From assembly GCA_965233585.1 (NCBI GenBank), contig CBDDTI010000745.1:288001-352000 (forward strand): DNA of 64,000 nucleotides, written 5' to 3'. The notes under the pieces were generated by a model, which saw only the letters and a program-made list of their open reading frames with translations, was not told the origin of the DNA and did not search any database. How positions within the stretch are numbered: position 1 is the first letter of the stretch; each line of letters begins with the position of its first letter. This DNA is from a bacterium (GTDB lineage Bacteria > SAR324 > NAC60-12). The position numbers and the translations under genes were made by a program. Shown one piece after another: positions 1 to 64,000 of the stretch.

Positions 1-186
1 GACGTCAAAGATGAACTGAAAGAAGACATTCAAAATGTCAGAGGTGAATTGAAAGAAGACATCTATTCTTTAAAAGGAGAGCAAAAACTCCTGAAATGGA
101 TGGTGGGTTTTGGCATTTCTTTAAATCTGGTGACGCTTGGAGTCGTATTAGCTTTTTTGTTTTCTTTTCTTCCTCCTGCCAAGTAA
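1..186 (+). CDS. DUF1640/CCDC90-like coiled-coil membrane-anchored protein, 3' part (runs off window start)
   Basis: Reads DVKDELKEDIQNVRGELKEDIYSLKGEQKLLKWMVGFGISLNLVTLGVVLAFLFSFLPPAK*, essentially identical to the end of 41970..42698. Confidence 0.85.
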   Translation, partial: DVKDELKEDIQNVRGELKEDIYSLKGEQKLLKWMVGFGISLNLVTLGVVLAFLFSFLPPAK

Positions 187-193
187 AAACCCT

Positions 194-262
194 GTCATTG
201 CTCACCTTGAGTGAGCAATCTCATTCTTCTTGGTTGAGATTCCGTGTCAAGTGCGGAATGAC
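194..262. repeat. Two REP-like palindromes (GTCATTGC..GCAATCT and AGATTCCG..CGGAATGAC)
   Basis: GTCATTGCTCACCTTGAGTGAGCAATCT at 194 and AGATTCCGTGTCAAGTGCGGAATGAC at 237; same units recur many times in the window. Confidence 0.8.
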
Positions 263-313
263 AAAGGGAGTTTGCAGGCTTGTTTTTTCGTCTTCTTATT
301 CCCCTTCAGTGAA

Positions 314-1085
314 GGAAGTGTTTACTTGATATTGTTGTGATATTTTTCAAATCTTTTGTAGTCAAAGAAGAGTTTGAGAGAGTGATGGAGCATGTGAAAA
401 GTTTTAGAATGTCGTTTAGATTTTCTCATGAAGCGAGCTAAGTGATCTCTGATAGAAGAGTTTGAAGATTCAATGAGATGAGTCTTGTCTTTGCCTATTT
501 CATGCTTCTCTGGAATTTGAAGTTGTGCAAATGCCACTTGATAGCAAGAATTCGCATCGGTGTAAATCGTCTCTATCCTAGGTCGCTGTTCTTTGACGAG
601 TGCATACAGCTTCTTGGCAGCTTCTAATCCTTTGCCTATCACAAAAGCAATCACGCATTGTTCTTGACGAGAATAAGCTGTCCAAACCGCTACTCTTTGG
701 CTTTTTTTGAACAAAAGTGTAGATTTCGTCCATCTCTATACTATCTACTTGCTCACGGAAACTGGGTGCGTCTTTTGGGAGTTGAGATACTCTGGCTTTT
801 TTGATCCAGTTGAGAACTGAAGCTGGAGGCACCTTGAGAAAACGAGCTATTTTTCTGATGCCTACGTTATTGACATACATTTCTAAGGCTTGACGCTTCG
901 TCTCTAGTGGGATTCTCAACCCATTTGAAGTGAATGCTCTCTGACATGACTTGCAACGAGACCTTTGAACTCCTTTGTAACTTCCATTCTTCGTATAAGT
1001 CTGACTCCCACAATGATGACAACTTCTCATATTCATTCCTCAAATTCGCTCTCACATGCAATGACAATACCAACTAAACACTGCC
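314..1085 (-). mobile_element. IS1-family insertion sequence, copy 1 (772 bp; slippery run A7, probably inactive)
   Basis: Terminal IRs GGAAGTGTTTACTTG / GGCAGTGTTTAGTTG; InsA-like ORF 578..1036 (Zn-ribbon CHHC..CKSC plus HTH) and InsB-like ORF 322..714 (DDE region: TDANSCY, IESSNSSIR). Confidence 0.9.
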
Positions 1086-1148
1086 CTTGGCAAAGGGAAA
1101 AAAAGAATCAGAAAGTCAGAAAAAGGGAAGATTGAGAAAAAAGAAGAG

Positions 1149-1240
1149 AGATTGCGGGTCAAGGTAAGCAATGACAGGGGAATAAAGAAAATGCGAAGGT
1201 TGCCAACTTCATTAGTCATTCCGTGCTTGACACGGAATCT
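1149..1240. repeat. Pair of REP-like palindromes
   Basis: AGATTGCGGGTCAAGGTAAGCAATGAC at 1149 and GTCATTCCGTGCTTGACACGGAATCT at 1215. Confidence 0.8.
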
Positions 1241-1284
1241 CAAAAAACAAAAATCGTTTATCAAAGTGATCAATAACAGGGATT

Positions 1285-1704
1285 TTATTTGGCAGGAGGA
1301 AGAAAAGAAAACAAAAAGGCTAGCACGACTCCAAGTGTCACCAGATTTAAAGAGATGCCAAAACCCACCATCCATTTCAGGAGTTTTTGCTCTCCTTTCA
1401 AAGAATAGATGTCTTCTTTGAGTTCATCTTTGACGTCTTTGAGTTCATCTCTGACGTTTTGAATGTCATCTTTGAGTTCATCTCTGACATTTTGAATGTC
1501 ATCTTTACTGGCTTTTTGCTCCAGTTTTTCATTAAGATTTGTCTCTAAACTAGAAATCTGTTCTTTAGTAGAAAGTTTTGCAAAATTGCTTTCTACAACA
1601 GATTTAAATTCTTCGGTCAATGCTTCTGCTTGCTCTTGTTCAAAGCCTGCGGCTTGCAAGTGTTTAGAAGTCTTGAGTGTGTCAAAAAGCAAAGCGGTTT
1701 CCAT
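1285..1704 (-). CDS. DUF1640/CCDC90-like coiled-coil protein (139 aa)
   Basis: FDT..L..AGF...QAEA head, coiled-coil stalk with (A/S)TK/ASK motifs, C-terminal KWMVG plus TM anchor. Confidence 0.85.
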   Translation of the reverse strand: METALLFDTLKTSKHLQAAGFEQEQAEALTEEFKSVVESNFAKLSTKEQISSLETNLNEKLEQKASKDDIQNVRDELKDDIQNVRDELKDVKDELKEDIYSLKGEQKLLKWMVGFGISLNLVTLGVVLAFLFSFLPPAK

Positions 1705-1903
1705 CAGTCTATGATTGAGAATGCCAAATCCAGAATCATAACAGATTCAAAGACAAAATAGAAAAAGAAAAAGGGAAGAAAGAGAAAAGAGTGAGATGCG
1801 GGTCAAGCCCGCAATGATGGGAACCTTCTTGATTGTCTTCCTGCTGTTGAACAGAAAGACAAAAGAAGGTCGTAAAAAGAGGTTAAAAACGAAGGGTCAA
1901 CGA

Positions 1904-4900
1904 CTACTGTGTTTTTGAGCCATAATACCACTCACGACCCAGACCATTGGAACCTGTGAAGTAAAGTTTTCCATCAACCCAGTATGGATTGGCAGTGTTC
2001 CAAGTTCCACCAGTGTTGACATTGACAAACTTATTCTTTGGCTTACCTTTCCAACCAACCAAGACTTTGACAGCACCTGATTCGGTTGTCACAGCAATCG
2101 CATCGGCAGTTCCCACTTTGATTTTCATGAGTCCTTGAACAGATTCCACACCAAGTTTTCTAGTAGAAGCAGAGGCTCTTACAGCAGTTCCATTGTCTCC
2201 ATCTACCCAATACAAAGCACCACCAGCAAGAGTGTAGTAATCATTACCAGATTTGACTGCTTTGTTGCCTTCTGCATCTAAATCCCATCCAACATGAACT
2301 TTGCTGCCATTAGCGGCAGTTTTAACAACTCGTTTGGTGGTCTCTGTTGTACCTTTAGTCAACCAAACTCCACCACCATCATGTGTGAAGAATAACACAT
2401 CTCCTGCAACAGCAAGGTTGGTTGGTGTGATTGATGCTTTGTCAACTGCTGCAAGATTACCATCTTTGGCAGCCTCTACCTCAATTTCTTTTCCAACGGG
2501 AGTGGCCGCAGAAGACACTGAGTACAGCTTGTCTGCTTTCACTGCAATCAACTGATTCCCTAGTGCATGAATGGCAGTGATGCTAGCAAGGTCAGCTGGA
2601 GTGTCTGCAGAATCTTTGACCTCCTCAAAGCCATCTGCAAAGCTTTTCACATACTTCACATTTCCACCATCAAGACCAAAAAGTTTGTTGTTCACCACAG
2701 TCAAGCTGGTCAAGTCTGCTTTTGCTGAACCAGCAACCATAGAAGTTGCAACAATTTCAACCTTTCCTGCACTATCGGTTGTAGAAAGAGTGGCATCAAA
2801 GGTGTAGGTTTGTTCTGAATTAGAGAAGTAAACATTGTTACCGCTCACAGTCAGAGACTTGACGTCCAAGTCTGCAACAGAACCTGCACTGTTTGAAGTG
2901 GCAATTTCTGTAACGCCTGCTCTGTCAAGCGCCCCGTGAACATACAACTTCTTGTCATAGCTGAAATACAAGTCATCTGAATGCACGGCATACTTGCCTG
3001 CTTCTATGGCAAATGAGTTGTTGTTTTCTACTGCAGGAGCGGCATCATCAGCATCGGCAGCACCTTCTGCAATGGCTAATTTGCTGTATTTTCCAGAATC
3101 ATCAGCCATATAAATTTTGTCATCAACTACTATGTAATCCGTATTGGCAGCATTCAATGAAGCATTACTTGTCAAAGTTCCAAAAACACTTTTGACAGCT
3201 CCTGCTTGGTCTATCCAATAGAGTTGGTCTGTATCTGCTGCGTCATAGAAATAAATACCATCTTTTGCTGCAACAAACTTTGTTGTTGTTGAAGCAGATG
3301 CTGCCAAGCCTGTCACTTCAGCAAAGTCATCAACTGTTGTTCCATCTGCCCAGAAAACTCCGTCTAACCATGTTGCACTTGCTTTGTTAACAGTGACAAT
3401 CAAGGTGTTACTTCCATCTGGAACTACCCCAATGATTTCACCAGCTACAGCACCTTTTAGGTCAATAGCAGATGTGTTTTCTAATTCAACAGTAGTACCG
3501 TCAGCTGATTTAACAAAGACAGCTTGGCTGGCACCATTTGCACCATCAATGACAAAAGCACCATCTTTTGCAACAAAAAGTTTTGTTGTTGCAGTGGCAA
3601 TAGCAGTATTTCCTCCATCTTGAGCAAAGTCAGCAGCTGTTGTTCCATCTGCCCAGTAAACTTTGTTTAACCATGTTGCATTTGCTTTGTTAACAGTGAC
3701 AATCAAGGTGTTACTTCCATCTGGAACTACCCCAATGATTTCAGCAGCTACAGCACCTTTTAGGTCAATAGCAGATGTGTTTTCTAATTCAACAGTAGTA
3801 CCGTCAGCTGATTTAACAAAGACAGCTTGGCTGGCACCATTTGCACCATCAATGACAAAAGCACCATCTTTTGCAGCAAAAAGTTTTGTTGTTGCAGTGG
3901 CAATAGCAGTATTTCCTCCATCTTGAGCAAAGTCAGTAGCTGTTGTTCCATCTGCCCAGTAAACTTTGTTTAACCATGTTGCCCCCGTTTTATTAACAGT
4001 GACAATCAAGGTGTTACTTCCATCTGGAACTACCCCAATGATTTCAGCAGCTACAGCACCTTTTAGGTCAATAGCAGATGTGTCTTCTAATTCAACAGTA
4101 GTACCGTCAGCTGATTTAACAAAGACAGCTTGGCTGGCACCATTTGCACCATCAATGACAAAAGCACCATCTTTTGCAGCAAAAAGTTTTGTTGTTGCAG
4201 TGGCAATAGCAGTACTTCCTCCATCTTGAGCAAAGTCAGCAGTTTTTGTTCCATCTGCCCAGTAAACTTTGTCTAACCATGTCGCCCCCGTTTCGTTGAC
4301 AGTCACAAACAGTGTGTTTTCCGCAACTGCTCCGATAAAGTCGCCTTCTACTGCTGCTGTTGTTCCAAAGCTTAAACCAGTTGCTTCTAAATCATTGACT
4401 GTGCCATCTTTGTTAAGAAAAACAACGGTGCCATTATCAGCTCCTGCAGCAGACTTAATCACAAAGAGACCGTCTTTAGCAGCGTAAGTGATAGTTGGTG
4501 TTGCAAGTGTTAAATCGTATTTCCTTGCAATTCCATCTTTAAGATAGAACCAATCTTCTCCTGAGTTGATGATGACATCACCATCAGTCGTTTTGTAGAA
4601 AGCGGTGATGGCTTCAGTGATTTCAGGGTGGAGTTGTGCCAGTTCTGTGACGTCAGCGCCTTTGACTTTGGCAACATTGCGTGCTGTGACATCCTTATTG
4701 TAGTTGAAGAACAAGCTGTCTGCTCCTGTGACTACTTTAGTAGGGGATGTGCTAGCATTATCACCGCTATCTGGCTTAGTACCGTTGAAATTTTCAGTGA
4801 AGTTATATTCAAAGGCATAGTCGCAGATGTATTGGACTTTGCTAGTGTCAATCTCTGTTCCGGCATCGTTGTAAACGCCTGTGATTTTGACACCACCAAA

Positions 4901-5161
4901 GCCGTTGCAGTTGGCATCAGCAAGCGTGGTGCCTGGGTTGAAGGCAGTGCGTGTCTGCCCGTTTAGAACAGATGGGTCGTCATCATCATCGTCATCGTTG
5001 TTGTTATCATTGCCACCGTCATCGTTTCCTCCGGGAGTATTGGCAGCAGGGGTATCGCTGCTGCTACTGCTTGAGGAGTCGCTGTCGTTGGCACAAGCTG
5101 TTGCGAAAGCAATCAGCGCAAGGGGAGCATACTTTTTCAAATGTTTAAGTAAACGCATCAT
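1904..5161 (-). CDS. Large surface lipoprotein (1085 aa) with ELWxxDGT-like beta-propeller repeats; S-layer/adhesin candidate
   Basis: Lipoprotein signal (..ALIAFATAC), Ser/Asp/Asn linker, repeated VYWADGT motifs, VWLTKGT and GLGREW near the C-terminus; Ala/Thr/Gly/Asp-rich. Confidence 0.75.
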   Translation of the reverse strand: MMRLLKHLKKYAPLALIAFATACANDSDSSSSSSSDTPAANTPGGNDDGGNDNNNDDDDDDDPSVLNGQTRTAFNPGTTLADANCNGFGGVKITGVYNDAGTEIDTSKVQYICDYAFEYNFTENFNGTKPDSGDNASTSPTKVVTGADSLFFNYNKDVTARNVAKVKGADVTELAQLHPEITEAITAFYKTTDGDVIINSGEDWFYLKDGIARKYDLTLATPTITYAAKDGLFVIKSAAGADNGTVVFLNKDGTVNDLEATGLSFGTTAAVEGDFIGAVAENTLFVTVNETGATWLDKVYWADGTKTADFAQDGGSTAIATATTKLFAAKDGAFVIDGANGASQAVFVKSADGTTVELEDTSAIDLKGAVAAEIIGVVPDGSNTLIVTVNKTGATWLNKVYWADGTTATDFAQDGGNTAIATATTKLFAAKDGAFVIDGANGASQAVFVKSADGTTVELENTSAIDLKGAVAAEIIGVVPDGSNTLIVTVNKANATWLNKVYWADGTTAADFAQDGGNTAIATATTKLFVAKDGAFVIDGANGASQAVFVKSADGTTVELENTSAIDLKGAVAGEIIGVVPDGSNTLIVTVNKASATWLDGVFWADGTTVDDFAEVTGLAASASTTTKFVAAKDGIYFYDAADTDQLYWIDQAGAVKSVFGTLTSNASLNAANTDYIVVDDKIYMADDSGKYSKLAIAEGAADADDAAPAVENNNSFAIEAGKYAVHSDDLYFSYDKKLYVHGALDRAGVTEIATSNSAGSVADLDVKSLTVSGNNVYFSNSEQTYTFDATLSTTDSAGKVEIVATSMVAGSAKADLTSLTVVNNKLFGLDGGNVKYVKSFADGFEEVKDSADTPADLASITAIHALGNQLIAVKADKLYSVSSAATPVGKEIEVEAAKDGNLAAVDKASITPTNLAVAGDVLFFTHDGGGVWLTKGTTETTKRVVKTAANGSKVHVGWDLDAEGNKAVKSGNDYYTLAGGALYWVDGDNGTAVRASASTRKLGVESVQGLMKIKVGTADAIAVTTESGAVKVLVGWKGKPKNKFVNVNTGGTWNTANPYWVDGKLYFTGSNGLGREWYYGSKTQ
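3365..4280. repeat. 303-bp (101-aa) near-identical tandem repeat, about 3 copies, inside the surface lipoprotein
   Basis: Unit WLNKVYWADGTTA.DFAQDGG...LIVTVNK repeated at 303-nt spacing (e.g. 3663/3966/4269). Confidence 0.9.
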
Positions 5162-5234
5162 AATAGATTACCTTTCTCAAAATAGGTTAGGTTAATGGCA
5201 GCCCAAAAAATCCCAATGATTCTTTGAGCGGGGT

Positions 5235-5337
5235 CTATCTCAGAGGCGGTCTTGATTTGAACCAAAAGACTAAAATGAGGATAAAAATCTTCCGAGCATG
5301 ATGATCTGTTTCATGTCAAATCAAGACGCTGAGATAG
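5235..5337 (-). promoter_or_regulatory. Long 5'-UTR stem-loop of the surface lipoprotein transcript
   Basis: CTATCTCAG (5235) pairs with CTGAGATAG (5329); GTCTTGATTTGA (5249) pairs with TCAAATCAAGAC (5316). Confidence 0.65.
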
Positions 5338-5348
5338 GTAAGCGTGTT

Positions 5349-5376
5349 ATTTTACTTTGACAAAAAAAAAAGGCAA
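5349..5376 (-). promoter_or_regulatory. sigma70-like promoter with a homopolymer spacer
   Basis: Minus strand TTGCCT-16 nt (T-run)-TAAAAT, ending just upstream of the hairpin. Confidence 0.55.
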
Positions 5377-5538
5377 GCCCCGAATGAAAAAAAATTGAAT
5401 GAAACAGGTCAAAAATGTGTGTTGAGTGTGGATTTTTTGCTGGTTGAAGAGTTGGGAGGCAAGCAAACATAAGGCGTGCAGCGACATCAGGAAAAAACGA
5501 AAAAAGTTTTTAAAAAAGTGAAAAAAGTTTTTTTGAAA

Positions 5539-5737
5539 CACCCCGTCCCTTTGGGACACCCCTCTTGTCAAAGGGGAATGAAACAGCCGTCAATAGAGAT
5601 TGCGGGTCAAGTCCGCAATGACGGTTTTTAAAGTGAGACATGACGAAAGGGCAAGTCTGCCAACGTCATCAGTCATTCCGCACTTGATGCGGAATCTAAA
5701 AAAACAAGATGAGATTGCGGGTCAAGCCCGCAATGAC
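5539..5737. repeat. REP cluster: one ACCCCG-hairpin-CACCCCTC..AGGGGAAT element plus three GTCATT..AATCT palindromes
   Basis: CCCCGTCCCTTTGGGACACCCCTCTTGTCAAAGGGGAAT at 5541; palindromes at about 5597, 5672 and 5711. Confidence 0.8.
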
Positions 5738-5781
5738 GGAGGAAGAGGAGAGGAATTTTGAGTTCCTTCAAGATAGAAAAT

Positions 5782-6537
5782 TTATTTGGAGGCGGGAAGA
5801 AAAGCAAACAAAAAGGCTAACATGACCCCAAGTGTAATCAGATTTAAAGAAATGCCAAAACTGACCATCCATGACAACAATTTAAATTTGCTGTCAATTT
5901 TCTCACTGAGATTGGCTTCCAGATAAAGAACCTGCTCTTTGGTGGCTTTTTGCTCAAGTTTCTCTTCTAAGCTAGCGACTTGTTCTTTGGTGGCTTTCTG
6001 CTCAAGCTGTTCTTGCAAGTGAGACATTTTTTCGTTGAGATTCTTCTCCAAACTAGCGACTTGTTCTTTGGTGGCTTTCTGCTCAAGCTGTTCCTCCAAG
6101 TGAGATATTTTTTCGTTGAGATTTTTCTCCAAACTAGAAACTTGTTCTTTAGAGGCTTTCTGTTCCAGTTTCTCCTCTAAACTAGAGATTTTCCCATTAA
6201 GGTTTGTCTCTAAAGCAGAAACTTGGTCTTTAGTGGCTTTCTGCTCAAGCTGTTCTTGCAAATGAACAGACTGTTCTTTAGTGGCTTTTTGCTCCAGTTT
6301 TTGATTAAGGTTTGTCTCTAAACTAGAAACTTGTTCTTTAGTGGCTTTTTGCTCCAGTTTTTGATTAAGGTTTGTCTCTAAACTAGAAACTTGGTCTTTG
6401 GTAGAAAGTTTTGCAAAGTTGCTTTCTACAACAGACTTAAATTCTTCGGTCAATGCCTCTGCTTGTTCTTGCTCAAAACCTGCAGCTTGCAAATGTTTAG
6501 AAGTTTTGAGTGTGTCAAAAAGTAAAGCGGTTTCCAT
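5782..6537 (-). CDS. DUF1640/CCDC90-like coiled-coil protein (251 aa)
   Basis: Same 44-aa head; stalk modules 20-20-16-27-27-27-16 aa; KFKLLSWMV TM anchor. Confidence 0.85.
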   Translation of the reverse strand: METALLFDTLKTSKHLQAAGFEQEQAEALTEEFKSVVESNFAKLSTKDQVSSLETNLNQKLEQKATKEQVSSLETNLNQKLEQKATKEQSVHLQEQLEQKATKDQVSALETNLNGKISSLEEKLEQKASKEQVSSLEKNLNEKISHLEEQLEQKATKEQVASLEKNLNEKMSHLQEQLEQKATKEQVASLEEKLEQKATKEQVLYLEANLSEKIDSKFKLLSWMVSFGISLNLITLGVMLAFLFAFLPASK

Positions 6538-6647
6538 TGGTCTATGCGTGGGAGGTTAAAACCAGAATCATAACAAATTTAAAGACAGAATGGAAAGAGA
6601 AAAGGCGTGACTACCCCGCTTGCTTGCGCAAGCACCGCTTCATTGAA

Positions 6648-7420
6648 GGCAGTGTTCACTTGTTGTTGTTATTGCATGTGAGAGTAAATTTGAGGAATGA
6701 ATATGAGAAGTTGTCATCATTGTGGAAGTCAGAATGACATCAAGAATGGAAGTTGCAAAGGAGTGCAGAGATAGTCTTGCAAATCATGTGGGAGGTCGTT
6801 CAGTTCAAATGGTTTGAGAATCCCACTAGAGAACAAGCGTCAAGCCTTAGAGATGTATGTCAATAGTGTAGGCATCAGAAAGATAGCTCGTTTTGTGCAG
6901 GTGTCTCCAACTTCAGTTCTCAACTGGATCAAAAAAGCCAGAGTGTCTCAACTCCCAAAAGACGCACCAAATTTCCAAGAGCAAGTAGATAGTATAGAGA
7001 TGGATGAGATCTATACTTTTGTTCAAAAAAAAGTCAAAGAGTAGCCGTCTGGACAGCAGACTCTCGTAGGGAGCAATGTGTGATGGCCTTTGTGATAGGC
7101 AAAGGATTGGCAGCTGCGCGAAAGTTGTATGCACTAGTCAAAGAACAGCGACCTAGAATGAAGACGATCTATACCGATGCCAACTCATGCTATCAAGTCA
7201 CATTTGCTCAATTACAAATTCCAGAGAACCACGAAATAGGCAAGAGAAATACTCATCTCATGGAATCTTCTCATTCTTCCATCAGAGATCACCTAGCTCG
7301 TTTTATGAGAAAATCTAAACGACATTCTAAAACTTGGGACATGCTGGAACTCTCTCTCAAACTTTTCTTTGACTATAAAAGACTTGAAAAATATCATGCC
7401 AACACCAAGTGAACACTGCC
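6648..7420 (+). mobile_element. IS1-family insertion sequence, copy 2 (773 bp; nonsense codon in InsA)
   Basis: IRs GGCAGTGTTCACTTG..CAAGTGAACACTGCC; InsA interrupted by TAG after ..KGVQR; InsB 7080..7412. Confidence 0.9.
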
Positions 7421-7518
7421 AAATTTTTTGGGTATAAAATCACTTGCTCATTTTTCATAAGTATCATAATCTTGCCTCTTGTTGTGAGTCAGTCAATTCA
7501 CAACCGATTGTCCTTTGA

Positions 7519-8889
<1,371 letters not shown>

Positions 8890-8954
8890 GCTCCAATTCA
8901 TTCTGACAACTCTTCGTTTGCTAAAACCCTCCTTCTTCTATGAAAGGCTAGAGT

Positions 8955-10244
8955 ATGACATTTTCTTATGCTGTTTTTTCTGCAGATTCTGCAAAGAATC
9001 TTTTACAACTCTTGCAAGACACGCTTCAAAAAATCCAATCTTCTCCTCAAGAGACTTGGGAGGAGATTCAGCAAAAAACGCAAGTCCTTTCCCCTGATGA
9101 GCATCGCCTTGGATTTGCTGTTTCTTCCCTTGAACAAGTCAAAGAATTTTTGGAACTAGCACATTCTGAATTGACTAACAAGCAAGGAGAAGAGTCTTTT
9201 GAGATACGAAAAGGCATTTTTTATCGTCAGAGGGGGCTTTCTCGTTCTGACAAAATTGCTGTTCTTTTCCCAGGTCAAGGGTCACAGTATGTCAACATGG
9301 GCGAGGGGTTACAGGAACATGAACCCCAATTTGCAGAGGCGTTGAAATCTCTTGATTCTATGATGGAAAAAGATGGCAGAGTCAAACTGTCCAACGTCCT
9401 TTTTCCAAATTTGACCGATGACAAAGAAGAGAAATCAAAACAGGAACTTCAGTTGACCCAAACAGAAAATGCACAACCTGCGATTGGTGTGTTGAGTGTG
9501 GGCTTATTTCATCTTTTGAAAAAATATGGAGTCAAAGCAGACGCTTTTGCAGGACATAGCTTTGGTGAACTCACAGCACTTTGGGCAGGTGGTTACTTAG
9601 ATGATGAGTCGTATTTGTTTCTGGCAAAAGAGAGAGGTCGTGTGATGAGGGCTAAGGACGAGTCAAATTTTGATGCAGGTGCGATGGTTGCCGTCAAAGG
9701 TGAGACTCAATTAGTGCAAGAGATTGTCAAGGAACTGCCTGATGTGCAAATTGCAAATCTCAACTCTTCTTCCCAAGTTGTGGTAGCAGGTGCAACAAAA
9801 GCGATTGAGCATGCCAAGGAGAAGCTCAAAGAACAAAAACTCAAAGTGATTCCTCTGCCTGTTTCTGCTGCTTTTCATACCAATTTAGTTGCATTTGCTC
9901 AAGAACCTTTTGCTACTTCTATTCAAAAAGTCAACTTTCAAAATCCTCACACTCCAGTCTTTTCCAATACAACAGGTCAAGAATATCCTCAAAGCGGTGC
10001 TTCTGAACTCTTGCAAAAGCAGATGGTCAATTCTGTTCTTTTTAAAACAGAAATAGAAACCATGTATCAACAAGGCATCAGAATTTTTATAGAATGCGGA
10101 CCCAAAAATGTGCTGTGCGGATTGGTCGCAGATATTTTAAAAGGTCTGGCTCACGAGACAATCCCTTTAAATCTCAATGCAAAGCAAAACGCATGGTTTC
10201 AGTTTAACCAAGGATTGGCGAAACTGGCAGTTTTGGGAGTTTAA
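8955..10244 (+). CDS. Stand-alone malonyl-CoA:ACP acyltransferase with PKS/PfaA-like N-terminal linker
   Basis: FPGQGSQY, AQPAI, AGHSFGE, VSAAFH, IECGP motifs; N-terminal ~100 aa resembles a KS-AT linker. Confidence 0.8.
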   Translation: MTFSYAVFSADSAKNLLQLLQDTLQKIQSSPQETWEEIQQKTQVLSPDEHRLGFAVSSLEQVKEFLELAHSELTNKQGEESFEIRKGIFYRQRGLSRSDKIAVLFPGQGSQYVNMGEGLQEHEPQFAEALKSLDSMMEKDGRVKLSNVLFPNLTDDKEEKSKQELQLTQTENAQPAIGVLSVGLFHLLKKYGVKADAFAGHSFGELTALWAGGYLDDESYLFLAKERGRVMRAKDESNFDAGAMVAVKGETQLVQEIVKELPDVQIANLNSSSQVVVAGATKAIEHAKEKLKEQKLKVIPLPVSAAFHTNLVAFAQEPFATSIQKVNFQNPHTPVFSNTTGQEYPQSGASELLQKQMVNSVLFKTEIETMYQQGIRIFIECGPKNVLCGLVADILKGLAHETIPLNLNAKQNAWFQFNQGLAKLAVLGV

Positions 10245-10279
10245 ACGATTTTTCTGCAAGTGTCAGTCAATGGCATCAA

Positions 10280-11605
10280 TCAATCGCCTTCTGTCTTCTG
10301 ATGTAAGCAACGTTCTAAATCTGAAATCAAAGTGACAGTTGCTTTTGTTTCTTGGAGGACTTGTAGCCGAGAGATTGTTTTTTCTAGTAGTGAGCAAAGC
10401 CATTCATGGGGGACAGTCATACGAAGATAATAGCGAATGGCTTGGCAAAAATAATGGATAAAACTGGCATAGGAGATAATGACTGCCTCTTCTGTTTTGT
10501 CAGCTGGTTTGAATCCAATTTTTTTAATTGCTTGACCATACAACGAATGCACTTGACGGAAAAGAGCTTTGATTTCTTCAATGGTTTCCTTATTTTCAAT
10601 CCCGTTTTGAATTTGAGTGATGCGACTGAAAATGTGGCTTGTCAAAATTTTAGCTTCAATATGATAAATAGCAGGTGTGTCTGGCTCTATCTTTTTGAGA
10701 ATATCAATAAACTTCAACGTTTCTTTTTCTAAGATTTGAATACCACGAAGGAGTTGCAACACATGAACTGCAGACTTGACAAGATTCTGCTTTTTTTCAT
10801 TTCGGGATTCACTATCTTGCTCAAGTACAAAATCAAGAATTTGACTTTCCGTCACAAAATGATGCTTCAGGGGAATACTTCTTAAAATTTGTTGACTGTG
10901 TTGTTGATAACTTGTCAAGAGTTGAACATTGATCTCCATTCCTTGTATGTATTCTTCCAACTGCTTGCGATTCAACTGATACACATTTTTAGCAGTGCCA
11001 GTTGCACTCCCCGGTGAATTTAACTTTCTTTGAACAGATTTGATTTCTGTTTTGCAACGAGAAATCACTTTTTGGAAATAAACATGCTGAATGTTTAATG
11101 TTTTTTGCAACACAAGACTACTAAAACGTCCATAAGTGGAACAAAGCAATGACTGAAGTAGCAAAATCCGTAATTGATCCACAGAAAATTCACGACCACT
11201 TCTTAGAACATGGGACACGAGTTCTATGCGAGTTTCAATATCTTGGGGATCAGACTTGAGAATCTTGACTAAGTCTTTAGATTTTTTGGTAGGGTGCAAG
11301 GCTAGCAAATCCTGGGCAAATAAACCGGGTGAGTGTTTTTTTTTGAACAAAAGCAACAGTTGTTTGACCAAAAAGTGTTTAGATTGCCAGAGTTCAATCT
11401 CTTCAAGGCGGATTTCTAGATCGTTTCTCCAAGTATCAATTAAACCCGGAACATTTCCAATGTTATCCAGCTTGAGCGGTTTTTGTCCAAAGCCTTGTTT
11501 TTTTTCTTTTAGTTTCGCTTGAAAATGAGAAAGATGTTCACTCACAATCTGGCTTTTGTCATCTACATCAATGGTAATTTTTTCTGTTCCTGTTAGCTCT
11601 TCCAA
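10280..11605 (-). CDS. Hypothetical helical protein (441 aa)
   Basis: Long ORF with no recognised motif. Confidence 0.7.
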   Translation of the reverse strand: MEELTGTEKITIDVDDKSQIVSEHLSHFQAKLKEKKQGFGQKPLKLDNIGNVPGLIDTWRNDLEIRLEEIELWQSKHFLVKQLLLLFKKKHSPGLFAQDLLALHPTKKSKDLVKILKSDPQDIETRIELVSHVLRSGREFSVDQLRILLLQSLLCSTYGRFSSLVLQKTLNIQHVYFQKVISRCKTEIKSVQRKLNSPGSATGTAKNVYQLNRKQLEEYIQGMEINVQLLTSYQQHSQQILRSIPLKHHFVTESQILDFVLEQDSESRNEKKQNLVKSAVHVLQLLRGIQILEKETLKFIDILKKIEPDTPAIYHIEAKILTSHIFSRITQIQNGIENKETIEEIKALFRQVHSLYGQAIKKIGFKPADKTEEAVIISYASFIHYFCQAIRYYLRMTVPHEWLCSLLEKTISRLQVLQETKATVTLISDLERCLHQKTEGD

Positions 11606-11724
11606 TTTGATTTTAAAGTGAGAGTTGATTCAGTCAACGGTGTATTAGAGTATTTTGAGATGAAAAATTAAGATAAGACATGACAAAAAACAGCATTTTT
11701 TCAAAAAATTAGCAAAATTTACGC

Positions 11725-13317
11725 CTAAAAATCAAATATTGAAGGATATACAAAGTTAAAAGTCACAATCAAATACTTTTCTTCAAAGTCTTCAGGCAAA
11801 TCTGATAAATCTGCCGCACCAATCACAGCATCTAATACAGAATTGACCATCAAAGTACTGACATCATAGTTTAACACCTCATAACTGATTAAGTCCCCAT
11901 GTTGGTCCAGTGTGACGCTGACTTGGACAGTTCCACCTTGTGGCACTTGTCCCGAAATATAATCAGTGGGCGGAGAGTTTTCCCAGTGTGCAATCAAGAT
12001 TTTTGCCCAGTATCCCATGTAAGATTCATACTGCCAATTATAGTTATTAAGCTGGTAAAAGTTCCGATTGTTTGTCTCCCAAGCTCCATTTTGGATTCCG
12101 TCTTGTGGAGGTTGAATGCTAATTTTAGGGGTTGAATTTGCTGGTTGTTCAGAAAATAAATAATTTTCAGCTAACGGTGCAAGTAGATTTTGTTGTTGAC
12201 CTTTTCCCTCGGTTGTGGGTTCATCTGCTATTTGGGGTAATTCATTAGTCTGGTTTGTTTTTTCTTCTTGTTGCTGTAAAGGTTCTTTGATTTCAGCCTG
12301 TTGTGCAGTGCTTGGTAAATCATTTGGAGAAACCTTTTGGCGAATAGTCTGGTTTGTGTTTTCTTCTTGTTGCTGTAAAGGTTCTTTGATTTCAGACTGT
12401 TGTGCAGTGCTTGGTAAATCATTCGGAGAAACCTTTTGGCGAATAGTCTGGTTTGTGTTTTCTTCTTGTTGCTGTAAAGGTTCTTTGATTTCAGACTGTT
12501 GTGCAGTGCTTGGTAAATCATTCGGAGAAACCTTTTGGCGAATAGTCTGGTTTGTGTTTTCTTCTTGTTGCTGTAAAGGTTCTTTGATTTCAGACTGTTG
12601 TGCAGTGCTTGGTAAATCATTTTTTGTCTCAGTTGGTTGTTCTAAAGGCTTCGCTTGGTTTTGGATTTCTGGTTTTTGTTGTAAAGATAATTCTTTAGCT
12701 TTGACAGTATTGCTTCTTCTTTGTTGAGGAGGGGAAAGGATTTTTTCTTTTTGAGGTTTTTGTATAGGTTTGACTGATTGTTTTGGGGCTGGTTCTGGAA
12801 TCAGGCGGGGTGCCGCTTCTGCTGCCTTGAGGTTTTTGATACTCAGCTTTTTCTTTTCATCTTCTGGAATCAAACGATTTAACAGAACCTCGTCTTCTTT
12901 AATGGGCTTGACTTCTTTGAGTGGTGGAGGAGGAACTTCTTTAGGAGGTGTCTCTTTTTTCTCTGGAGGAACTTCTCTAGGGGTGTTGTCTTTTGGAGTT
13001 AAGGATTTTGGAATAGTCTGTTTAAGAGTATTGTCTTTTGGAGTTAAAGGTTTTGGGGCAGTCTGTGGAGGAGGGACTTCTTTCTTTTTTTGGGGTGTAG
13101 GATTGATTGTTTCAGGAGGTATGACAGATGTTTCAGAAAAATCAATCAAGATGGTGTCGTCAGGAGTAGAAGAACGAGTCTGGCTTAACCATGAATTGAA
13201 TTGTGAAAATAAGAGCAAATGAATGATGAGAGCAAAGAGAAAAGCACTAGCTTGGAAGTGATGGGATTTAATCAGGTGAATCAAATGCCCTTGGGGCATA
13301 GAAGTAACCATTTTCAA
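11725..13317 (-). CDS. TonB/TolA-like membrane-anchored protein with Pro/Gln-rich linker
   Basis: N-terminal TM with SxxxH-like motif (ALIIHLLL), Pro/Lys-rich spacer, C-terminal TonB_C-like domain (YWAKI..W..P...V.V.LD..G...LPEDF). Confidence 0.65.
   Translation of the reverse strand: MKMVTSMPQGHLIHLIKSHHFQASAFLFALIIHLLLFSQFNSWLSQTRSSTPDDTILIDFSETSVIPPETINPTPQKKKEVPPPQTAPKPLTPKDNTLKQTIPKSLTPKDNTPREVPPEKKETPPKEVPPPPLKEVKPIKEDEVLLNRLIPEDEKKKLSIKNLKAAEAAPRLIPEPAPKQSVKPIQKPQKEKILSPPQQRRSNTVKAKELSLQQKPEIQNQAKPLEQPTETKNDLPSTAQQSEIKEPLQQQEENTNQTIRQKVSPNDLPSTAQQSEIKEPLQQQEENTNQTIRQKVSPNDLPSTAQQSEIKEPLQQQEENTNQTIRQKVSPNDLPSTAQQAEIKEPLQQQEEKTNQTNELPQIADEPTTEGKGQQQNLLAPLAENYLFSEQPANSTPKISIQPPQDGIQNGAWETNNRNFYQLNNYNWQYESYMGYWAKILIAHWENSPPTDYISGQVPQGGTVQVSVTLDQHGDLISYEVLNYDVSTLMVNSVLDAVIGAADLSDLPEDFEEKYLIVTFNFVYPSIFDF
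12240..12622. repeat. 99-bp (33-aa) tandem repeat, about 3.8 copies
   Basis: NDLPSTAQQSEIKEPLQQQEENTNQTIRQKVSP repeated with near-perfect DNA identity. Confidence 0.92.
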
Positions 13318-13552
13318 CAGAAGGACTAAAAGATTCAGGTGTGCTTTCTTGTGTTACAGAAACATCTTGACGAAAAAGTTGCATAGACGTTTCATCACGG
13401 TCTTTGTTTTGTTCTGTCATTTCCAAATGATCCAACATCTGAAAATACTCCAAAATCTCTGAAAATTGTTTTGCAAATTGTTGCTTTTCATTCTCATTTA
13501 GTTCCAATGCTGCAAGTTTTGCAACCCTTTCAGCATCTTCAGTATTCCACAT
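13268..13552 (-). CDS. gatC: Asp/Glu-tRNA amidotransferase subunit C
   Basis: VAKLAALEL..E...F..Q.SEILEYFQML..L..FRQD...GYF.P; ATG at 13552 preferred over the ORF-track start 13570. Confidence 0.85.
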   Translation of the reverse strand: MWNTEDAERVAKLAALELNENEKQQFAKQFSEILEYFQMLDHLEMTEQNKDRDETSMQLFRQDVSVTQESTPESFSPSVENGYFYAPRAFDSPD

Positions 13553-13574
13553 ACAAATTCCTAACTTCAAAATC

Positions 13575-14021
13575 TTATGATGCGATCATGAGTTTCAACT
13601 TCACATCAGCAGTTGCTACAACCTGCTCATTCACGCAAGCTACACCTTTGATGAAGCAAAAACTTTTTCGTTCAGAAAGAATCCACGCCTCAAGAATCAA
13701 CTGATCACCAGGAACGACAGGTTGTTTAAAACGAGAAGAATCTACTCCTCCAAGTAAAAACGCAACATCACTTGGATTCGCTTTGGATTGAGAAATAGCA
13801 ATGCCAGCCGCTTGAGTCAGTGCTTCTATAATTAAGACCCCTGGCATCACAGGATTATTAGGGAAATGTCCTTGAAAAAAAGGCTCGCTCCCTGAAACAT
13901 TCTTGACTGCTTTGCAGTACGTCCCTTCCTTCACCTCTAAAACACGGTCTAATAGCAAAAAAGGATAGCGGTGTGGGATAGCATCTTGGATTTGCTTGAA
14001 ATCTAGCATCATATTTTTCAA
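13575..14021 (-). CDS. fabZ: 3-hydroxyacyl-ACP dehydratase
   Basis: IPHRYPFLLLDR, FFQGHFP..PVMPGVLIIEA, F..PVVPGD. Confidence 0.96.
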   Translation of the reverse strand: MKNMMLDFKQIQDAIPHRYPFLLLDRVLEVKEGTYCKAVKNVSGSEPFFQGHFPNNPVMPGVLIIEALTQAAGIAISQSKANPSDVAFLLGGVDSSRFKQPVVPGDQLILEAWILSERKSFCFIKGVACVNEQVVATADVKLKLMIAS

Positions 14022-14569
14022 TTTGAAGATTTATCCGACTCTTGAACAGGCACTTGTAAAGTGTTGTACTGATCTATGACCTTCTGTGTAATATCCTCAA
14101 AACTATAACGGCTGAATAGAATAATTTGGGCTGCATTCTTTTCAAGCACGAAGTCGTATCCGTCTTTAAGGCTGATTGTGCGAATAGTTGGTCTTAGTTC
14201 CTGAAACACGGCTTGAGTGAGTCGCCTTTCTTCTTGCCGCAAACTCGCTTCAATTTGTTGGGTTTCTCTGCGAAACTCTTGTTCTCGCTGAAGCAATTCT
14301 TGCTCTTTCTTTTGTCTTGCCTCTGGGGTGAGAAGCAAATTGTTACGCAACTCTGCAATTTCTCTGCGAAGGTCTTGCCCTTTTAAATTCAACTCTTCTC
14401 GGCGAGAACGGACTTTAGATTCTAGTGAATTTTTAATCTGTATGCCTTTTTGTGATTCATTCAAAGCACGATTCATGTCCACAACTGCAACTTTAATGTT
14501 TTGTGCATAAACCCAGCCTGAAAGAACAAAAAAGAACGAACCAAGTATCAAAAATTGTAACGATTTCAT
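14018..14569 (-). CDS. skp: OmpH/Skp periplasmic chaperone
   Basis: Signal peptide, KVAVVDM, coiled coil, GYDFVL, DIT..VI. Confidence 0.88.
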   Translation of the reverse strand: MKSLQFLILGSFFFVLSGWVYAQNIKVAVVDMNRALNESQKGIQIKNSLESKVRSRREELNLKGQDLRREIAELRNNLLLTPEARQKKEQELLQREQEFRRETQQIEASLRQEERRLTQAVFQELRPTIRTISLKDGYDFVLEKNAAQIILFSRYSFEDITQKVIDQYNTLQVPVQESDKSSN

Positions 14570-14587
14570 AAGATAAAAATGGAGTAG

Positions 14588-16477
14588 TTAAATAAAAATA
14601 AGATACCAACCTATCACAACAGCACCCAACATGAAAAACATGATGTATTGTTGGATAGACCCACCGACTACAACTTGTAAACCTCTTGCGCTTTGTTTAC
14701 AAAATGTAGCAAAAGTCACAATGATACCATTAATGACAAAAAAATCCAAAATTTTGTACAAAATATACTTTGAAAAATAACGAAGAGGCAACACTATGAC
14801 AATTTGGTAGAGTTCATCAACATAAAATTTGTTGAATAAGAGGCGATGCAGACCTACTAACTTTGTCTGCAAATGAGCTACTTTGTTCAACTCTGTATCA
14901 TAGAGAGATTTGGCAAACCATGCAGCAAAGACAGCACCTAACACAGAAGACGCCATTAAAACAATCTCTTCAACGGCACTACCAGAGATGAATTGTTCAG
15001 GAAAGACTCCATCAAAATACAAATTTAAAAAATGTGGTGCATAAAAAATATGAGGAATGCCAACAAATCCCCCAAAAACTGCCAAGACAGCCAAAAGAGC
15101 AAGAGGGATTCTCATTGTATATGGTGATTCGTGAACATGTAACAATTTCTTTGGGTCAAGCCTTGATTTTCCTCCAAACGTCAGAAAGAACAGTCGGAAC
15201 ATATAAAATGCCGTCAATAAAGAAGTTCCCCATGCCACAAACCAAAATGGTTTCCATTGAGAGTTCCAAATGTGCCACAAGATTTCATCTTTACTAAAAA
15301 AACCACTCAATGGCGCAATGCCTGCGATTGCAAGAGTTCCACACAACATCATCAAATAAGTAAACGGCAACTTCTTTCTAAGCCCTCCCATCTTGCATAA
15401 ATTTTGTTCATGGTGTAAAGAATGAATAACCGCACCCGCACCAAGAAATAAGAGAGCTTTAAAAAACGCATGGGTGAGAACATGGAAGACTCCGCTTGTG
15501 AACGCACCAACTCCCATCGCCATAAACATATACCCTAACTGGCTGACAGTAGAGTATGCCAGTACTTTTTTGATGTCTGTTTGCGTGATTGCCATCAATG
15601 CTGCCAATAATGCTGTCAGCATTCCCACAAAAAAGATGAGTTGCATGATGCTGGGTGAGAGAATGAAAAGCTCGCTTAATCTTGCAATCAGGTATAGCCC
15701 TGACGTCACCATAGTCGCAGCATGAATGAGAGCAGAAACGGGGGTCGGTCCCTCCATCGCATCAGGAAGCCAGATATAAAGGGGAAGTTGAGCAGACTTG
15801 GCAGTAGTTGCCCAAAGCAGTCCCAAAAGTCCTAAATTCAATGCCCATGGGGTTGCCTCCAGAATAGATTTTCCTCCTAGAATTTCAGAAAAACTGACTC
15901 CCCCTAAAAAAGCAAAAAAGACCATCAGAGCTATGACAAATCCAAAATCACCAATGCGGTTGACAATAAAGGCTTTTTGCCCTGCCTTTGCTGCCTCATC
16001 TTTGTTCAAATAAAAACCAATGAGAAGATATGAACATAAACCGACCCCTTCCCAGCCCACAAAAAGTAAAATTAAATTGTCTGCTAAGATAAGAGTCAAC
16101 ATAAAAAAGATGAACAAATTGAGATAGGCAAAGAAACGATAGCTTCCCTTCTCTTCTGACATGTAGCCAATAGAATACAAATGAATCAATGAGGCAATGC
16201 CTGTAATAAATAAGCTAAACAGGGCAGAAAGAGTATTGAGTTCCAAAGTTGCAGAAAATGTTGTCTCACCTAGCATGACCCATTGATACAAATGTTCTTT
16301 GAGTGGAGAACCTGACTCCTTCATTTGGAAAAAGAGCAACACTGCTTGAACAAATGCACCGCTCACTGCCAAAGTGGCAATCCACCCTGAAGTCCTATGA
16401 GACAAAGAACGACCTACAATGCTATTGATGAGAAAACCTAATAAAGGAAGTAATAAAAGCAGACTGATATTGCTCAT
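14588..16477 (-). CDS. nuoL: NADH-quinone oxidoreductase subunit L
   Basis: GWEGVGLCSYLLIGF, KSAQLPL.WLPDAMEGPTPVSALIHAATMV, KKVLAYSTVSQLG. Confidence 0.97.
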   Translation of the reverse strand: MSNISLLLLLPLLGFLINSIVGRSLSHRTSGWIATLAVSGAFVQAVLLFFQMKESGSPLKEHLYQWVMLGETTFSATLELNTLSALFSLFITGIASLIHLYSIGYMSEEKGSYRFFAYLNLFIFFMLTLILADNLILLFVGWEGVGLCSYLLIGFYLNKDEAAKAGQKAFIVNRIGDFGFVIALMVFFAFLGGVSFSEILGGKSILEATPWALNLGLLGLLWATTAKSAQLPLYIWLPDAMEGPTPVSALIHAATMVTSGLYLIARLSELFILSPSIMQLIFFVGMLTALLAALMAITQTDIKKVLAYSTVSQLGYMFMAMGVGAFTSGVFHVLTHAFFKALLFLGAGAVIHSLHHEQNLCKMGGLRKKLPFTYLMMLCGTLAIAGIAPLSGFFSKDEILWHIWNSQWKPFWFVAWGTSLLTAFYMFRLFFLTFGGKSRLDPKKLLHVHESPYTMRIPLALLAVLAVFGGFVGIPHIFYAPHFLNLYFDGVFPEQFISGSAVEEIVLMASSVLGAVFAAWFAKSLYDTELNKVAHLQTKLVGLHRLLFNKFYVDELYQIVIVLPLRYFSKYILYKILDFFVINGIIVTFATFCKQSARGLQVVVGGSIQQYIMFFMLGAVVIGWYLIFI

Positions 16478-16782
16478 TTTTTTTCAGACAATAAAGTTAA
16501 ATTTTCAATGCTGAGGTCATTTAGTTTTCTGTAAATGGCTAAGATGATAGAAAGCCCGACAACTACTTCAGGTGCGGCAATGACGATTGTAAAAAAGGTC
16601 ATCATCATACCATCAAGCGAGTCTATTTGCCTTGCAAAGGTGATGAAAGCAAGGTTTGCTGCATTGAGAATCAATTCTACGGACATTAAAACAACAATTA
16701 AATTGCGTCTTGTGACCATTCCTAAAATTCCAATAGAAAACAAAGCAATGCTTAAAAACAGAGTATATTCGGCAGGAATCAT
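16474..16782 (-). CDS. nuoK: NADH-quinone oxidoreductase subunit K
   Basis: RRNLIVVLMSVELILNAANL, IAAPEVVVGL. Confidence 0.95.
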   Translation of the reverse strand: MIPAEYTLFLSIALFSIGILGMVTRRNLIVVLMSVELILNAANLAFITFARQIDSLDGMMMTFFTIVIAAPEVVVGLSIILAIYRKLNDLSIENLTLLSEKK

Positions 16783-16959
16783 GATTGTGAAAAAATGGAG
16801 ATCATTGAATGGATTGAATGAAAAGTGGGTTTGAGAGGCTTAATCTTAAATCAGGAACAACGTCAGTGCATTTGGAACGCATGGATTTCGCAGGCATTGA
16901 TGAGCTTGTCATCTAAATCACGAGTCGTTCATCAAGAACTTTTGAGTCAAACATGAGGG

Positions 16960-17475
16960 TTAAGTTTTTTTGGGTTTTTGTTTGGCAATCGCAACAGCAC
17001 CCATGACTGAAATCAAGAAAAGTAGAGAGACCGCTTCAAAAGGCACAAGATACTTTCCATAAAGAAAATCACCAACCAACTTGACAAATCCTTTTTCTTG
17101 AATGAATTGCACAGAATAAATATCGCGTTGGTCGCTCCATTTGGCAACCATGATGATTCCCATAGCTTGCACCATAAAAAATCCTACCAAAACCATTCCG
17201 CCAATTTTATACCATTTGAAAGTGATTTTTTCAGTTTTAGGCTGAATCCGTAGCAACATGATGATGAACAAAAATAGCACCATAATTGCCCCAGCATAGA
17301 TCAGAATTTGCACCATCGCAATAAACTCTGCATTCATTAGAATGTAAATTGCCCCAAGCGAAACAAACGAACTGACTAATGAAAGACCGCAATAAATGGG
17401 ATTACGAAAAGAAATAGCCCCCAAAGCACCTAAAATGACACAGACACCAAAAAAATAAAAAAACAACAGAACCAT
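16960..17475 (-). CDS. nuoJ: NADH-quinone oxidoreductase subunit J
   Basis: NPIY, AEFIA.VQILIYAGAIMVLFLF.IML, YLVPFE. Confidence 0.95.
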   Translation of the reverse strand: MVLLFFYFFGVCVILGALGAISFRNPIYCGLSLVSSFVSLGAIYILMNAEFIAMVQILIYAGAIMVLFLFIIMLLRIQPKTEKITFKWYKIGGMVLVGFFMVQAMGIIMVAKWSDQRDIYSVQFIQEKGFVKLVGDFLYGKYLVPFEAVSLLFLISVMGAVAIAKQKPKKT

Positions 17476-17477
17476 GT

Positions 17478-19103
17478 TTAATGCAAAGAAATTTGGTTGT
17501 GATTTGATGACTCTACAAGAGTTGGTTGAAACATGACGCCTTGTTGTGGCACTTCACAAACATCGCTCCACTTCTCTTGGTTTTGCTTTAAATGTTGCAG
17601 TAGCTCGCTACGTGTCTTCCAAAAGGCGTGTTTTCCAAACCAAGCAAAAAGGTTTGTAATGATTTCCCACTGCGGTTTAGTCTTTTCTGGGGGGTAAAGT
17701 GCCATCTCAAATTGTTGAAGTCTAGAATGTTTATTGAGAAACAACCCTTGTTTTTCAACAGCAATTTGACCGGGGAGAGCCACATCAGCCATATTGAGCC
17801 AATCGTTTGTAAAATCTCCAATCCAAATAATCAATGGCACTGTCGCAAATTTTTTCTGTAAATCAGAATGGTCTTTCAGAGGGTTGCCAACCACAATGAG
17901 CAGCTTAGGAGAAGATTCAAGAGCCTCTTGAATTTGTTGGTCTTTTTCATCTCCTTTTAAACCAAGAGCCTTTGCTCCTGCTTGATTGGGAGTTTTGTCA
18001 GTTGTGATGATGGAATCAATAAAACGTCCTGTGTCAGGTTGAGTCCAGTGTCTTTTTGGAAAAAAGATTTGGTCTGACTGAAAAACCTCCTTCATCAAGG
18101 TTTGCAGTGCATACATTTCCTCAATACTCGCATGAGTGTCTGTCAACGCCATGACTTCTGTTGGGAGGGCAGAAAAATCTTTCAAAACCTCAACAAGAGC
18201 CTCTTGAATTTCTTGCCAGCCTGTTTGTACTAGACTTCCGTTAGAACGACCTTGGGGCATCATCACACGGTCTTTATGGCTGTTGAACTTCTTATGAGCA
18301 AGCCTGCCATGATCGCACATCCACCACTTGTTGACGTCCTGATTCTCCCGTGGCTTGATTCTGTAAATTTTGTTTTGATTCACCTCCACAGAAATATTGC
18401 AACCCGTTGAACAACCCGTACAAATGGAGGCTGCTTTTTTTAAAAACCAGACGCGTTTTTTGAAGCGAAATTCTCGTTCGGTAATTGCTCCAACAGGACA
18501 GATGTCTGCCAAATTTCCTTGAAACAAATTGACCATCTCAGCATCGTGATAGGTGTCCACAGTCAGTTGATGATTACGATTGAACACACCAATTTCATGA
18601 GTTTGAGTGATTTCTGTGGTAAAACGTTCGCAACGTGTGCAGTGAATACAGCGATTTCTTTCTAGTGCGACAAACGTCCCGATGTTTCTCCAGCCGTACA
18701 CTCTTTTGGCATATTCCATTTCAGAACGACCTGAACCATATTTGTTGGAATAATCTTGCAAGGAACATTCTCCTGATTGGTCACAAATTGGACAATCAAG
18801 GGGGTGATTGAGCAACAGCATTTCCATTACCATCTCGCGGGCGTTTTTGACACTTTGAGTTTGGGTAGAAATTCTCATGCCGTCCATTGCATCAGTAGAA
18901 CAGGAGGTCAGCAGTTTTGGTGCAGGTCTGCCATTTCCCATATCCTTCACTTCTACCAAGCACATACGGCAAGTTGCCACGATAGAAAGAGCAGGGTGAT
19001 AACAATAATGAGGGATTTCAATTCCCGTTTTTTTAGCAATTTCAAGAATCTTTTCTCCCTTCTCAAATTCAAAGGGCTGGTCGTTAATGTAGATTTGTGG
19101 CAT
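17478..19103 (-). CDS. nuoG: NADH-quinone oxidoreductase subunit G (short form)
   Basis: IPHYCYH..CRMCLVE, NHPLDCPICDQSGEC.LQ, RCIHCTRC.RF, C.GCSTGC; likely ATG at 19103. Confidence 0.93.
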   Translation of the reverse strand: MPQIYINDQPFEFEKGEKILEIAKKTGIEIPHYCYHPALSIVATCRMCLVEVKDMGNGRPAPKLLTSCSTDAMDGMRISTQTQSVKNAREMVMEMLLLNHPLDCPICDQSGECSLQDYSNKYGSGRSEMEYAKRVYGWRNIGTFVALERNRCIHCTRCERFTTEITQTHEIGVFNRNHQLTVDTYHDAEMVNLFQGNLADICPVGAITEREFRFKKRVWFLKKAASICTGCSTGCNISVEVNQNKIYRIKPRENQDVNKWWMCDHGRLAHKKFNSHKDRVMMPQGRSNGSLVQTGWQEIQEALVEVLKDFSALPTEVMALTDTHASIEEMYALQTLMKEVFQSDQIFFPKRHWTQPDTGRFIDSIITTDKTPNQAGAKALGLKGDEKDQQIQEALESSPKLLIVVGNPLKDHSDLQKKFATVPLIIWIGDFTNDWLNMADVALPGQIAVEKQGLFLNKHSRLQQFEMALYPPEKTKPQWEIITNLFAWFGKHAFWKTRSELLQHLKQNQEKWSDVCEVPQQGVMFQPTLVESSNHNQISLH

Positions 19104-19243
19104 ATCCTTAAAAATAGTTAAATCTTTTGAGTCCTTCAGAGGAACGAACGATGTCAACTAGACTAATTTTGTTCCCGTTCTAAACAATCTTTATTATAGC
19201 ATTGATGACTCATGTTTTTATCAATGGTTGTTGAACGTAGAAT

Positions 19244-20500
19244 CTATGCGGCTTTGCTAAACGTTTTTCTGAAATCACCAGCAAATTTTGTGGCAAATGC
19301 CATAATTGGTATGCCTGCCGCGTCGCCTAATGCACAAAGTGTTGTGCCAATCATGCTTCTGCCAACACGTTGGAGTCTCAAAAGCCTTTCTTCTGTCCCT
19401 CTGCCTTCCTTAAAATCACGCAAAATCATCTTCGCCCAGTTCCCTCCTTCTCGGCACGGGGTGCATTGCCCGCATGACTCATGGTTATAAAAAACGATCA
19501 ATCTGTGCAACAAACTGATAACATCCGTGTGTTCATCAAAGACAATGATTGCCCCTGACCCCATCATTGTTCCTGCTTTGGCAAGGGAGTCATAGTCGTA
19601 AGGAATCTCAATTTCATCAGGTAATAGAACAGGAGAAGATGACCCACCGGGAATGACCCCTTTCAGCGCAGCTCCATTTTTAATGCCACCTCCTAAATCG
19701 TAAATGATGTCCTTGAGAGGCACACCCATTTTCAATTCATAAATTCCCGGACGATTAACATGTCCGCTTAAACTGACAAGATGTGTGCCTGCACTGTTTG
19801 GTGAGCCAAGTTCTTGAAAGGCTTTTGCGCCATGTTGCACGATAAAAGGCAAATTGGTCACTGTTTCAACATTGTTGACGCTTGTTGGGCATCCATCAAA
19901 TCCAGAGACAGCAGGAAATGGGGGTTTGACACGGGGCTGACCTCGTTTGCCTTCCAGAGAATCCAACAATGCTGTTTCTTCTCCGCAAATATAAGCGCCT
20001 GCTCCTGGGTGAATGAACACATCAAGGTCAAAAGTAGAACCCAAAATGCCTTTGCCTAAAAATCCTGCTTGATAGCATTCGTCAATGGCTTGTTGCAGAC
20101 GCTTCATCGCATAAGCAAATTCTCCTCTGACATAGACGTATCCATGATGACAACCTAAAGCATAGCAACCAATGGCAAACCCTTCTAAAAACAGCAAGGG
20201 GTCTTTGGTTAGAATTTCACGGTCTTTGCAGGTGCCGGGTTCTCCTTCATCAGCATTGATGACAAGGTATGAAGGCTTGCCTGTGTTTTTTGCCATGAAG
20301 CCCCATTTCATGCCTGTTGAAAAACCTGCACCCCCACGACCTCTTAAACCTGATTCTTCCACTAAAGCGACAAGCACTTCGGGTCTCATCTGAAGTGCTT
20401 TTTGGAGAGCATGAAAACCGCCAGCTTTTTGATAAGATACCAAGTCTCCCTGATACCCTGCTTGGCGAATATTTTTAAAAAGAACAAGTGTTTCTTCCAT
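19244..20500 (-). CDS. nuoF: NADH-quinone oxidoreductase subunit F
   Basis: GLRGRGGAGF, NADEGEPGT, GAGAYICGEETAL, ESCGQCTPCREG. Confidence 0.97.
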   Translation of the reverse strand: MEETLVLFKNIRQAGYQGDLVSYQKAGGFHALQKALQMRPEVLVALVEESGLRGRGGAGFSTGMKWGFMAKNTGKPSYLVINADEGEPGTCKDREILTKDPLLFLEGFAIGCYALGCHHGYVYVRGEFAYAMKRLQQAIDECYQAGFLGKGILGSTFDLDVFIHPGAGAYICGEETALLDSLEGKRGQPRVKPPFPAVSGFDGCPTSVNNVETVTNLPFIVQHGAKAFQELGSPNSAGTHLVSLSGHVNRPGIYELKMGVPLKDIIYDLGGGIKNGAALKGVIPGGSSSPVLLPDEIEIPYDYDSLAKAGTMMGSGAIIVFDEHTDVISLLHRLIVFYNHESCGQCTPCREGGNWAKMILRDFKEGRGTEERLLRLQRVGRSMIGTTLCALGDAAGIPIMAFATKFAGDFRKTFSKAA

Positions 20501-20506
20501 GTGTTT

Positions 20507-21088
20507 TTAACGATAAGGGTTGGCAAGAGAAGTTTGAAGAGTCACCGGCATTTGCAAAGAAAAGTCATCTTTCTTTTGAGATGAGAGGTCTAAGTCTTCA
20601 ACAGTGACCTGTTCAAAATCCTGTGCTAATTCGTCCAGTAGTTGATCTAATCGTTCAGTAGTCATATTGCCGTAGTATTTTTCATTGACAGCAATGGCAG
20701 GGGCGTAAGCACAAGCTCCAAGGCACTCCACTTCTTCAATGCTAAATTGACTATCTTGGCTTGTTTCCCCTGAATGAATGCCTAATCGCTTCTCTGCATG
20801 GTGTAGTATGGTGTTGCCATCGCACAAGGAACAAGAAATATTGGTGCAAATTTGCAGGTGATATTGTCCGGGAGGTGAAAATTTGAACATCGTGTAAAAC
20901 GTTGCAACTCCTCTGACATGAGTGATGGTTGTTTCACAAAGGTCTGCCACATATTGCATGGATTCTTCTGTCAGGAAGCCCCCATGTTCCCGCTGTGCAA
21001 GGTGCAACATCGGCAAAAGTGCATGGACTTTCTTGGGATAAGAACTTAATAGCTTGGTTGCCTGTAGGTTTGCATTTTCAGAAAACAT
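20507..21088 (-). CDS. nuoE: NADH-quinone oxidoreductase subunit E
   Basis: VATFYTMF, C...SC.L, ECLGAC..AP. Confidence 0.95.
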   Translation of the reverse strand: MFSENANLQATKLLSSYPKKVHALLPMLHLAQREHGGFLTEESMQYVADLCETTITHVRGVATFYTMFKFSPPGQYHLQICTNISCSLCDGNTILHHAEKRLGIHSGETSQDSQFSIEEVECLGACAYAPAIAVNEKYYGNMTTERLDQLLDELAQDFEQVTVEDLDLSSQKKDDFSLQMPVTLQTSLANPYR

Positions 21089-21185
21089 AGTCTTTTGATG
21101 TCGGGGTTAACAGCCATTTTAAATGAGTTTGCATGATCCAAAAGCTCAGCTGGTGCGGATAGAATTGAGTCATTGATACTATTGA

Positions 21186-21635
21186 TTAAGGTGCAGTCTT
21201 AGAAATCAGTTGATCAAAATACGCACGTTGTGCATCGCTTTCAACGTGTTGGCTCATGTGATGATGTAACTCATCAGAACTGAGACCTAAAGCCAAGCCT
21301 ATTTTTTGAATGTACTGAAATTCTTCATATTGAATTTGACGATCTACTGCACAGATTTGAATGATACACTTCAAAAGAAGCTCTGTTGTTCTCTGGTCTA
21401 AAACTGGAACTTTGTCAAGAGAAGGCTGATGATGTTTCAAAATTTTATCTTTAATCAAGGCAAGTTCAGGTTCAGACCCCATACTCTGAATGAGTGCATT
21501 CATATAAGCAACTTCACGACTTTTGATGATGCGGTCTACTGTGATGGCATAGCCAACAGCCATCGCTAACCAGCTTTTGGCAACAAGAGAATGATGTTTA
21601 CAATGGTCAAATAACTGAGCAATCAATTGAGTCAT
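21186..21635 (-). CDS. TerB-family (tellurite-resistance-like) protein
   Basis: Two repeats of the A..D..I...E motif (TVDRIIKSRE; AVDRQIQYEE) followed by I...LGL. Confidence 0.65.
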   Translation of the reverse strand: MTQLIAQLFDHCKHHSLVAKSWLAMAVGYAITVDRIIKSREVAYMNALIQSMGSEPELALIKDKILKHHQPSLDKVPVLDQRTTELLLKCIIQICAVDRQIQYEEFQYIQKIGLALGLSSDELHHHMSQHVESDAQRAYFDQLISKTAP

Positions 21636-22603
21636 AACTTTTTTGAGTAGGCTTGGAGCATCGTTTGAACAATCGTATTTTTATCAGAAAGTTGAGGAGA
21701 CCAGTTTAAGACTTGGTTGGCTTTTTCAAAACCTGTGCATGAATGTGGAGGGTCTCCTTTCCTTCTTGCTTTGACTTGACACTCTATCGGTTTGCCTGAA
21801 AGTTTTCTAAAAGTCTCAATCATTTCAAAAACACTGACACCAATAGACGTTCCTAAATTGACAACCTGACTTTCATCGTGTCTTCTCAAATAGTCTAATG
21901 CTTTCGTATGAGCATCTGCAAGGTCAGAGACGTGAATATAATCACGAACACATGAGCCATCAGATGTTTCATAGTCATCACCGTAAACTTCCACACACCC
22001 GCGAATACCAACGACAACCTCTGCAATGACAGGCAATAAATTGTTAGGATTTAACTCAAGCCCCCCAATCTCTCCAGCAGGGTCATAACCTGCCGCATTG
22101 AAATAACGGAGTGCGACAAATTTAAAATCCTTGAGTTTAGCATACCATGACAAAAGTTGTTCAATTTGTAGCTTGGTCAGTCCATAAAAATTAGTTGGCT
22201 CAAGAGGGTGGTCTTCGTTCATTGGCAAATATTGAGGCTCACCATACACAGCAGCGCTTGATGAAAAAATCATCTGACTGACCCCCGCATTAACCATTTC
22301 ATTCATCAGATGAATTGTGCCTACTAAGTTAGCATTGGCATAGTGTTGTGGATATTCCATAGATTCTCCTGCCGCTTTCAACGCTGCTAAATGCACAACG
22401 GCTTCCACCTGATGGGCAGAAAACACCTCTCTGATGCTTTCAGGACGCATGATGTCTCCATGAACAAAAGTAGCGTCCTCTTGCAAATTTTCTCTTAAAC
22501 CTGATGAAAGATTGTCAAAAACAACAATCTCATTTCCTGCAGACAGTAAATCTTTGACAACATGGCTTCCAATGTAGCCTGCTCCACCAACAACTAAAAT
22601 CAT
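21632..22603 (-). CDS. galE: UDP-glucose 4-epimerase
   Basis: GGAGYIGSH, FSSSAAVYG, YGLTK, LRYFNAAG, VRDYIHV.DLA. Confidence 0.95.
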   Translation of the reverse strand: MILVVGGAGYIGSHVVKDLLSAGNEIVVFDNLSSGLRENLQEDATFVHGDIMRPESIREVFSAHQVEAVVHLAALKAAGESMEYPQHYANANLVGTIHLMNEMVNAGVSQMIFSSSAAVYGEPQYLPMNEDHPLEPTNFYGLTKLQIEQLLSWYAKLKDFKFVALRYFNAAGYDPAGEIGGLELNPNNLLPVIAEVVVGIRGCVEVYGDDYETSDGSCVRDYIHVSDLADAHTKALDYLRRHDESQVVNLGTSIGVSVFEMIETFRKLSGKPIECQVKARRKGDPPHSCTGFEKANQVLNWSPQLSDKNTIVQTMLQAYSKKL

Positions 22604-22749
22604 AACTTGTCTTTTAAAATACCTGAATCCGTTTTAAAAAAGTCAAACATAGGGTTCTTGGCTTCTTCTCAAAGGGTCAAACCAAAGGTTTTCTAAAAAA
22701 GCCAGTCCATTCACAAAACCCTCAATTTCAAAGACTGACAAGACTATTC

Positions 22750-24249
22750 TTAAAGCAGTGCTAACAAAAGCCCCGCAGCAACAGCTGACCCAAGAACCCC
22801 TGCAACGTTAGGTCCCATGGCGTGCATCAGTAAAAAGTTTTGTGGATTTGCTTCTGCCCCAACTTTATGAACAACACGTGCTGCCATTGGAACTGCCGAA
22901 ACACCTGCCGCTCCTATGAGGGGGTTAATTGGTGTTTTGGAAAAGTAATTCATCAACTTTGCCATCAAAATTCCTCCTGCTGTTCCCAATGAAAAAGCAA
23001 CTGCTCCAAGTATTAAAATACCTGCTGTCTCCAAATTAAGAAACTGGTCAGCAGACAATTTACTACCCACTCCTAAACCAAGAAAAATCGTCACAATGTT
23101 GATGAGTTCATTCTGTGCCGTTTGCGAAAGCCTTTGAACGACCCCACTTTCACGTAAAAGATTACCAAACATCAACATACCCACCAAGGGAATTGCAGAA
23201 GGAAGAAGCAACGCACACAATGCCACACAAACTAAAGGAAAGATAATTTTTTCAGTTTTAGACACGTCCCTTTGTTGCACCATAGGAATTTGACGTTCTT
23301 TGTGTGTGGTCAATGCCTTCATAATAGGGGGTTGAATAATCGGCACAAGAGCCATATAAGAATACGCAGCAACAGCAATAGAACCTAGCAAACGTGGTGA
23401 AAGCTCATTCGCTAAGAAGATGGCAGTTGGACCATCTGCCCCGCCAATAATCCCGATAGAAGCCGCATCTTGAATGGAAAAATTGATCCAAGGCACCCAT
23501 TGAGTTAGTAACAACGCACCAATGAGTGTGGCAAAGATTCCTATTTGTGCCGCACTTCCTAGCAATGCTGTTTTAGGGTTGGCAATCAAAGGTCCAAAAT
23601 CTGTCAATGCTCCAACTCCCATAAAAATCAGCAAAGGAAAAACTCCAGAATGAATGCCAATATTGAAAGCATAGTAAAGCACCCCTCCAGGGTCTGTTAC
23701 CCCCGTTAAAGGAATGTTGGAAAGGACACAACCAAAGCCGATAGGCAGTAAAAGCAATGGTTCAAAACCTTTCTTGATTGCCAGATAAATCAGTCCTCCT
23801 CCAACAAAAATCATCAAAAGCCGACCTAGCCCCTCTGTCCAAGAATAACCTTGTCCTTCAACCAGCGCAGCAATCCCAGAGCTTTGATAAAGTTTGAGAA
23901 TCAAAGTAGCCAGCGATGCGGTTTCACTCTGTCCGACTTCATCACTCTGACGTTGGTCTGTCATCAGAGCTTTAGCTTCAAAAGTCAATAAAGTGGAACT
24001 TTGTCTCACTTGTTGGTGAGGCGTCACATGAATCTTGGAAACAAACCCTGATTTGCTTGCAAAAACTTTGACCTTGCCTTGACCTTGTGTCTTAACCTCA
24101 AACAACAAATCTGCAGGATAAATCGCTTGTTGTTCTTTAATGTAAATTTTGGAGAGTGTGCCAGAAACGGGAGACATCAACTCTTCAGCCGCATGCAAGA
24201 TGTTGAAGAAGAACGCATGCACAGCAAACAATAGGAGGATTTTCTTCAT
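22750..24249 (-). CDS. oadB: Na+-translocating decarboxylase beta subunit with N-terminal extension
   Basis: [43 protein letters not shown]; extra signal peptide plus biotinyl-like domain. Confidence 0.93.
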
Positions 24250-26060
24250 GGCTTCAAAAGCACTAAAGGCTCTCCTGCTGCAACAGATTTGCCTGTCTCA
24301 GCAAGAATTTTTTCCACAGTACCACTTTGAGGTGAGCGAATTTCATTTTGCATCTTCATCGCTTCCATGATGAGAATTACATCGTTGGCTTGAACTGCCT
24401 CACCCGTTTGTACGCAAATTTTTTCAACATGACCGGGCATGGGTGCTTCTATCGTGATAGAGTCTTTTGACTGCGTTGGGTTCGTTGAGGGGAGAGGGTC
24501 TGCTACTTGCTGGGGTGGTGCAATGTGTTGAGGCTGTGAACTCACTTTCCCTGCTTCTACAACAACATCATAGGCTTTACCATCAACCCGAACGGTGTAG
24601 CTTCGTTTGTCTGGAAGTGTTGGAAGTTTGACTTCCTGCTTTTCCTGCTCTTGCACTGGTTGAGAGTCTTGTTTTTTAGGCACAGCCACTTGACCTTTGC
24701 CCATCAAGAAGTCCAAACCTTTTTGACCACAGGCGGCAACGATGAAGATATTTTCTTCAGTGGTTTGCAAATGATTTTCATTTAACAATTTGCTTGCTTT
24801 AGGAATCCCATCTTCCAAACCTTCTACTGGATCGCCTTCAAATGGAGGTTTCCCAAGTTGTTCTGATGCCAATTTCACAAGGTCAGGGTCTGGAGCGACA
24901 GGGGTTTTGCCAAAATAGCCAAGCACCATCTCACCATAACCTTTGGCAATTTTTTTCCAGCTTCCTTGCATGACATTCAGATAGGCTTGTTGAAAATAAA
25001 ACTGCGAGACAGGCGTCACCGATGCCCCAAGACCCCCTTTTTTCACAACTTCTGACATGGCTTTGATGACTTCAGGAAAGCGATCAATCGTCTTGTTTTC
25101 ACGCATCATCAAAGTATTGGCAGTCAAAGCACCGCCTGGCATAGGAGAAAACTGGATTAGGTGAGATGAAGCTCTGGCTTCTGTCGGAATGATGTAATCT
25201 TTCAAAGCATGTTCAAGGTCTTGTGATGCCTTTAATATCTTGTCCATGTCAACATCAAGGGCATATTCTGAATCACGGAGTGCATGACTCATCACCAAAA
25301 TATCTACTTGACAAGTTCCACCACTACAAGGGCTTTTGCTCAAATCTATGAAGTCCACACCCGCTTCAATCGCCGCTAAGTTCTGGGCAACGGCAATGCC
25401 TGCTGAATCGTGAGTATGCAAATGCAAAACAGTCTGTTCAGGCAATAATTTTCTAGCCTGCTTGATGGTGTCATAGATGATTCTGGGTGGTGTTGTTCCT
25501 GCCGCATCTTTAAACGCAATCACATCAAAGGGGATTCCCAAATCTAAAATCTCTCTGATAACTTTGAGGTAATAGTCTGTGTGATGAGCATCTCCTTGAC
25601 AGCCCGGCGGTATTCCCATAATTGAAACTGTCACTTGATGCTTCAAGCCATGCTTCGTAATACACTCCCCTGAATATTTCAGGTTTCGCATGTCATTGAG
25701 AGCATCAAAATTTCTAATGGTGGTGATGCCATGCTTTTTGAAAAGTTTGGCATGGAGGTCAATGATGTCTTTGGGTTGTTGTTCCAATGCGACAACACTG
25801 ATTCCTCTTGCTAAGGTTTGCAATTCTGCATCTGCTCCAGTAGTTTGACGGAATTTGTCCATCATATCAAAAGCGGATTCATTGCAATAAAACAATGGTG
25901 CTTGGAAGCGTGCGCCTCCTCCTGCTTCAAAATAACTTAAACCTTCTTCAACACTACTTTGTAGAGCAGGCAAAAAGTCCTCAGAGAGAACTCTCGCACC
26001 AAAACAAGACTGGAAACCATCGCGAAATGTGGTATCCATGAAAGGAATACGTTTTTTCAT
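24246..26060 (-). CDS. oadA: Oxaloacetate decarboxylase alpha / pyruvate carboxylase B-type subunit
   Basis: [26 protein letters not shown]-terminal EAMKM biotin domain. Confidence 0.92.
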
Positions 26061-26281
26061 TTGGGGATTTTATTTGTAGGTAAAGCATGGTCATCTTCAT
26101 AGGCGGCAATGGCAGCAGAAATGACTTGAGCAGGGACAACGCTATCAGAGGTTTGTCTGTCTGATGGTGGAACTTTGAGCAGATTGGTAAATTGAGAAAT
26201 GACCACTGTTAAAAGCGACAAAAATAAAAACACAGTCGTCATGCCCAGTAGCATGATTTTAACACCTTCTAAAATCATCAA
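26057..26281 (-). CDS. oadG: Oxaloacetate decarboxylase gamma subunit
   Basis: LLGMTTVFLFL TM and VISAAIAAY; overlaps oadA start. Confidence 0.9.
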   Translation of the reverse strand: MMILEGVKIMLLGMTTVFLFLSLLTVVISQFTNLLKVPPSDRQTSDSVVPAQVISAAIAAYEDDHALPTNKIPK

Positions 26282-26409
26282 ACTTTAGATATGGAAAGGA
26301 GTTTATCCAAGCAGAAAATCCTATCTTGACCCTTCCAAAGATGCAAGAATTTTGTTAGCCTATTTTAAGTTTTAAATTTTAAAGTCATTACATACCTAAG
26401 GAAACACCT

Positions 26410-28314
26410 ATGAACAACATCATTAGAAGACTCTCTCTTCTCATCTTTCCCACGTTTCTTACTTTTTTGGTCTTTCGTAGTTTGTTCCTTTGGAAGTATT
26501 GGGAGCATTTTGAGAAGTTTTCCTTTGGTGAACTCACACAAGCCTTTTTACATGGGATTCGCTTTGACTTTGGAGCAATTGCAATGACATTGGGAGTTTT
26601 GGGTCTTGTGCTTTTTTGGCTCAAAGGGAGGCTTTTGGTCTTTTTTTATTTTTTGTGTAGCTTAATTTGGAGTGGGGTTTTGCTGATGAGTGTGGCTGAC
26701 CTCATTTGCTATGGTGTCTCCCATCAAAGAATTAGTTTTGAGATTTTCACATCAAAGGACAACTTGGGGGCAGCGTTCTTGGGGGTCTGGGATAGTTATA
26801 GGTTAGCAAGCATCATCACGATTCTTTGTATGTTGGGGGGAATTTATGCTTACACTGCCTGCGGAAAAGTCATGGCTCGTTTAGACACTCCAATCCATTG
26901 GTTCAAAAGGCTTTCTGCAAACGTGACTTTTTTGCTGGTCTTTGTGGTTTTAGGCAGAGGGGGTTTTCAAACCAAACCATTGACCGCACAACATGCTTTG
27001 GTCAATGGTTATAGCCTCAGCCATCTCACTCTAAACCCTGTGTTTATCTCTTTGCGTTTCACGTTGTTTTCTCACGTCAAACCTTTTGACTATGTTGCAC
27101 CTGACGTTGCCCAAAACACTGTTCGCTCATTGCTCAAAACTCAAGAAGCACAACACTACCCAAAAAATGACCTCCCTTTTTATCGCCAACGGAAAGCCTC
27201 TCAAAATCCAACGTTTTCTGTTAGCCCCAATACAAACATTGTTTTGATTGTCTGGGAGAGTCTTGGTGCATTTTTAACCCGATTGAATCCAGAGGCTGAC
27301 ACAAACATTGTCCCAAATTTCAATCGTTTAAGCCGTCAAGGTCTTTTGTTTGACAGATTTTTTGCAAATGGTGTGCGTTCTGTGGAAGGAATGAGCGCAC
27401 TGCTTTCCTCCTTACCTGCTTACGACAAATTTGCTTTTGTGATGAGTCCCTTCCAGCAAAACCCTGTCATCACTTTGCCTCGTATTCTCAAAAAAAATGG
27501 CTACAGTACCACTTTTGTTCATGGGACTTTTCCTGACAGCGTTGGCATGCACAACTACGCTAAAAGCACGGGCTTTGACACAGTCATCACCCGTGATGAT
27601 TTTGAAAACTACCAAGACAAACTTGATGGCACTTGGGGCGTTTGGGACCAGTATCTTTTTGACCGAACTCTCCAAGAAGCCAACGCTCAACAACAACCTT
27701 TTTTTATCACAGCATTCACTTTAAGCTCCCATGAACCATACGTCCTGCCTGATGACAAATTCAAAAAATTTGACACACCATGGTTCAATGGTCATCATTA
27801 CACAGACTGGGCATTGGGAGAATTTTTTAAGAAGGCATCAAAGCAATCGTGGTATCAAAACACACTCTTCATTGTGGTAGCAGACCACACCAAACATGCT
27901 GAATCGCACCAAGAGTCTGCATGGATTCCATTGTGGATGTACAAACCTGATGGCTCGCTTCCCAACCAGACTCATCATCAAGTTGGCGGGCAGGTGGACT
28001 TCTTGCCAACATTGCTAGACTTACTCAACTTAGAGGCATTTTCTAGCTCCACAGGCAAAAGCCTCTTTGCCTCATCTGAAGGCTTTGCGATGTATGATGC
28101 TAGCGATAACGTTTGGTTTCGCTCTGAAAAAGCCTATGCCTTCTCAGAAAATAAGTTACTAGGGATTTACCGTTGGAAGACAGACCCTGATTTTAACAAT
28201 CCTTTGCCTCAAGATGCCTCAACTGCCAAAGAAATCCAATCTTATCTTTCTTGGCGACAGCTGGGACACAACGCCCTCATCACTAACAAAATGGCTCATT
28301 TACTTCAAGATTGA
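26410..28314 (+). CDS. LTA-synthase/MdoB-family membrane sulfatase-fold phosphotransferase
   Basis: About 5 N-terminal TMs, GIRFD, RGG, NIVLIVWES, TLSSHEPY, YTD..LG, VADH. Confidence 0.85.
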   Translation: MNNIIRRLSLLIFPTFLTFLVFRSLFLWKYWEHFEKFSFGELTQAFLHGIRFDFGAIAMTLGVLGLVLFWLKGRLLVFFYFLCSLIWSGVLLMSVADLICYGVSHQRISFEIFTSKDNLGAAFLGVWDSYRLASIITILCMLGGIYAYTACGKVMARLDTPIHWFKRLSANVTFLLVFVVLGRGGFQTKPLTAQHALVNGYSLSHLTLNPVFISLRFTLFSHVKPFDYVAPDVAQNTVRSLLKTQEAQHYPKNDLPFYRQRKASQNPTFSVSPNTNIVLIVWESLGAFLTRLNPEADTNIVPNFNRLSRQGLLFDRFFANGVRSVEGMSALLSSLPAYDKFAFVMSPFQQNPVITLPRILKKNGYSTTFVHGTFPDSVGMHNYAKSTGFDTVITRDDFENYQDKLDGTWGVWDQYLFDRTLQEANAQQQPFFITAFTLSSHEPYVLPDDKFKKFDTPWFNGHHYTDWALGEFFKKASKQSWYQNTLFIVVADHTKHAESHQESAWIPLWMYKPDGSLPNQTHHQVGGQVDFLPTLLDLLNLEAFSSSTGKSLFASSEGFAMYDASDNVWFRSEKAYAFSENKLLGIYRWKTDPDFNNPLPQDASTAKEIQSYLSWRQLGHNALITNKMAHLLQD

Positions 28315-29852
28315 GTCTTCCTAAACACACCATGTTGAAATCTCAACAAATCTATTTTTTGTTGTTATTGGGCTTTCTTGCCCTCTTCAACTACTTCAAT
28401 TTTGACATGGTCACGATTCAATACAGCACTTTGGGAGAAGTCCGTTACATGTGGTGGGACGAGTGGTTGCATGTCAAAGGACTTTTGAGAATGCAAAGCC
28501 TTCAAACATTAGAGCTGATTCACCCTGCCTACACTGCCTTTTATATTCATCTCTCCTACCTCATTAGTGCTTTGCTTTCACAAGGCACACCGATTCCTTT
28601 TGCTGAGTTTGTGCAAGGTTCGCTTTTGGCTTCCAGCCTTGTAATCCAGCTTTCTGTCATTTTGTTTTATGTTTTGGTGAGTCAACTGACAAAAAACAAG
28701 GCATTTGCGTTGTTGTGTGCTGTTTTGTTTGGAACGCATAGGTGGGTGCTTTTCCATTCTGCCGTCATGCACCCAGAACCTCCAATGATTTTTGGAAGCA
28801 CACTTGCCTTAATCGCATCTGCCGCTTTTTTGACCAATGGAAAAACAAAAATGCTTGTCTTTGCCTCCATTGGTTGTGCCATAGCGATTGCCTCTAAACC
28901 TCAAGGCTTGTTAATCTTACCTGCTTATGCTGGCATCGTTTTGTATTATTTTTTCACTCACAAGGTATCCTTGACGAAAGTCTTGAAAAAAGCGGTCTGT
29001 GCCGCAACTGCTTTGATCATTTCCCTTTTGATATTGACACCTTACCAAATCCTTCATTTAGACAAATTGCTAGCAGGATTACAAAAGGAGTCGCAAGTTC
29101 AAAATGTTGTAGAGACGTCCCAAGTTTGGAACTGGCTCAACTACCTTGCCTCCAATGAATATCTAGGCACAACTTATCTACTCATTCTCATTTTGGGAGG
29201 TGTGCTTTATTTTTTTGAAAGAAAAAACATTTCTCTTGTCCAACGTGCCGTCTGGGTTAGCTCATTCTTTTACCTGACCTTTGGTTCTCTTTACGTGGTG
29301 TTGGAAGTCAATAATCTCATTGTTCGTTATCTGGTGCATACCTTGCCTGCTTTGGCATTACTGGTTGCCAGTTGTTTCTTGCTTTTGATGAAGCATCGTT
29401 ACAAAAAAGGCAATCTTTTCATCAAGTTGCTCATGTCTCTTGTTTTGATTGGGGGCATACAACAGCAGATAAAGCATGCAAGGTTGAGCTTTTCAGGACG
29501 AGAGACAGCACTCAATGAAATTCAGCAACTTCAACAATGGACTCAAGAACTGGAACAGCTGGTTGAAGCAAAGACCAAAGTTGCAGGTTTGAACTTTAGA
29601 TTTTTACGAGACACGCATTTTGAATGGACTGAAAAATACGGCATTTTTGAGGTGCAGGACTACCCTTTTGTGATTTTAAACACGCATTACACAGGGTTTT
29701 TAGAAGGTGCAGGTGAGAGGAAGAAGCAAGAGATTATGGAGTTTCAAAAAATACTAGACACCATGACCCAAAAACTTCTTGCTCATCGCTACCAGCTTGT
29801 CAAACAAGGGTTCAATGGGACAATCAAAGTTTATCAAAGACCCAATCACTAA
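28311..29852 (+). CDS. GT-C fold (ArnT/PMT-like) membrane glycosyltransferase
   Basis: WDE motif in first loop, HPE, ASKP, RY motifs, many TMs. Confidence 0.7.
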   Translation: MSLPKHTMLKSQQIYFLLLLGFLALFNYFNFDMVTIQYSTLGEVRYMWWDEWLHVKGLLRMQSLQTLELIHPAYTAFYIHLSYLISALLSQGTPIPFAEFVQGSLLASSLVIQLSVILFYVLVSQLTKNKAFALLCAVLFGTHRWVLFHSAVMHPEPPMIFGSTLALIASAAFLTNGKTKMLVFASIGCAIAIASKPQGLLILPAYAGIVLYYFFTHKVSLTKVLKKAVCAATALIISLLILTPYQILHLDKLLAGLQKESQVQNVVETSQVWNWLNYLASNEYLGTTYLLILILGGVLYFFERKNISLVQRAVWVSSFFYLTFGSLYVVLEVNNLIVRYLVHTLPALALLVASCFLLLMKHRYKKGNLFIKLLMSLVLIGGIQQQIKHARLSFSGRETALNEIQQLQQWTQELEQLVEAKTKVAGLNFRFLRDTHFEWTEKYGIFEVQDYPFVILNTHYTGFLEGAGERKKQEIMEFQKILDTMTQKLLAHRYQLVKQGFNGTIKVYQRPNH

Positions 29853-29948
29853 GATTTTATAGCGATTTTAATGCTTGAATTTCTGATTCCAATCAACTAG
29901 AATGCACCTTGATTCGTTCAATTCACTCACATCAAACACATCACAAAA

Positions 29949-30319
29949 GGGGGCGATACGGCTTCGACTGGAAGCGAAAGAAAAAGATGCAAGTCGCAGG
30001 TAATACTCTTGGCTGCGTAAAAAGGAGTATTGAAAATCTTAGCTGCAAACAACGCAGACTACACTCCAGCTGCAGCACTCGCTGCTTGAGCTAACGGAGC
30101 GGCTTCAGTGAGGCTTGCCTAAAACGTCATTGAAGTTGGAATACTAAGTTAGGCTGGCTTGATGTTGCCTTCCAGACATCAAGTGAGACTTTGGAAGTTT
30201 TCTAATAGACGGGAGTTTGCACCCAAATCTATCAGAGAAATTCAAAATGCAGACTAAACTTGTAGAATCTTTTTTGGAAACTCTTCAGGACGCGGGTTCA
30301 ACTCCCGCCGCCTCCACCA
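29949..30319 (+). ncRNA. ssrA: tmRNA (tag ANNADYTPAAALAA)
   Basis: 5' GGGGGCGA..GGCTTCGAC; 3' GACGCGGGTTCAACTCCCGCCGCCTCCACCA; acceptor stem with G3-U; internal tag GCA AAC AAC..CTC GCT GCT TGA. Confidence 0.96.
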
Positions 30320-30486
30320 GTCTTTTTGTCAATCACTTGACTTGCAAAGTGTTGCTGATTCAGTCTAACCCATTCAGAATTGCCTTTGGTTTTTGTCTCT
30401 CCTGTAAAAAAGGAATCATAGCATTGGTTGTGATAGTTCGCTTGAAACTCCAGTAGTGAAAGAGTAACATTCTTCTAAAAATCATT

Positions 30487-30717
30487 ATGGATAGAAAAAC
30501 ATTAGAAAATTTGAGATTTAAGCACGGAAAGATACTTGATAGAAAAACAATCATTCATCTCTCTAGGTTGAAAGAGAGAAATAAAGCGCCTGTATTGGAT
30601 ACCCATTCTTTTAAAGAAAAAACACCAGAGATTCAAGAGGTACTGAAACCACGACTTGATGACGCTTTAAAAATTCTATTGGAGGAAAGAGAAATAGATG
30701 ACAACACTCACCGCTGA
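30487..30717 (+). CDS. Small hypothetical protein
   Basis: 76-aa ORF in the AT-rich segment after tmRNA. Confidence 0.45.
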   Translation: MDRKTLENLRFKHGKILDRKTIIHLSRLKERNKAPVLDTHSFKEKTPEIQEVLKPRLDDALKILLEEREIDDNTHR

Positions 30718-30799
30718 TGAACAAGAAGAATTTAGAATGTGTTACCATGCCCACTGCGTTTGAGAGATTGATTTGTTTAATAATTTTATTTTTTAGGAG

Positions 30800-31033
30800 T
30801 TGATTATGGAAACTGCAACGATAGAAATCCCCTTAGAAATCAAAAAAGAATTTGAAATCTTGGCAAAAGAAAGAGGGCAAGAATTTAAAAAATTTATTAT
30901 TGATTTACTTTTGGAGAGCGCAGAAATCATTGAAGATAGAGAACTTGGAGAAAAGGCTATCAAAGCAAGAGAAGAAGATTATATTGGACACGAAAAATCT
31001 TTAGAATTGCTAAATCGTATCAATAATGCTTAA
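30800..31033 (+). CDS. Putative type II antitoxin (RHH-like)
   Basis: RBS TAGGAG; TIEIP.EIKKEFE.LAKE.G....FI..LL.E...EDRE; acidic C-terminus overlapping a RelE-like start. Confidence 0.6.
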   Translation: MIMETATIEIPLEIKKEFEILAKERGQEFKKFIIDLLLESAEIIEDRELGEKAIKAREEDYIGHEKSLELLNRINNA

Positions 31034-31169
31034 AGTCAATTTTTCTAATCAAGCAGAGAAAAAGTTAGAGTTTTATGAAAAAAGATTAGTTCAAATTGCC
31101 AAAAGAATTTCCTCAAAAATATCTCAAATTTCTAAAATGATGGAACTTGTTATTAAAGGGAAAAAATGA
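31026..31169 (+). pseudogene. Truncated RelE/ParE-like toxin
   Basis: MLKVNFSNQAEKKLEFYEKRLVQIAKRISSKI.. (47 aa) has the RelE N-terminal pattern but lacks the C-terminal catalytic half. Confidence 0.5.
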
Positions 31170-31438
31170 ATCATACTTTCAAAATGACTTTGCTTTTTGG
31201 GGTCAACATCTTATTTATCCTAGGTTTTTACATGGCAGGGATTTATCAGAACTGGGATATGGAAAAAACTTTTTCAGAGTTAGACTTACTTCAAGAATCT
31301 GATGATCTTTTCATGCTTGTGTCCTTTCTTATAGGAATCTGCACGTTGTTTATCGCAAACTCTTTCATCCTTGCATTCAGAGATCACTCTATTTCAGAAG
31401 AGTCTTTAAAAGACTACCTCAATGACTTAAAAGGCTAG
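31166..31438 (+). CDS. Small 2-TM membrane protein
   Basis: Two hydrophobic segments in a 90-aa ORF. Confidence 0.55.
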   Translation: MNHTFKMTLLFGVNILFILGFYMAGIYQNWDMEKTFSELDLLQESDDLFMLVSFLIGICTLFIANSFILAFRDHSISEESLKDYLNDLKG

Positions 31439-31763
31439 TTTTTAAAAATCATTGAATACATCACAGGCGAACGTTTTCAAGCTGCAAAAGTTTTTTGTAG
31501 CCCAAATTCATAGAACGGGGGTTAAACAAACAGCAACTTTAGCAGTCTTGCAATCCTCATCAACTCCTACAACTCCCCAAATTTGAACGTTCTTGACATG
31601 TCGTGTTACAATGCACGCTACTTTGAGAATTGATTTTTTGCTTTGGACGGGTTTTTTCCTTTTTGAGACTTCCTGCCCTTGAGCTTTGAATTTCAATTTT
31701 TCAAGTCTGTTGGAACTGGAGCGGTTTCAGTTTCATTTAAATCATCATTATTAGGAGTCTATT

Positions 31764-32920
31764 ATGCCAAGTGTCATGTTATCAGAAAATCTTCTGTCAG
31801 GGGGGGGGCTTTTTCTTACAAGCCATATTTAGCTTTGGGATTTGCCTTTTTGTTGGCTTGTACGCCACCAGCAGAAGAAAGTGAAGAGTCAGAGAGGACC
31901 AAAGCCTCGTGTGGGGTTTCTGCCAGCGGTAATGTTCAAGTGGGGTCTGAATACACTGCTGACTTGAGCTGTCAGTTGCCCGGTATTTATCAGGGAAAGA
32001 AGCTACAAATTATCTATGGAGAGAATGTTAATTCTTTGAAATTGGTTGTTGGTGAAGAAGAACAAGAGGGGCAAAATGGTAAAATCGTCTATAAATTACC
32101 TGCAAAACCTACCTTTGACGCCAAAGTGAAATTGACTGCCTCAACTGCAGGCGCAGACCAGTTGTCTTTTAGGATTTTGTCTGCCAAATCCAAGTGGGAA
32201 TACACCGCAGTTCAAGCAGGTTCATCTGCCCCAGCACCTTCTCTGGGTGCGAGTGTGACCGCTAGCTCTTTTGATTCCATGAAAGACAGCAACAACAAAA
32301 CTTACACGCGGGGAATCTTAAAGTTAGGAACAGCACATGCAGTCTCCAGTCATGACACACTTGGGGCATGTTCCACCACAGCAGGAACGGTGTTGATTTC
32401 ATCAGATAACTTTGTGAATTGTGAAGCAGTGCATAAGTACGTACCTGTTTTTGATAGCTTTCTGGTTCCAAAAGCAGAGTGGAAACCTTCTACCACTTAC
32501 AAAATTGGTGTCCGTTTGAGTGATGGCAACGTCTCTAAATTTCAAAAATCTGGGGTAGATGTCTCCTTTACAACCAATGATTTAACTCATGACACTTCTG
32601 GTACGTTAAGCTTAGGTTCACCCTCCACCTTGCGATTAAAAGCAAGTGGAAAGTATCAGATTGTTACCTCTTACTCAAATATAAACGATGTTGTCACATG
32701 GAATATGATAAAAGACAGATGTCCTAGACAGTACTCTGGCTATCAAAATCTTAATGGTGAAAAAATGAGACTTGACACAACTTATGTGAGAGCGAACCAA
32801 GTCAATGCTTTCCCTAGTTCTGGGCAATATAGAGTTTATGTGAATAGAGACACAACTAAGCTCATCACGACAGGTGTAGTCCACTTGTTTTGCACTATCA
32901 ATCTCTCCCCTCGTCCCTGA
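31764..32920 (+). CDS. Surface lipoprotein, frameshifted at a G9 tract (candidate phase-OFF state)
   Basis: RBS TAGGAG then ATG 31764, which is out of frame with the LLAC lipobox ORF; one extra G in 31800-31808 restores the frame. Confidence 0.7.
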
Positions 32921-33132
32921 TATTCCTTTCTCCGCTTCACAATTTCTTTTCCAAACGGGAGTGTCATGCTCCTGTTGGTTCACTCTCTGTCTGCCCTGAT
33001 ACTTTGCCGATTTTGAAAATCTTTGATTCTTTAGCAAGAACGTTGTATCTTTGATGGCTTGTTCTCATGGATTCAAGTGAGAATTTTGGAATCAATCATT
33101 TTTTTAAAATCAATCATTTAGGAGTTTAGTCT

Positions 33133-34659
33133 ATGATTCAGTTAACAGGACATTCGTTGGTCAATGCCCAAGAGGTTGCAGGTTCTTCAGAAACCTTTCA
33201 TTCAGTCAATCCCGCCACTCAGGAGGCTCTCAATCCCCCTATTTTTCAAAGTACTTCTCAAACAGTAGATGAGGCAGTAGAAGTTGCACAAAAAGCATTT
33301 GTTGCATACTGTGAACAACCTTTGAGCCAGAGAGCAGATTTTTTGGAAAAAATTGCAAGAAGTCTTGAAGCTCATGCAGACCAGATTGTCCAAGTGGCAA
33401 TGAGTGAAAGCGGATTACCTGAAGTTCGTATGCGGGGAGAACTTGGTCGCACCTGCGGACAGCTTCGTTTATTTGCCCAAATTGTCAAAGATGGTCAATT
33501 TCTTGGAACTTGTGTGGAACATGCACAGCCTGAACGCAAACCATTACCCAAGCCAGATTTGAGACTGCTGAACATTCCGCTTGGCGTGGTCAGTGTGTTT
33601 GGTGCTTCAAACTTTCCTCTTGCTTTTTCAACAGCTGGTGGCGACACAGCTTCTGCTTTAGCTGCAGGTTGCCCTGTCATCGTGCGTTCTCACCCTCTGC
33701 ATGCTTTGACAAGCGAGCTTGTTGGACGTTGCATTCAAAATGCCGCAAAAGATTCTGGAATCCCTGCAGGAGTCTTCGCTTTGGTTCAAGGACAAGACCA
33801 TGCCATCAGCAGACGTTGCGTTCAACACCCTGCTGTCCAAGCTGTTGGGTTCACAGGTTCATTGAAAGTGGGAAGAATGCTATTTGACCTTGCGACCCAA
33901 CGTCCCAATCCCATTCCCTTTTACGGAGAATTTGGGTCAGTCAATCCTGTTGTGCTGTTGCCTGATGCGCTGCAAAAACGAGGCACAGCCATTGGAGAGG
34001 GTTTTTGTCAGGCATTGACGATGGGTGCTGGGCAATTTTGCACCAACCCTGGCGTGGTTTTGGCAGTCAAAGGCAAAGATTTAGATACGTTTGTGAATGC
34101 CCTTTTACAATCTGCAGACCAAGCCAAAGACCAGACCATGCTTTCGCAAGGAATCCATCAGTCTTACTGCAAAGGGGTTCAGTATCTGACAGAACATGAT
34201 GCCGTTCAAAATTTAAAAACAGACTCATCTGTTGCCAACTCTGCAAACGTTGCCGTCTTTAAAACGTCTGCCTCTGCTTTTTTGCAGGATTCAAAACTGT
34301 CTGATGAAGTGTTTGGACCTTGTTGTTTGATTGTAGAATGTGATGATTTGCCTCAACTTCAAAACTGCTTAGAGTCTTTTGATGGTCAGTTGACGGCAAC
34401 CCTTCACTGTGAAGAAGCTGATTTTGCAATCGCCAAAGAGTTGATGCCCCTTTTGACGCCCCGTGTCGGACGGATTTTATTCAATGGATTCCCCACAGGT
34501 GTTGAAGTCACCCATGCCATGATGCACGGAGGACCTTACCCTGCCAGTTCTGACGTTCGTGGCACTTCTGTTGGGTCAAAAGCGATTGAAAGATTCCTAA
34601 GACCTCTCTGCTTTCAAAACACACCTAAGGCTTTGCTTCCTGAAATCCTTTGCGATTAG
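33133..34659 (+). CDS. NADP-dependent aldehyde dehydrogenase (2,5-dioxovalerate / alpha-KGSA dehydrogenase type)
   Basis: FGASNFPLAFS.AGGDTASALAAG, GFTGS, GQFCTNPG, EVFGP, HGGPYPA. Confidence 0.92.
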   Translation: MIQLTGHSLVNAQEVAGSSETFHSVNPATQEALNPPIFQSTSQTVDEAVEVAQKAFVAYCEQPLSQRADFLEKIARSLEAHADQIVQVAMSESGLPEVRMRGELGRTCGQLRLFAQIVKDGQFLGTCVEHAQPERKPLPKPDLRLLNIPLGVVSVFGASNFPLAFSTAGGDTASALAAGCPVIVRSHPLHALTSELVGRCIQNAAKDSGIPAGVFALVQGQDHAISRRCVQHPAVQAVGFTGSLKVGRMLFDLATQRPNPIPFYGEFGSVNPVVLLPDALQKRGTAIGEGFCQALTMGAGQFCTNPGVVLAVKGKDLDTFVNALLQSADQAKDQTMLSQGIHQSYCKGVQYLTEHDAVQNLKTDSSVANSANVAVFKTSASAFLQDSKLSDEVFGPCCLIVECDDLPQLQNCLESFDGQLTATLHCEEADFAIAKELMPLLTPRVGRILFNGFPTGVEVTHAMMHGGPYPASSDVRGTSVGSKAIERFLRPLCFQNTPKALLPEILCD

Positions 34660-34682
34660 ATTAAAAACTGGGGCATTCCAAA

Positions 34683-34823
34683 GCGAAACCGACTTATTTT
34701 GTGCCGCAGTCTTAACAAGGCTTGTTAGTCAAGGATTCAATCAGTTCTAAATTCAAAAGCTAGCACGGCACAAAAGCCTTGAGATGACACGGGGCTATGT
34801 GGAGGCAAACCAAGTCGGTTTGC
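34683..34823. other. Structured element (nested inverted repeats); ncRNA or degenerate attC-like site
   Basis: AAACCGACTT/AAGTCGGTTT, TTTTGTGCCG/CGGCACAAAA and TAACAAG/CTTGTTA pairings. Confidence 0.55.
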
Positions 34824-34842
34824 AAGAGCTGGTGGAGGGGCT

Positions 34843-35106
34843 TTAGTGCTTTTTTCTTTTTTCATTGAGAACAATAAACAAGCAAAAAAACGCACAATCT
34901 AGTAAAGTTGTCATCAAGATAATTGAATACATGCTAATCTCTGTGATAGTAGTAAAAAGTGATCAAAAAACCAGATGACAACTAAGTAAACCAAAAAATT
35001 CACCTGGTCGTTCTTCTAATGAGGAAATTCCTTGCATATCGTATCCTACTAGATAGCCTAGTCCAACTAAACTTAAACTTAAATAAATCAATAAAAGTTC
35101 TTTCAT
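34843..35106 (-). pseudogene. Small multi-TM membrane protein with in-frame TGA
   Basis: MKELLLIYLSLSLVGLGYLVG..LVF*SLFTT..CLFIVLNEKRKKH; the hydrophobic frame continues past TGA at 34963-34965. Confidence 0.5.
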
Positions 35107-35235
35107 AAGTTAATGGCATTAGCATAGTTGAGATTTGTCAAAAAAAAGCGATTGAAAGATTCCTAAGACCCATCTGCTTTCAAAATACACCTAAGGCTTT
35201 GCTTCCCGAAATCCTTTGCGATTAAGTTAGAAAGC

Positions 35236-35319
35236 AGATTGCGGGTCAAGGTGAGCAGTGACTTGCGTCAGTTAAAAAGTGACTAGGATAAGAAGATTGC
35301 GGGTCAAGCCCGCAATGAC
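35236..35319. repeat. Two REP-like palindromes
   Basis: AGATTGCGGGTCAAGGTGAGCAGTGAC and AGATTGCGGGTCAAGCCCGCAATGAC. Confidence 0.75.
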
Positions 35320-35404
35320 TAATGACTTGTGTCAGTTCAAAAGGTAAGAATCGCTTGCTAGGTTTTGTCTAGCATTTTTCTAGCAAGTAGATTTTTTGGG
35401 AGGG

Positions 35405-37819
35405 TTACTTTTTCTTCTTAGCTTCGTAATAAGACTGCAACATCTGATTCATCAATTCTGTATGGGCATCAGTGTCTAAAGAGCCTTCTTTGGAGACCGT
35501 TTTCCAGACGTCATCGTTGAGCATTTCACGATGACAACCCATACAAAGTCCCGTGCGTTCCATTCCTTTTCTCTCCTCTTCATTCAAAGCACGGCTTAAA
35601 GGCCAGTGAGACCCAACGGTAGCAAGTTGCTGATTCTTCTGTTTGTCAATGATGGCAGACCAGTCAAAGGTGAGTTTAGGAATTTTAGCAATTTGGATTT
35701 GGTAATTTTTAGGAATTGGCTCACCCGTTCTTTGGTCTATCAAATCCTCTACAATATCCCGTGAATATTGATTTTGGAAGACACCGCCACCGATGCCATA
35801 GCCAAGTGCTTTGGGGTTATTGTGGCAACTTTCACAAGACCTTGCCTTGCGTTGCATGGAGTGCGGTTGAACTGGCGCCATATCAATTCCCAAAGTCGGT
35901 TCTGTTTGTCCATAAGCCAGTGCTTCATCTGTGACGCTCGCAATCATGTTGTTCACTAACACCTTGCCATCTCGTCCAATGACAGTGAAAAGGACTTGAC
36001 AGCCGGGCATGAGCGGAGTCACACGTCCTTCTCCATTGATTCCAAGCACGGGGTCTTCCCAACGCAAATAAGACCGCCCTTCAATCGCTTTGCCCAAACT
36101 TTGAATGCCTTTGGTGCCAAGGTGCGATTCCATCGTTTGCCCATCAGGAAAGACCTTGCTACCTGATGCAATCCAGTCTGTATCGCTGGCGCCTTTGGAA
36201 TAGTCCATCGTGACGTGGCAACCATAACATTGTGGCGCCCAAGAGGCATGGCAAGTGTAGCATTCTAGCTTGTCATTGTGTTTTCGGACGCTAGACATGG
36301 CAACCATAGCATTTTCACTTTTCCATGTGTCATTCTTCTTGATTGTTTTGAGTACAGGGATTTGAAAGTCATTGCCTGTGGCAGAATGGAGAATCACCTT
36401 TTCACCATCTTTGACAACATTCCCTAAAGGATTCCCTCTGGCACTTAGCAAATAGCCTTCTTTTTTCTCATAAACGGTACCAAAAAGTAGTGTTTCTAAA
36501 GGGGGTTGCTCTGCCAATCCGCGTGGGGTTTTGGGCAGTGTTTTGCCAAATTCTTCACTGTATCCCAAGGGCAGTTCCCAAGGGTATTGGTCTGTTGTTC
36601 CGTGGCAGTCTTGGCATTCAATCTCCACTTGGGCAAGGGTTGTTCCAAAAATATTGCCGTCTCCGTGCATGTCAATAGAAGTGTGGCAGTCTTGGCAAAG
36701 CAGTCCGCCTCTTGGGTTTTCAGGTCGGCTTTCCAGTTGATGATGCAGGTCATCAGAAATGAACAAATATTGCTTGGTGTGCAATTTAGGTTGCTTCTTA
36801 CCTTGGGCATTAAATGGTGTTCCGTAGGGGAACTCCATGAGTCCTTGATAGGTCACACCAATCCGCTTGCCTCTGTTGTGGCATGAATTACAAGTTTCAA
36901 CAGGAATCCCGCCTGCCTCTCGTGTTCCGTAGATTTTGTGTGTGAGCAAATGCCCTTTTTCTTTTTTGTCAATGGTGGGGTCTGAACCCTCATAAAGTCC
37001 CTCGTTTCCATAGAGAACATGGCATGCAGAACAACCCATTCCGCGATAGTCTCCCCTCTTTTCACGACCTCTGACAGCCACATGACAACGTTGGCATTGT
37101 TGCCTTTGGTAAGTGAATCCTGCCAGTTGGGGATTGGCTTCTATTTCTTCAACAGTGGGGTGAGGGATTTGCTCTAACTGGTCAGGGATTTGTTTGGGGA
37201 AGGCTTTTTTAAGTTGTTCTGCATAATCTTTGTAGGCTTCTGTTCCGACCATGGGTCTTGGTCCGTCTGTGTCTTGCACATCATAGTTTCCCCAAGGGAC
37301 ATTGTAGTCTTGAACCTCTTCAACGCCCCATGTATGCAGGTTTCCTTGTATTTTTCCTGCCTCTGTGTTCATCAAGGCACGTTGCAAGCGGTAAACATAA
37401 CCTGTGTGGCACTGCCCGCAGGTTTTTTCTGCAATATGGATACTGCCCGGGTCACGATAAAAAGTGGTTGGTCCGTTGATTTGAATCATCGCTTCTGGTG
37501 AACCTTCATGTGCTTTCTGATAGTCTGTGGCTTGTGGATTCCCCCCATGACACACGACGCAGCCCCCTGGATCCCCTGCAATTTGACCTCTGGCAACAAT
37601 CTGAATCATCATCAGGCTTTGTGGGTCACGTATGCTTTCAATGCCCTGATGACAGCTCAAGCAACCTTTTTCTTGAGCTTCAGACAAACTCACTGTTTTA
37701 AGAGGTCCGTCATATTCTTTTTTGACAATTTCAGGAACTTTGTAAATGGGAGAGGCATTGACAAGGCTCATTAGCCCAAGCATCAAAAACAAACCCAAAT
37801 AAAATGTTAGGATTTTCAT
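35405..37819 (-). CDS. Large multiheme cytochrome c (12 CxxCH)
   Basis: Signal peptide; CLSCH, CVVCH, CGQCH, CQRCH, CSACH, CNSCH, CQDCH x2, CYTCH, CYGCH, CESCH, CMGCH. Confidence 0.9.
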   Translation of the reverse strand: MKILTFYLGLFLMLGLMSLVNASPIYKVPEIVKKEYDGPLKTVSLSEAQEKGCLSCHQGIESIRDPQSLMMIQIVARGQIAGDPGGCVVCHGGNPQATDYQKAHEGSPEAMIQINGPTTFYRDPGSIHIAEKTCGQCHTGYVYRLQRALMNTEAGKIQGNLHTWGVEEVQDYNVPWGNYDVQDTDGPRPMVGTEAYKDYAEQLKKAFPKQIPDQLEQIPHPTVEEIEANPQLAGFTYQRQQCQRCHVAVRGREKRGDYRGMGCSACHVLYGNEGLYEGSDPTIDKKEKGHLLTHKIYGTREAGGIPVETCNSCHNRGKRIGVTYQGLMEFPYGTPFNAQGKKQPKLHTKQYLFISDDLHHQLESRPENPRGGLLCQDCHTSIDMHGDGNIFGTTLAQVEIECQDCHGTTDQYPWELPLGYSEEFGKTLPKTPRGLAEQPPLETLLFGTVYEKKEGYLLSARGNPLGNVVKDGEKVILHSATGNDFQIPVLKTIKKNDTWKSENAMVAMSSVRKHNDKLECYTCHASWAPQCYGCHVTMDYSKGASDTDWIASGSKVFPDGQTMESHLGTKGIQSLGKAIEGRSYLRWEDPVLGINGEGRVTPLMPGCQVLFTVIGRDGKVLVNNMIASVTDEALAYGQTEPTLGIDMAPVQPHSMQRKARSCESCHNNPKALGYGIGGGVFQNQYSRDIVEDLIDQRTGEPIPKNYQIQIAKIPKLTFDWSAIIDKQKNQQLATVGSHWPLSRALNEEERKGMERTGLCMGCHREMLNDDVWKTVSKEGSLDTDAHTELMNQMLQSYYEAKKKK

Positions 37820-37893
37820 TGCATTAATTGACCATGAAGGTTCACAGAAAGTTGACAGAAAACGGCTAGACTGACCAGCCCCCGATTGGAAAC

Positions 37894-38044
37894 CACAATC
37901 ATTTTTTTGTTAGAAAAATGAAAGACGTGAGACTCTACTTGACCTTGATTTAAATGTCAAGAATTTTTTGCCGAAATCACAATCATTTTTTTGTTAGAAA
38001 AACAAAAGACGTGAGACTCTACTTGACCTTGATTTAAATGTCAA
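37894..38044 (-). promoter_or_regulatory. Tandemly duplicated 67-bp sigma70 promoter block
   Basis: 37894..37960 and 37978..38044 are near-identical; each reads TTGACA-17 nt-TAGAGT on the minus strand toward the cytochrome gene. Confidence 0.7.
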
Positions 38045-38101
38045 ATCTTTTTTTATCAGACTTCTTTTTTGAGGCTTGGAGGCTGGCTAACTTCAACGTG
38101 G

Positions 38102-39289
38102 CTAGTGTGGCTTGGGTTTTGGGATTTTGATTTGGAATGTGGCAAGTGCAATCAAGGCAGCAATCGCCAGCAAGATGACATTAGTCCCAAACCAGCCCAC
38201 AGAGTACAAGGCAACACCTGCCCCAAATCCTGCAAAACCTGAACATGAGAACACACAAGCATCATTGAATCCTTGAATCTTCAAACGTTCTTCAGGTTTT
38301 AAAAGTTGAGTTAAGGCAGTGGAAGCTGTCACGTAAAGTGCTGACCAGCCGACACCAAGTAAAACCAATGCCAGCACCATTGCTGAATAAGAATGCCCTA
38401 GAAACAAATTGCTATAAAACACGCCAACATAATTCAACACGCCAATCCCCAAGACAAGACGCACTCCCAGCTTGGAGATGATGAATCCCATGAAAAGACT
38501 GGGGACAGACATTCCCAACACATGATAACCAATGGCTTCGTTGCTATGTTGCAAAGCAAGACCTTGTTCTTGCATCAAAAGAGGGGTGGCAGTCATCAAA
38601 AAGGTCATACCTCCATACGCCAGTGCGGCAATGAAGATGGCAGGCTTGACGCCCTGTTTTTTGAGCAAAGACAAATCAATTCTCTTGTCAGCAATTTCCC
38701 CGGTTTTGGTGGGAATTTGAAAGGAGAGTAAGATCAAAAGAGAAATGGACAAAATCCCAACAAACGTGGCATAGAGCCAAATGTAGTTTTCCAACACATC
38801 ACCACTGCCAAAGGATTCCATCACCCAGCTAGACAAAGGTGCAGCACCCAACGCACCCACCACAGGCATTGCCACAACCAAAGACAACGCAACTGGTTTT
38901 TGTTCAGCTGCCACCGTGTCAGTTGCGATGAAACGCATTTGATGAAAGCCTGCCATAGAAACCCCCGTAAAGACCACACCCATTAACAAGAGGGGAAAGG
39001 ACAAATAAATCGCAGACAGCAAACAGATGATGCCCCCCGTCAAGCCAAGACTTTGAGTGATAAACAAGCCTTGACGAACCCCATACTGCATCAAGATTTT
39101 AGACACTGGAATTGCCCCCAACATGATAGCTGTGTACTGCACACCCATTGGCAAGGTTGACAATGCACCTGCCCCTTGTTCCACTGCCAAGCGACCTGCT
39201 GACATCACCAAATAAATTGGCGTAAAGCTCGCCACTGCACATAAACTACACATGACTATCAAACCTTGATAGTTCTTGAAAAATGACAT
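38102..39289 (-). CDS. MFS transporter
   Basis: About 12 TMs; RF.A.D, M.ATPL.M, H..GM..PS.F.G.II, QG.ND motifs. Confidence 0.88.
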   Translation of the reverse strand: MSFFKNYQGLIVMCSLCAVASFTPIYLVMSAGRLAVEQGAGALSTLPMGVQYTAIMLGAIPVSKILMQYGVRQGLFITQSLGLTGGIICLLSAIYLSFPLLLMGVVFTGVSMAGFHQMRFIATDTVAAEQKPVALSLVVAMPVVGALGAAPLSSWVMESFGSGDVLENYIWLYATFVGILSISLLILLSFQIPTKTGEIADKRIDLSLLKKQGVKPAIFIAALAYGGMTFLMTATPLLMQEQGLALQHSNEAIGYHVLGMSVPSLFMGFIISKLGVRLVLGIGVLNYVGVFYSNLFLGHSYSAMVLALVLLGVGWSALYVTASTALTQLLKPEERLKIQGFNDACVFSCSGFAGFGAGVALYSVGWFGTNVILLAIAALIALATFQIKIPKPKPH

Positions 39290-39400
39290 CGGATTTTTAC
39301 CTTTGGTTTTAACCTTAGAAATTGACTGCTGACAGACCTGAAAACTTTTGATGAGACCTTGAAGCTGGTACTTGAATGATGGGACGCCTTTGAGATAAGA

Positions 39401-39703
39401 CTAAAAAGAACGAGAATGTCTATTGTTATAAATTTCTGTGAGCATGACTTTGCTTTCTTTCTCAAAAAATTCCATGTATAAAATAAATTTTTGAGTCTTG
39501 GGAGGAATAAAAATCCTAAAAAAGTGATCAGTTCCAATCTTTAACCACTTTTCTGAATCAAATTTTAATTCTTGTACAGTTTTATTTTGGTATGTTTCTC
39601 TAAATTCCTTGTAGGCTTTTTTGGCTTCTGACTGATTGTTTAATTGCTTGCATTTTTCCAAAAAAAGACTGTGCAATTCAAAATAAATCACGACTCCAAC
39701 CAC
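39401..39703 (-). CDS. Hypothetical protein
   Basis: 100-aa AT-rich ORF overlapping the upstream ORF end. Confidence 0.45.
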   Translation of the reverse strand: MVGVVIYFELHSLFLEKCKQLNNQSEAKKAYKEFRETYQNKTVQELKFDSEKWLKIGTDHFFRIFIPPKTQKFILYMEFFEKESKVMLTEIYNNRHSRSF

Positions 39704-40248
39704 TCCTCAAATTTCAGTTTCTGCTCTTCATTTGCACACTGCTTGAGCTTGTCTTCATCTGACAATTTTGAAAACTGATAACGCCATAAAGTCTGCTCTG
39801 CCTCCTGTGCCACTTGTGGCTGGTCTTCTTTGTTGTAATACACAAACTCCACATGTTTCAAACTTTGTGGGTCAATGACAAAGATGTCGGTGCTTTCTGT
39901 CCAACTGGCATGACTTTTCAGCAGAATCCAATCTTGATTGGGAATGAATTGATGAAGAATGCCAACTTGTTCAGGTGTAGCAGGAAGGCTGATGTGTTGG
40001 TCGTTGGCTAATTTGAGGTGAACTTGACGTGCTTGGTCTCCTGTGATTCCTGTCACTCTTGCAAAGAGTTCAAGCTCTCCTGATTGATACAAAGTTGGTT
40101 CTTGCCCCTCTTTTTCTATCACCAACACACCGTTTTTTTGTTTTTTAAACTCAACGAGCTTTTGGTATGCTTCGTCCAGCCCTTTGATGATTTTATTTCT
40201 GAATTCAATGTGTTCTTTTTGATTCATTTTTTTCTTCTCTCCATTCAA
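39688..40248 (-). CDS. Hypothetical protein
   Basis: 186-aa ORF; probable start at MNQKEH. Confidence 0.6.
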   Translation of the reverse strand: MNGEKKKMNQKEHIEFRNKIIKGLDEAYQKLVEFKKQKNGVLVIEKEGQEPTLYQSGELELFARVTGITGDQARQVHLKLANDQHISLPATPEQVGILHQFIPNQDWILLKSHASWTESTDIFVIDPQSLKHVEFVYYNKEDQPQVAQEAEQTLWRYQFSKLSDEDKLKQCANEEQKLKFEEWLES

Positions 40249-40348
40249 AAGGAATTTCCTTTAAACTCATCACTCCATTCCAAAAGGATTAAGCATTCCT
40301 CATACTAACCAAAAACTAGTCAAAGTCCAATGCTTTTCTGGATTTCGT

Positions 40349-41044
40349 TCAATCTTCTGCTTTCACCCCCTCCACAAATCTAATCTCCTCCTCACTTAAA
40401 CCATACAAAGCAAAAACCAGCTCATCTATTGCCTGCTCTTCTGTCGTCGTATCTTGTCCGTTTTGCTTTTTCTGTAAAATCATATCTACTAAATCGGTAA
40501 ACGGTTTTTGTTCTTCTTCTGTGAGTTCGGGAATGGGGATTTGTTCAACATACTGTTTTTTCCATTCAAAAGCATTGCCCAATGGAATACCTGATAATTG
40601 TCCAAAATACCAATTAAAAATTTTACTATTCATTTGACACAGTAAAAATTTGATATTGTGATTATTGCTAGTCATTAAATTTGATGGGGCATTTATAAAT
40701 ACCCCTTCTTTTCCATAAGAAAAATTCGCTTCATAATTTATATTTTCCCAAACAATTTTTGGTTTATAAAAATCGCTCCAATAACTTATGCTATCTTGTG
40801 TTTCAAACCATTGATTCGTTGTTTTCTTGCGTGTTCCTTTTTCTCCTATTTGGTGAAGTCTTTTCCCAAAACCTGCTAAATAATTTTTCAGTGCTGGGTA
40901 GTCATCAATATTTAAATTTAGAGCTGGGAAAGTCCCAATCACCCAAAGCCCCGCCCAATTTGCTTGATACTTTTTAATGTCCTTTCCTCTTAAAATGGGT
41001 TTGATGAGTGCTTTGGTTCGTTCGTATTCATTCCCCTCTAGTAG
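40349..41044 (-). pseudogene. C-terminal fragment of a type IIG/Eco57I-like restriction-modification enzyme (TaqI-C-like specificity region), truncated at IS1
   Basis: IKPILRGKDIKKY, YPALKNYL, WFETQD.I.YW.DF.KPKIVW, NSK.F.WY, IPIP, IDELVF.LYGLS.EEI; 5' part missing. Confidence 0.82.
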
Positions 41045-41817
41045 GGCAGTGTTCACTTGATATTGGCATTGCATGTGAGAGTGAATTTGAGGAGTGGAAA
41101 TGAGAAGTTGTCATCATTGTAGGAGTCAGACTTATATCAAGAATGGAAGTTACAAAGGGGTTCAGAGGTATCGTTGCAAGTCATGTCAGAGAGCATTCAC
41201 CTCAAATGGTTTGAGAATCCCACTAGAGACAAAGCGTCAAGCCTTAGAGATGTATGTCAATAGTGTAGGCATCAGAAAGATCGCTCGTTTTTTGCAGGTG
41301 TCTCCCGCTTCAATTGTCAACTGGATCAAAAAAGCTAGAGTGTCTCAACTTCCAAAAGACGCACCAAGTTTCCATGCACAAGTAGATAGTATAGAGATGG
41401 ATGAGATCTACACTTTTGTTCAAAAAAAAGCCAAAGAGTAGCTGTTTGGACAGCCTATTCTCGTCAAGAACAATGTGTGATTGCCTTTGTGATAGGCAAA
41501 GGATTAGCAGCAGCAAAGCAGCTGTATGGACTAGTCAAAGCACAACGAGCTAGAATTGAAACGATTTATACAGATGCCAACTCATGCTATCAAGTGGCAT
41601 TTGCACAACTCCAAATTCCACAAAAGCATCAGATAGGCAAGGACAACACTCATCTCATTGAATCTTCTAATTCTTCCATCAGAGATAACCTAGCTCGCTT
41701 GATGAGAAAATCTAAACGACATTCCAAAACTTTTGACATGCTGGAACACTCTCTACAACTCTTCTTTGACTATAAAAGGTTTGAAAAATATCATGACAAT
41801 ACCAAGTGAACACTGCC
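41045..41817 (+). mobile_element. IS1-family insertion sequence, copy 3 (773 bp, apparently intact)
   Basis: IRs GGCAGTGTTCACTTG; InsA 41094..41441; A8G slippery site; InsB frame to 41809. Confidence 0.93.
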
Positions 41818-41969
41818 TCTTGTCAGAGGGGAATTGAAACACTTTGCCTTTCGTCATTGCCACCTTGAGTGAGCAATCTCCTCTTTTCAGATTTCTCTCT
41901 TTTTTTATTTTTCCATTTTGTCTTTAAATTTGTTATGATTCTGGTTTTGACATTCTCACTTATCGGCTG

Positions 41970-42698
41970 ATGGAAACCGCATTACTTTTTGACACACTCA
42001 AGACTTCCAAACACTTGCAAGCTGCAGGCTTTGAACAAGAGCAAGCAGAGGCATTGACAGAAGAATTTAAATTTGTGGTAGAAAGCAACTTTGCGAAACT
42101 TTCTACCAAAGAGCAAGTTTCTGGTTTAGAGACAAGCCTTAATGAAAAACTGGAGCAAAAATCCACCAAAGAGCAAGTTTCTCACTTGCAAGAACAGCTT
42201 GAGCAGAAAACCACCAAAGAGCAAGTCTCTGGTTTAGAGACAAGCCTTAATGAAAAACTGGAGCAAAAAGCGACCAAAGACCAAGTGGCTAGTTTAGAGA
42301 CCAACCTTAATGGGAAAATCTCTAGTTTAGAGGAAGAACTGAAGCAAAAAGCCACCAAAGAAGACATTCAAAGTGTCAGAGATGAACTGAAAGGAGATAT
42401 TCAAAATGTCAGGGATGAAATCAAAGACGTCAAAGATGAATTGAAAGAAGACATTCAAAATGTCAGAGATGAACTGAAAGGAGACATTCAAAATGTCAGG
42501 GATGAAATCAAAGACGTCAAAGATGAATTGAAAGAAGACATTCAAAATGTCAGAGGTGAATTGAAAGAAGACATCTATTCTTTAAAAGGAGAGCAAAAAC
42601 TCCTGAAATGGATGGTGGGTTTTGGCATTTCTTTAAATCTGGTGACGCTTGGAGTCGTATTAGCTTTTTTGTTTTCTTTTCTTCCTCCTGCCAAGTAA
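41970..42698 (+). CDS. DUF1640/CCDC90-like coiled-coil protein (242 aa)
   Basis: Conserved head; modules 20-16-20-27 plus DIQNVRDE 11/18-aa repeats; LLKWMVG anchor. Confidence 0.87.
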   Translation: METALLFDTLKTSKHLQAAGFEQEQAEALTEEFKFVVESNFAKLSTKEQVSGLETSLNEKLEQKSTKEQVSHLQEQLEQKTTKEQVSGLETSLNEKLEQKATKDQVASLETNLNGKISSLEEELKQKATKEDIQSVRDELKGDIQNVRDEIKDVKDELKEDIQNVRDELKGDIQNVRDEIKDVKDELKEDIQNVRGELKEDIYSLKGEQKLLKWMVGFGISLNLVTLGVVLAFLFSFLPPAK

Positions 42699-42705
42699 AA
42701 ACCCT

Positions 42706-43000
42706 GTCATTGCTCACCTTGAGTGAGCAATCTCATTCTTCTTGGTTGAGATTCCGTGTCAAGTGCGGAATGACTAAGTTGACGTCATTGCTCATCTTGA
42801 CCTACAAGCTCTAAACAACCGTCATTGCCACCTTGAGTGAGCAATCTCATTCTTCTTGGTTGAGATTCCGCATCAAGTGCGGAATGACTACTATTGTCAT
42901 TCGGAGCGAAAGCAGGAATCTATCATCCAACTGCTGATGGATTCCGTGTCAAGCACGGAATGACTAAGTTGACGTCATTGCCACCTTGAGTGAGCAATCT
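42706..43000. repeat. Dense REP-like palindrome cluster between tandem paralogs
   Basis: At least 7 GTCATT..AATC(T) units in alternating orientation; 42821..43090 is nearly identical to 43719..43987. Confidence 0.85.
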
Positions 43001-43090
43001 CCTCTTTTCAGATTTCTCTCTTTTTTTATTTTTCCATTTTGTCTTTAAATTTGTTATGATTCTGGTTTTGACATTCTCACTTATCGGCTG

Positions 43091-43633
43091 ATGGAAACCG
43101 CATTACTTTTTGACACACTCAAGACCTCTAAACACTTGCAAGCTGCAGGCTTTGAACAAGAGCAAGCAGAGGCATTGACCGAAGAATTTAAATTTGTGGT
43201 AGAAAGCAACTTTGCAAAACTTTCTACCAAAGAGCAAGTTTCTGGTTTAGAGACAAGCCTTAATGAAAAACTGGAGCAAAAATCCACCAAAGAGCAAGTT
43301 TCTCACTTGCAAGAACAGCTTGAGCAGAAAGCCACTAAAGACCAAGTCTCTCACTTGCAAGAACAGCTTGAGCAGAAAGCCACTAAAGACCAAGTCTCTG
43401 GTTTAGAGACAAGCCTTAATGAAAAACTGGAGCAAAAAGCCACCAAAGAAGACATTCAAAATGTCAGAGATGAAATCAAAGACGTCAAAGATGAACTCAA
43501 AGAAGACATCTATTCTTTAAAAGGAGAGCAAAAACTCCTGAAATGGATGGTGGGTTTTGGCATTTCTTTAAATCTGGTGACGCTTGGAGTCGTATTAGCT
43601 TTTTTGTTTTCTTTTCTTCCTCCTGCCAAGTAA
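43091..43633 (+). CDS. DUF1640/CCDC90-like coiled-coil protein (180 aa)
   Basis: Conserved head; modules 20-16-16-20; LLKWMVG anchor. Confidence 0.87.
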   Translation: METALLFDTLKTSKHLQAAGFEQEQAEALTEEFKFVVESNFAKLSTKEQVSGLETSLNEKLEQKSTKEQVSHLQEQLEQKATKDQVSHLQEQLEQKATKDQVSGLETSLNEKLEQKATKEDIQNVRDEIKDVKDELKEDIYSLKGEQKLLKWMVGFGISLNLVTLGVVLAFLFSFLPPAK

Positions 43634-43640
43634 AAACTCT

Positions 43641-43898
43641 GTCATGGCTCACCTTGAGTGAGCAATCTCATTCTTCTTGGTTGAGATTCCGCATCAAGCA
43701 CGGAATGACTAAGTTGGCGTCATTGCCACCTTGAGTGAGCAATCTCATTCTTCTTTGTTGAGATTCCGCATCAAGTGCGGAATGACTACTATTGTCATTC
43801 GGAGCGAAAGCAGGAATCTATCATCCAACTGCTGATGGATTCCGTGTCAAGCACGGAATGACTAAGTTGACGTCATTGCCACCTTGAGTGAGCAATCT
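43641..43898. repeat. Dense REP-like palindrome cluster
   Basis: Same units and order as the 42706..43000 cluster. Confidence 0.85.
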
Positions 43899-43987
43899 CC
43901 TCTTTTCAGATTTCTCTCTTTTTTATTTTTCCATTTTGCCTTTAAATTTGTTATGATTCTGGATTTGGCATTCTCACTCATAGACTG

Positions 43988-44800
43988 ATGGAAACCGCAT
44001 TACTTTTTGACACACTCAAGACCTCTAAACACTTGCAAGCTGCAGGCTTTGAACAAGAGCAAGCAGAGGCATTGACCGAAGAATTTAAATTTGTTGTAGA
44101 AAGCAACTTTGCAAAGCTTTCTACCAAAGACCAAGTGGCTAGCTTAGAGGAGAAACTAGAGCAAAAAGCCACCAAAGAGCAGGTTGCTCACTTACAAGAA
44201 CAGCTAGAGCAAAAAGCGACCAAAGACCAAGTCTCTGGTTTAGAGACAAGCCTTAATGAAAAACTGGAGCAAAAAGCGACCAAAGACCAAGTGGCTAGTT
44301 TGGAGGAGAAACTGGAGCAAAAAGCGACCAAAGACCAAGTGGCTAGTTTAGAGACCAACCTTAATGGGAAAATCTCTAGTTTAGAGGAAGAACTGAAGCA
44401 GAAAGCGACCAAAGACCAAGTGGCTAGTTTAGAGACCAACCTTAATGGGAAAATCTCTAGTTTAGAGGAAGAACTGAAGCAGAAAGCGACCAAAGAACAA
44501 GTCTTTTACTTGCAAGAACAGCTTGAGCAAAAAGCGACCAAAGAACAGTTTGTTCACTTGCAAGAGCAGCTGGAGCAGAAAGCGACCAAAGAACAGGTTT
44601 CTAATTTAGAGACGAATCTTAATGAAAAAATGTCTCATTTGGAAACGAATCTTAATGAAAAAATGTCTCATTTGGAGACGAATGTTGACAACAAATTTAA
44701 ATTATTGTCATGGATGGTTGGTTTTGGCGTTTCTTTAAATCTGATGACACTTGGAGGCATGTTAGCCTTCTTGTTTTCTTTTCTTCCTCTTGTCAAATAA
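43988..44800 (+). CDS. DUF1640/CCDC90-like coiled-coil protein (270 aa)
   Basis: Conserved head; modules 16-16-20-16-27-27-16-16; KFKLLSWMVG anchor. Confidence 0.87.
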   Translation: METALLFDTLKTSKHLQAAGFEQEQAEALTEEFKFVVESNFAKLSTKDQVASLEEKLEQKATKEQVAHLQEQLEQKATKDQVSGLETSLNEKLEQKATKDQVASLEEKLEQKATKDQVASLETNLNGKISSLEEELKQKATKDQVASLETNLNGKISSLEEELKQKATKEQVFYLQEQLEQKATKEQFVHLQEQLEQKATKEQVSNLETNLNEKMSHLETNLNEKMSHLETNVDNKFKLLSWMVGFGVSLNLMTLGGMLAFLFSFLPLVK

Positions 44801-44815
44801 AACTCCCACATTGAA

Positions 44816-45589
44816 GGCAGTGTTCACTTGGTGTTGGCATGATATTTTTCAAGTCTTTTATAGTCAAAGAAGAGTTTGAGAGAGTGTTCCAGCATGTCCA
44901 AAGTTTTAGAATGTCGTTTAGATGTTCTCATCAAGCGAGCTAGGTTATCTCTGATGGAAGAATTAGAAGATTCAATGAGATGAGTATTTCTCTTGCCTAT
45001 TTCGTGGTTCTCTGGAATTTGTCATTGAGCAAATGCCACTTGATAGCATGAGTTGGCATCGGTATAGATTGTCTTCATTCTAGGTTGCTGTTCTTTGACT
45101 AGTGCATACAGCTTTTGGGCAGCTGCTAATCCTTTGCCTATCACAAAGGCAATCACACATGGCTCTTGAGGAGAGTCTGCTGTCCAAACAGCTACTCTTT
45201 GGCTTTTTTTTTGAACAAAAGTATAGATGTCATCCATCTCTATACTATCTACTTGTGCATGGAAACTTGCTGCTCCTTTTGGGAGTTGAGACACTCTGGC
45301 TTTTTTGATCCAGTTGAGAACAGAAGTTGGAGATACCTGCACAAAACGAGCTATCTTTCTGATGCCTACACGATTGACATACATTTCTAAGGCTTGACGC
45401 TTCGTCTCTAGTGGGATTCTCAAACCATTTGAACTGAACGACCTCCCACATGATTTGCAAACATATCTCTGCACTCCTTTGTAACTTCCATTCTTGATAT
45501 AATTCTGATTCCCACAATGATGACAATTTCTCATATTCATTCCTTAAATTCACTCTCACCTGCAATAACAACACCAAGTGAACACTGCC
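44816..45589 (-). mobile_element. IS1-family insertion sequence, copy 4 (774 bp; A9 in-frame fusion, premature stop; 9-bp TSD)
   Basis: IRs present; CACATTGAA at 44807-44815 and 45590-45598; fused ORF 45022..45540 ends early at TGA. Confidence 0.93.
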
Positions 45590-45616
45590 CACATTGAAAG
45601 GGTACACTGGTTTGTT

Positions 45617-45962
45617 GAGATTCTGTGTCAGGCACTACAATGACGGAAGGGTCATTGTGCATCTTCAAAATGGTCATTGCAGGCATTGAGTGAGCAGTTT
45701 CTCTTTTTTCCTAATTTCTTCATTTTCCTAAACGACTCTTGTTTTTTGAGATTCTGTGTCAAGTGCAGAATGACAGTCGTATAGAGATTGCGGGTCAAGG
45801 TAAGCCATGACGGTTTTCAAAGTGAGACATGACGAAAAAGCAAAGTGTTTCAATTCTCTCTGACAAGAGGAGTGTCCCAAAGGGACGGGGGTTTCAATTC
45901 CCCTCTCTTTTTTCTGTCACTTGAGTGACTCTTCTAGTCATGGAGTGCCTGACCCGCAATCT
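45617..45962. repeat. REP cluster (several degenerate GTCATT..AATCT units and one CCCCGTCCC..GGGACAC element)
   Basis: Units at about 45617, 45673, 45748, 45784 and 45937; GTTTCAATTCTCTCTGACAAGAGGAGTGTCCCAAAGGGACGGGG at about 45847. Confidence 0.7.
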
Positions 45963-45995
45963 CAAAGAAAATTAAGTTCCTTCAAGATAGAAACT

Positions 45996-46400
45996 TTATT
46001 TGGAGGCAGGAAGAAAAGAAAACAAGAAGGCTAACATGCCCCCAAGTGTCATCAGATTTAAAGAAACGCCAAAACCAACCATCCATGACAACAATTTAAA
46101 TTTGCTATCAATTTTCTCATTGAGGTTTGTCTCTAAACTAGCGACTTGTTCTTCGGTGGCTTTTTGTTCTAGCTGTTCTTGCAAATGAACAGACTGTTCT
46201 TTAGTGGCTTTTTGCTCCAGTTTTTCATTAAGGTTTATCTCTAAATTAGCGACTTGGTCTGTGGTAGAAAGTTTGGCAAAGTTGCTTTCTACCACAGATT
46301 TAAATTCTTCTGTCAATGCCTCTGCTTGCTCTTGTTCAAAGCCTGCAGCTTGCAAGTGTTTAGAAGTCTTGAGTGTGTCAAAAAGTAAAGCGGTTTCCAT
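45996..46400 (-). CDS. DUF1640/CCDC90-like coiled-coil protein (134 aa)
   Basis: Conserved head; modules 20-16; KFKLLSWMVG anchor. Confidence 0.87.
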   Translation of the reverse strand: METALLFDTLKTSKHLQAAGFEQEQAEALTEEFKSVVESNFAKLSTTDQVANLEINLNEKLEQKATKEQSVHLQEQLEQKATEEQVASLETNLNEKIDSKFKLLSWMVGFGVSLNLMTLGGMLAFLFSFLPASK

Positions 46401-46509
46401 CAGTCTATGCGTGGGAGTTTAAAACCAGAATCATAACAAATTTAAAGACAGAATGGAAAGAGAAAGGTCGTGACCACCGCGCTTGCTTGCGCAAGCCCCC
46501 TCCAATGGA

Positions 46510-47282
46510 GGCAGTGTTTAGTTGGTATTGTCATTGCATGTGAGAGTGAATTTGAGGAATGGAAATGAGAAGTTGTCATCATTGTGGGAGTCAGACTTAT
46601 ATCAAGAATGGAAGTTACAAAGGGGTTCAGAGGTATCGTTGCAAGTCATGTCAGAAAGCATTCACCTCAAATGGGTTGAGAATCCCACTAGAGACCAAGC
46701 GTCAAGCCTTAGAGATGTATGTCAATAGTGTAGGCATCAGAAAGATCGCTCGTTTTTTGCAGGTGTCTCCCGCTTCAATTGTCAACTGGATCAAAAAAGC
46801 TAGAGTGTCTCAACTTCCAAAAGACGCACCAAGTTTCCATGCACAAGTAGATAGTATAGAGATGGATGAGATCTACACTTTTGTTCAAAAAAAAGCCAAA
46901 GAGTAGCTGTTTGGACAGCCTATTCTCGTCAAGAACAATGTGTGATTGCCTTTGTGATAGGCAAAGGATTAGCAGCAGCAAAGCAGCTGTATGGACTAGT
47001 CAAAGCACAACGAGCTAGAATTGAAACGATTTATACAGATGCCAACTCATGCTATCAAGTGGCATTTGCACAACTCCAAATTCCACAAAAGCATCAGATA
47101 GGCAAGGACAACACTCATCTCATTGAATCTTCTAATTCTTCCATCAGAGATAACCTAGCTCGCTTGATGAGAAAATCTAAACGACATTCCAAAACTTTTG
47201 ACATGCTGGAACACTCTCTACAACTCTTCTTTGACTATAAAAGGTTTGAAAAATATCATGCCAATATCAAGTGAACACTGCC
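46510..47282 (+). mobile_element. IS1-family insertion sequence, copy 5 (773 bp, apparently intact)
   Basis: IRs GGCAGTGTTTAGTTG / CAAGTGAACACTGCC; InsA 46559..46906; A8G site; InsB to 47274; body nearly identical to copy 3. Confidence 0.93.
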
Positions 47283-47410
47283 CTGATAAGAGGGGTGTCC
47301 CAAAGGGACGGGGTGTTTCAATTCCCCTCTCTTTTTTCGGTCATTCCGTGCTTGATACGGAATCTATCAACAAAACCAAGCATGGATTCGGGGCTTTTGC
47401 TCCGAATGAC
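47283..47410. repeat. REP cluster
   Basis: Half CCCC..GGGG element (GAGGGGTGTCCCAAAGGGACGGGG), GTCATTCCGTGCTTGATACGGAATCT, GGATTCGGGGCTTTTGCTCCGAATGAC. Confidence 0.75.
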
Positions 47411-47600
47411 GAGAAACGCCATATATTTTTAATTGCAAAAAGATCACTCCAACAATAGGTCAAAGCATATTTTTTTGAGTTATCTATGCCAGACTCATGT
47501 TTTTTGAAAGATGTTTTTTCTTGAATTTAATGCTACAACTTTTAAGGCATGCCCTAAAAAAAATGACGCATCATTTAAAAAACTTTAAACTCTAATCACT

Positions 47601-48452
47601 ATGATTCATTTAGACCAGATTCAAATTGATAACCACCTCCCTTTGACTTTATTTGGAGGACTGAATGTTTTGGAATCCCGAGACCTTGCGATGCAAGTGG
47701 CAGAAGCCTTTTGTCAAGCGTCACAGAAACTTGGCATGCCTTATGTGTTCAAAGCCTCATTTGACAAAGCCAATCGTTCGTCTATCCATTCATTTAGAGG
47801 ACACGGCATAGACCAAGGATTGAAATGGTTACAAGAGATTAAGCAGACCTTTCACGTGCCGATCCTCACAGATATTCACGAACCTCATCAAGCAGAATCT
47901 GTTGCCACAGTTGCAGACGTTTTGCAAATTCCTGCATTTTTGTCCAGACAAACAGATTTAATCGCAGCAGCAGCGTCAACAGGCAGAATTTTAAACATCA
48001 AAAAAGCTCAATTCCTTGCACCTCAAGAGATGCGGCATATTCTGCAAAAAATCAAAGAATGTGGAGGCAGTCAAGTCATGTTATGTGAAAGAGGGAGCTG
48101 TTTTGGATACAACAATCTGGTTGTGGACATGCTGGCATTTCCCGTCTTGAAAGATTTGAATGTGCCTGTCCTTTTTGACACAACCCATGCGTTGCAGCTG
48201 CCCGGTGGTCTGTCCCAAAGTGCAGGAGGTCGCTCTGAACATGTGCTGGCTCTGGCTTCTTCTGCCGTTGCACAAGGGCTAGCAGGTCTTTTTATTGAGG
48301 CACACCCTGACCCGACCCAAGCCTTGTGCGATGGTCCTTGTGCCTTGAAACTTGATGAACTCCCTGCTTTCTTGGAACGCGTAGTGGCATTAGACCAACT
48401 TGTCAAGTCGTTCTCATCGCTTCCAAGTCTTCATCTTGCATCTATCGTTTAA
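47601..48452 (+). CDS. kdsA: KDO8P synthase
   Basis: [45 protein letters not shown]. Confidence 0.96.
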
Positions 48453-48511
48453 GAATGTTGTAATACTCCGTTTAACTTCTTTTCTCAAATTAACTTTTTT
48501 CTCAAATCCGA

Positions 48512-50497
48512 ATGACCCCCCTTTTATACAGCACCTGCGTCAATACTATTAAATTTTTATCTGCTGACATGGTAGAGTCTGCTGGCAGTGGACATCCTGG
48601 CGCCCCAATGGGCATGGCAGATATTGCTTTTGTCTTGTGGAGCCGATTCTTAACATACAATCCTGATGACCCTCGTTGGGTCAATCGGGACCACTTTGTG
48701 CTTTCAGCAGGTCATGCTTCTGCACTGCTTTATTCTCTTTTGCATCTTGCAGGCTATAAAATTTCTTTGGAAGATTTAAAACAATTTCGGCAATGGAAAA
48801 GCAAAACACCCGGACACCCTGAATACCACCCAGATTTAGGAATTGAATGCACAACAGGTCCTCTTGGGGCAGGGTTTGGCAATGCTGTCGGTATGGCACT
48901 TGGGGCAAAAATGCTCAAAGCTCAAATGAAGCAAGCGGAGTGGCTTAATTCTAAGGTTTATGTCTTAGCAAGTGATGGGGACATACAAGAAGGCGTGTCA
49001 GCTGAATCTGCATCGTTAGCAGGACATTGGGGATTGGATAATTTGATTGTCATTTATGACCAGAACCAAATCACCATTGGGGGCAAAATTGAACTCTCCA
49101 TGACTGAAGATGTGGGCAAACGTTTTGAATCCTACGGCTGGAAGGTCATGTCGTGTGATGGACATTGCCAAGAGGAGCTGACCGAATGCCTCAATCATGC
49201 CCAAGAAGCTGAAAGTCCAACATTGATTATTGCCAAAACAACCATTGGTCAAGGGTCTCCTAACAAAGCAGGGACTGCGGGTGTGCATGGCGCCCCATTG
49301 GGAGCAGATGAGTTAACGGCATCAAAACAACAAGCAGGCGTCAACCCTGATTTGTCCTTTCATGTTCCGCAAGAAGTCAGAGAAGTTTTTGAGCAAAGGC
49401 GTCTTGAAAATCAAAAAATTTATGAGGATTGGAAGGTGCAACATCAAGCATGGAAAGAGGCAAATCCTTCGCTTGCAAAACAGTATGACCACCATTTAAG
49501 CCTGCAGTCTCCTGATTTATTGGACAAATTAACGCAAAATCTGTCAGGTCAGTCAGGGGCAACCAGAGAATTATCAGCCCAAGCACTGCAAATCGTGGCA
49601 TCAGAAGTGCCATTTCTCACAGGAGGTTCTGCCGATTTAGAACCAAGCACTAAGACATTGATTAAGCAAGAATCTGATGTTATGCGGGGAGATTTTTCAG
49701 GACGTAATATCCGTTTTGGCATCAGAGAACATGCGATGGGGTCTATCACCAACGGGCTTTATTGTTCAGGGGCTTGGCGTCCCTACTGCTCTACTTTTCT
49801 TTCTTTTTCAGACTACATGCGGGCATCGGTGAGGCTTGCTGCCATTTCTAACATTCCTGCTATTTTTATTTTTACGCATGATTCGTTTTATGTAGGAGAA
49901 GATGGTCCTACGCACCAACCCATAGAGCAACTTTGGAGCTTACGATTGATTCCTAACCTAAACGTCTGGCGTCCTGCTGATGCAACAGAAGTCGCTGCTG
50001 CTTGGAGCTCCATTTTGGAAAACCCAAATCCTTCTGCCTTGATCCTCACTAGACAAAACACAGCTTCACTAGAGCAAAGACAAGACTTTGACATCAAAGA
50101 AATCTTTCGGGGCATGTACATTGTGTCAGACAACACAGCACAAGAAGCTACTCCAGACATGGTGTTCATCTCCACAGGTTCGGAAGGAGGAGCGGCACAA
50201 GAAGCGGCGTTGCAACTTCGTGAAAAAGGGCTTGCGATTCGGCATGTTTCTGCTCCCTGCCTTGAACTTTTTCAACAACAACCTGAAGAGTTTCAAGAGA
50301 CCCTTCTGCCTTATGATTCTTTTATTGTTGCCATTGAGGCTGGTGTGTCTTCACCTTGGCGAGATTATGCAGACTTCGTCATCGGTCGTGATGAATTTGG
50401 AGACTCTGCACCTGCCAGTGAGCTTGAAAAACAATATGGATTCACAGGCGAGTCCATTGTCAACTTGATTCTTGAGTTGATGGAACATGAAGAATAA
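48512..50497 (+). CDS. tkt: Transketolase
   Basis: SGHPG, RD.FVLSAGH, TPGHPE, TTGPLG, GIREHAM, THDS..VGEDGPTHQP. Confidence 0.97.
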   Translation: MTPLLYSTCVNTIKFLSADMVESAGSGHPGAPMGMADIAFVLWSRFLTYNPDDPRWVNRDHFVLSAGHASALLYSLLHLAGYKISLEDLKQFRQWKSKTPGHPEYHPDLGIECTTGPLGAGFGNAVGMALGAKMLKAQMKQAEWLNSKVYVLASDGDIQEGVSAESASLAGHWGLDNLIVIYDQNQITIGGKIELSMTEDVGKRFESYGWKVMSCDGHCQEELTECLNHAQEAESPTLIIAKTTIGQGSPNKAGTAGVHGAPLGADELTASKQQAGVNPDLSFHVPQEVREVFEQRRLENQKIYEDWKVQHQAWKEANPSLAKQYDHHLSLQSPDLLDKLTQNLSGQSGATRELSAQALQIVASEVPFLTGGSADLEPSTKTLIKQESDVMRGDFSGRNIRFGIREHAMGSITNGLYCSGAWRPYCSTFLSFSDYMRASVRLAAISNIPAIFIFTHDSFYVGEDGPTHQPIEQLWSLRLIPNLNVWRPADATEVAAAWSSILENPNPSALILTRQNTASLEQRQDFDIKEIFRGMYIVSDNTAQEATPDMVFISTGSEGGAAQEAALQLREKGLAIRHVSAPCLELFQQQPEEFQETLLPYDSFIVAIEAGVSSPWRDYADFVIGRDEFGDSAPASELEKQYGFTGESIVNLILELMEHEE

Positions 50498-50559
50498 AAT
50501 CTTTCAAACTTAGAAAAGCAAAGCAGTCAAACAGTCAAAAATTCTGTCAAACTTAGACA

Positions 50560-51270
50560 TTGTTGCAAATGGCAAATTTGTCCCCCTTTCCTATCACGAT
50601 TGCTCCTTCTGTCCTTTCTGCCAATCTGGGCATGCTTGCCGATGAAATCTTGTCTATTTCAGAATCAGGGGCATCTTGGATTCATCTGGACGTCATGGAC
50701 GGCAGTTTTGTCCCCAATATCACTTTTGGTGCAGAAGTCATTCGCTGGTTGCCCAAGCCAGAAGGTTGCCTTTTTGATGCACATTTGATGGTGCAAAATC
50801 CTCATCAGCATATCAAATCTTTTGCAGAGGCAGGAGTAGATGTGCTGACAGTGCATGCGGAAACATGCCCCCATTTGCATCGTACCATTCAAGACATCAA
50901 AGCTCATCAGATGCTGGCAGGGGTTTCATTGAATCCTGCAACGTCTTTGCATGTGTTGGATTGGATTCTTGATGAAATAGATTTGGTTCTCATCATGTCA
51001 GTCAATCCGGGTTGGGGTAACCAAACCTTCATTCCTGCATGCTTTGACAAAATTAGGCAACTCAAAAGCATGTTGTTTGACAAAGGCAAGACGATTCCAA
51101 TTCAAGTGGACGGAGGTGTCAATTTGGAAACGATTCCGACAGTGGTCAAAGCAGGTGCGACCCACTTGGTAGTTGGCAGTGCTTTTTTTAAAACCAAAGA
51201 TTACAAACAGACTTACGAGACGCTTTATCAAAAGGCACTAGAAGCCTCTCATTTTCAACAATTCGTCTGA
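50560..51270 (+). CDS. rpe: Ribulose-phosphate 3-epimerase
   Basis: IAPS, HLDVMDG.FVPNITFG, DAHLM, MSVNPG, QVDGG. Confidence 0.96.
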   Translation: MLQMANLSPFPITIAPSVLSANLGMLADEILSISESGASWIHLDVMDGSFVPNITFGAEVIRWLPKPEGCLFDAHLMVQNPHQHIKSFAEAGVDVLTVHAETCPHLHRTIQDIKAHQMLAGVSLNPATSLHVLDWILDEIDLVLIMSVNPGWGNQTFIPACFDKIRQLKSMLFDKGKTIPIQVDGGVNLETIPTVVKAGATHLVVGSAFFKTKDYKQTYETLYQKALEASHFQQFV

Positions 51271-51362
51271 TTCAACAATTTGTCTGAAACCTCAAATCAT
51301 TGTTCACTTTGACGCAACACGTAAGAAACTGACTGACCGCATTTAACAAGAGGACAAACATC

Positions 51363-52574
51363 ATGGGAGAAAGAACGAAGGAAAGGAAAGATTGTGAATC
51401 ATTGGGCATTTCCAAACGAGACTTGGACAAAAAGGGAGAGTCTCAAGATGCTGTGCAAAAAGCCACTGATTTTTTGGGAAGGATTAAAGCACCAACCACT
51501 GATGATTTCATCAAAGCAGGTCGTGAGATTTTTGGAGACTCTGCTTTCTATTGCTACCCGGGCTATTTAAACGAGTGTCGCACCGAGGCAGTCTTTTGGG
51601 CATATCCTCCTTATACTTTTAGAGAGATGCTAGAAAATTTGGAAAGTCACATTGAAGGCTGTGGGGGCATCAAAACTGATTACATCTTCTGCATTGGCTC
51701 TCCTAACAGATTTGACCATGGACTCTGGCAAAAATTTGAAACAACATGGAAAAAATATGAAGACAACAAACAACCACTTATTGAGTTCTATCTCATCATT
51801 GACAACCGAGTCAAACTATTAAACTTCCATAATTTGAGAAGAACTGACTTACATGGGGCAGATTTACAAGGAACTGACTTACAAGGAGCAGATTTACACG
51901 GGGCAGATTTACGGAAAGCTCATTTGAATCATGCCAATTTACGAGACGCTGATTTACAAGGTGCGAACTTACACGGGGCGGATTTGAATCGTGCTGACTT
52001 GCGGGGGACAGATTTACACGGGGCAGACTTACAAGGAGCAGATTTGAACCATGCTTACTTGAATGGTGCTAACTTAACAGAAGCTCATTTACACGGAACG
52101 AACTTAGATGGTGTGAACTTATTCACAGCAAAGCTCACAGGGGCAGATTTAACAGAGGCTCATTTGAATCATGCAGACTTAGCAAATGCCAACTTAACGG
52201 AAGCAGATTTAACAGAGGCTCATTTGAATCATGCGGACTTAAGTCAAGTTGATTTAAAAGGGGCAGATTTACAAAGGGCAAATTTGCAGCAAGCTAAGTT
52301 ACAAGGGGCAGATTTACGAAGGACTGATTTACAAAGAGCTAATTTAAGCAATGCAGATTTACGAGATGCCGATTTAAGTTGGACTAAATTAACAGGCGCT
52401 GCTTTGCAAGATTATTTGCAAAGAGCTTCTTTAAAACGGGCTAGGTTAGGCGGGGCAGATCTGCGAGGAACTGACCTGACAGGAGCAAATTTAGAAGGAG
52501 CTAAATTAACAGGCGTCAAGTACGATGAAGACACTCAATTCCCAAAAGGCTTTGACATCACCAAACGCGTTTAA
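51363..52574 (+). CDS. Pentapeptide-repeat protein with an uncharacterised N-terminal domain
   Basis: Long A(D/N)LxG pentapeptide tract ending in YDEDTQFPKGF. Confidence 0.9.
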   Translation: MGERTKERKDCESLGISKRDLDKKGESQDAVQKATDFLGRIKAPTTDDFIKAGREIFGDSAFYCYPGYLNECRTEAVFWAYPPYTFREMLENLESHIEGCGGIKTDYIFCIGSPNRFDHGLWQKFETTWKKYEDNKQPLIEFYLIIDNRVKLLNFHNLRRTDLHGADLQGTDLQGADLHGADLRKAHLNHANLRDADLQGANLHGADLNRADLRGTDLHGADLQGADLNHAYLNGANLTEAHLHGTNLDGVNLFTAKLTGADLTEAHLNHADLANANLTEADLTEAHLNHADLSQVDLKGADLQRANLQQAKLQGADLRRTDLQRANLSNADLRDADLSWTKLTGAALQDYLQRASLKRARLGGADLRGTDLTGANLEGAKLTGVKYDEDTQFPKGFDITKRV

Positions 52575-52688
52575 ATACACCGAATCGGGAGGCTAGATTT
52601 TCAGCCAGTCGCATTTTTTGATTCAAACTTTGGTTTGATTCAAACTTTATTGATTTCATTTTATTTTTATTTAATCTTGTCAAATTGA

Positions 52689-53708
<1,020 letters not shown>

Positions 53709-53739
53709 AACTTGAACAAGGCATCTTCTTTTCAAGGAG

Positions 53740-55080
53740 ATGCCTGCCAAGCAGATGAAAAAGACGATGAACAAAGTTTACTCTGTTAAAAATCTAGGAG
53801 GATGCAAGGTAGATTCTCCGCTGGAATGGTTCAAAGACCCTGCACAAAGTTTTGAGTTCGTGCCTGATGACCGCGCTGTCATCTATGACACCATTCGTGA
53901 GCATGACAACCAAAATACAACTGATTTAGATTTTGAAGCCGCAGGACCACGGCAAAAAATCTACTTTGACCCCTCCAAAACCAGGGTGGGAATTGTCACC
54001 TGTGGCGGTTTGTGTCCGGGCATCAACAATGTCATTCGTAATTTGGTCATGCAGCTCAATTACAACTACGGAGTGCATTACATTTTTGGATTTCAATATG
54101 GCTATCAAGGATTTATCCCTGAATATGCACACCCACTGATTGACCTGACGCCTGCCTCAGTGCGGGACATTCACACCAAAGGGGGTTCTATCCTGTCATC
54201 TTCTAGGGGACATCAGAGCGTTGAGGAAATTGTAGATTGCCTTGAGCGAAGAATGATCAACATTCTGTATTGCATTGGTGGAGATGGGACGTTAACGGGG
54301 GCGCATCACCTGTTTGAAGAAGTCCACAAAAGGGGGCTAAAGATAAGCATTGTTGGCATTCCCAAGACGATTGACAATGACATCAATTATTGCTTTAAAA
54401 CATTTGGCTTTGAGACTGCTTTTGCCAAGGCAGTAGAGTCTATCCATGCAGCAGATGCCGAGTCTCTTGGCGCTCCCAATGGCATTGCTTTGGTGAAGTT
54501 GATGGGTCGTGATTCAGGTTTTATTGCTGCCAACACAGTGCTTGCCTGCCCTGCTGTGAACTATGTCTTAATCCCTGAAGTGCCTTTTTCGTTAGATGGA
54601 GAGACAGGGTTATTGAGACAGTTAGAAAAACGTCTGCAACGTCAAAGACAAAAAGGCAAAATTGCTCATGCAGTGCTAGTGGTAGCAGAAGGTGCGGGTC
54701 AGAATCTTTTTGAAAGCACGGCTAGTGAAACAGACGCTTCTGGCAATGTGAGGCATCGGGACATTGGACTTTTGTTGAAAGACCGAATCAGTGATTATTT
54801 TAAAGATCGGATTCCTATCAATTTAAAATATATTGAACCAAGCTATATGATTCGCTCATTGCCTGCCAATGCCCACGATTCTATCTTCTGTTATCATCTT
54901 GCAGACAGTGCAGTGCATGCAGGAATGTGCGGAAAAACTGATATGATGGTAGGCTATTGGAATGGCAAATTTACTCATGTTCCTTTGGATTTGGTCATTG
55001 GCAACAGGAAAAAAATCAAGCCTCATGGTGAGTTTTGGCGTAAAGTATTAGCATGCACAGGACAGCCCGCAAACATGTAG
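53740..55080 (+). CDS. pfkA: 6-phosphofructokinase (group X type; GGDG plus PKTIDND, predicted ATP-dependent)
   Basis: VTCGGLCPG.N, GGDGT, PKTIDND, LMGRDSGF, PSYMIRS. Confidence 0.9.
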   Translation: MPAKQMKKTMNKVYSVKNLGGCKVDSPLEWFKDPAQSFEFVPDDRAVIYDTIREHDNQNTTDLDFEAAGPRQKIYFDPSKTRVGIVTCGGLCPGINNVIRNLVMQLNYNYGVHYIFGFQYGYQGFIPEYAHPLIDLTPASVRDIHTKGGSILSSSRGHQSVEEIVDCLERRMINILYCIGGDGTLTGAHHLFEEVHKRGLKISIVGIPKTIDNDINYCFKTFGFETAFAKAVESIHAADAESLGAPNGIALVKLMGRDSGFIAANTVLACPAVNYVLIPEVPFSLDGETGLLRQLEKRLQRQRQKGKIAHAVLVVAEGAGQNLFESTASETDASGNVRHRDIGLLLKDRISDYFKDRIPINLKYIEPSYMIRSLPANAHDSIFCYHLADSAVHAGMCGKTDMMVGYWNGKFTHVPLDLVIGNRKKIKPHGEFWRKVLACTGQPANM

Positions 55081-58000
55081 TTTGTTTTTTGCAATCTCTT
55101 GCCTTAGTGTGTCTTGCCTTCTGGCAGGCACAGGGTAGAGAATTGGCATGGAGTGCTGACAAACTTTCTGAGGCAACACAAGCTAAGTTGATTCAATCTT
55201 TTTTCCAAGATGGTCTCTACGATGCAGCTCAACAATCTGCCATCACCTACCTTTCTGAATACCCTGAAGGCAAATACAGGGAGTCAGTCCTTTTCATTCG
55301 TGCCAGATCATTAGAACTTCGTCAAACACTTACCCAAACCTCCTTGCGATTGTATCAACAACTGCTCCGCGAGTTTCCCCAAAGCAAATGGCGTCAAGAT
55401 GCCAACATGAGTCTTGGCATTTTACACTTCCAACAACAACATCACAGACTTGCCAAAAAGGCATTTGTCAGAGTTTTACGACAAGACGCTGCCAGCCGTT
55501 ATCACGACCATGCACTTTATTGGTTTGCACTAGCCAGCATGCAGGAGTCCCCCATTCCTTATGCAGAAGTTTTTAGTGCGTTGCATGCTGTGACTCAAAA
55601 ATCTCCTTTGACCAAAGAAGAACAAAGAGAGCGATTTTACATGCTGACACAAAGTAGCTTGCACCTTAAAGATTTTGCAAAAGCCAAAGTGTATGCAGGT
55701 CAATTTGAAACACTTTCAGAAGACTCAAAACGTGTGGCACAACTTTTTTTCCAAATTGCTGTTACTGACTATGAAAGACAAGAATTTTCAGAAGCAGGGC
55801 AGTTTTTTGAAAAAATCATCAGGCTTCCTCGTTCCAAATGGAGTGATGAAAGCCTTTTTTTATCAGGAGAATCGCTTTATTCACAAAACCAAAGCAAGCA
55901 AGCCCTTTTGAAATATAAAAGCTATCTTGCAACCAAAGACCAGACTTATAAAAGCCTTGCACAATTTAGGTTGGGAGAGATTTATCAAACCTTGCAAAAT
56001 TGGGAACAAGCAGACCAGTATCATTTAGCATTCCTACAAAATCCAGATACTTCAGACCAAGCTCAACAAAGTCTAGTGCATCGCAGACTGGGTCAGTCCT
56101 ATTTGAAAACTAGGCAATATGAAAACTCCATCAAGCATCTCAAAATTTCTCTTCAAGGGAGTTATCAGAATGACCCCAGTGTGATTGCAGAATTGTCAAA
56201 GGCATTGCAGGCATCAGGGGACGTCACGCAACAGCAAGCATTTTTAAAAGAGGCTAAGAACAATCAAAACCTGAACACCAAAGACCGCTATGCTTTTGAG
56301 TTTAACTGGGCAATGCTTGCCTTCCAAAATGGCTCTTGCCAAGAGTTAACCAATGACTTGCAAAACATTCCCAAACAAGCCAAAGACGAAGAAAGGGTGT
56401 ATCTGGTCTATCTTCGCGGCATGTGCCACTTTGAACAAAAAAATTGGAAGACTGCCTCTGAAGATTTGGCAACCATTCCCATCACTTCACAGCTTTTTGC
56501 AACTGCCTTTGACCATCTGTTGGAGGCTTTGAGACAGCAAGAAGATTGGAGGCAAGTTGAAGCTAAGGTGACTCAAGCCAGACGTGCCACAGGTTTTAAA
56601 TTGCAACGCAACCATTTTTTAATCTGGGTGCAAGCAAATGTGGAACTCAACCAAATCCTTCGTGCCACAGAAGTTTACATCATTTTTAAATCTGCTTTGC
56701 CAGATGAACTAGGCGAACAAGAATTGCTTCATTGGGCAGACCTTGAGACAACTCTCAGCAACCACCCCAAAAGTGTCGGTCTCTACAAACAGGTGCTTGC
56801 CAACACCCAAAATCAAAATCTGACCTTTAGAAAAGAAGTTGTTGAAAAAATCTTTCAAGGACACGTGCAGCTGAAACAGATGACTGATGCGGCTGAAAGT
56901 TATCAAAATTTCCTTTATCCCTTTTTACAAGGCACAGACAGGCAAGCACTGGCGTTCAAAATTGCAAAAATCTATCAGGACTTGAAAAATCCAGAAGCGA
57001 AAGGCTGGTTTCAAAAAGCTGACACGGGAGAAGCTGATGACATCAGCATTGAATCTTCCTTGATTTTAAGCAATTTTGAGAGTTCAGAAGGTCAAATCAA
57101 GGGGGCAACTTCAAGGCTTCAAAAACTTTCTCAACGGAAGCTATCGCCTAAGTGGGCGATTCCTGTCTTGTCTCAACTGGCTCACTTCCAAGAACAGCAA
57201 AATCAGTTCAACGATGCTTTGAAAAGTTACCAAAAGATTGTGTCCTTGCCACGTTCAAAGGATTCTGTCAACAGACAACTGCAAGCAAGGGCTACATTGC
57301 GAGAAAGGCAGATTAGCAATTTTGTAGGAGAGAAGCAGGTAGAGCAATGGATTCAGCAAAAAAAGTGGAAGGCGATTAAATCATTCCTTGAAAAAGGATT
57401 TAAGAACAATCAGTTAACGCCAAGCCTTTATTTTTATGAGGGCTTATTGCTGGCAAAATTTAATTTGAAAGATTACAAAGGATTTTTGAACACTTATCGT
57501 GGTTATCAAAAGCAGAAAGGAGATGAAAAGACGAAGCTAGAGTTTTCCATCATGTATGCAGAATCTTTGGATTCTCAAAAGAAAATCAAAGATGCGTCAA
57601 GGGAATATAGGCAAATTTTAAAACGACTTCCTAAAAAAGATGTGGAAAGGCAAGTCTGGATTGCCAGAAGGTTGCGAGAAATTTATGAGCAGTTGAAATA
57701 TTTTAAATCTTTAACCATCACCTATCGTCAAGTGTTCCCTGTTTTAAAGACGGCATCTTTAAAAATAGAATTTGCTTATCTTTTGGGAACAACCTACATG
57801 GAAAAATTGAAAGACCCAAGCCAAGCTGCTTATTGGTTTCAAAAGGTAGATCAAGGAGGAGTCAGCGAATTTGAGATGCAAGCGGTTTGGAATGTTGTGG
57901 AATATGAAAGTAGTCAGAGTGCCTCAAAAGCGATTAAGAGGCTTGAAAAGGTGTCTCAACGGAAAAAGCTCAATGCGAAGTGGAAGCTGTTATTTCATTA

Positions 58001-58184
58001 CCAACTTGGCGTACTCTACCAAAATCAAGAACAATGGAACAAAGCACTTGCCAATTACAAAATTGTTTCAGGGCAAAAGGCGATTCCCCAAGATTTGCAA
58101 GCCTATGTTAAAGAATCGCAACAACAAATCCAAGCCATTGAAAATTATTTAAGCCAACTTCAGTCCAGTCAAAAGGCAAATTAA
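55053..58184 (+). CDS. Large secreted TPR-repeat protein
   Basis: Signal-like N-terminus; many TPR/BamD-like units (YLSEYPEG, FPQSKW, A.FRLGEIY). Confidence 0.8.
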   Translation: MHRTARKHVVCFLQSLALVCLAFWQAQGRELAWSADKLSEATQAKLIQSFFQDGLYDAAQQSAITYLSEYPEGKYRESVLFIRARSLELRQTLTQTSLRLYQQLLREFPQSKWRQDANMSLGILHFQQQHHRLAKKAFVRVLRQDAASRYHDHALYWFALASMQESPIPYAEVFSALHAVTQKSPLTKEEQRERFYMLTQSSLHLKDFAKAKVYAGQFETLSEDSKRVAQLFFQIAVTDYERQEFSEAGQFFEKIIRLPRSKWSDESLFLSGESLYSQNQSKQALLKYKSYLATKDQTYKSLAQFRLGEIYQTLQNWEQADQYHLAFLQNPDTSDQAQQSLVHRRLGQSYLKTRQYENSIKHLKISLQGSYQNDPSVIAELSKALQASGDVTQQQAFLKEAKNNQNLNTKDRYAFEFNWAMLAFQNGSCQELTNDLQNIPKQAKDEERVYLVYLRGMCHFEQKNWKTASEDLATIPITSQLFATAFDHLLEALRQQEDWRQVEAKVTQARRATGFKLQRNHFLIWVQANVELNQILRATEVYIIFKSALPDELGEQELLHWADLETTLSNHPKSVGLYKQVLANTQNQNLTFRKEVVEKIFQGHVQLKQMTDAAESYQNFLYPFLQGTDRQALAFKIAKIYQDLKNPEAKGWFQKADTGEADDISIESSLILSNFESSEGQIKGATSRLQKLSQRKLSPKWAIPVLSQLAHFQEQQNQFNDALKSYQKIVSLPRSKDSVNRQLQARATLRERQISNFVGEKQVEQWIQQKKWKAIKSFLEKGFKNNQLTPSLYFYEGLLLAKFNLKDYKGFLNTYRGYQKQKGDEKTKLEFSIMYAESLDSQKKIKDASREYRQILKRLPKKDVERQVWIARRLREIYEQLKYFKSLTITYRQVFPVLKTASLKIEFAYLLGTTYMEKLKDPSQAAYWFQKVDQGGVSEFEMQAVWNVVEYESSQSASKAIKRLEKVSQRKKLNAKWKLLFHYQLGVLYQNQEQWNKALANYKIVSGQKAIPQDLQAYVKESQQQIQAIENYLSQLQSSQKAN

Positions 58185-58283
58185 ACGCAAATTGGTTCAT
58201 GTCTGGCTTAATCTTGTTCCTCACTTGAATTTTAAACTTGGCATCTACTTTTTCAACTTAGAGTGTAATCATCTCTTAAAACG

Positions 58284-59804
58284 ATGAGCGATGTAGCAGA
58301 AGAGACAGAATTTAAAACTTGGCTGAGACCTCTCCCTAAATTTTTCTCGTGTGAAAGAGAGCTGTTGCATTCAGAATACTTGCTTCATTTACACGAAAAT
58401 GAAGAAGGTTTGAGGCAAAATGTGTTGAGTCAAATGATCTTTGGAAGTTTGGAAGTGAGCTTACAAGACATCATGCGGGATTTTGAGAAGGGCAAGATTC
58501 AAGAGGCAAGACTTGACAAACATTTGCGGTTTTATCTGAAGAAACGTAACAAACAAAGCTACCGACAGCATTTACTGGTCTTAGCCCGCTTGAGCCTTCA
58601 GTCTGCACGTTCTGCAAATACTGAGGCAGACCGAATCCCATTTTTATTCAAAGCGATTGACTTCTTACGAATGTATATTCACGCCACCCATGACACATTA
58701 GACTTGCGTGCTTCCTCCATCATTGTTCATCTTTTTTCTACATTACCTCGTTCTTTTGATGAAAAAATTGTGATAGAACAAAAGGTGTTTCGCTTATACG
58801 CAGAGCTTTACCGCATTCAACGCAGAGCAGAAAAGCAGGGAGTAGAGTATCGGGATAGCCCCTTGTTGCGGACAAAGATTGCTAAACTGTATGTGGAACA
58901 AAAAAATTATTACGATGGGTTAAGTCAGTTTCATGTCCTTGCAAATAACCTCGCCTTACAGCATCGGCAGACACCAAACACGAAGCTCAAACTTGCACAA
59001 GCCCACGCATGGATTGCCAACATCTTGCAAGAGATGATTCACTATGCACAACCCGGGCAAGCCACCATTCTGGTTAACTTCATTTACCGTTACAACAGAG
59101 ATTATGCAACAAGGTCTGTTCCTTATCCTGTGCCTGTTTTAAAGAGGAATGATGCGGTTTCTATGAGATATGTCAAGAAGAAGTTCATTGAATTTGCAAA
59201 CCAACGTTATCAACAAGTAGAAGCTATTGCCAAAGAAGTTTATCAATCTGGTTACGTTGTCAACCCAATCCTGCTTGACGAATTGGCATTTGCCAAAGTC
59301 CCTGCCCCTGTCATTCGTGCCTTAAAAACTTGCCAAAACACCAAGTTTGTCTCTGCAGATGCCTTGTTTACCCATCTTGAAAAATCGTGCAAAATTTCTA
59401 CTCCTTTGCGTGACAAAATATGGCGGACACTGCTGACCCAAGAAGAAAACCTTAAATATTCAGGACTTGCCAGACTGAAGCGCAACCCCAAGTGGATTGA
59501 TGTCTATTTTCATGCCTTGTTCCAAATTGCCAAAAACCATGAGTATTTGCAAAATGGTGATGGCATTTTAAATTATGCACAAAAAGCCTTTGAATTGATT
59601 GAGCCTTTTGCGGCGTCTCAATATCTACAAGACAAGATTGATGTCATTCGTTTCATGCAACGCATTGCACATTCTTCAAAAATTCCATTTCGTAAGTGGA
59701 ACAAGAAGAAGAGAAAGCTATTAAGCCAAGATGTACAAGTGAAGCAAGGGAATTTTGAAATGGAACTAGAAAAAAAGAATTTAATCAAAAATCGTTTATT
59801 TTAG
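58284..59804 (+). CDS. Hypothetical helical protein (506 aa)
   Basis: Long ORF with no recognised motif. Confidence 0.7.
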   Translation: MSDVAEETEFKTWLRPLPKFFSCERELLHSEYLLHLHENEEGLRQNVLSQMIFGSLEVSLQDIMRDFEKGKIQEARLDKHLRFYLKKRNKQSYRQHLLVLARLSLQSARSANTEADRIPFLFKAIDFLRMYIHATHDTLDLRASSIIVHLFSTLPRSFDEKIVIEQKVFRLYAELYRIQRRAEKQGVEYRDSPLLRTKIAKLYVEQKNYYDGLSQFHVLANNLALQHRQTPNTKLKLAQAHAWIANILQEMIHYAQPGQATILVNFIYRYNRDYATRSVPYPVPVLKRNDAVSMRYVKKKFIEFANQRYQQVEAIAKEVYQSGYVVNPILLDELAFAKVPAPVIRALKTCQNTKFVSADALFTHLEKSCKISTPLRDKIWRTLLTQEENLKYSGLARLKRNPKWIDVYFHALFQIAKNHEYLQNGDGILNYAQKAFELIEPFAASQYLQDKIDVIRFMQRIAHSSKIPFRKWNKKKRKLLSQDVQVKQGNFEMELEKKNLIKNRLF

Positions 59805-59890
59805 GGACACTTTTTTGAAATGAAGGTTTTATAAAATCACAACCTCAAGTATCATTAAGGCTTTTTATTTTCGGTGCTTCCTTATTTTTC

Positions 59891-60478
59891 ATGTCATTTA
59901 AACCTTGTTCCCAATGCTCAAGAGAGTTGACGTTTCCTTTGATTTGTGAAGAGTGTCAACACTTGCAAGACTCCCATGATGCCAATTTTTTTGAGATATT
60001 GAATATCCCCCAAAGCTATCAAATTGATGTTGAACAACTTGAAGAAAATTATGAAGAGTTGACAGCACTTTTGCACCCTGATTTGTATGCAAATCATTCG
60101 TCTCACATTCAGAGTTTAAGCCGTCAGTATTCTATCTTACTGAACCAAGCCTACAAGACATGCAAAGATGATTTAGAACGTGCGATTTATCTGTTGGGCA
60201 TTGAGTTTGACAAGCCGTTGTCTGATTCTGTCTTGCCTCAAAATTTTTTGGTAGAAATGTTTGACCTGCAAGAACAACTTGCCAATTCTGAATTATCAAA
60301 GGCAGAGCAAGAAGCGATTCACCAGCAAATTGAGCAAAAAATCCAAAAATTAGAAAATGAACGACTTGCGTTGTTTGAGTCTGAACGCACGGCAGAGTCC
60401 TTTGAACTCTTGCAACAAAATATCAATGCCACCCGTTATCTTGTTCGTTTCTCAGACCATCAGGAGAATCAATTATGA
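59891..60478 (+). CDS. hscB: Fe-S co-chaperone HscB with N-terminal CxxC..CxxC
   Basis: J-domain HPD, LNQAY, RA.YLL, FL.EM..LQE; upstream of hscA. Confidence 0.9.
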
Positions 60479-62277
60479 GTCATATCATCGGAATTGATCT
60501 AGGCACAACCAACAGCCTTGCGGCAATTCTGCTTGAAGAGGGTGCAGAAGTGATTGCACAAGCAGGCAATAGTGGCATCATTCCTTCTGTGGTTTCGTAT
60601 GTTGATGGAAAATGGCATGTTGGCGAAGATGCTCAAAACTTGTGCGAAACATACCCTGAACAAACCGTTTACTCCATCAAACGTTTCATGGGGCTAGGAA
60701 TCCAAGACCTTGATGACGTTGAGCAACTTCCCTACCAAGTGATTCCTGCACAACGAAGCCTTGTCAAAGTCAATTTTGGCAAGGAATCTTTCACCCCTCA
60801 AGAAATCTCTGCACAAATTCTTAAAGCGATCAAAAGGCACGTAGAGCAGGTTTTAGAGATGCCTTGCGAACGGGTTATCATCACTGTTCCTGCTTATTTT
60901 GACGATGCACAGCGTCAAGCCACCAAAGATGCAGGTCAAATTGCAGGGTTGCAGGTGGAACGTATCATTAATGAACCTACAGCTGCCGCACTGGCGTATG
61001 GGCTAGACCAAAAGCAAAAAGGATATGTTGCCGTTTATGATTTTGGGGGTGGAACATTTGATGTTTCTATTTTAAAGCTGACAAATCGGGTGTTCAAAAC
61101 TCTGGCAACTTGCGGTCATTCAAGACTTGGAGGAGACGACCTAGACCAAAAAATCATTGAAGCACTGCAGGAAAGGCATGCGTCATTGATTGCAAACCAA
61201 CCTCATTCCCTTCTCCAGCAACAGCTCAAACTTCATGCTGAACAGATTAAGAAAAATTTAAGCACACAGCTTGAAACAGATTACAAAATAGATTTGGGTC
61301 ATCAGACTATTGAGGGAGTTTTTCAAGTTGATGAACTCAATCAACTACTTGACCCATTGCTTGACCAGACTTTTGAGTTTTGTACTCATGCCTTGAAGCA
61401 AGCAAAGTTGACGAAAGACCAAATTGATGAAGTGGTGCTTGTTGGGGGTTCTACCGTCATTCCAAGAGTCAGGCATCGTACAGAAGAGTTCTTTGGTCAA
61501 AAGCCACACATTGCTATTGACCCATACCAGACTGTTGCCATTGGTGCGGCTATTCAAGGCGCCCAAATCGCAGGGAAACGTCATGATTTTGTGTTGCTTG
61601 ACGTGATTCCTTTGTCTCTTGGAATTGAGACGTTGGGTGGGTCGTTTCAAAAAATCATTTTGCAAAACTCAACCATTCCCTGCCAAGAAACTGAAAAATT
61701 TACAACACATGCAGACAACCAAACTGCCATAGAAATCAATATCTTTCAAGGAGAACGTGAGCTGGTGAAAGACTGCAGAAAACTTGGAAAGTTTAAGCTG
61801 TCAGGGATTCCGCCCATGCCTGCAGGATTGCCACTTGTAGAACTCACTTTTGAAGTAGATGTCAATGGTGCATTGACTGTTCATGCCACAGAAGTTCGCT
61901 CTCAAACGCAAGCAGAAATAGAAGTCATTCCCTCTCATGGTTTAACGCAAGCAGAAATTGACCGCATTATGGAAGACTCCATTGAACATGCAGTTGATGA
62001 CTTTAACGCACGTCAAGTCATTGACTTTCGCAATACAGCTCATGCGATGCTTCGTGGAATCTCAAAATCACATGAGTTTATCCAAAAAAATCTTGAGCAG
62101 GAAGAATATCAGCGTATGCAGCATCAAATCCAAAAGTTGCAAGACGCTATGAAACAAAACAATCCTGCACTACTCAAACAGGAGATTGACGACCTTGGGC
62201 AAATTGTCAGACCCATTGCTGATGCTATAATGAGCCAAAGTATTCTCCAAGAGCTTCAAGCACAAGAAGGTCAATAG
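60475..62277 (+). CDS. hscA: Hsp70 chaperone HscA
   Basis: [50 protein letters not shown]; paired with hscB. Confidence 0.88.
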
Positions 62278-62295
62278 GTCTGAGTTGGGAACGTC

Positions 62296-63588
62296 ATGCA
62301 CAACTGGGAAATAGAGAATCAACTCATTGAAAGGCTGTCGTCTCATCATTTGAGTCTTTCCAAAGTTGAGCTTCGGTTAGACCGAATTTTTAAATTACTT
62401 GAGGCACTGGGGAATCCTGAACAAAGTTTCAAAAGCATTCACATTGTTGGAACTTCAGGGAAGGGGTCAACGGCATCGTTTCTGTCCTCTATTCTTTCGC
62501 ATGCAGGGTATCGTGTGGGCATGCACCTTTCTCCACATGTTGTCTCCATTGGGGAACGCAGCCAAATCAATGGCGTCCCTGCTACTGTGCAAGAGTTGTA
62601 TGAGATTTTTCTTGTGATTGAAAAAAAACTTCAAGACTATCAAACCAGTTTTTTTGAGAACTCTCTTGCATTGGCTTTGTGTTATTTTAGGGACAAGCAA
62701 TGTGACTGGGCAATTTTGGAGGCAGGAGTAGGAGGTCGGTTTGACGCCACTACTGCCATTGATTCTGAAGCATTAGTGTTGACAACAGTCGGTTTAGACC
62801 ATACAGAGTTGTTGGGTGAGACACTTCAGGAGATTGCTGATGACAAAAGTGATGCCATTAAGTCAGGTCAGAAGGTCATCAGTGGTTGGTGTCAAGAAGA
62901 GATGCAAGAGATGGTCAATGCCAAGTGTCAAAAATTGGCAAGTGAAGTTTATCATTTGGGCAAGCAAGTTCAGTATCAAATTGCTGAGGACAAAAGTTTT
63001 AGAGTTCAGACACCATTGAATCAATATGAAGACTTAAAAACAAGCATGTCGGGGGACTTCCAAATCCGCAATGCTGTTTGTGCAATCTCTGTTGCAGAAC
63101 AGCTTGGAATCGTTCCGAAACCAGAATTATTAAAAAAATCGCTTATAAATGTGACTTTACCTGCAAGAATGGAATGCCTTTTGCGTAAGCCTATCGTAAT
63201 TCTTGATGGGTCTCACAACCCTGACAAGATAAAGGCATCTTTTCAAGCATTACAAACTCACAGCTATCAGAGATTGATTGTTGTGATGGCATTAAAAGTT
63301 GGCAAAAACACTGATGCTATTTTACAGGAGGCTCTTCACAATGCAGACGTAGCCATTTTTACAGAATTTTGCACCAAAGGGCAATGGCAAGCTCAAAGTG
63401 CCTCAACGTTACAAAGTCTTGCAAAAGATGCTTTCCCAAAACTAAAAACTTATGAAGAACCAGAAGTACAAAATGCAATCAATCTAGCCTTTAAACAAGT
63501 GGAAGATTCTGATTTGATTTTGTTTTGTGGTTCAATGTACTTTGCTTCTGACATCAAGTCATTATGGAAAAAACAACACTTGGTTTAA
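62296..63588 (+). CDS. folC: Folylpolyglutamate/dihydrofolate synthase
   Basis: IHIVGTSGKGST, SPH...ER, EAGVGGRFDAT, GLDH, LDGSHN, GSMY. Confidence 0.93.
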   Translation: MHNWEIENQLIERLSSHHLSLSKVELRLDRIFKLLEALGNPEQSFKSIHIVGTSGKGSTASFLSSILSHAGYRVGMHLSPHVVSIGERSQINGVPATVQELYEIFLVIEKKLQDYQTSFFENSLALALCYFRDKQCDWAILEAGVGGRFDATTAIDSEALVLTTVGLDHTELLGETLQEIADDKSDAIKSGQKVISGWCQEEMQEMVNAKCQKLASEVYHLGKQVQYQIAEDKSFRVQTPLNQYEDLKTSMSGDFQIRNAVCAISVAEQLGIVPKPELLKKSLINVTLPARMECLLRKPIVILDGSHNPDKIKASFQALQTHSYQRLIVVMALKVGKNTDAILQEALHNADVAIFTEFCTKGQWQAQSASTLQSLAKDAFPKLKTYEEPEVQNAINLAFKQVEDSDLILFCGSMYFASDIKSLWKKQHLV

Positions 63589-63623
63589 ACCGTACTTTAG
63601 AGGAACGCACTCGTAGTTTTATC

Positions 63624-64000
63624 ATGAGAAGCCTCGCTAAGAGTTTCACCAAAAAATTAGAGAAGAAGAATGCTATCAGTATCAGGCTAGGAATCACACA
63701 ATCCTTTTCACTTGTGATTATTTTGATCACATTGATTGTCATTAGCCTCTTCTTTTACAGTTCACAAAAGTCTATTGAGCAGTTATCAACGCGTATCAGC
63801 AAAGAGATTGTCAATCAAATCATTCAAGAGACTGAACGATTTCTTACACTTCCTGCACAACAAACCAAAACGATTGCTAAGTATGCTTCTTCGCTTTACA
63901 CGGACAAAGGAGTGATTGGGGAATATGAGCAGATTTGGAAAACCATGTGGGATCATCTCTTAATTTGGAAGAGTGCGCAGACGGTTTTTGTTGCTGATGA
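63624..64000 (+). CDS. Membrane sensor (Cache-domain-type N-terminus), 5' part only
   Basis: MRSLAKS..ISIR..TM helix..SQKSIEQLS...I...I...TERFL..P; runs off window end. Confidence 0.55.
   Translation, partial: MRSLAKSFTKKLEKKNAISIRLGITQSFSLVIILITLIVISLFFYSSQKSIEQLSTRISKEIVNQIIQETERFLTLPAQQTKTIAKYASSLYTDKGVIGEYEQIWKTMWDHLLIWKSAQTVFVAD

Follow-up and report, generated by a model that had tools for sequence, protein, structure and literature searches.

The window, that is the whole stretch of 64,000 nt that was analysed, holds seven paralogous genes, all found where an earlier note had placed them (Table 1). The six complete ones encode proteins of 134-270 aa and all remain in frame. Their first 44 residues differ solely by S or F at position 35, confirming the near-invariant head described in that note. 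Genes 1-4 lie within positions 41818..46509. The three tandem genes had been described as units of REP cluster, promoter and gene separated by near-identical spacers of ~270 bp. A common stretch of ~270 bp is indeed present, but the spacers themselves measure 392 and 354 bp, and the first tandem gene is preceded by a single REP instead of a cluster. At silent sites of codons 12, 13, 30 and 42, the head of gene 2 matches that of gene 3, whereas its promoter and anchor match gene 1; a conversion tract is likely. Model NF033558 matched both frames of the IS1-family element at the left edge of the locus (41045..41817), each below the curated cut-off. An Rfam search of the window returned a tmRNA only.

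Table 1. Positions of paralogs, REP elements, promoter-like blocks and IS1-family elements in the window
Feature	Position	Strand	Remarks
3' end of complete 211-aa paralog	1..186	+	gene start 449 bp before window
IS1-family element	314..1085	-	
Paralog, 139 aa	1285..1704	-	
Paralog, 251 aa	5782..6537	-	
IS1-family element	6648..7420	+	right border of possible 8.8-kb IS1 composite
IS1-family element, 773 bp, insA/insB-type two frames	41045..41817	+	no matching target duplication (unequal 9-mers on the two sides)
Single CGTC-type REP hairpin, upstream of gene 1	41853..41878	+	
Promoter-like block of gene 1, TTTCCA-18-TGnTATGAT	41910..41939	+	function inferred from conservation
Gene 1, DUF1640/CCDC90-like, 242 aa	41970..42698	+	modules 20-16-20-27, then 11/18-residue repeats, K-type anchor
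REP cluster, 8 elements	42706..42999	.	first hairpin terminator-like
Promoter-like block of gene 2	43031..43060	+	
Gene 2, 180 aa	43091..43633	+	promoter and anchor as in gene 1
REP cluster, 7 elements	43641..43897	.	~270 bp common to first spacer
Promoter-like block of gene 3	43928..43957	+	
Gene 3, 270 aa	43988..44800	+	modules 16-16-20-16-27-27-16-16; S-type anchor close to that of gene 4
IS1-family element, simple insertion	44816..45589	-	9-bp target duplication
REP cluster, 3 elements	45750..45961	.	identical sequence in short-read runs X1, X2, X4
Gene 4, 134 aa, S-type anchor	45996..46400	-	
Promoter-like block of gene 4	46430..46459	-	
IS1-family element	46510..47282	+	left end toward gene 4

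Size, identity and architecture of the gene family

Seven bacterial contigs were searched (bacterial genome completeness 92%). Enolase from this genome matched proteins of mixed phyla at no more than 52-61%. In the whole bin, whose bacterial part comprises ~3.0 Mb, 17 DUF1640/CCDC90-like genes with near-identical heads were detected, 16 of them intact. They are spread over 13 loci, 13 copies lie outside the 41818..46509 locus, and their heads are 93-100% identical. Altogether, 34 DUF1640/CCDC90-like members were present in the bacterial part. The assignment to the prokaryotic MCUR1/CCDC90 family proposed in the note was borne out by profile searches. PF07798 matched gene 1 with 50.3 bits, above the cut-off of 33.5, while five further genes of the window, which have the head in common with gene 1, remained below it (17.6-29.7 bits). 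A profile (A2) matched human CCDC90B (6H9M) over positions 19-109 with E 1.8e-8, including the FDT..GF..QAE motif, and among top Atlas matches PF07798 was present in 10-56% of members. With known DUF1640/CCDC90 proteins (human MCUR1 and CCDC90B, yeast Put6/Put7, and 6H9L), the family shares the FDT...L..AGF...QAE head, the ATK-type neck, the coiled-coil stalk and the single C-terminal anchor. It differs from them by the number of near-identical heads and members in a genome of this size, by stacked beta-layer modules, by repeat flanks and by the lack of a targeting peptide.

Directly after the head, 16 of the 17 copies carry LSTKEQ, LSTKDQ or LATKEQ, and gene 4 carries LSTTDQ. The pattern [aliphatic]-A-T-K-[polar]-[DE] is described in PMC4786415 as a beta-layer motif at the stalk start. 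An ATK-like motif recurs in each stalk module, and all 56 modules found between such motifs are 16, 20 or 27 aa long. These lengths keep the register, as each equals a number of heptads with 2 or 6 residues added, the beta-layer spacing given in the same source. A monomer model of gene 4 (pLDDT 93, pTM 0.47), which as a monomer cannot display the beta-layer itself, consists of helices 9-18 and 23-43, a break at 44-46 and one helix spanning 47-128. Both 6H9L and 6H9M contain three chains, and Adlakha et al. in 2019 reportedly described a parallel trimer for this protein family.

The conserved upstream block reported for the window persists genome-wide. A -10-like hexamer is located 29-30 nt before the ATG in all 17 copies (TATGAT in 16, TACGAT in one). 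Since a promoter scan alone was non-significant (8 sites vs 6.2 +/- 2.6), we call the block promoter-like on the grounds of its conserved position.

Similar expansions of DUF1640 genes occur in relatives, the family being present in 19 of 64 genomes of the same order. Overall, 1266 family representatives exist at E<=0.001. No description of a bacterial DUF1640 paralog expansion appeared in titles and abstracts of the openly accessible papers matching DUF1640.

REP palindromes, IS1 elements and mosaic genes

Four palindrome patterns yielded 490, 378, 264 and 355 matches on the bacterial contigs, as compared with 0, 0, 0 and 8 in one shuffle. CGTC-type REPs are described in PMC3733652 by a CGTC/TGTC tag, an 8-9-bp stem starting with AT and a 4-5-nt loop, and the window palindromes fit this description. 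When six stretches were folded, two single elements formed stems of 8 and 9 bp that enclose loops of 5 nt (z -4.5 and -4.2), and the others were weaker. A kinship to Neisseria dRS3, with which the note had drawn an analogy, is supported, both repeats being CGTC-type (PMC3733652). Neisseria dRS3/NTS repeats with SsnA resemble the present system in the CGTC tag, the 8-9-bp stem and the clustering by variable envelope genes (PMC3733652, PMC11893778). The repeats described here differ from them by a 5-nt TTGA-containing loop, by not fitting the published SRM motif (6 matches vs 3 and 6 in two shuffles) and by the lack of a detected Ssn gene; moreover, the flanked gene is predicted to face the cytoplasm and has a constant tip. 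As for Ssn, the one PF01541 match on the seven bacterial contigs lies inside a 648-aa frame and is not a short GIY-YIG gene. Four Ssn-like proteins, whose genes lie between related repeats in genome G015 of the same family, gave no tblastn match at E<=0.05 and a best HMM E of 0.75 in this 92%-complete genome, in which no RAYT gene was found either. The Neisseria pattern of CGTC repeat clusters beside expanding gene families is therewith extended to a bacterium without a detected Ssn enzyme.

The expected association of REPs with the paralogs was recovered genome-wide. REPs were found within 300 bp of 15 of the 17 near-identical-head genes, as compared with 8-16% of other genes; counted by locus, this was 11/13 vs 16% (binomial 1e-7). 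Still, CGTC repeats are not specific to DUF1640 genes. They flank 85 of 194 non-transposase multi-copy genes vs 123 of 2233 single-copy genes, coiled-coil nuclease-like families (11/11 and 8/9) and a lipoprotein family (34/41). The last count is approximate, since the lipoprotein set was joined by single linkage and includes one or more stray members (C746:761186). Of 78 large REP clusters, only 13 lie near any DUF1640 gene.

The note had further suggested that the palindromes act as recombination joints. Of 22 shared flanks, 12 ended within or at a REP vs a background of ~25%, in a count where pairs enter twice and REP similarity itself pulls alignment ends there. This boundary effect was not replicated in two other REP-flanked families (7/21 and 0/13), and several breakpoints fall inside genes, so that the evidence for REPs as joints is only suggestive. 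As the enrichment around the loci exceeds what pure bystanders would need, the repeats may nevertheless be active joints.

IS1, said to be carried by every locus, does accompany each locus of the window, but genome-wide it occurs within 1 kb of only 7 of 17 genes and 4 of 13 loci. At C295:355-2896, one gene lies between an IS1 end on the left, which is a remnant of 302 bp, and an IS1; the target site is duplicated over 9 bp, and the flanks rejoin in one frame (115+118 open codons). An empty site was not among the 12 joints listed, whose junction pieces hold 28-29 IS-end letters where bridging needs 31. The arrangement resembles IS1 composite transposons in its IS-bounded cargo and 8-9-bp duplication. 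Another possible IS1 composite, of 8.8 kb and starting 1373 bp before the window, comprises three paralogs and a 1085-aa lipoprotein-like gene. CCC at -15..-9 outside was observed for 48 of 59 IS1-family ends vs a 3% background. This IS1, with its unusual target bias, has moved one DUF1640 copy. PMC1525189 describes REP targeting for IS3, IS110, IS4, IS256 and IS5, a set of five families that does not include IS1. The openly accessible literature searched contained no description of a REP-targeting IS1. In short-read run X5 (share 0.12), mainly IS and REP pieces were in common, and this run was left out of the comparison.

Mosaicism of the genes, also claimed before, was visible as shared modules and as tree conflict. 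Gene 3 has two modules that are identical to the 27-aa module of gene 1 except for 1 nt in 81, though the anchors of both genes are 87% alike. Trees of the 5' part and of the anchor rejected each other (AU p 1.6e-5 and 6e-4; 0 of 250 column permutations). When restricted to third positions, the comparison gave p 0.10, and a PHI-like test p 0.04 for the whole alignment and 0.13-0.32 for four sub-sets. Recombination tests were therefore mixed overall, and high silent divergence allows for homoplasy.

Constraint, topology and the question of switching

Heads showed pS of 0.31 and pN of 0.014 (pN/pS 0.045), and anchors 0.36 and 0.08, respectively. Head alleles comprise 38 silent vs 8 replacement changes (29 and 109 sites). 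The heads are under strong purifying selection, and the anchors are under purifying selection as well. In all 16 intact genes, hydropathy over 19 residues peaks near the C-terminus (1.8-2.3) and reaches at most 0.26 at the N-terminus, no N-terminal hydrophobic stretch or signal peptide was found, and the C-terminal anchor is preceded by two to three K/R residues and followed by none or one. From this positive-inside bias and the single C-terminal anchor we predict a cytoplasm-facing rod, which makes a role as a switching surface antigen improbable. In yeast, the orthologues are oriented toward the matrix (PMC7519068).

Antigenic variation of the vls/pilS type combines silent promoterless cassettes with one expression locus, surface exposure, a diversifying tip and frequent switching within a population. 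Silent promoterless cassettes were not found, as all 17 head matches retain the promoter-like block and a start codon; orphan tail or stalk fragments numbered two only. Homopolymers (at least 7 A/T or at least 6 G/C) were absent from the 62 bp upstream and the reading frame of all 17 copies, the broken copy being checked up to its first stop. Unique pieces listed from short-read contigs were identical between two samples, which come from a single study and were sequenced at low depth.

The earlier note had seen REP clusters and identical heads as programmed joints serving a selected repertoire of stalk lengths, as proposed for Neisseria dRS3/NIME. The closeness of REPs to the genes, the flanks ending at them, the dRS3-like CGTC tag, the Ssn-like genes of G015 and intact ComEC and RecA genes are consistent with this idea. 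However, the analogy with surface genes fails on the invariant distal head, the missing export signal and the anchor that predicts a cytoplasmic rod, and neither an Ssn-like or RAYT gene, nor an SRM excess, nor silent cassettes or slippery tracts were found in this 92%-complete genome. Furthermore, the relatives G022 (12 family matches) and G037 (8) contain none of these repeats, i.e. they expand the family without them. A dedicated system like surface-antigen variation is not supported, and we consider this explanation rather unlikely; our analysis shows no new switching system.

Origin of the copies and alternative explanations

We favour, with a probability of about 0.58, a 17-copy family of tail-anchored coiled-coil rods, predicted to face the cytoplasm, that has grown and been reshuffled by ordinary recombination and IS1 carriage in repeat-rich DNA, with no dedicated switching machine. 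By analogy, its mode is best read as birth-and-death amplification and gene conversion of a cytoplasm-facing membrane tether, as in Borrelia Bdr. Tandem copies would arise from unequal crossover between direct-repeat spacers or between genes, and dispersed copies from repeat-cluster recombination and IS1 composite transposition. RecA-type gene conversion together with slippage at ATK motifs might swap and multiply stalk modules. The putative trimeric tether would hold one conserved cytoplasmic partner by its constant head ~8-30 nm from the inner membrane (at 0.15 nm per residue). Selection would keep head, anchor and dosage, stalk length being tolerated. For the MCUR1/CCDC90 family, 17 natural copies that differ in length but carry a single, strongly conserved head provide a series for seeking the partner of the head and for asking if stalk length matters.

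Bdr proteins (PFam80) are likewise multi-copy inner-membrane proteins of variable repeat number, reassorted by homologous recombination with no change seen during culture (PMC3303823, PMC4370689). Bdr genes reside on cp32 and linear plasmids and contain KID repeats, whereas the DUF1640 genes lie on large contigs by CGTC repeats and IS1, and their repeats are of the ATKEQ and IQNVRDELKED types. KID/KIE is absent as a repeat type, KID occurring once before some S-type anchors.

An extended version appears improbable to us and is offered tentatively. In it, dRS3-like palindromes without an enzyme and IS1 homing to CCCC-N9 sites in the same clusters would form a genome-wide assembly kit that copies and recombines all flanked families (DUF1640, lipoproteins and coiled-coil nucleases). 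The DUF1640 copies themselves would be a selected set of 8-30-nm rulers that space one conserved partner off the inner membrane in graded steps.

Less probable again is a role as accessory partners, i.e. anchors that co-assemble with coiled-coil PD-(D/E)XK-like nucleases or aid lipoprotein cassettes and were co-amplified with them, perhaps for anti-phage defence. Four copies (C723, C729, C746:87695, C747:908105) adjoin members of a coiled-coil family of 11, which in its C-terminal part is similar to DUF8196/DUF3782/PD-(D/E)XK clusters (Atlas 0.91-0.94, a lead), the ATK motif links DUF3782 and DUF1640 (PMC4786415), and other DUF1640 subfamilies alternate with lipoprotein genes. Nevertheless, genes 1-4 have no such neighbour, adjacency would be expected anyway as both families share REP-rich sites, and the stalks of the two families visibly differ in sequence.

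An action of surface-exposed or exported rods on a eukaryotic host, for example by mimicry of mitochondrial MCUR1/CCDC90B, is very unlikely. A host-associated cell would fit the ~9 Mb of mostly low-coding DNA in the bin, CCDC90B is a homologue of the head, and an immunoproteomic table includes a DUF1640 protein of Borrelia miyamotoi (PMC6856195). Against this stand the missing signal peptide, the predicted cytoplasmic N-terminus and the commonness of the family in the order and beyond.

Recent unselected copies in junk-rich islands would fit the broken members (C747:227023, C746:324007), the headless tail at C747:~444290 and the presence in the genome of two or more IS families (30-44 ORFs), but the silent excess among head alleles and the 16 of 17 genes intact despite pS of 0.3 render such neutral or selfish clutter highly implausible. 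Least probable of all is that the tandem triplet is an assembly artefact. It is not covered by any single short-read contig, but its units share exact matches of at most 152 bp, the stalk pieces of gene 3 and the IS-REP-gene 4 end were unchanged in runs of two samples, and the family has its further copies beyond this locus.

Family size, selection and modular stalks

The DUF1640/CCDC90-like paralogs are a real, selected and modular expansion within repeat-rich DNA, and its driver was most likely generic recombination together with carriage by IS1. The window (C745:288001-352000) lies within a 12-Mb bin, of which we examined 497 of 747 contigs (every one of at least 8 kb and a fifth of the remainder). 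Among these, seven combined bacterial coding density (0.79-0.90) with a common composition, and most others were low-coding. We took the seven (C747, C746, C745, C295, C729, C723 and C109; 2.99 Mb in sum) as the bacterial genome. The other ~9 Mb of the bin, mostly low-coding and with numerous GIY-YIG matches, is probably eukaryotic contamination.

The genome-wide count bore out the earlier note's picture of an expanded family. A tblastn search of the whole bin with the 44-aa head gave 17 matches (93-100% identity), confined to six of the seven bacterial contigs; 16 copies are intact (126-270 aa) and one is broken by a stop and a frameshift. With a head HMM, 34 DUF1640-like ORFs of several subfamilies were detected in the seven contigs, some forming repeat-free tandem arrays of their own. 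Membership is supported by Pfam and by profile matches to CCDC90B (6H9M, E 1.8e-8) and 6H9L, and the predicted model folds the head as two helices, breaks at the LST neck and continues as a single long helix into the anchor. Near relatives of the 17-copy subfamily are scarce (13 matches); distant ones comprise 1266 representatives.

Head alleles show 38 silent versus 8 replacement changes (pN/pS 0.045; 0.225 for the anchor). The head is thus maintained by selection, beyond recent copying alone. All 56 of 56 stalk modules delimited by ATK-like motifs measure 16, 20 or 27 residues, that is, heptads plus 2 or 6, a spacing described in part of PMC4786415 as forming beta-layers, and genes with the K-type anchor carry additional 11- and 18-residue repeats. 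The units repeated are entire modules, so slippage would be expected to retain the frame and no special mechanism is required. A promoter-like block is present in all copies, with no Shine-Dalgarno-like motif, and no slippery tract was found in the 17 copies.

Repeats around the paralogs

About 702 CGTC-type elements (REPs), grouped in 182 clusters, carry a CGTC/TGTC tag, a stem of 8-9 bp and a loop of 5 nt; in tag and structure they match the CGTC superfamily, which includes dRS3, as outlined in part of PMC3733652. The suspected co-location with paralogs was confirmed: 15 of 17 have a repeat within 300 bp (11/13 when counted by locus), compared with 7.9% of the 2421 other genes and 16% of the 687 that stand alone. 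Among the remaining 17 DUF1640-like genes, seven have a repeat nearby. Flanking by repeats is equally common in a lipoprotein-like set (34/41) and in two families of coiled-coil proteins whose end is PD-(D/E)XK-like (11/11 and 8/9), and DUF1640 genes lie near just 13 of the 78 large clusters. The link is thus not specific to the family.

For the dedicated diversification system proposed earlier, with REPs as its joints, the flanking is not specific, since other families are flanked too. The mosaic breakpoints noted (genes 1-4, K-type anchor) fall within genes. REPs may still serve as crossover sites, though not for this family in particular. Shared flanks stop at a REP upstream in 5/13 and downstream in 7/9 cases versus a background of 23-26%; the same test in two other REP-flanked families was unconvincing (7/21 and 0/13). 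The hairpin 3' of gene 1 is terminator-like, a second reason for repeats to lie downstream of genes. The seven bacterial contigs yielded neither an Ssn nor a RAYT gene.

A scan of 64 genomes from this order detected PF07798 in 19 (12 matches in relative G022, eight in G037, six in G009). The G022 copies likewise have common heads and variable stalks, and neither G022 nor G037 contains CGTC-type repeats. From 47 loci in relatives, many of them near contig ends, 44 ORFs were listed, and none had such a repeat within 300 bp in a scan that sought this one type only. In G015, a genome of the same family as this one, short GIY-YIG genes adjoin SRM repeats; of 15 loci inspected across three genomes, nine show this arrangement, and every one of them belongs to G015. 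Numerous such Ssn-like genes lie there (L139, L141-L147, L150), a pattern consistent with a mobile repeat-nuclease unit.

The coiled-coil families comprise 11 and 9 variable genes at L123 and other loci, five in tandem with REP spacers, and a DUF1640 copy adjoins them four times. The lipoprotein-like set (L124 and about 40 genes genome-wide) is large and modular, with common N-terminal parts, exchangeable C-terminal domains (Kelch in the sole member scanned) and REP clusters mostly downstream; it is a better candidate for surface diversification than the DUF1640 family.

IS1 carriage

Thirty-five IS1 matches are spread over five contigs, 23 with a REP within 150 bp. CCC occurs 9-15 bp outside 48 of 59 classified ends versus 3% in the background, a strong CCCC-N9 target bias, so that IS1 at paralog loci partly reflects target choice; some insertions duplicate the opening 9 bp of a CGTC repeat. 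The part of PMC1525189 on REP-targeting IS families names five, IS1 not among them. That every locus carries IS1, as noted for the window, does not extend genome-wide, with IS1 within 1 kb of just 7 of 17 paralogs.

One paralog lies inside a 2.5-kb IS1 composite with a 9-bp duplication. The composite interrupts a reading frame with a weak match to adenine methylases, and a REP hairpin apparently lies within this frame. Evidence is weaker for an 8.8-kb unit, in which three paralogs lie between outward-facing IS1 ends with a common A/T-rich 8-mer. A 47-kb segment has the same 9-mer at both ends, between inward-facing IS1 left ends. This arrangement, which inside-end transposition would leave, suggests that two paralogs once formed a divergent pair, a reading that is ambiguous because the 9-mer recurs elsewhere.

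Coordinates of the features
Feature	Position	Strand
Gene 1	window 41970..42698	+
Gene 2	window 43091..43633	+
Gene 3	window 43988..44800	+
Gene 4	window 45996..46400	-
tmRNA gene	window 29949-30319	+
TaqI_C-domain fragment, restriction-modification gene (5' end overlaps IS1 at 41045)	window 40349-41074	-
CCCC-N9 target bias of IS1-family element, examples	window 41045, 44816, 46510	
IS flank at 41045, second occurrence	C295:136191	
IS1 composite	C295:355-2896	
Split methylase-like gene	L121:1-354 and 2897-3249	
8.8-kb unit	ending window 7420	
47-kb segment	G000:C745:287400-334509 (to window 46509)	
Coiled-coil locus L123	G000:C746:88540-93393	
Lipoprotein-like locus L124	G000:C747:982000-995000	
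CRISPR-like arrays	G000:C745:87810-90696, 391544-404687; C109:17417-20257	

Mosaic genes and probable role

Gene 2 shares promoter and anchor with gene 1, yet has the silent alleles of gene 3 at four head codons. The gene 3 head differs from that of gene 2 by 2 nt in 138, its anchor from that of gene 4 by 2 nt in 72, and one 27-aa module of gene 1 from two gene 3 modules by 1 nt in 81. The K-type anchor is found also behind another head subfamily (79-82% identity), and the trees built from the 5' part and from the anchor reject one another (0/250 permutations). However, third positions alone (p 0.10) and a PHI-like test (p 0.04 overall, 0.13-0.32 in sub-sets) speak against mosaicism. Judged from sequence, gene conversion among the paralogs is likely. 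As for variation between samples, stalk pieces of gene 3, the end of gene 4 and both C295 junction pieces were unchanged in runs of two samples from one study; no piece spans the tandem triplet (genes 1-3).

Sequence prediction gave no export signal in the paralogs, which have a single anchor, at the C-terminus, together with a positive-inside bias. Yeast orthologues are matrix-facing and assemble into a large complex (PMC7519068). From these features we infer a tether of the inner membrane whose head lies in the cytoplasm. An immune-selected antigen would show the opposite of this constant tip and variable stalk, and the best working parallel is Borrelia Bdr rather than pilin or Vls variation. 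Elsewhere in the genome, the CRISPR-like arrays hold about 260 repeats ending TAATTTCTACTGTTGTAGAT, which we take to resemble Cas12a repeats.
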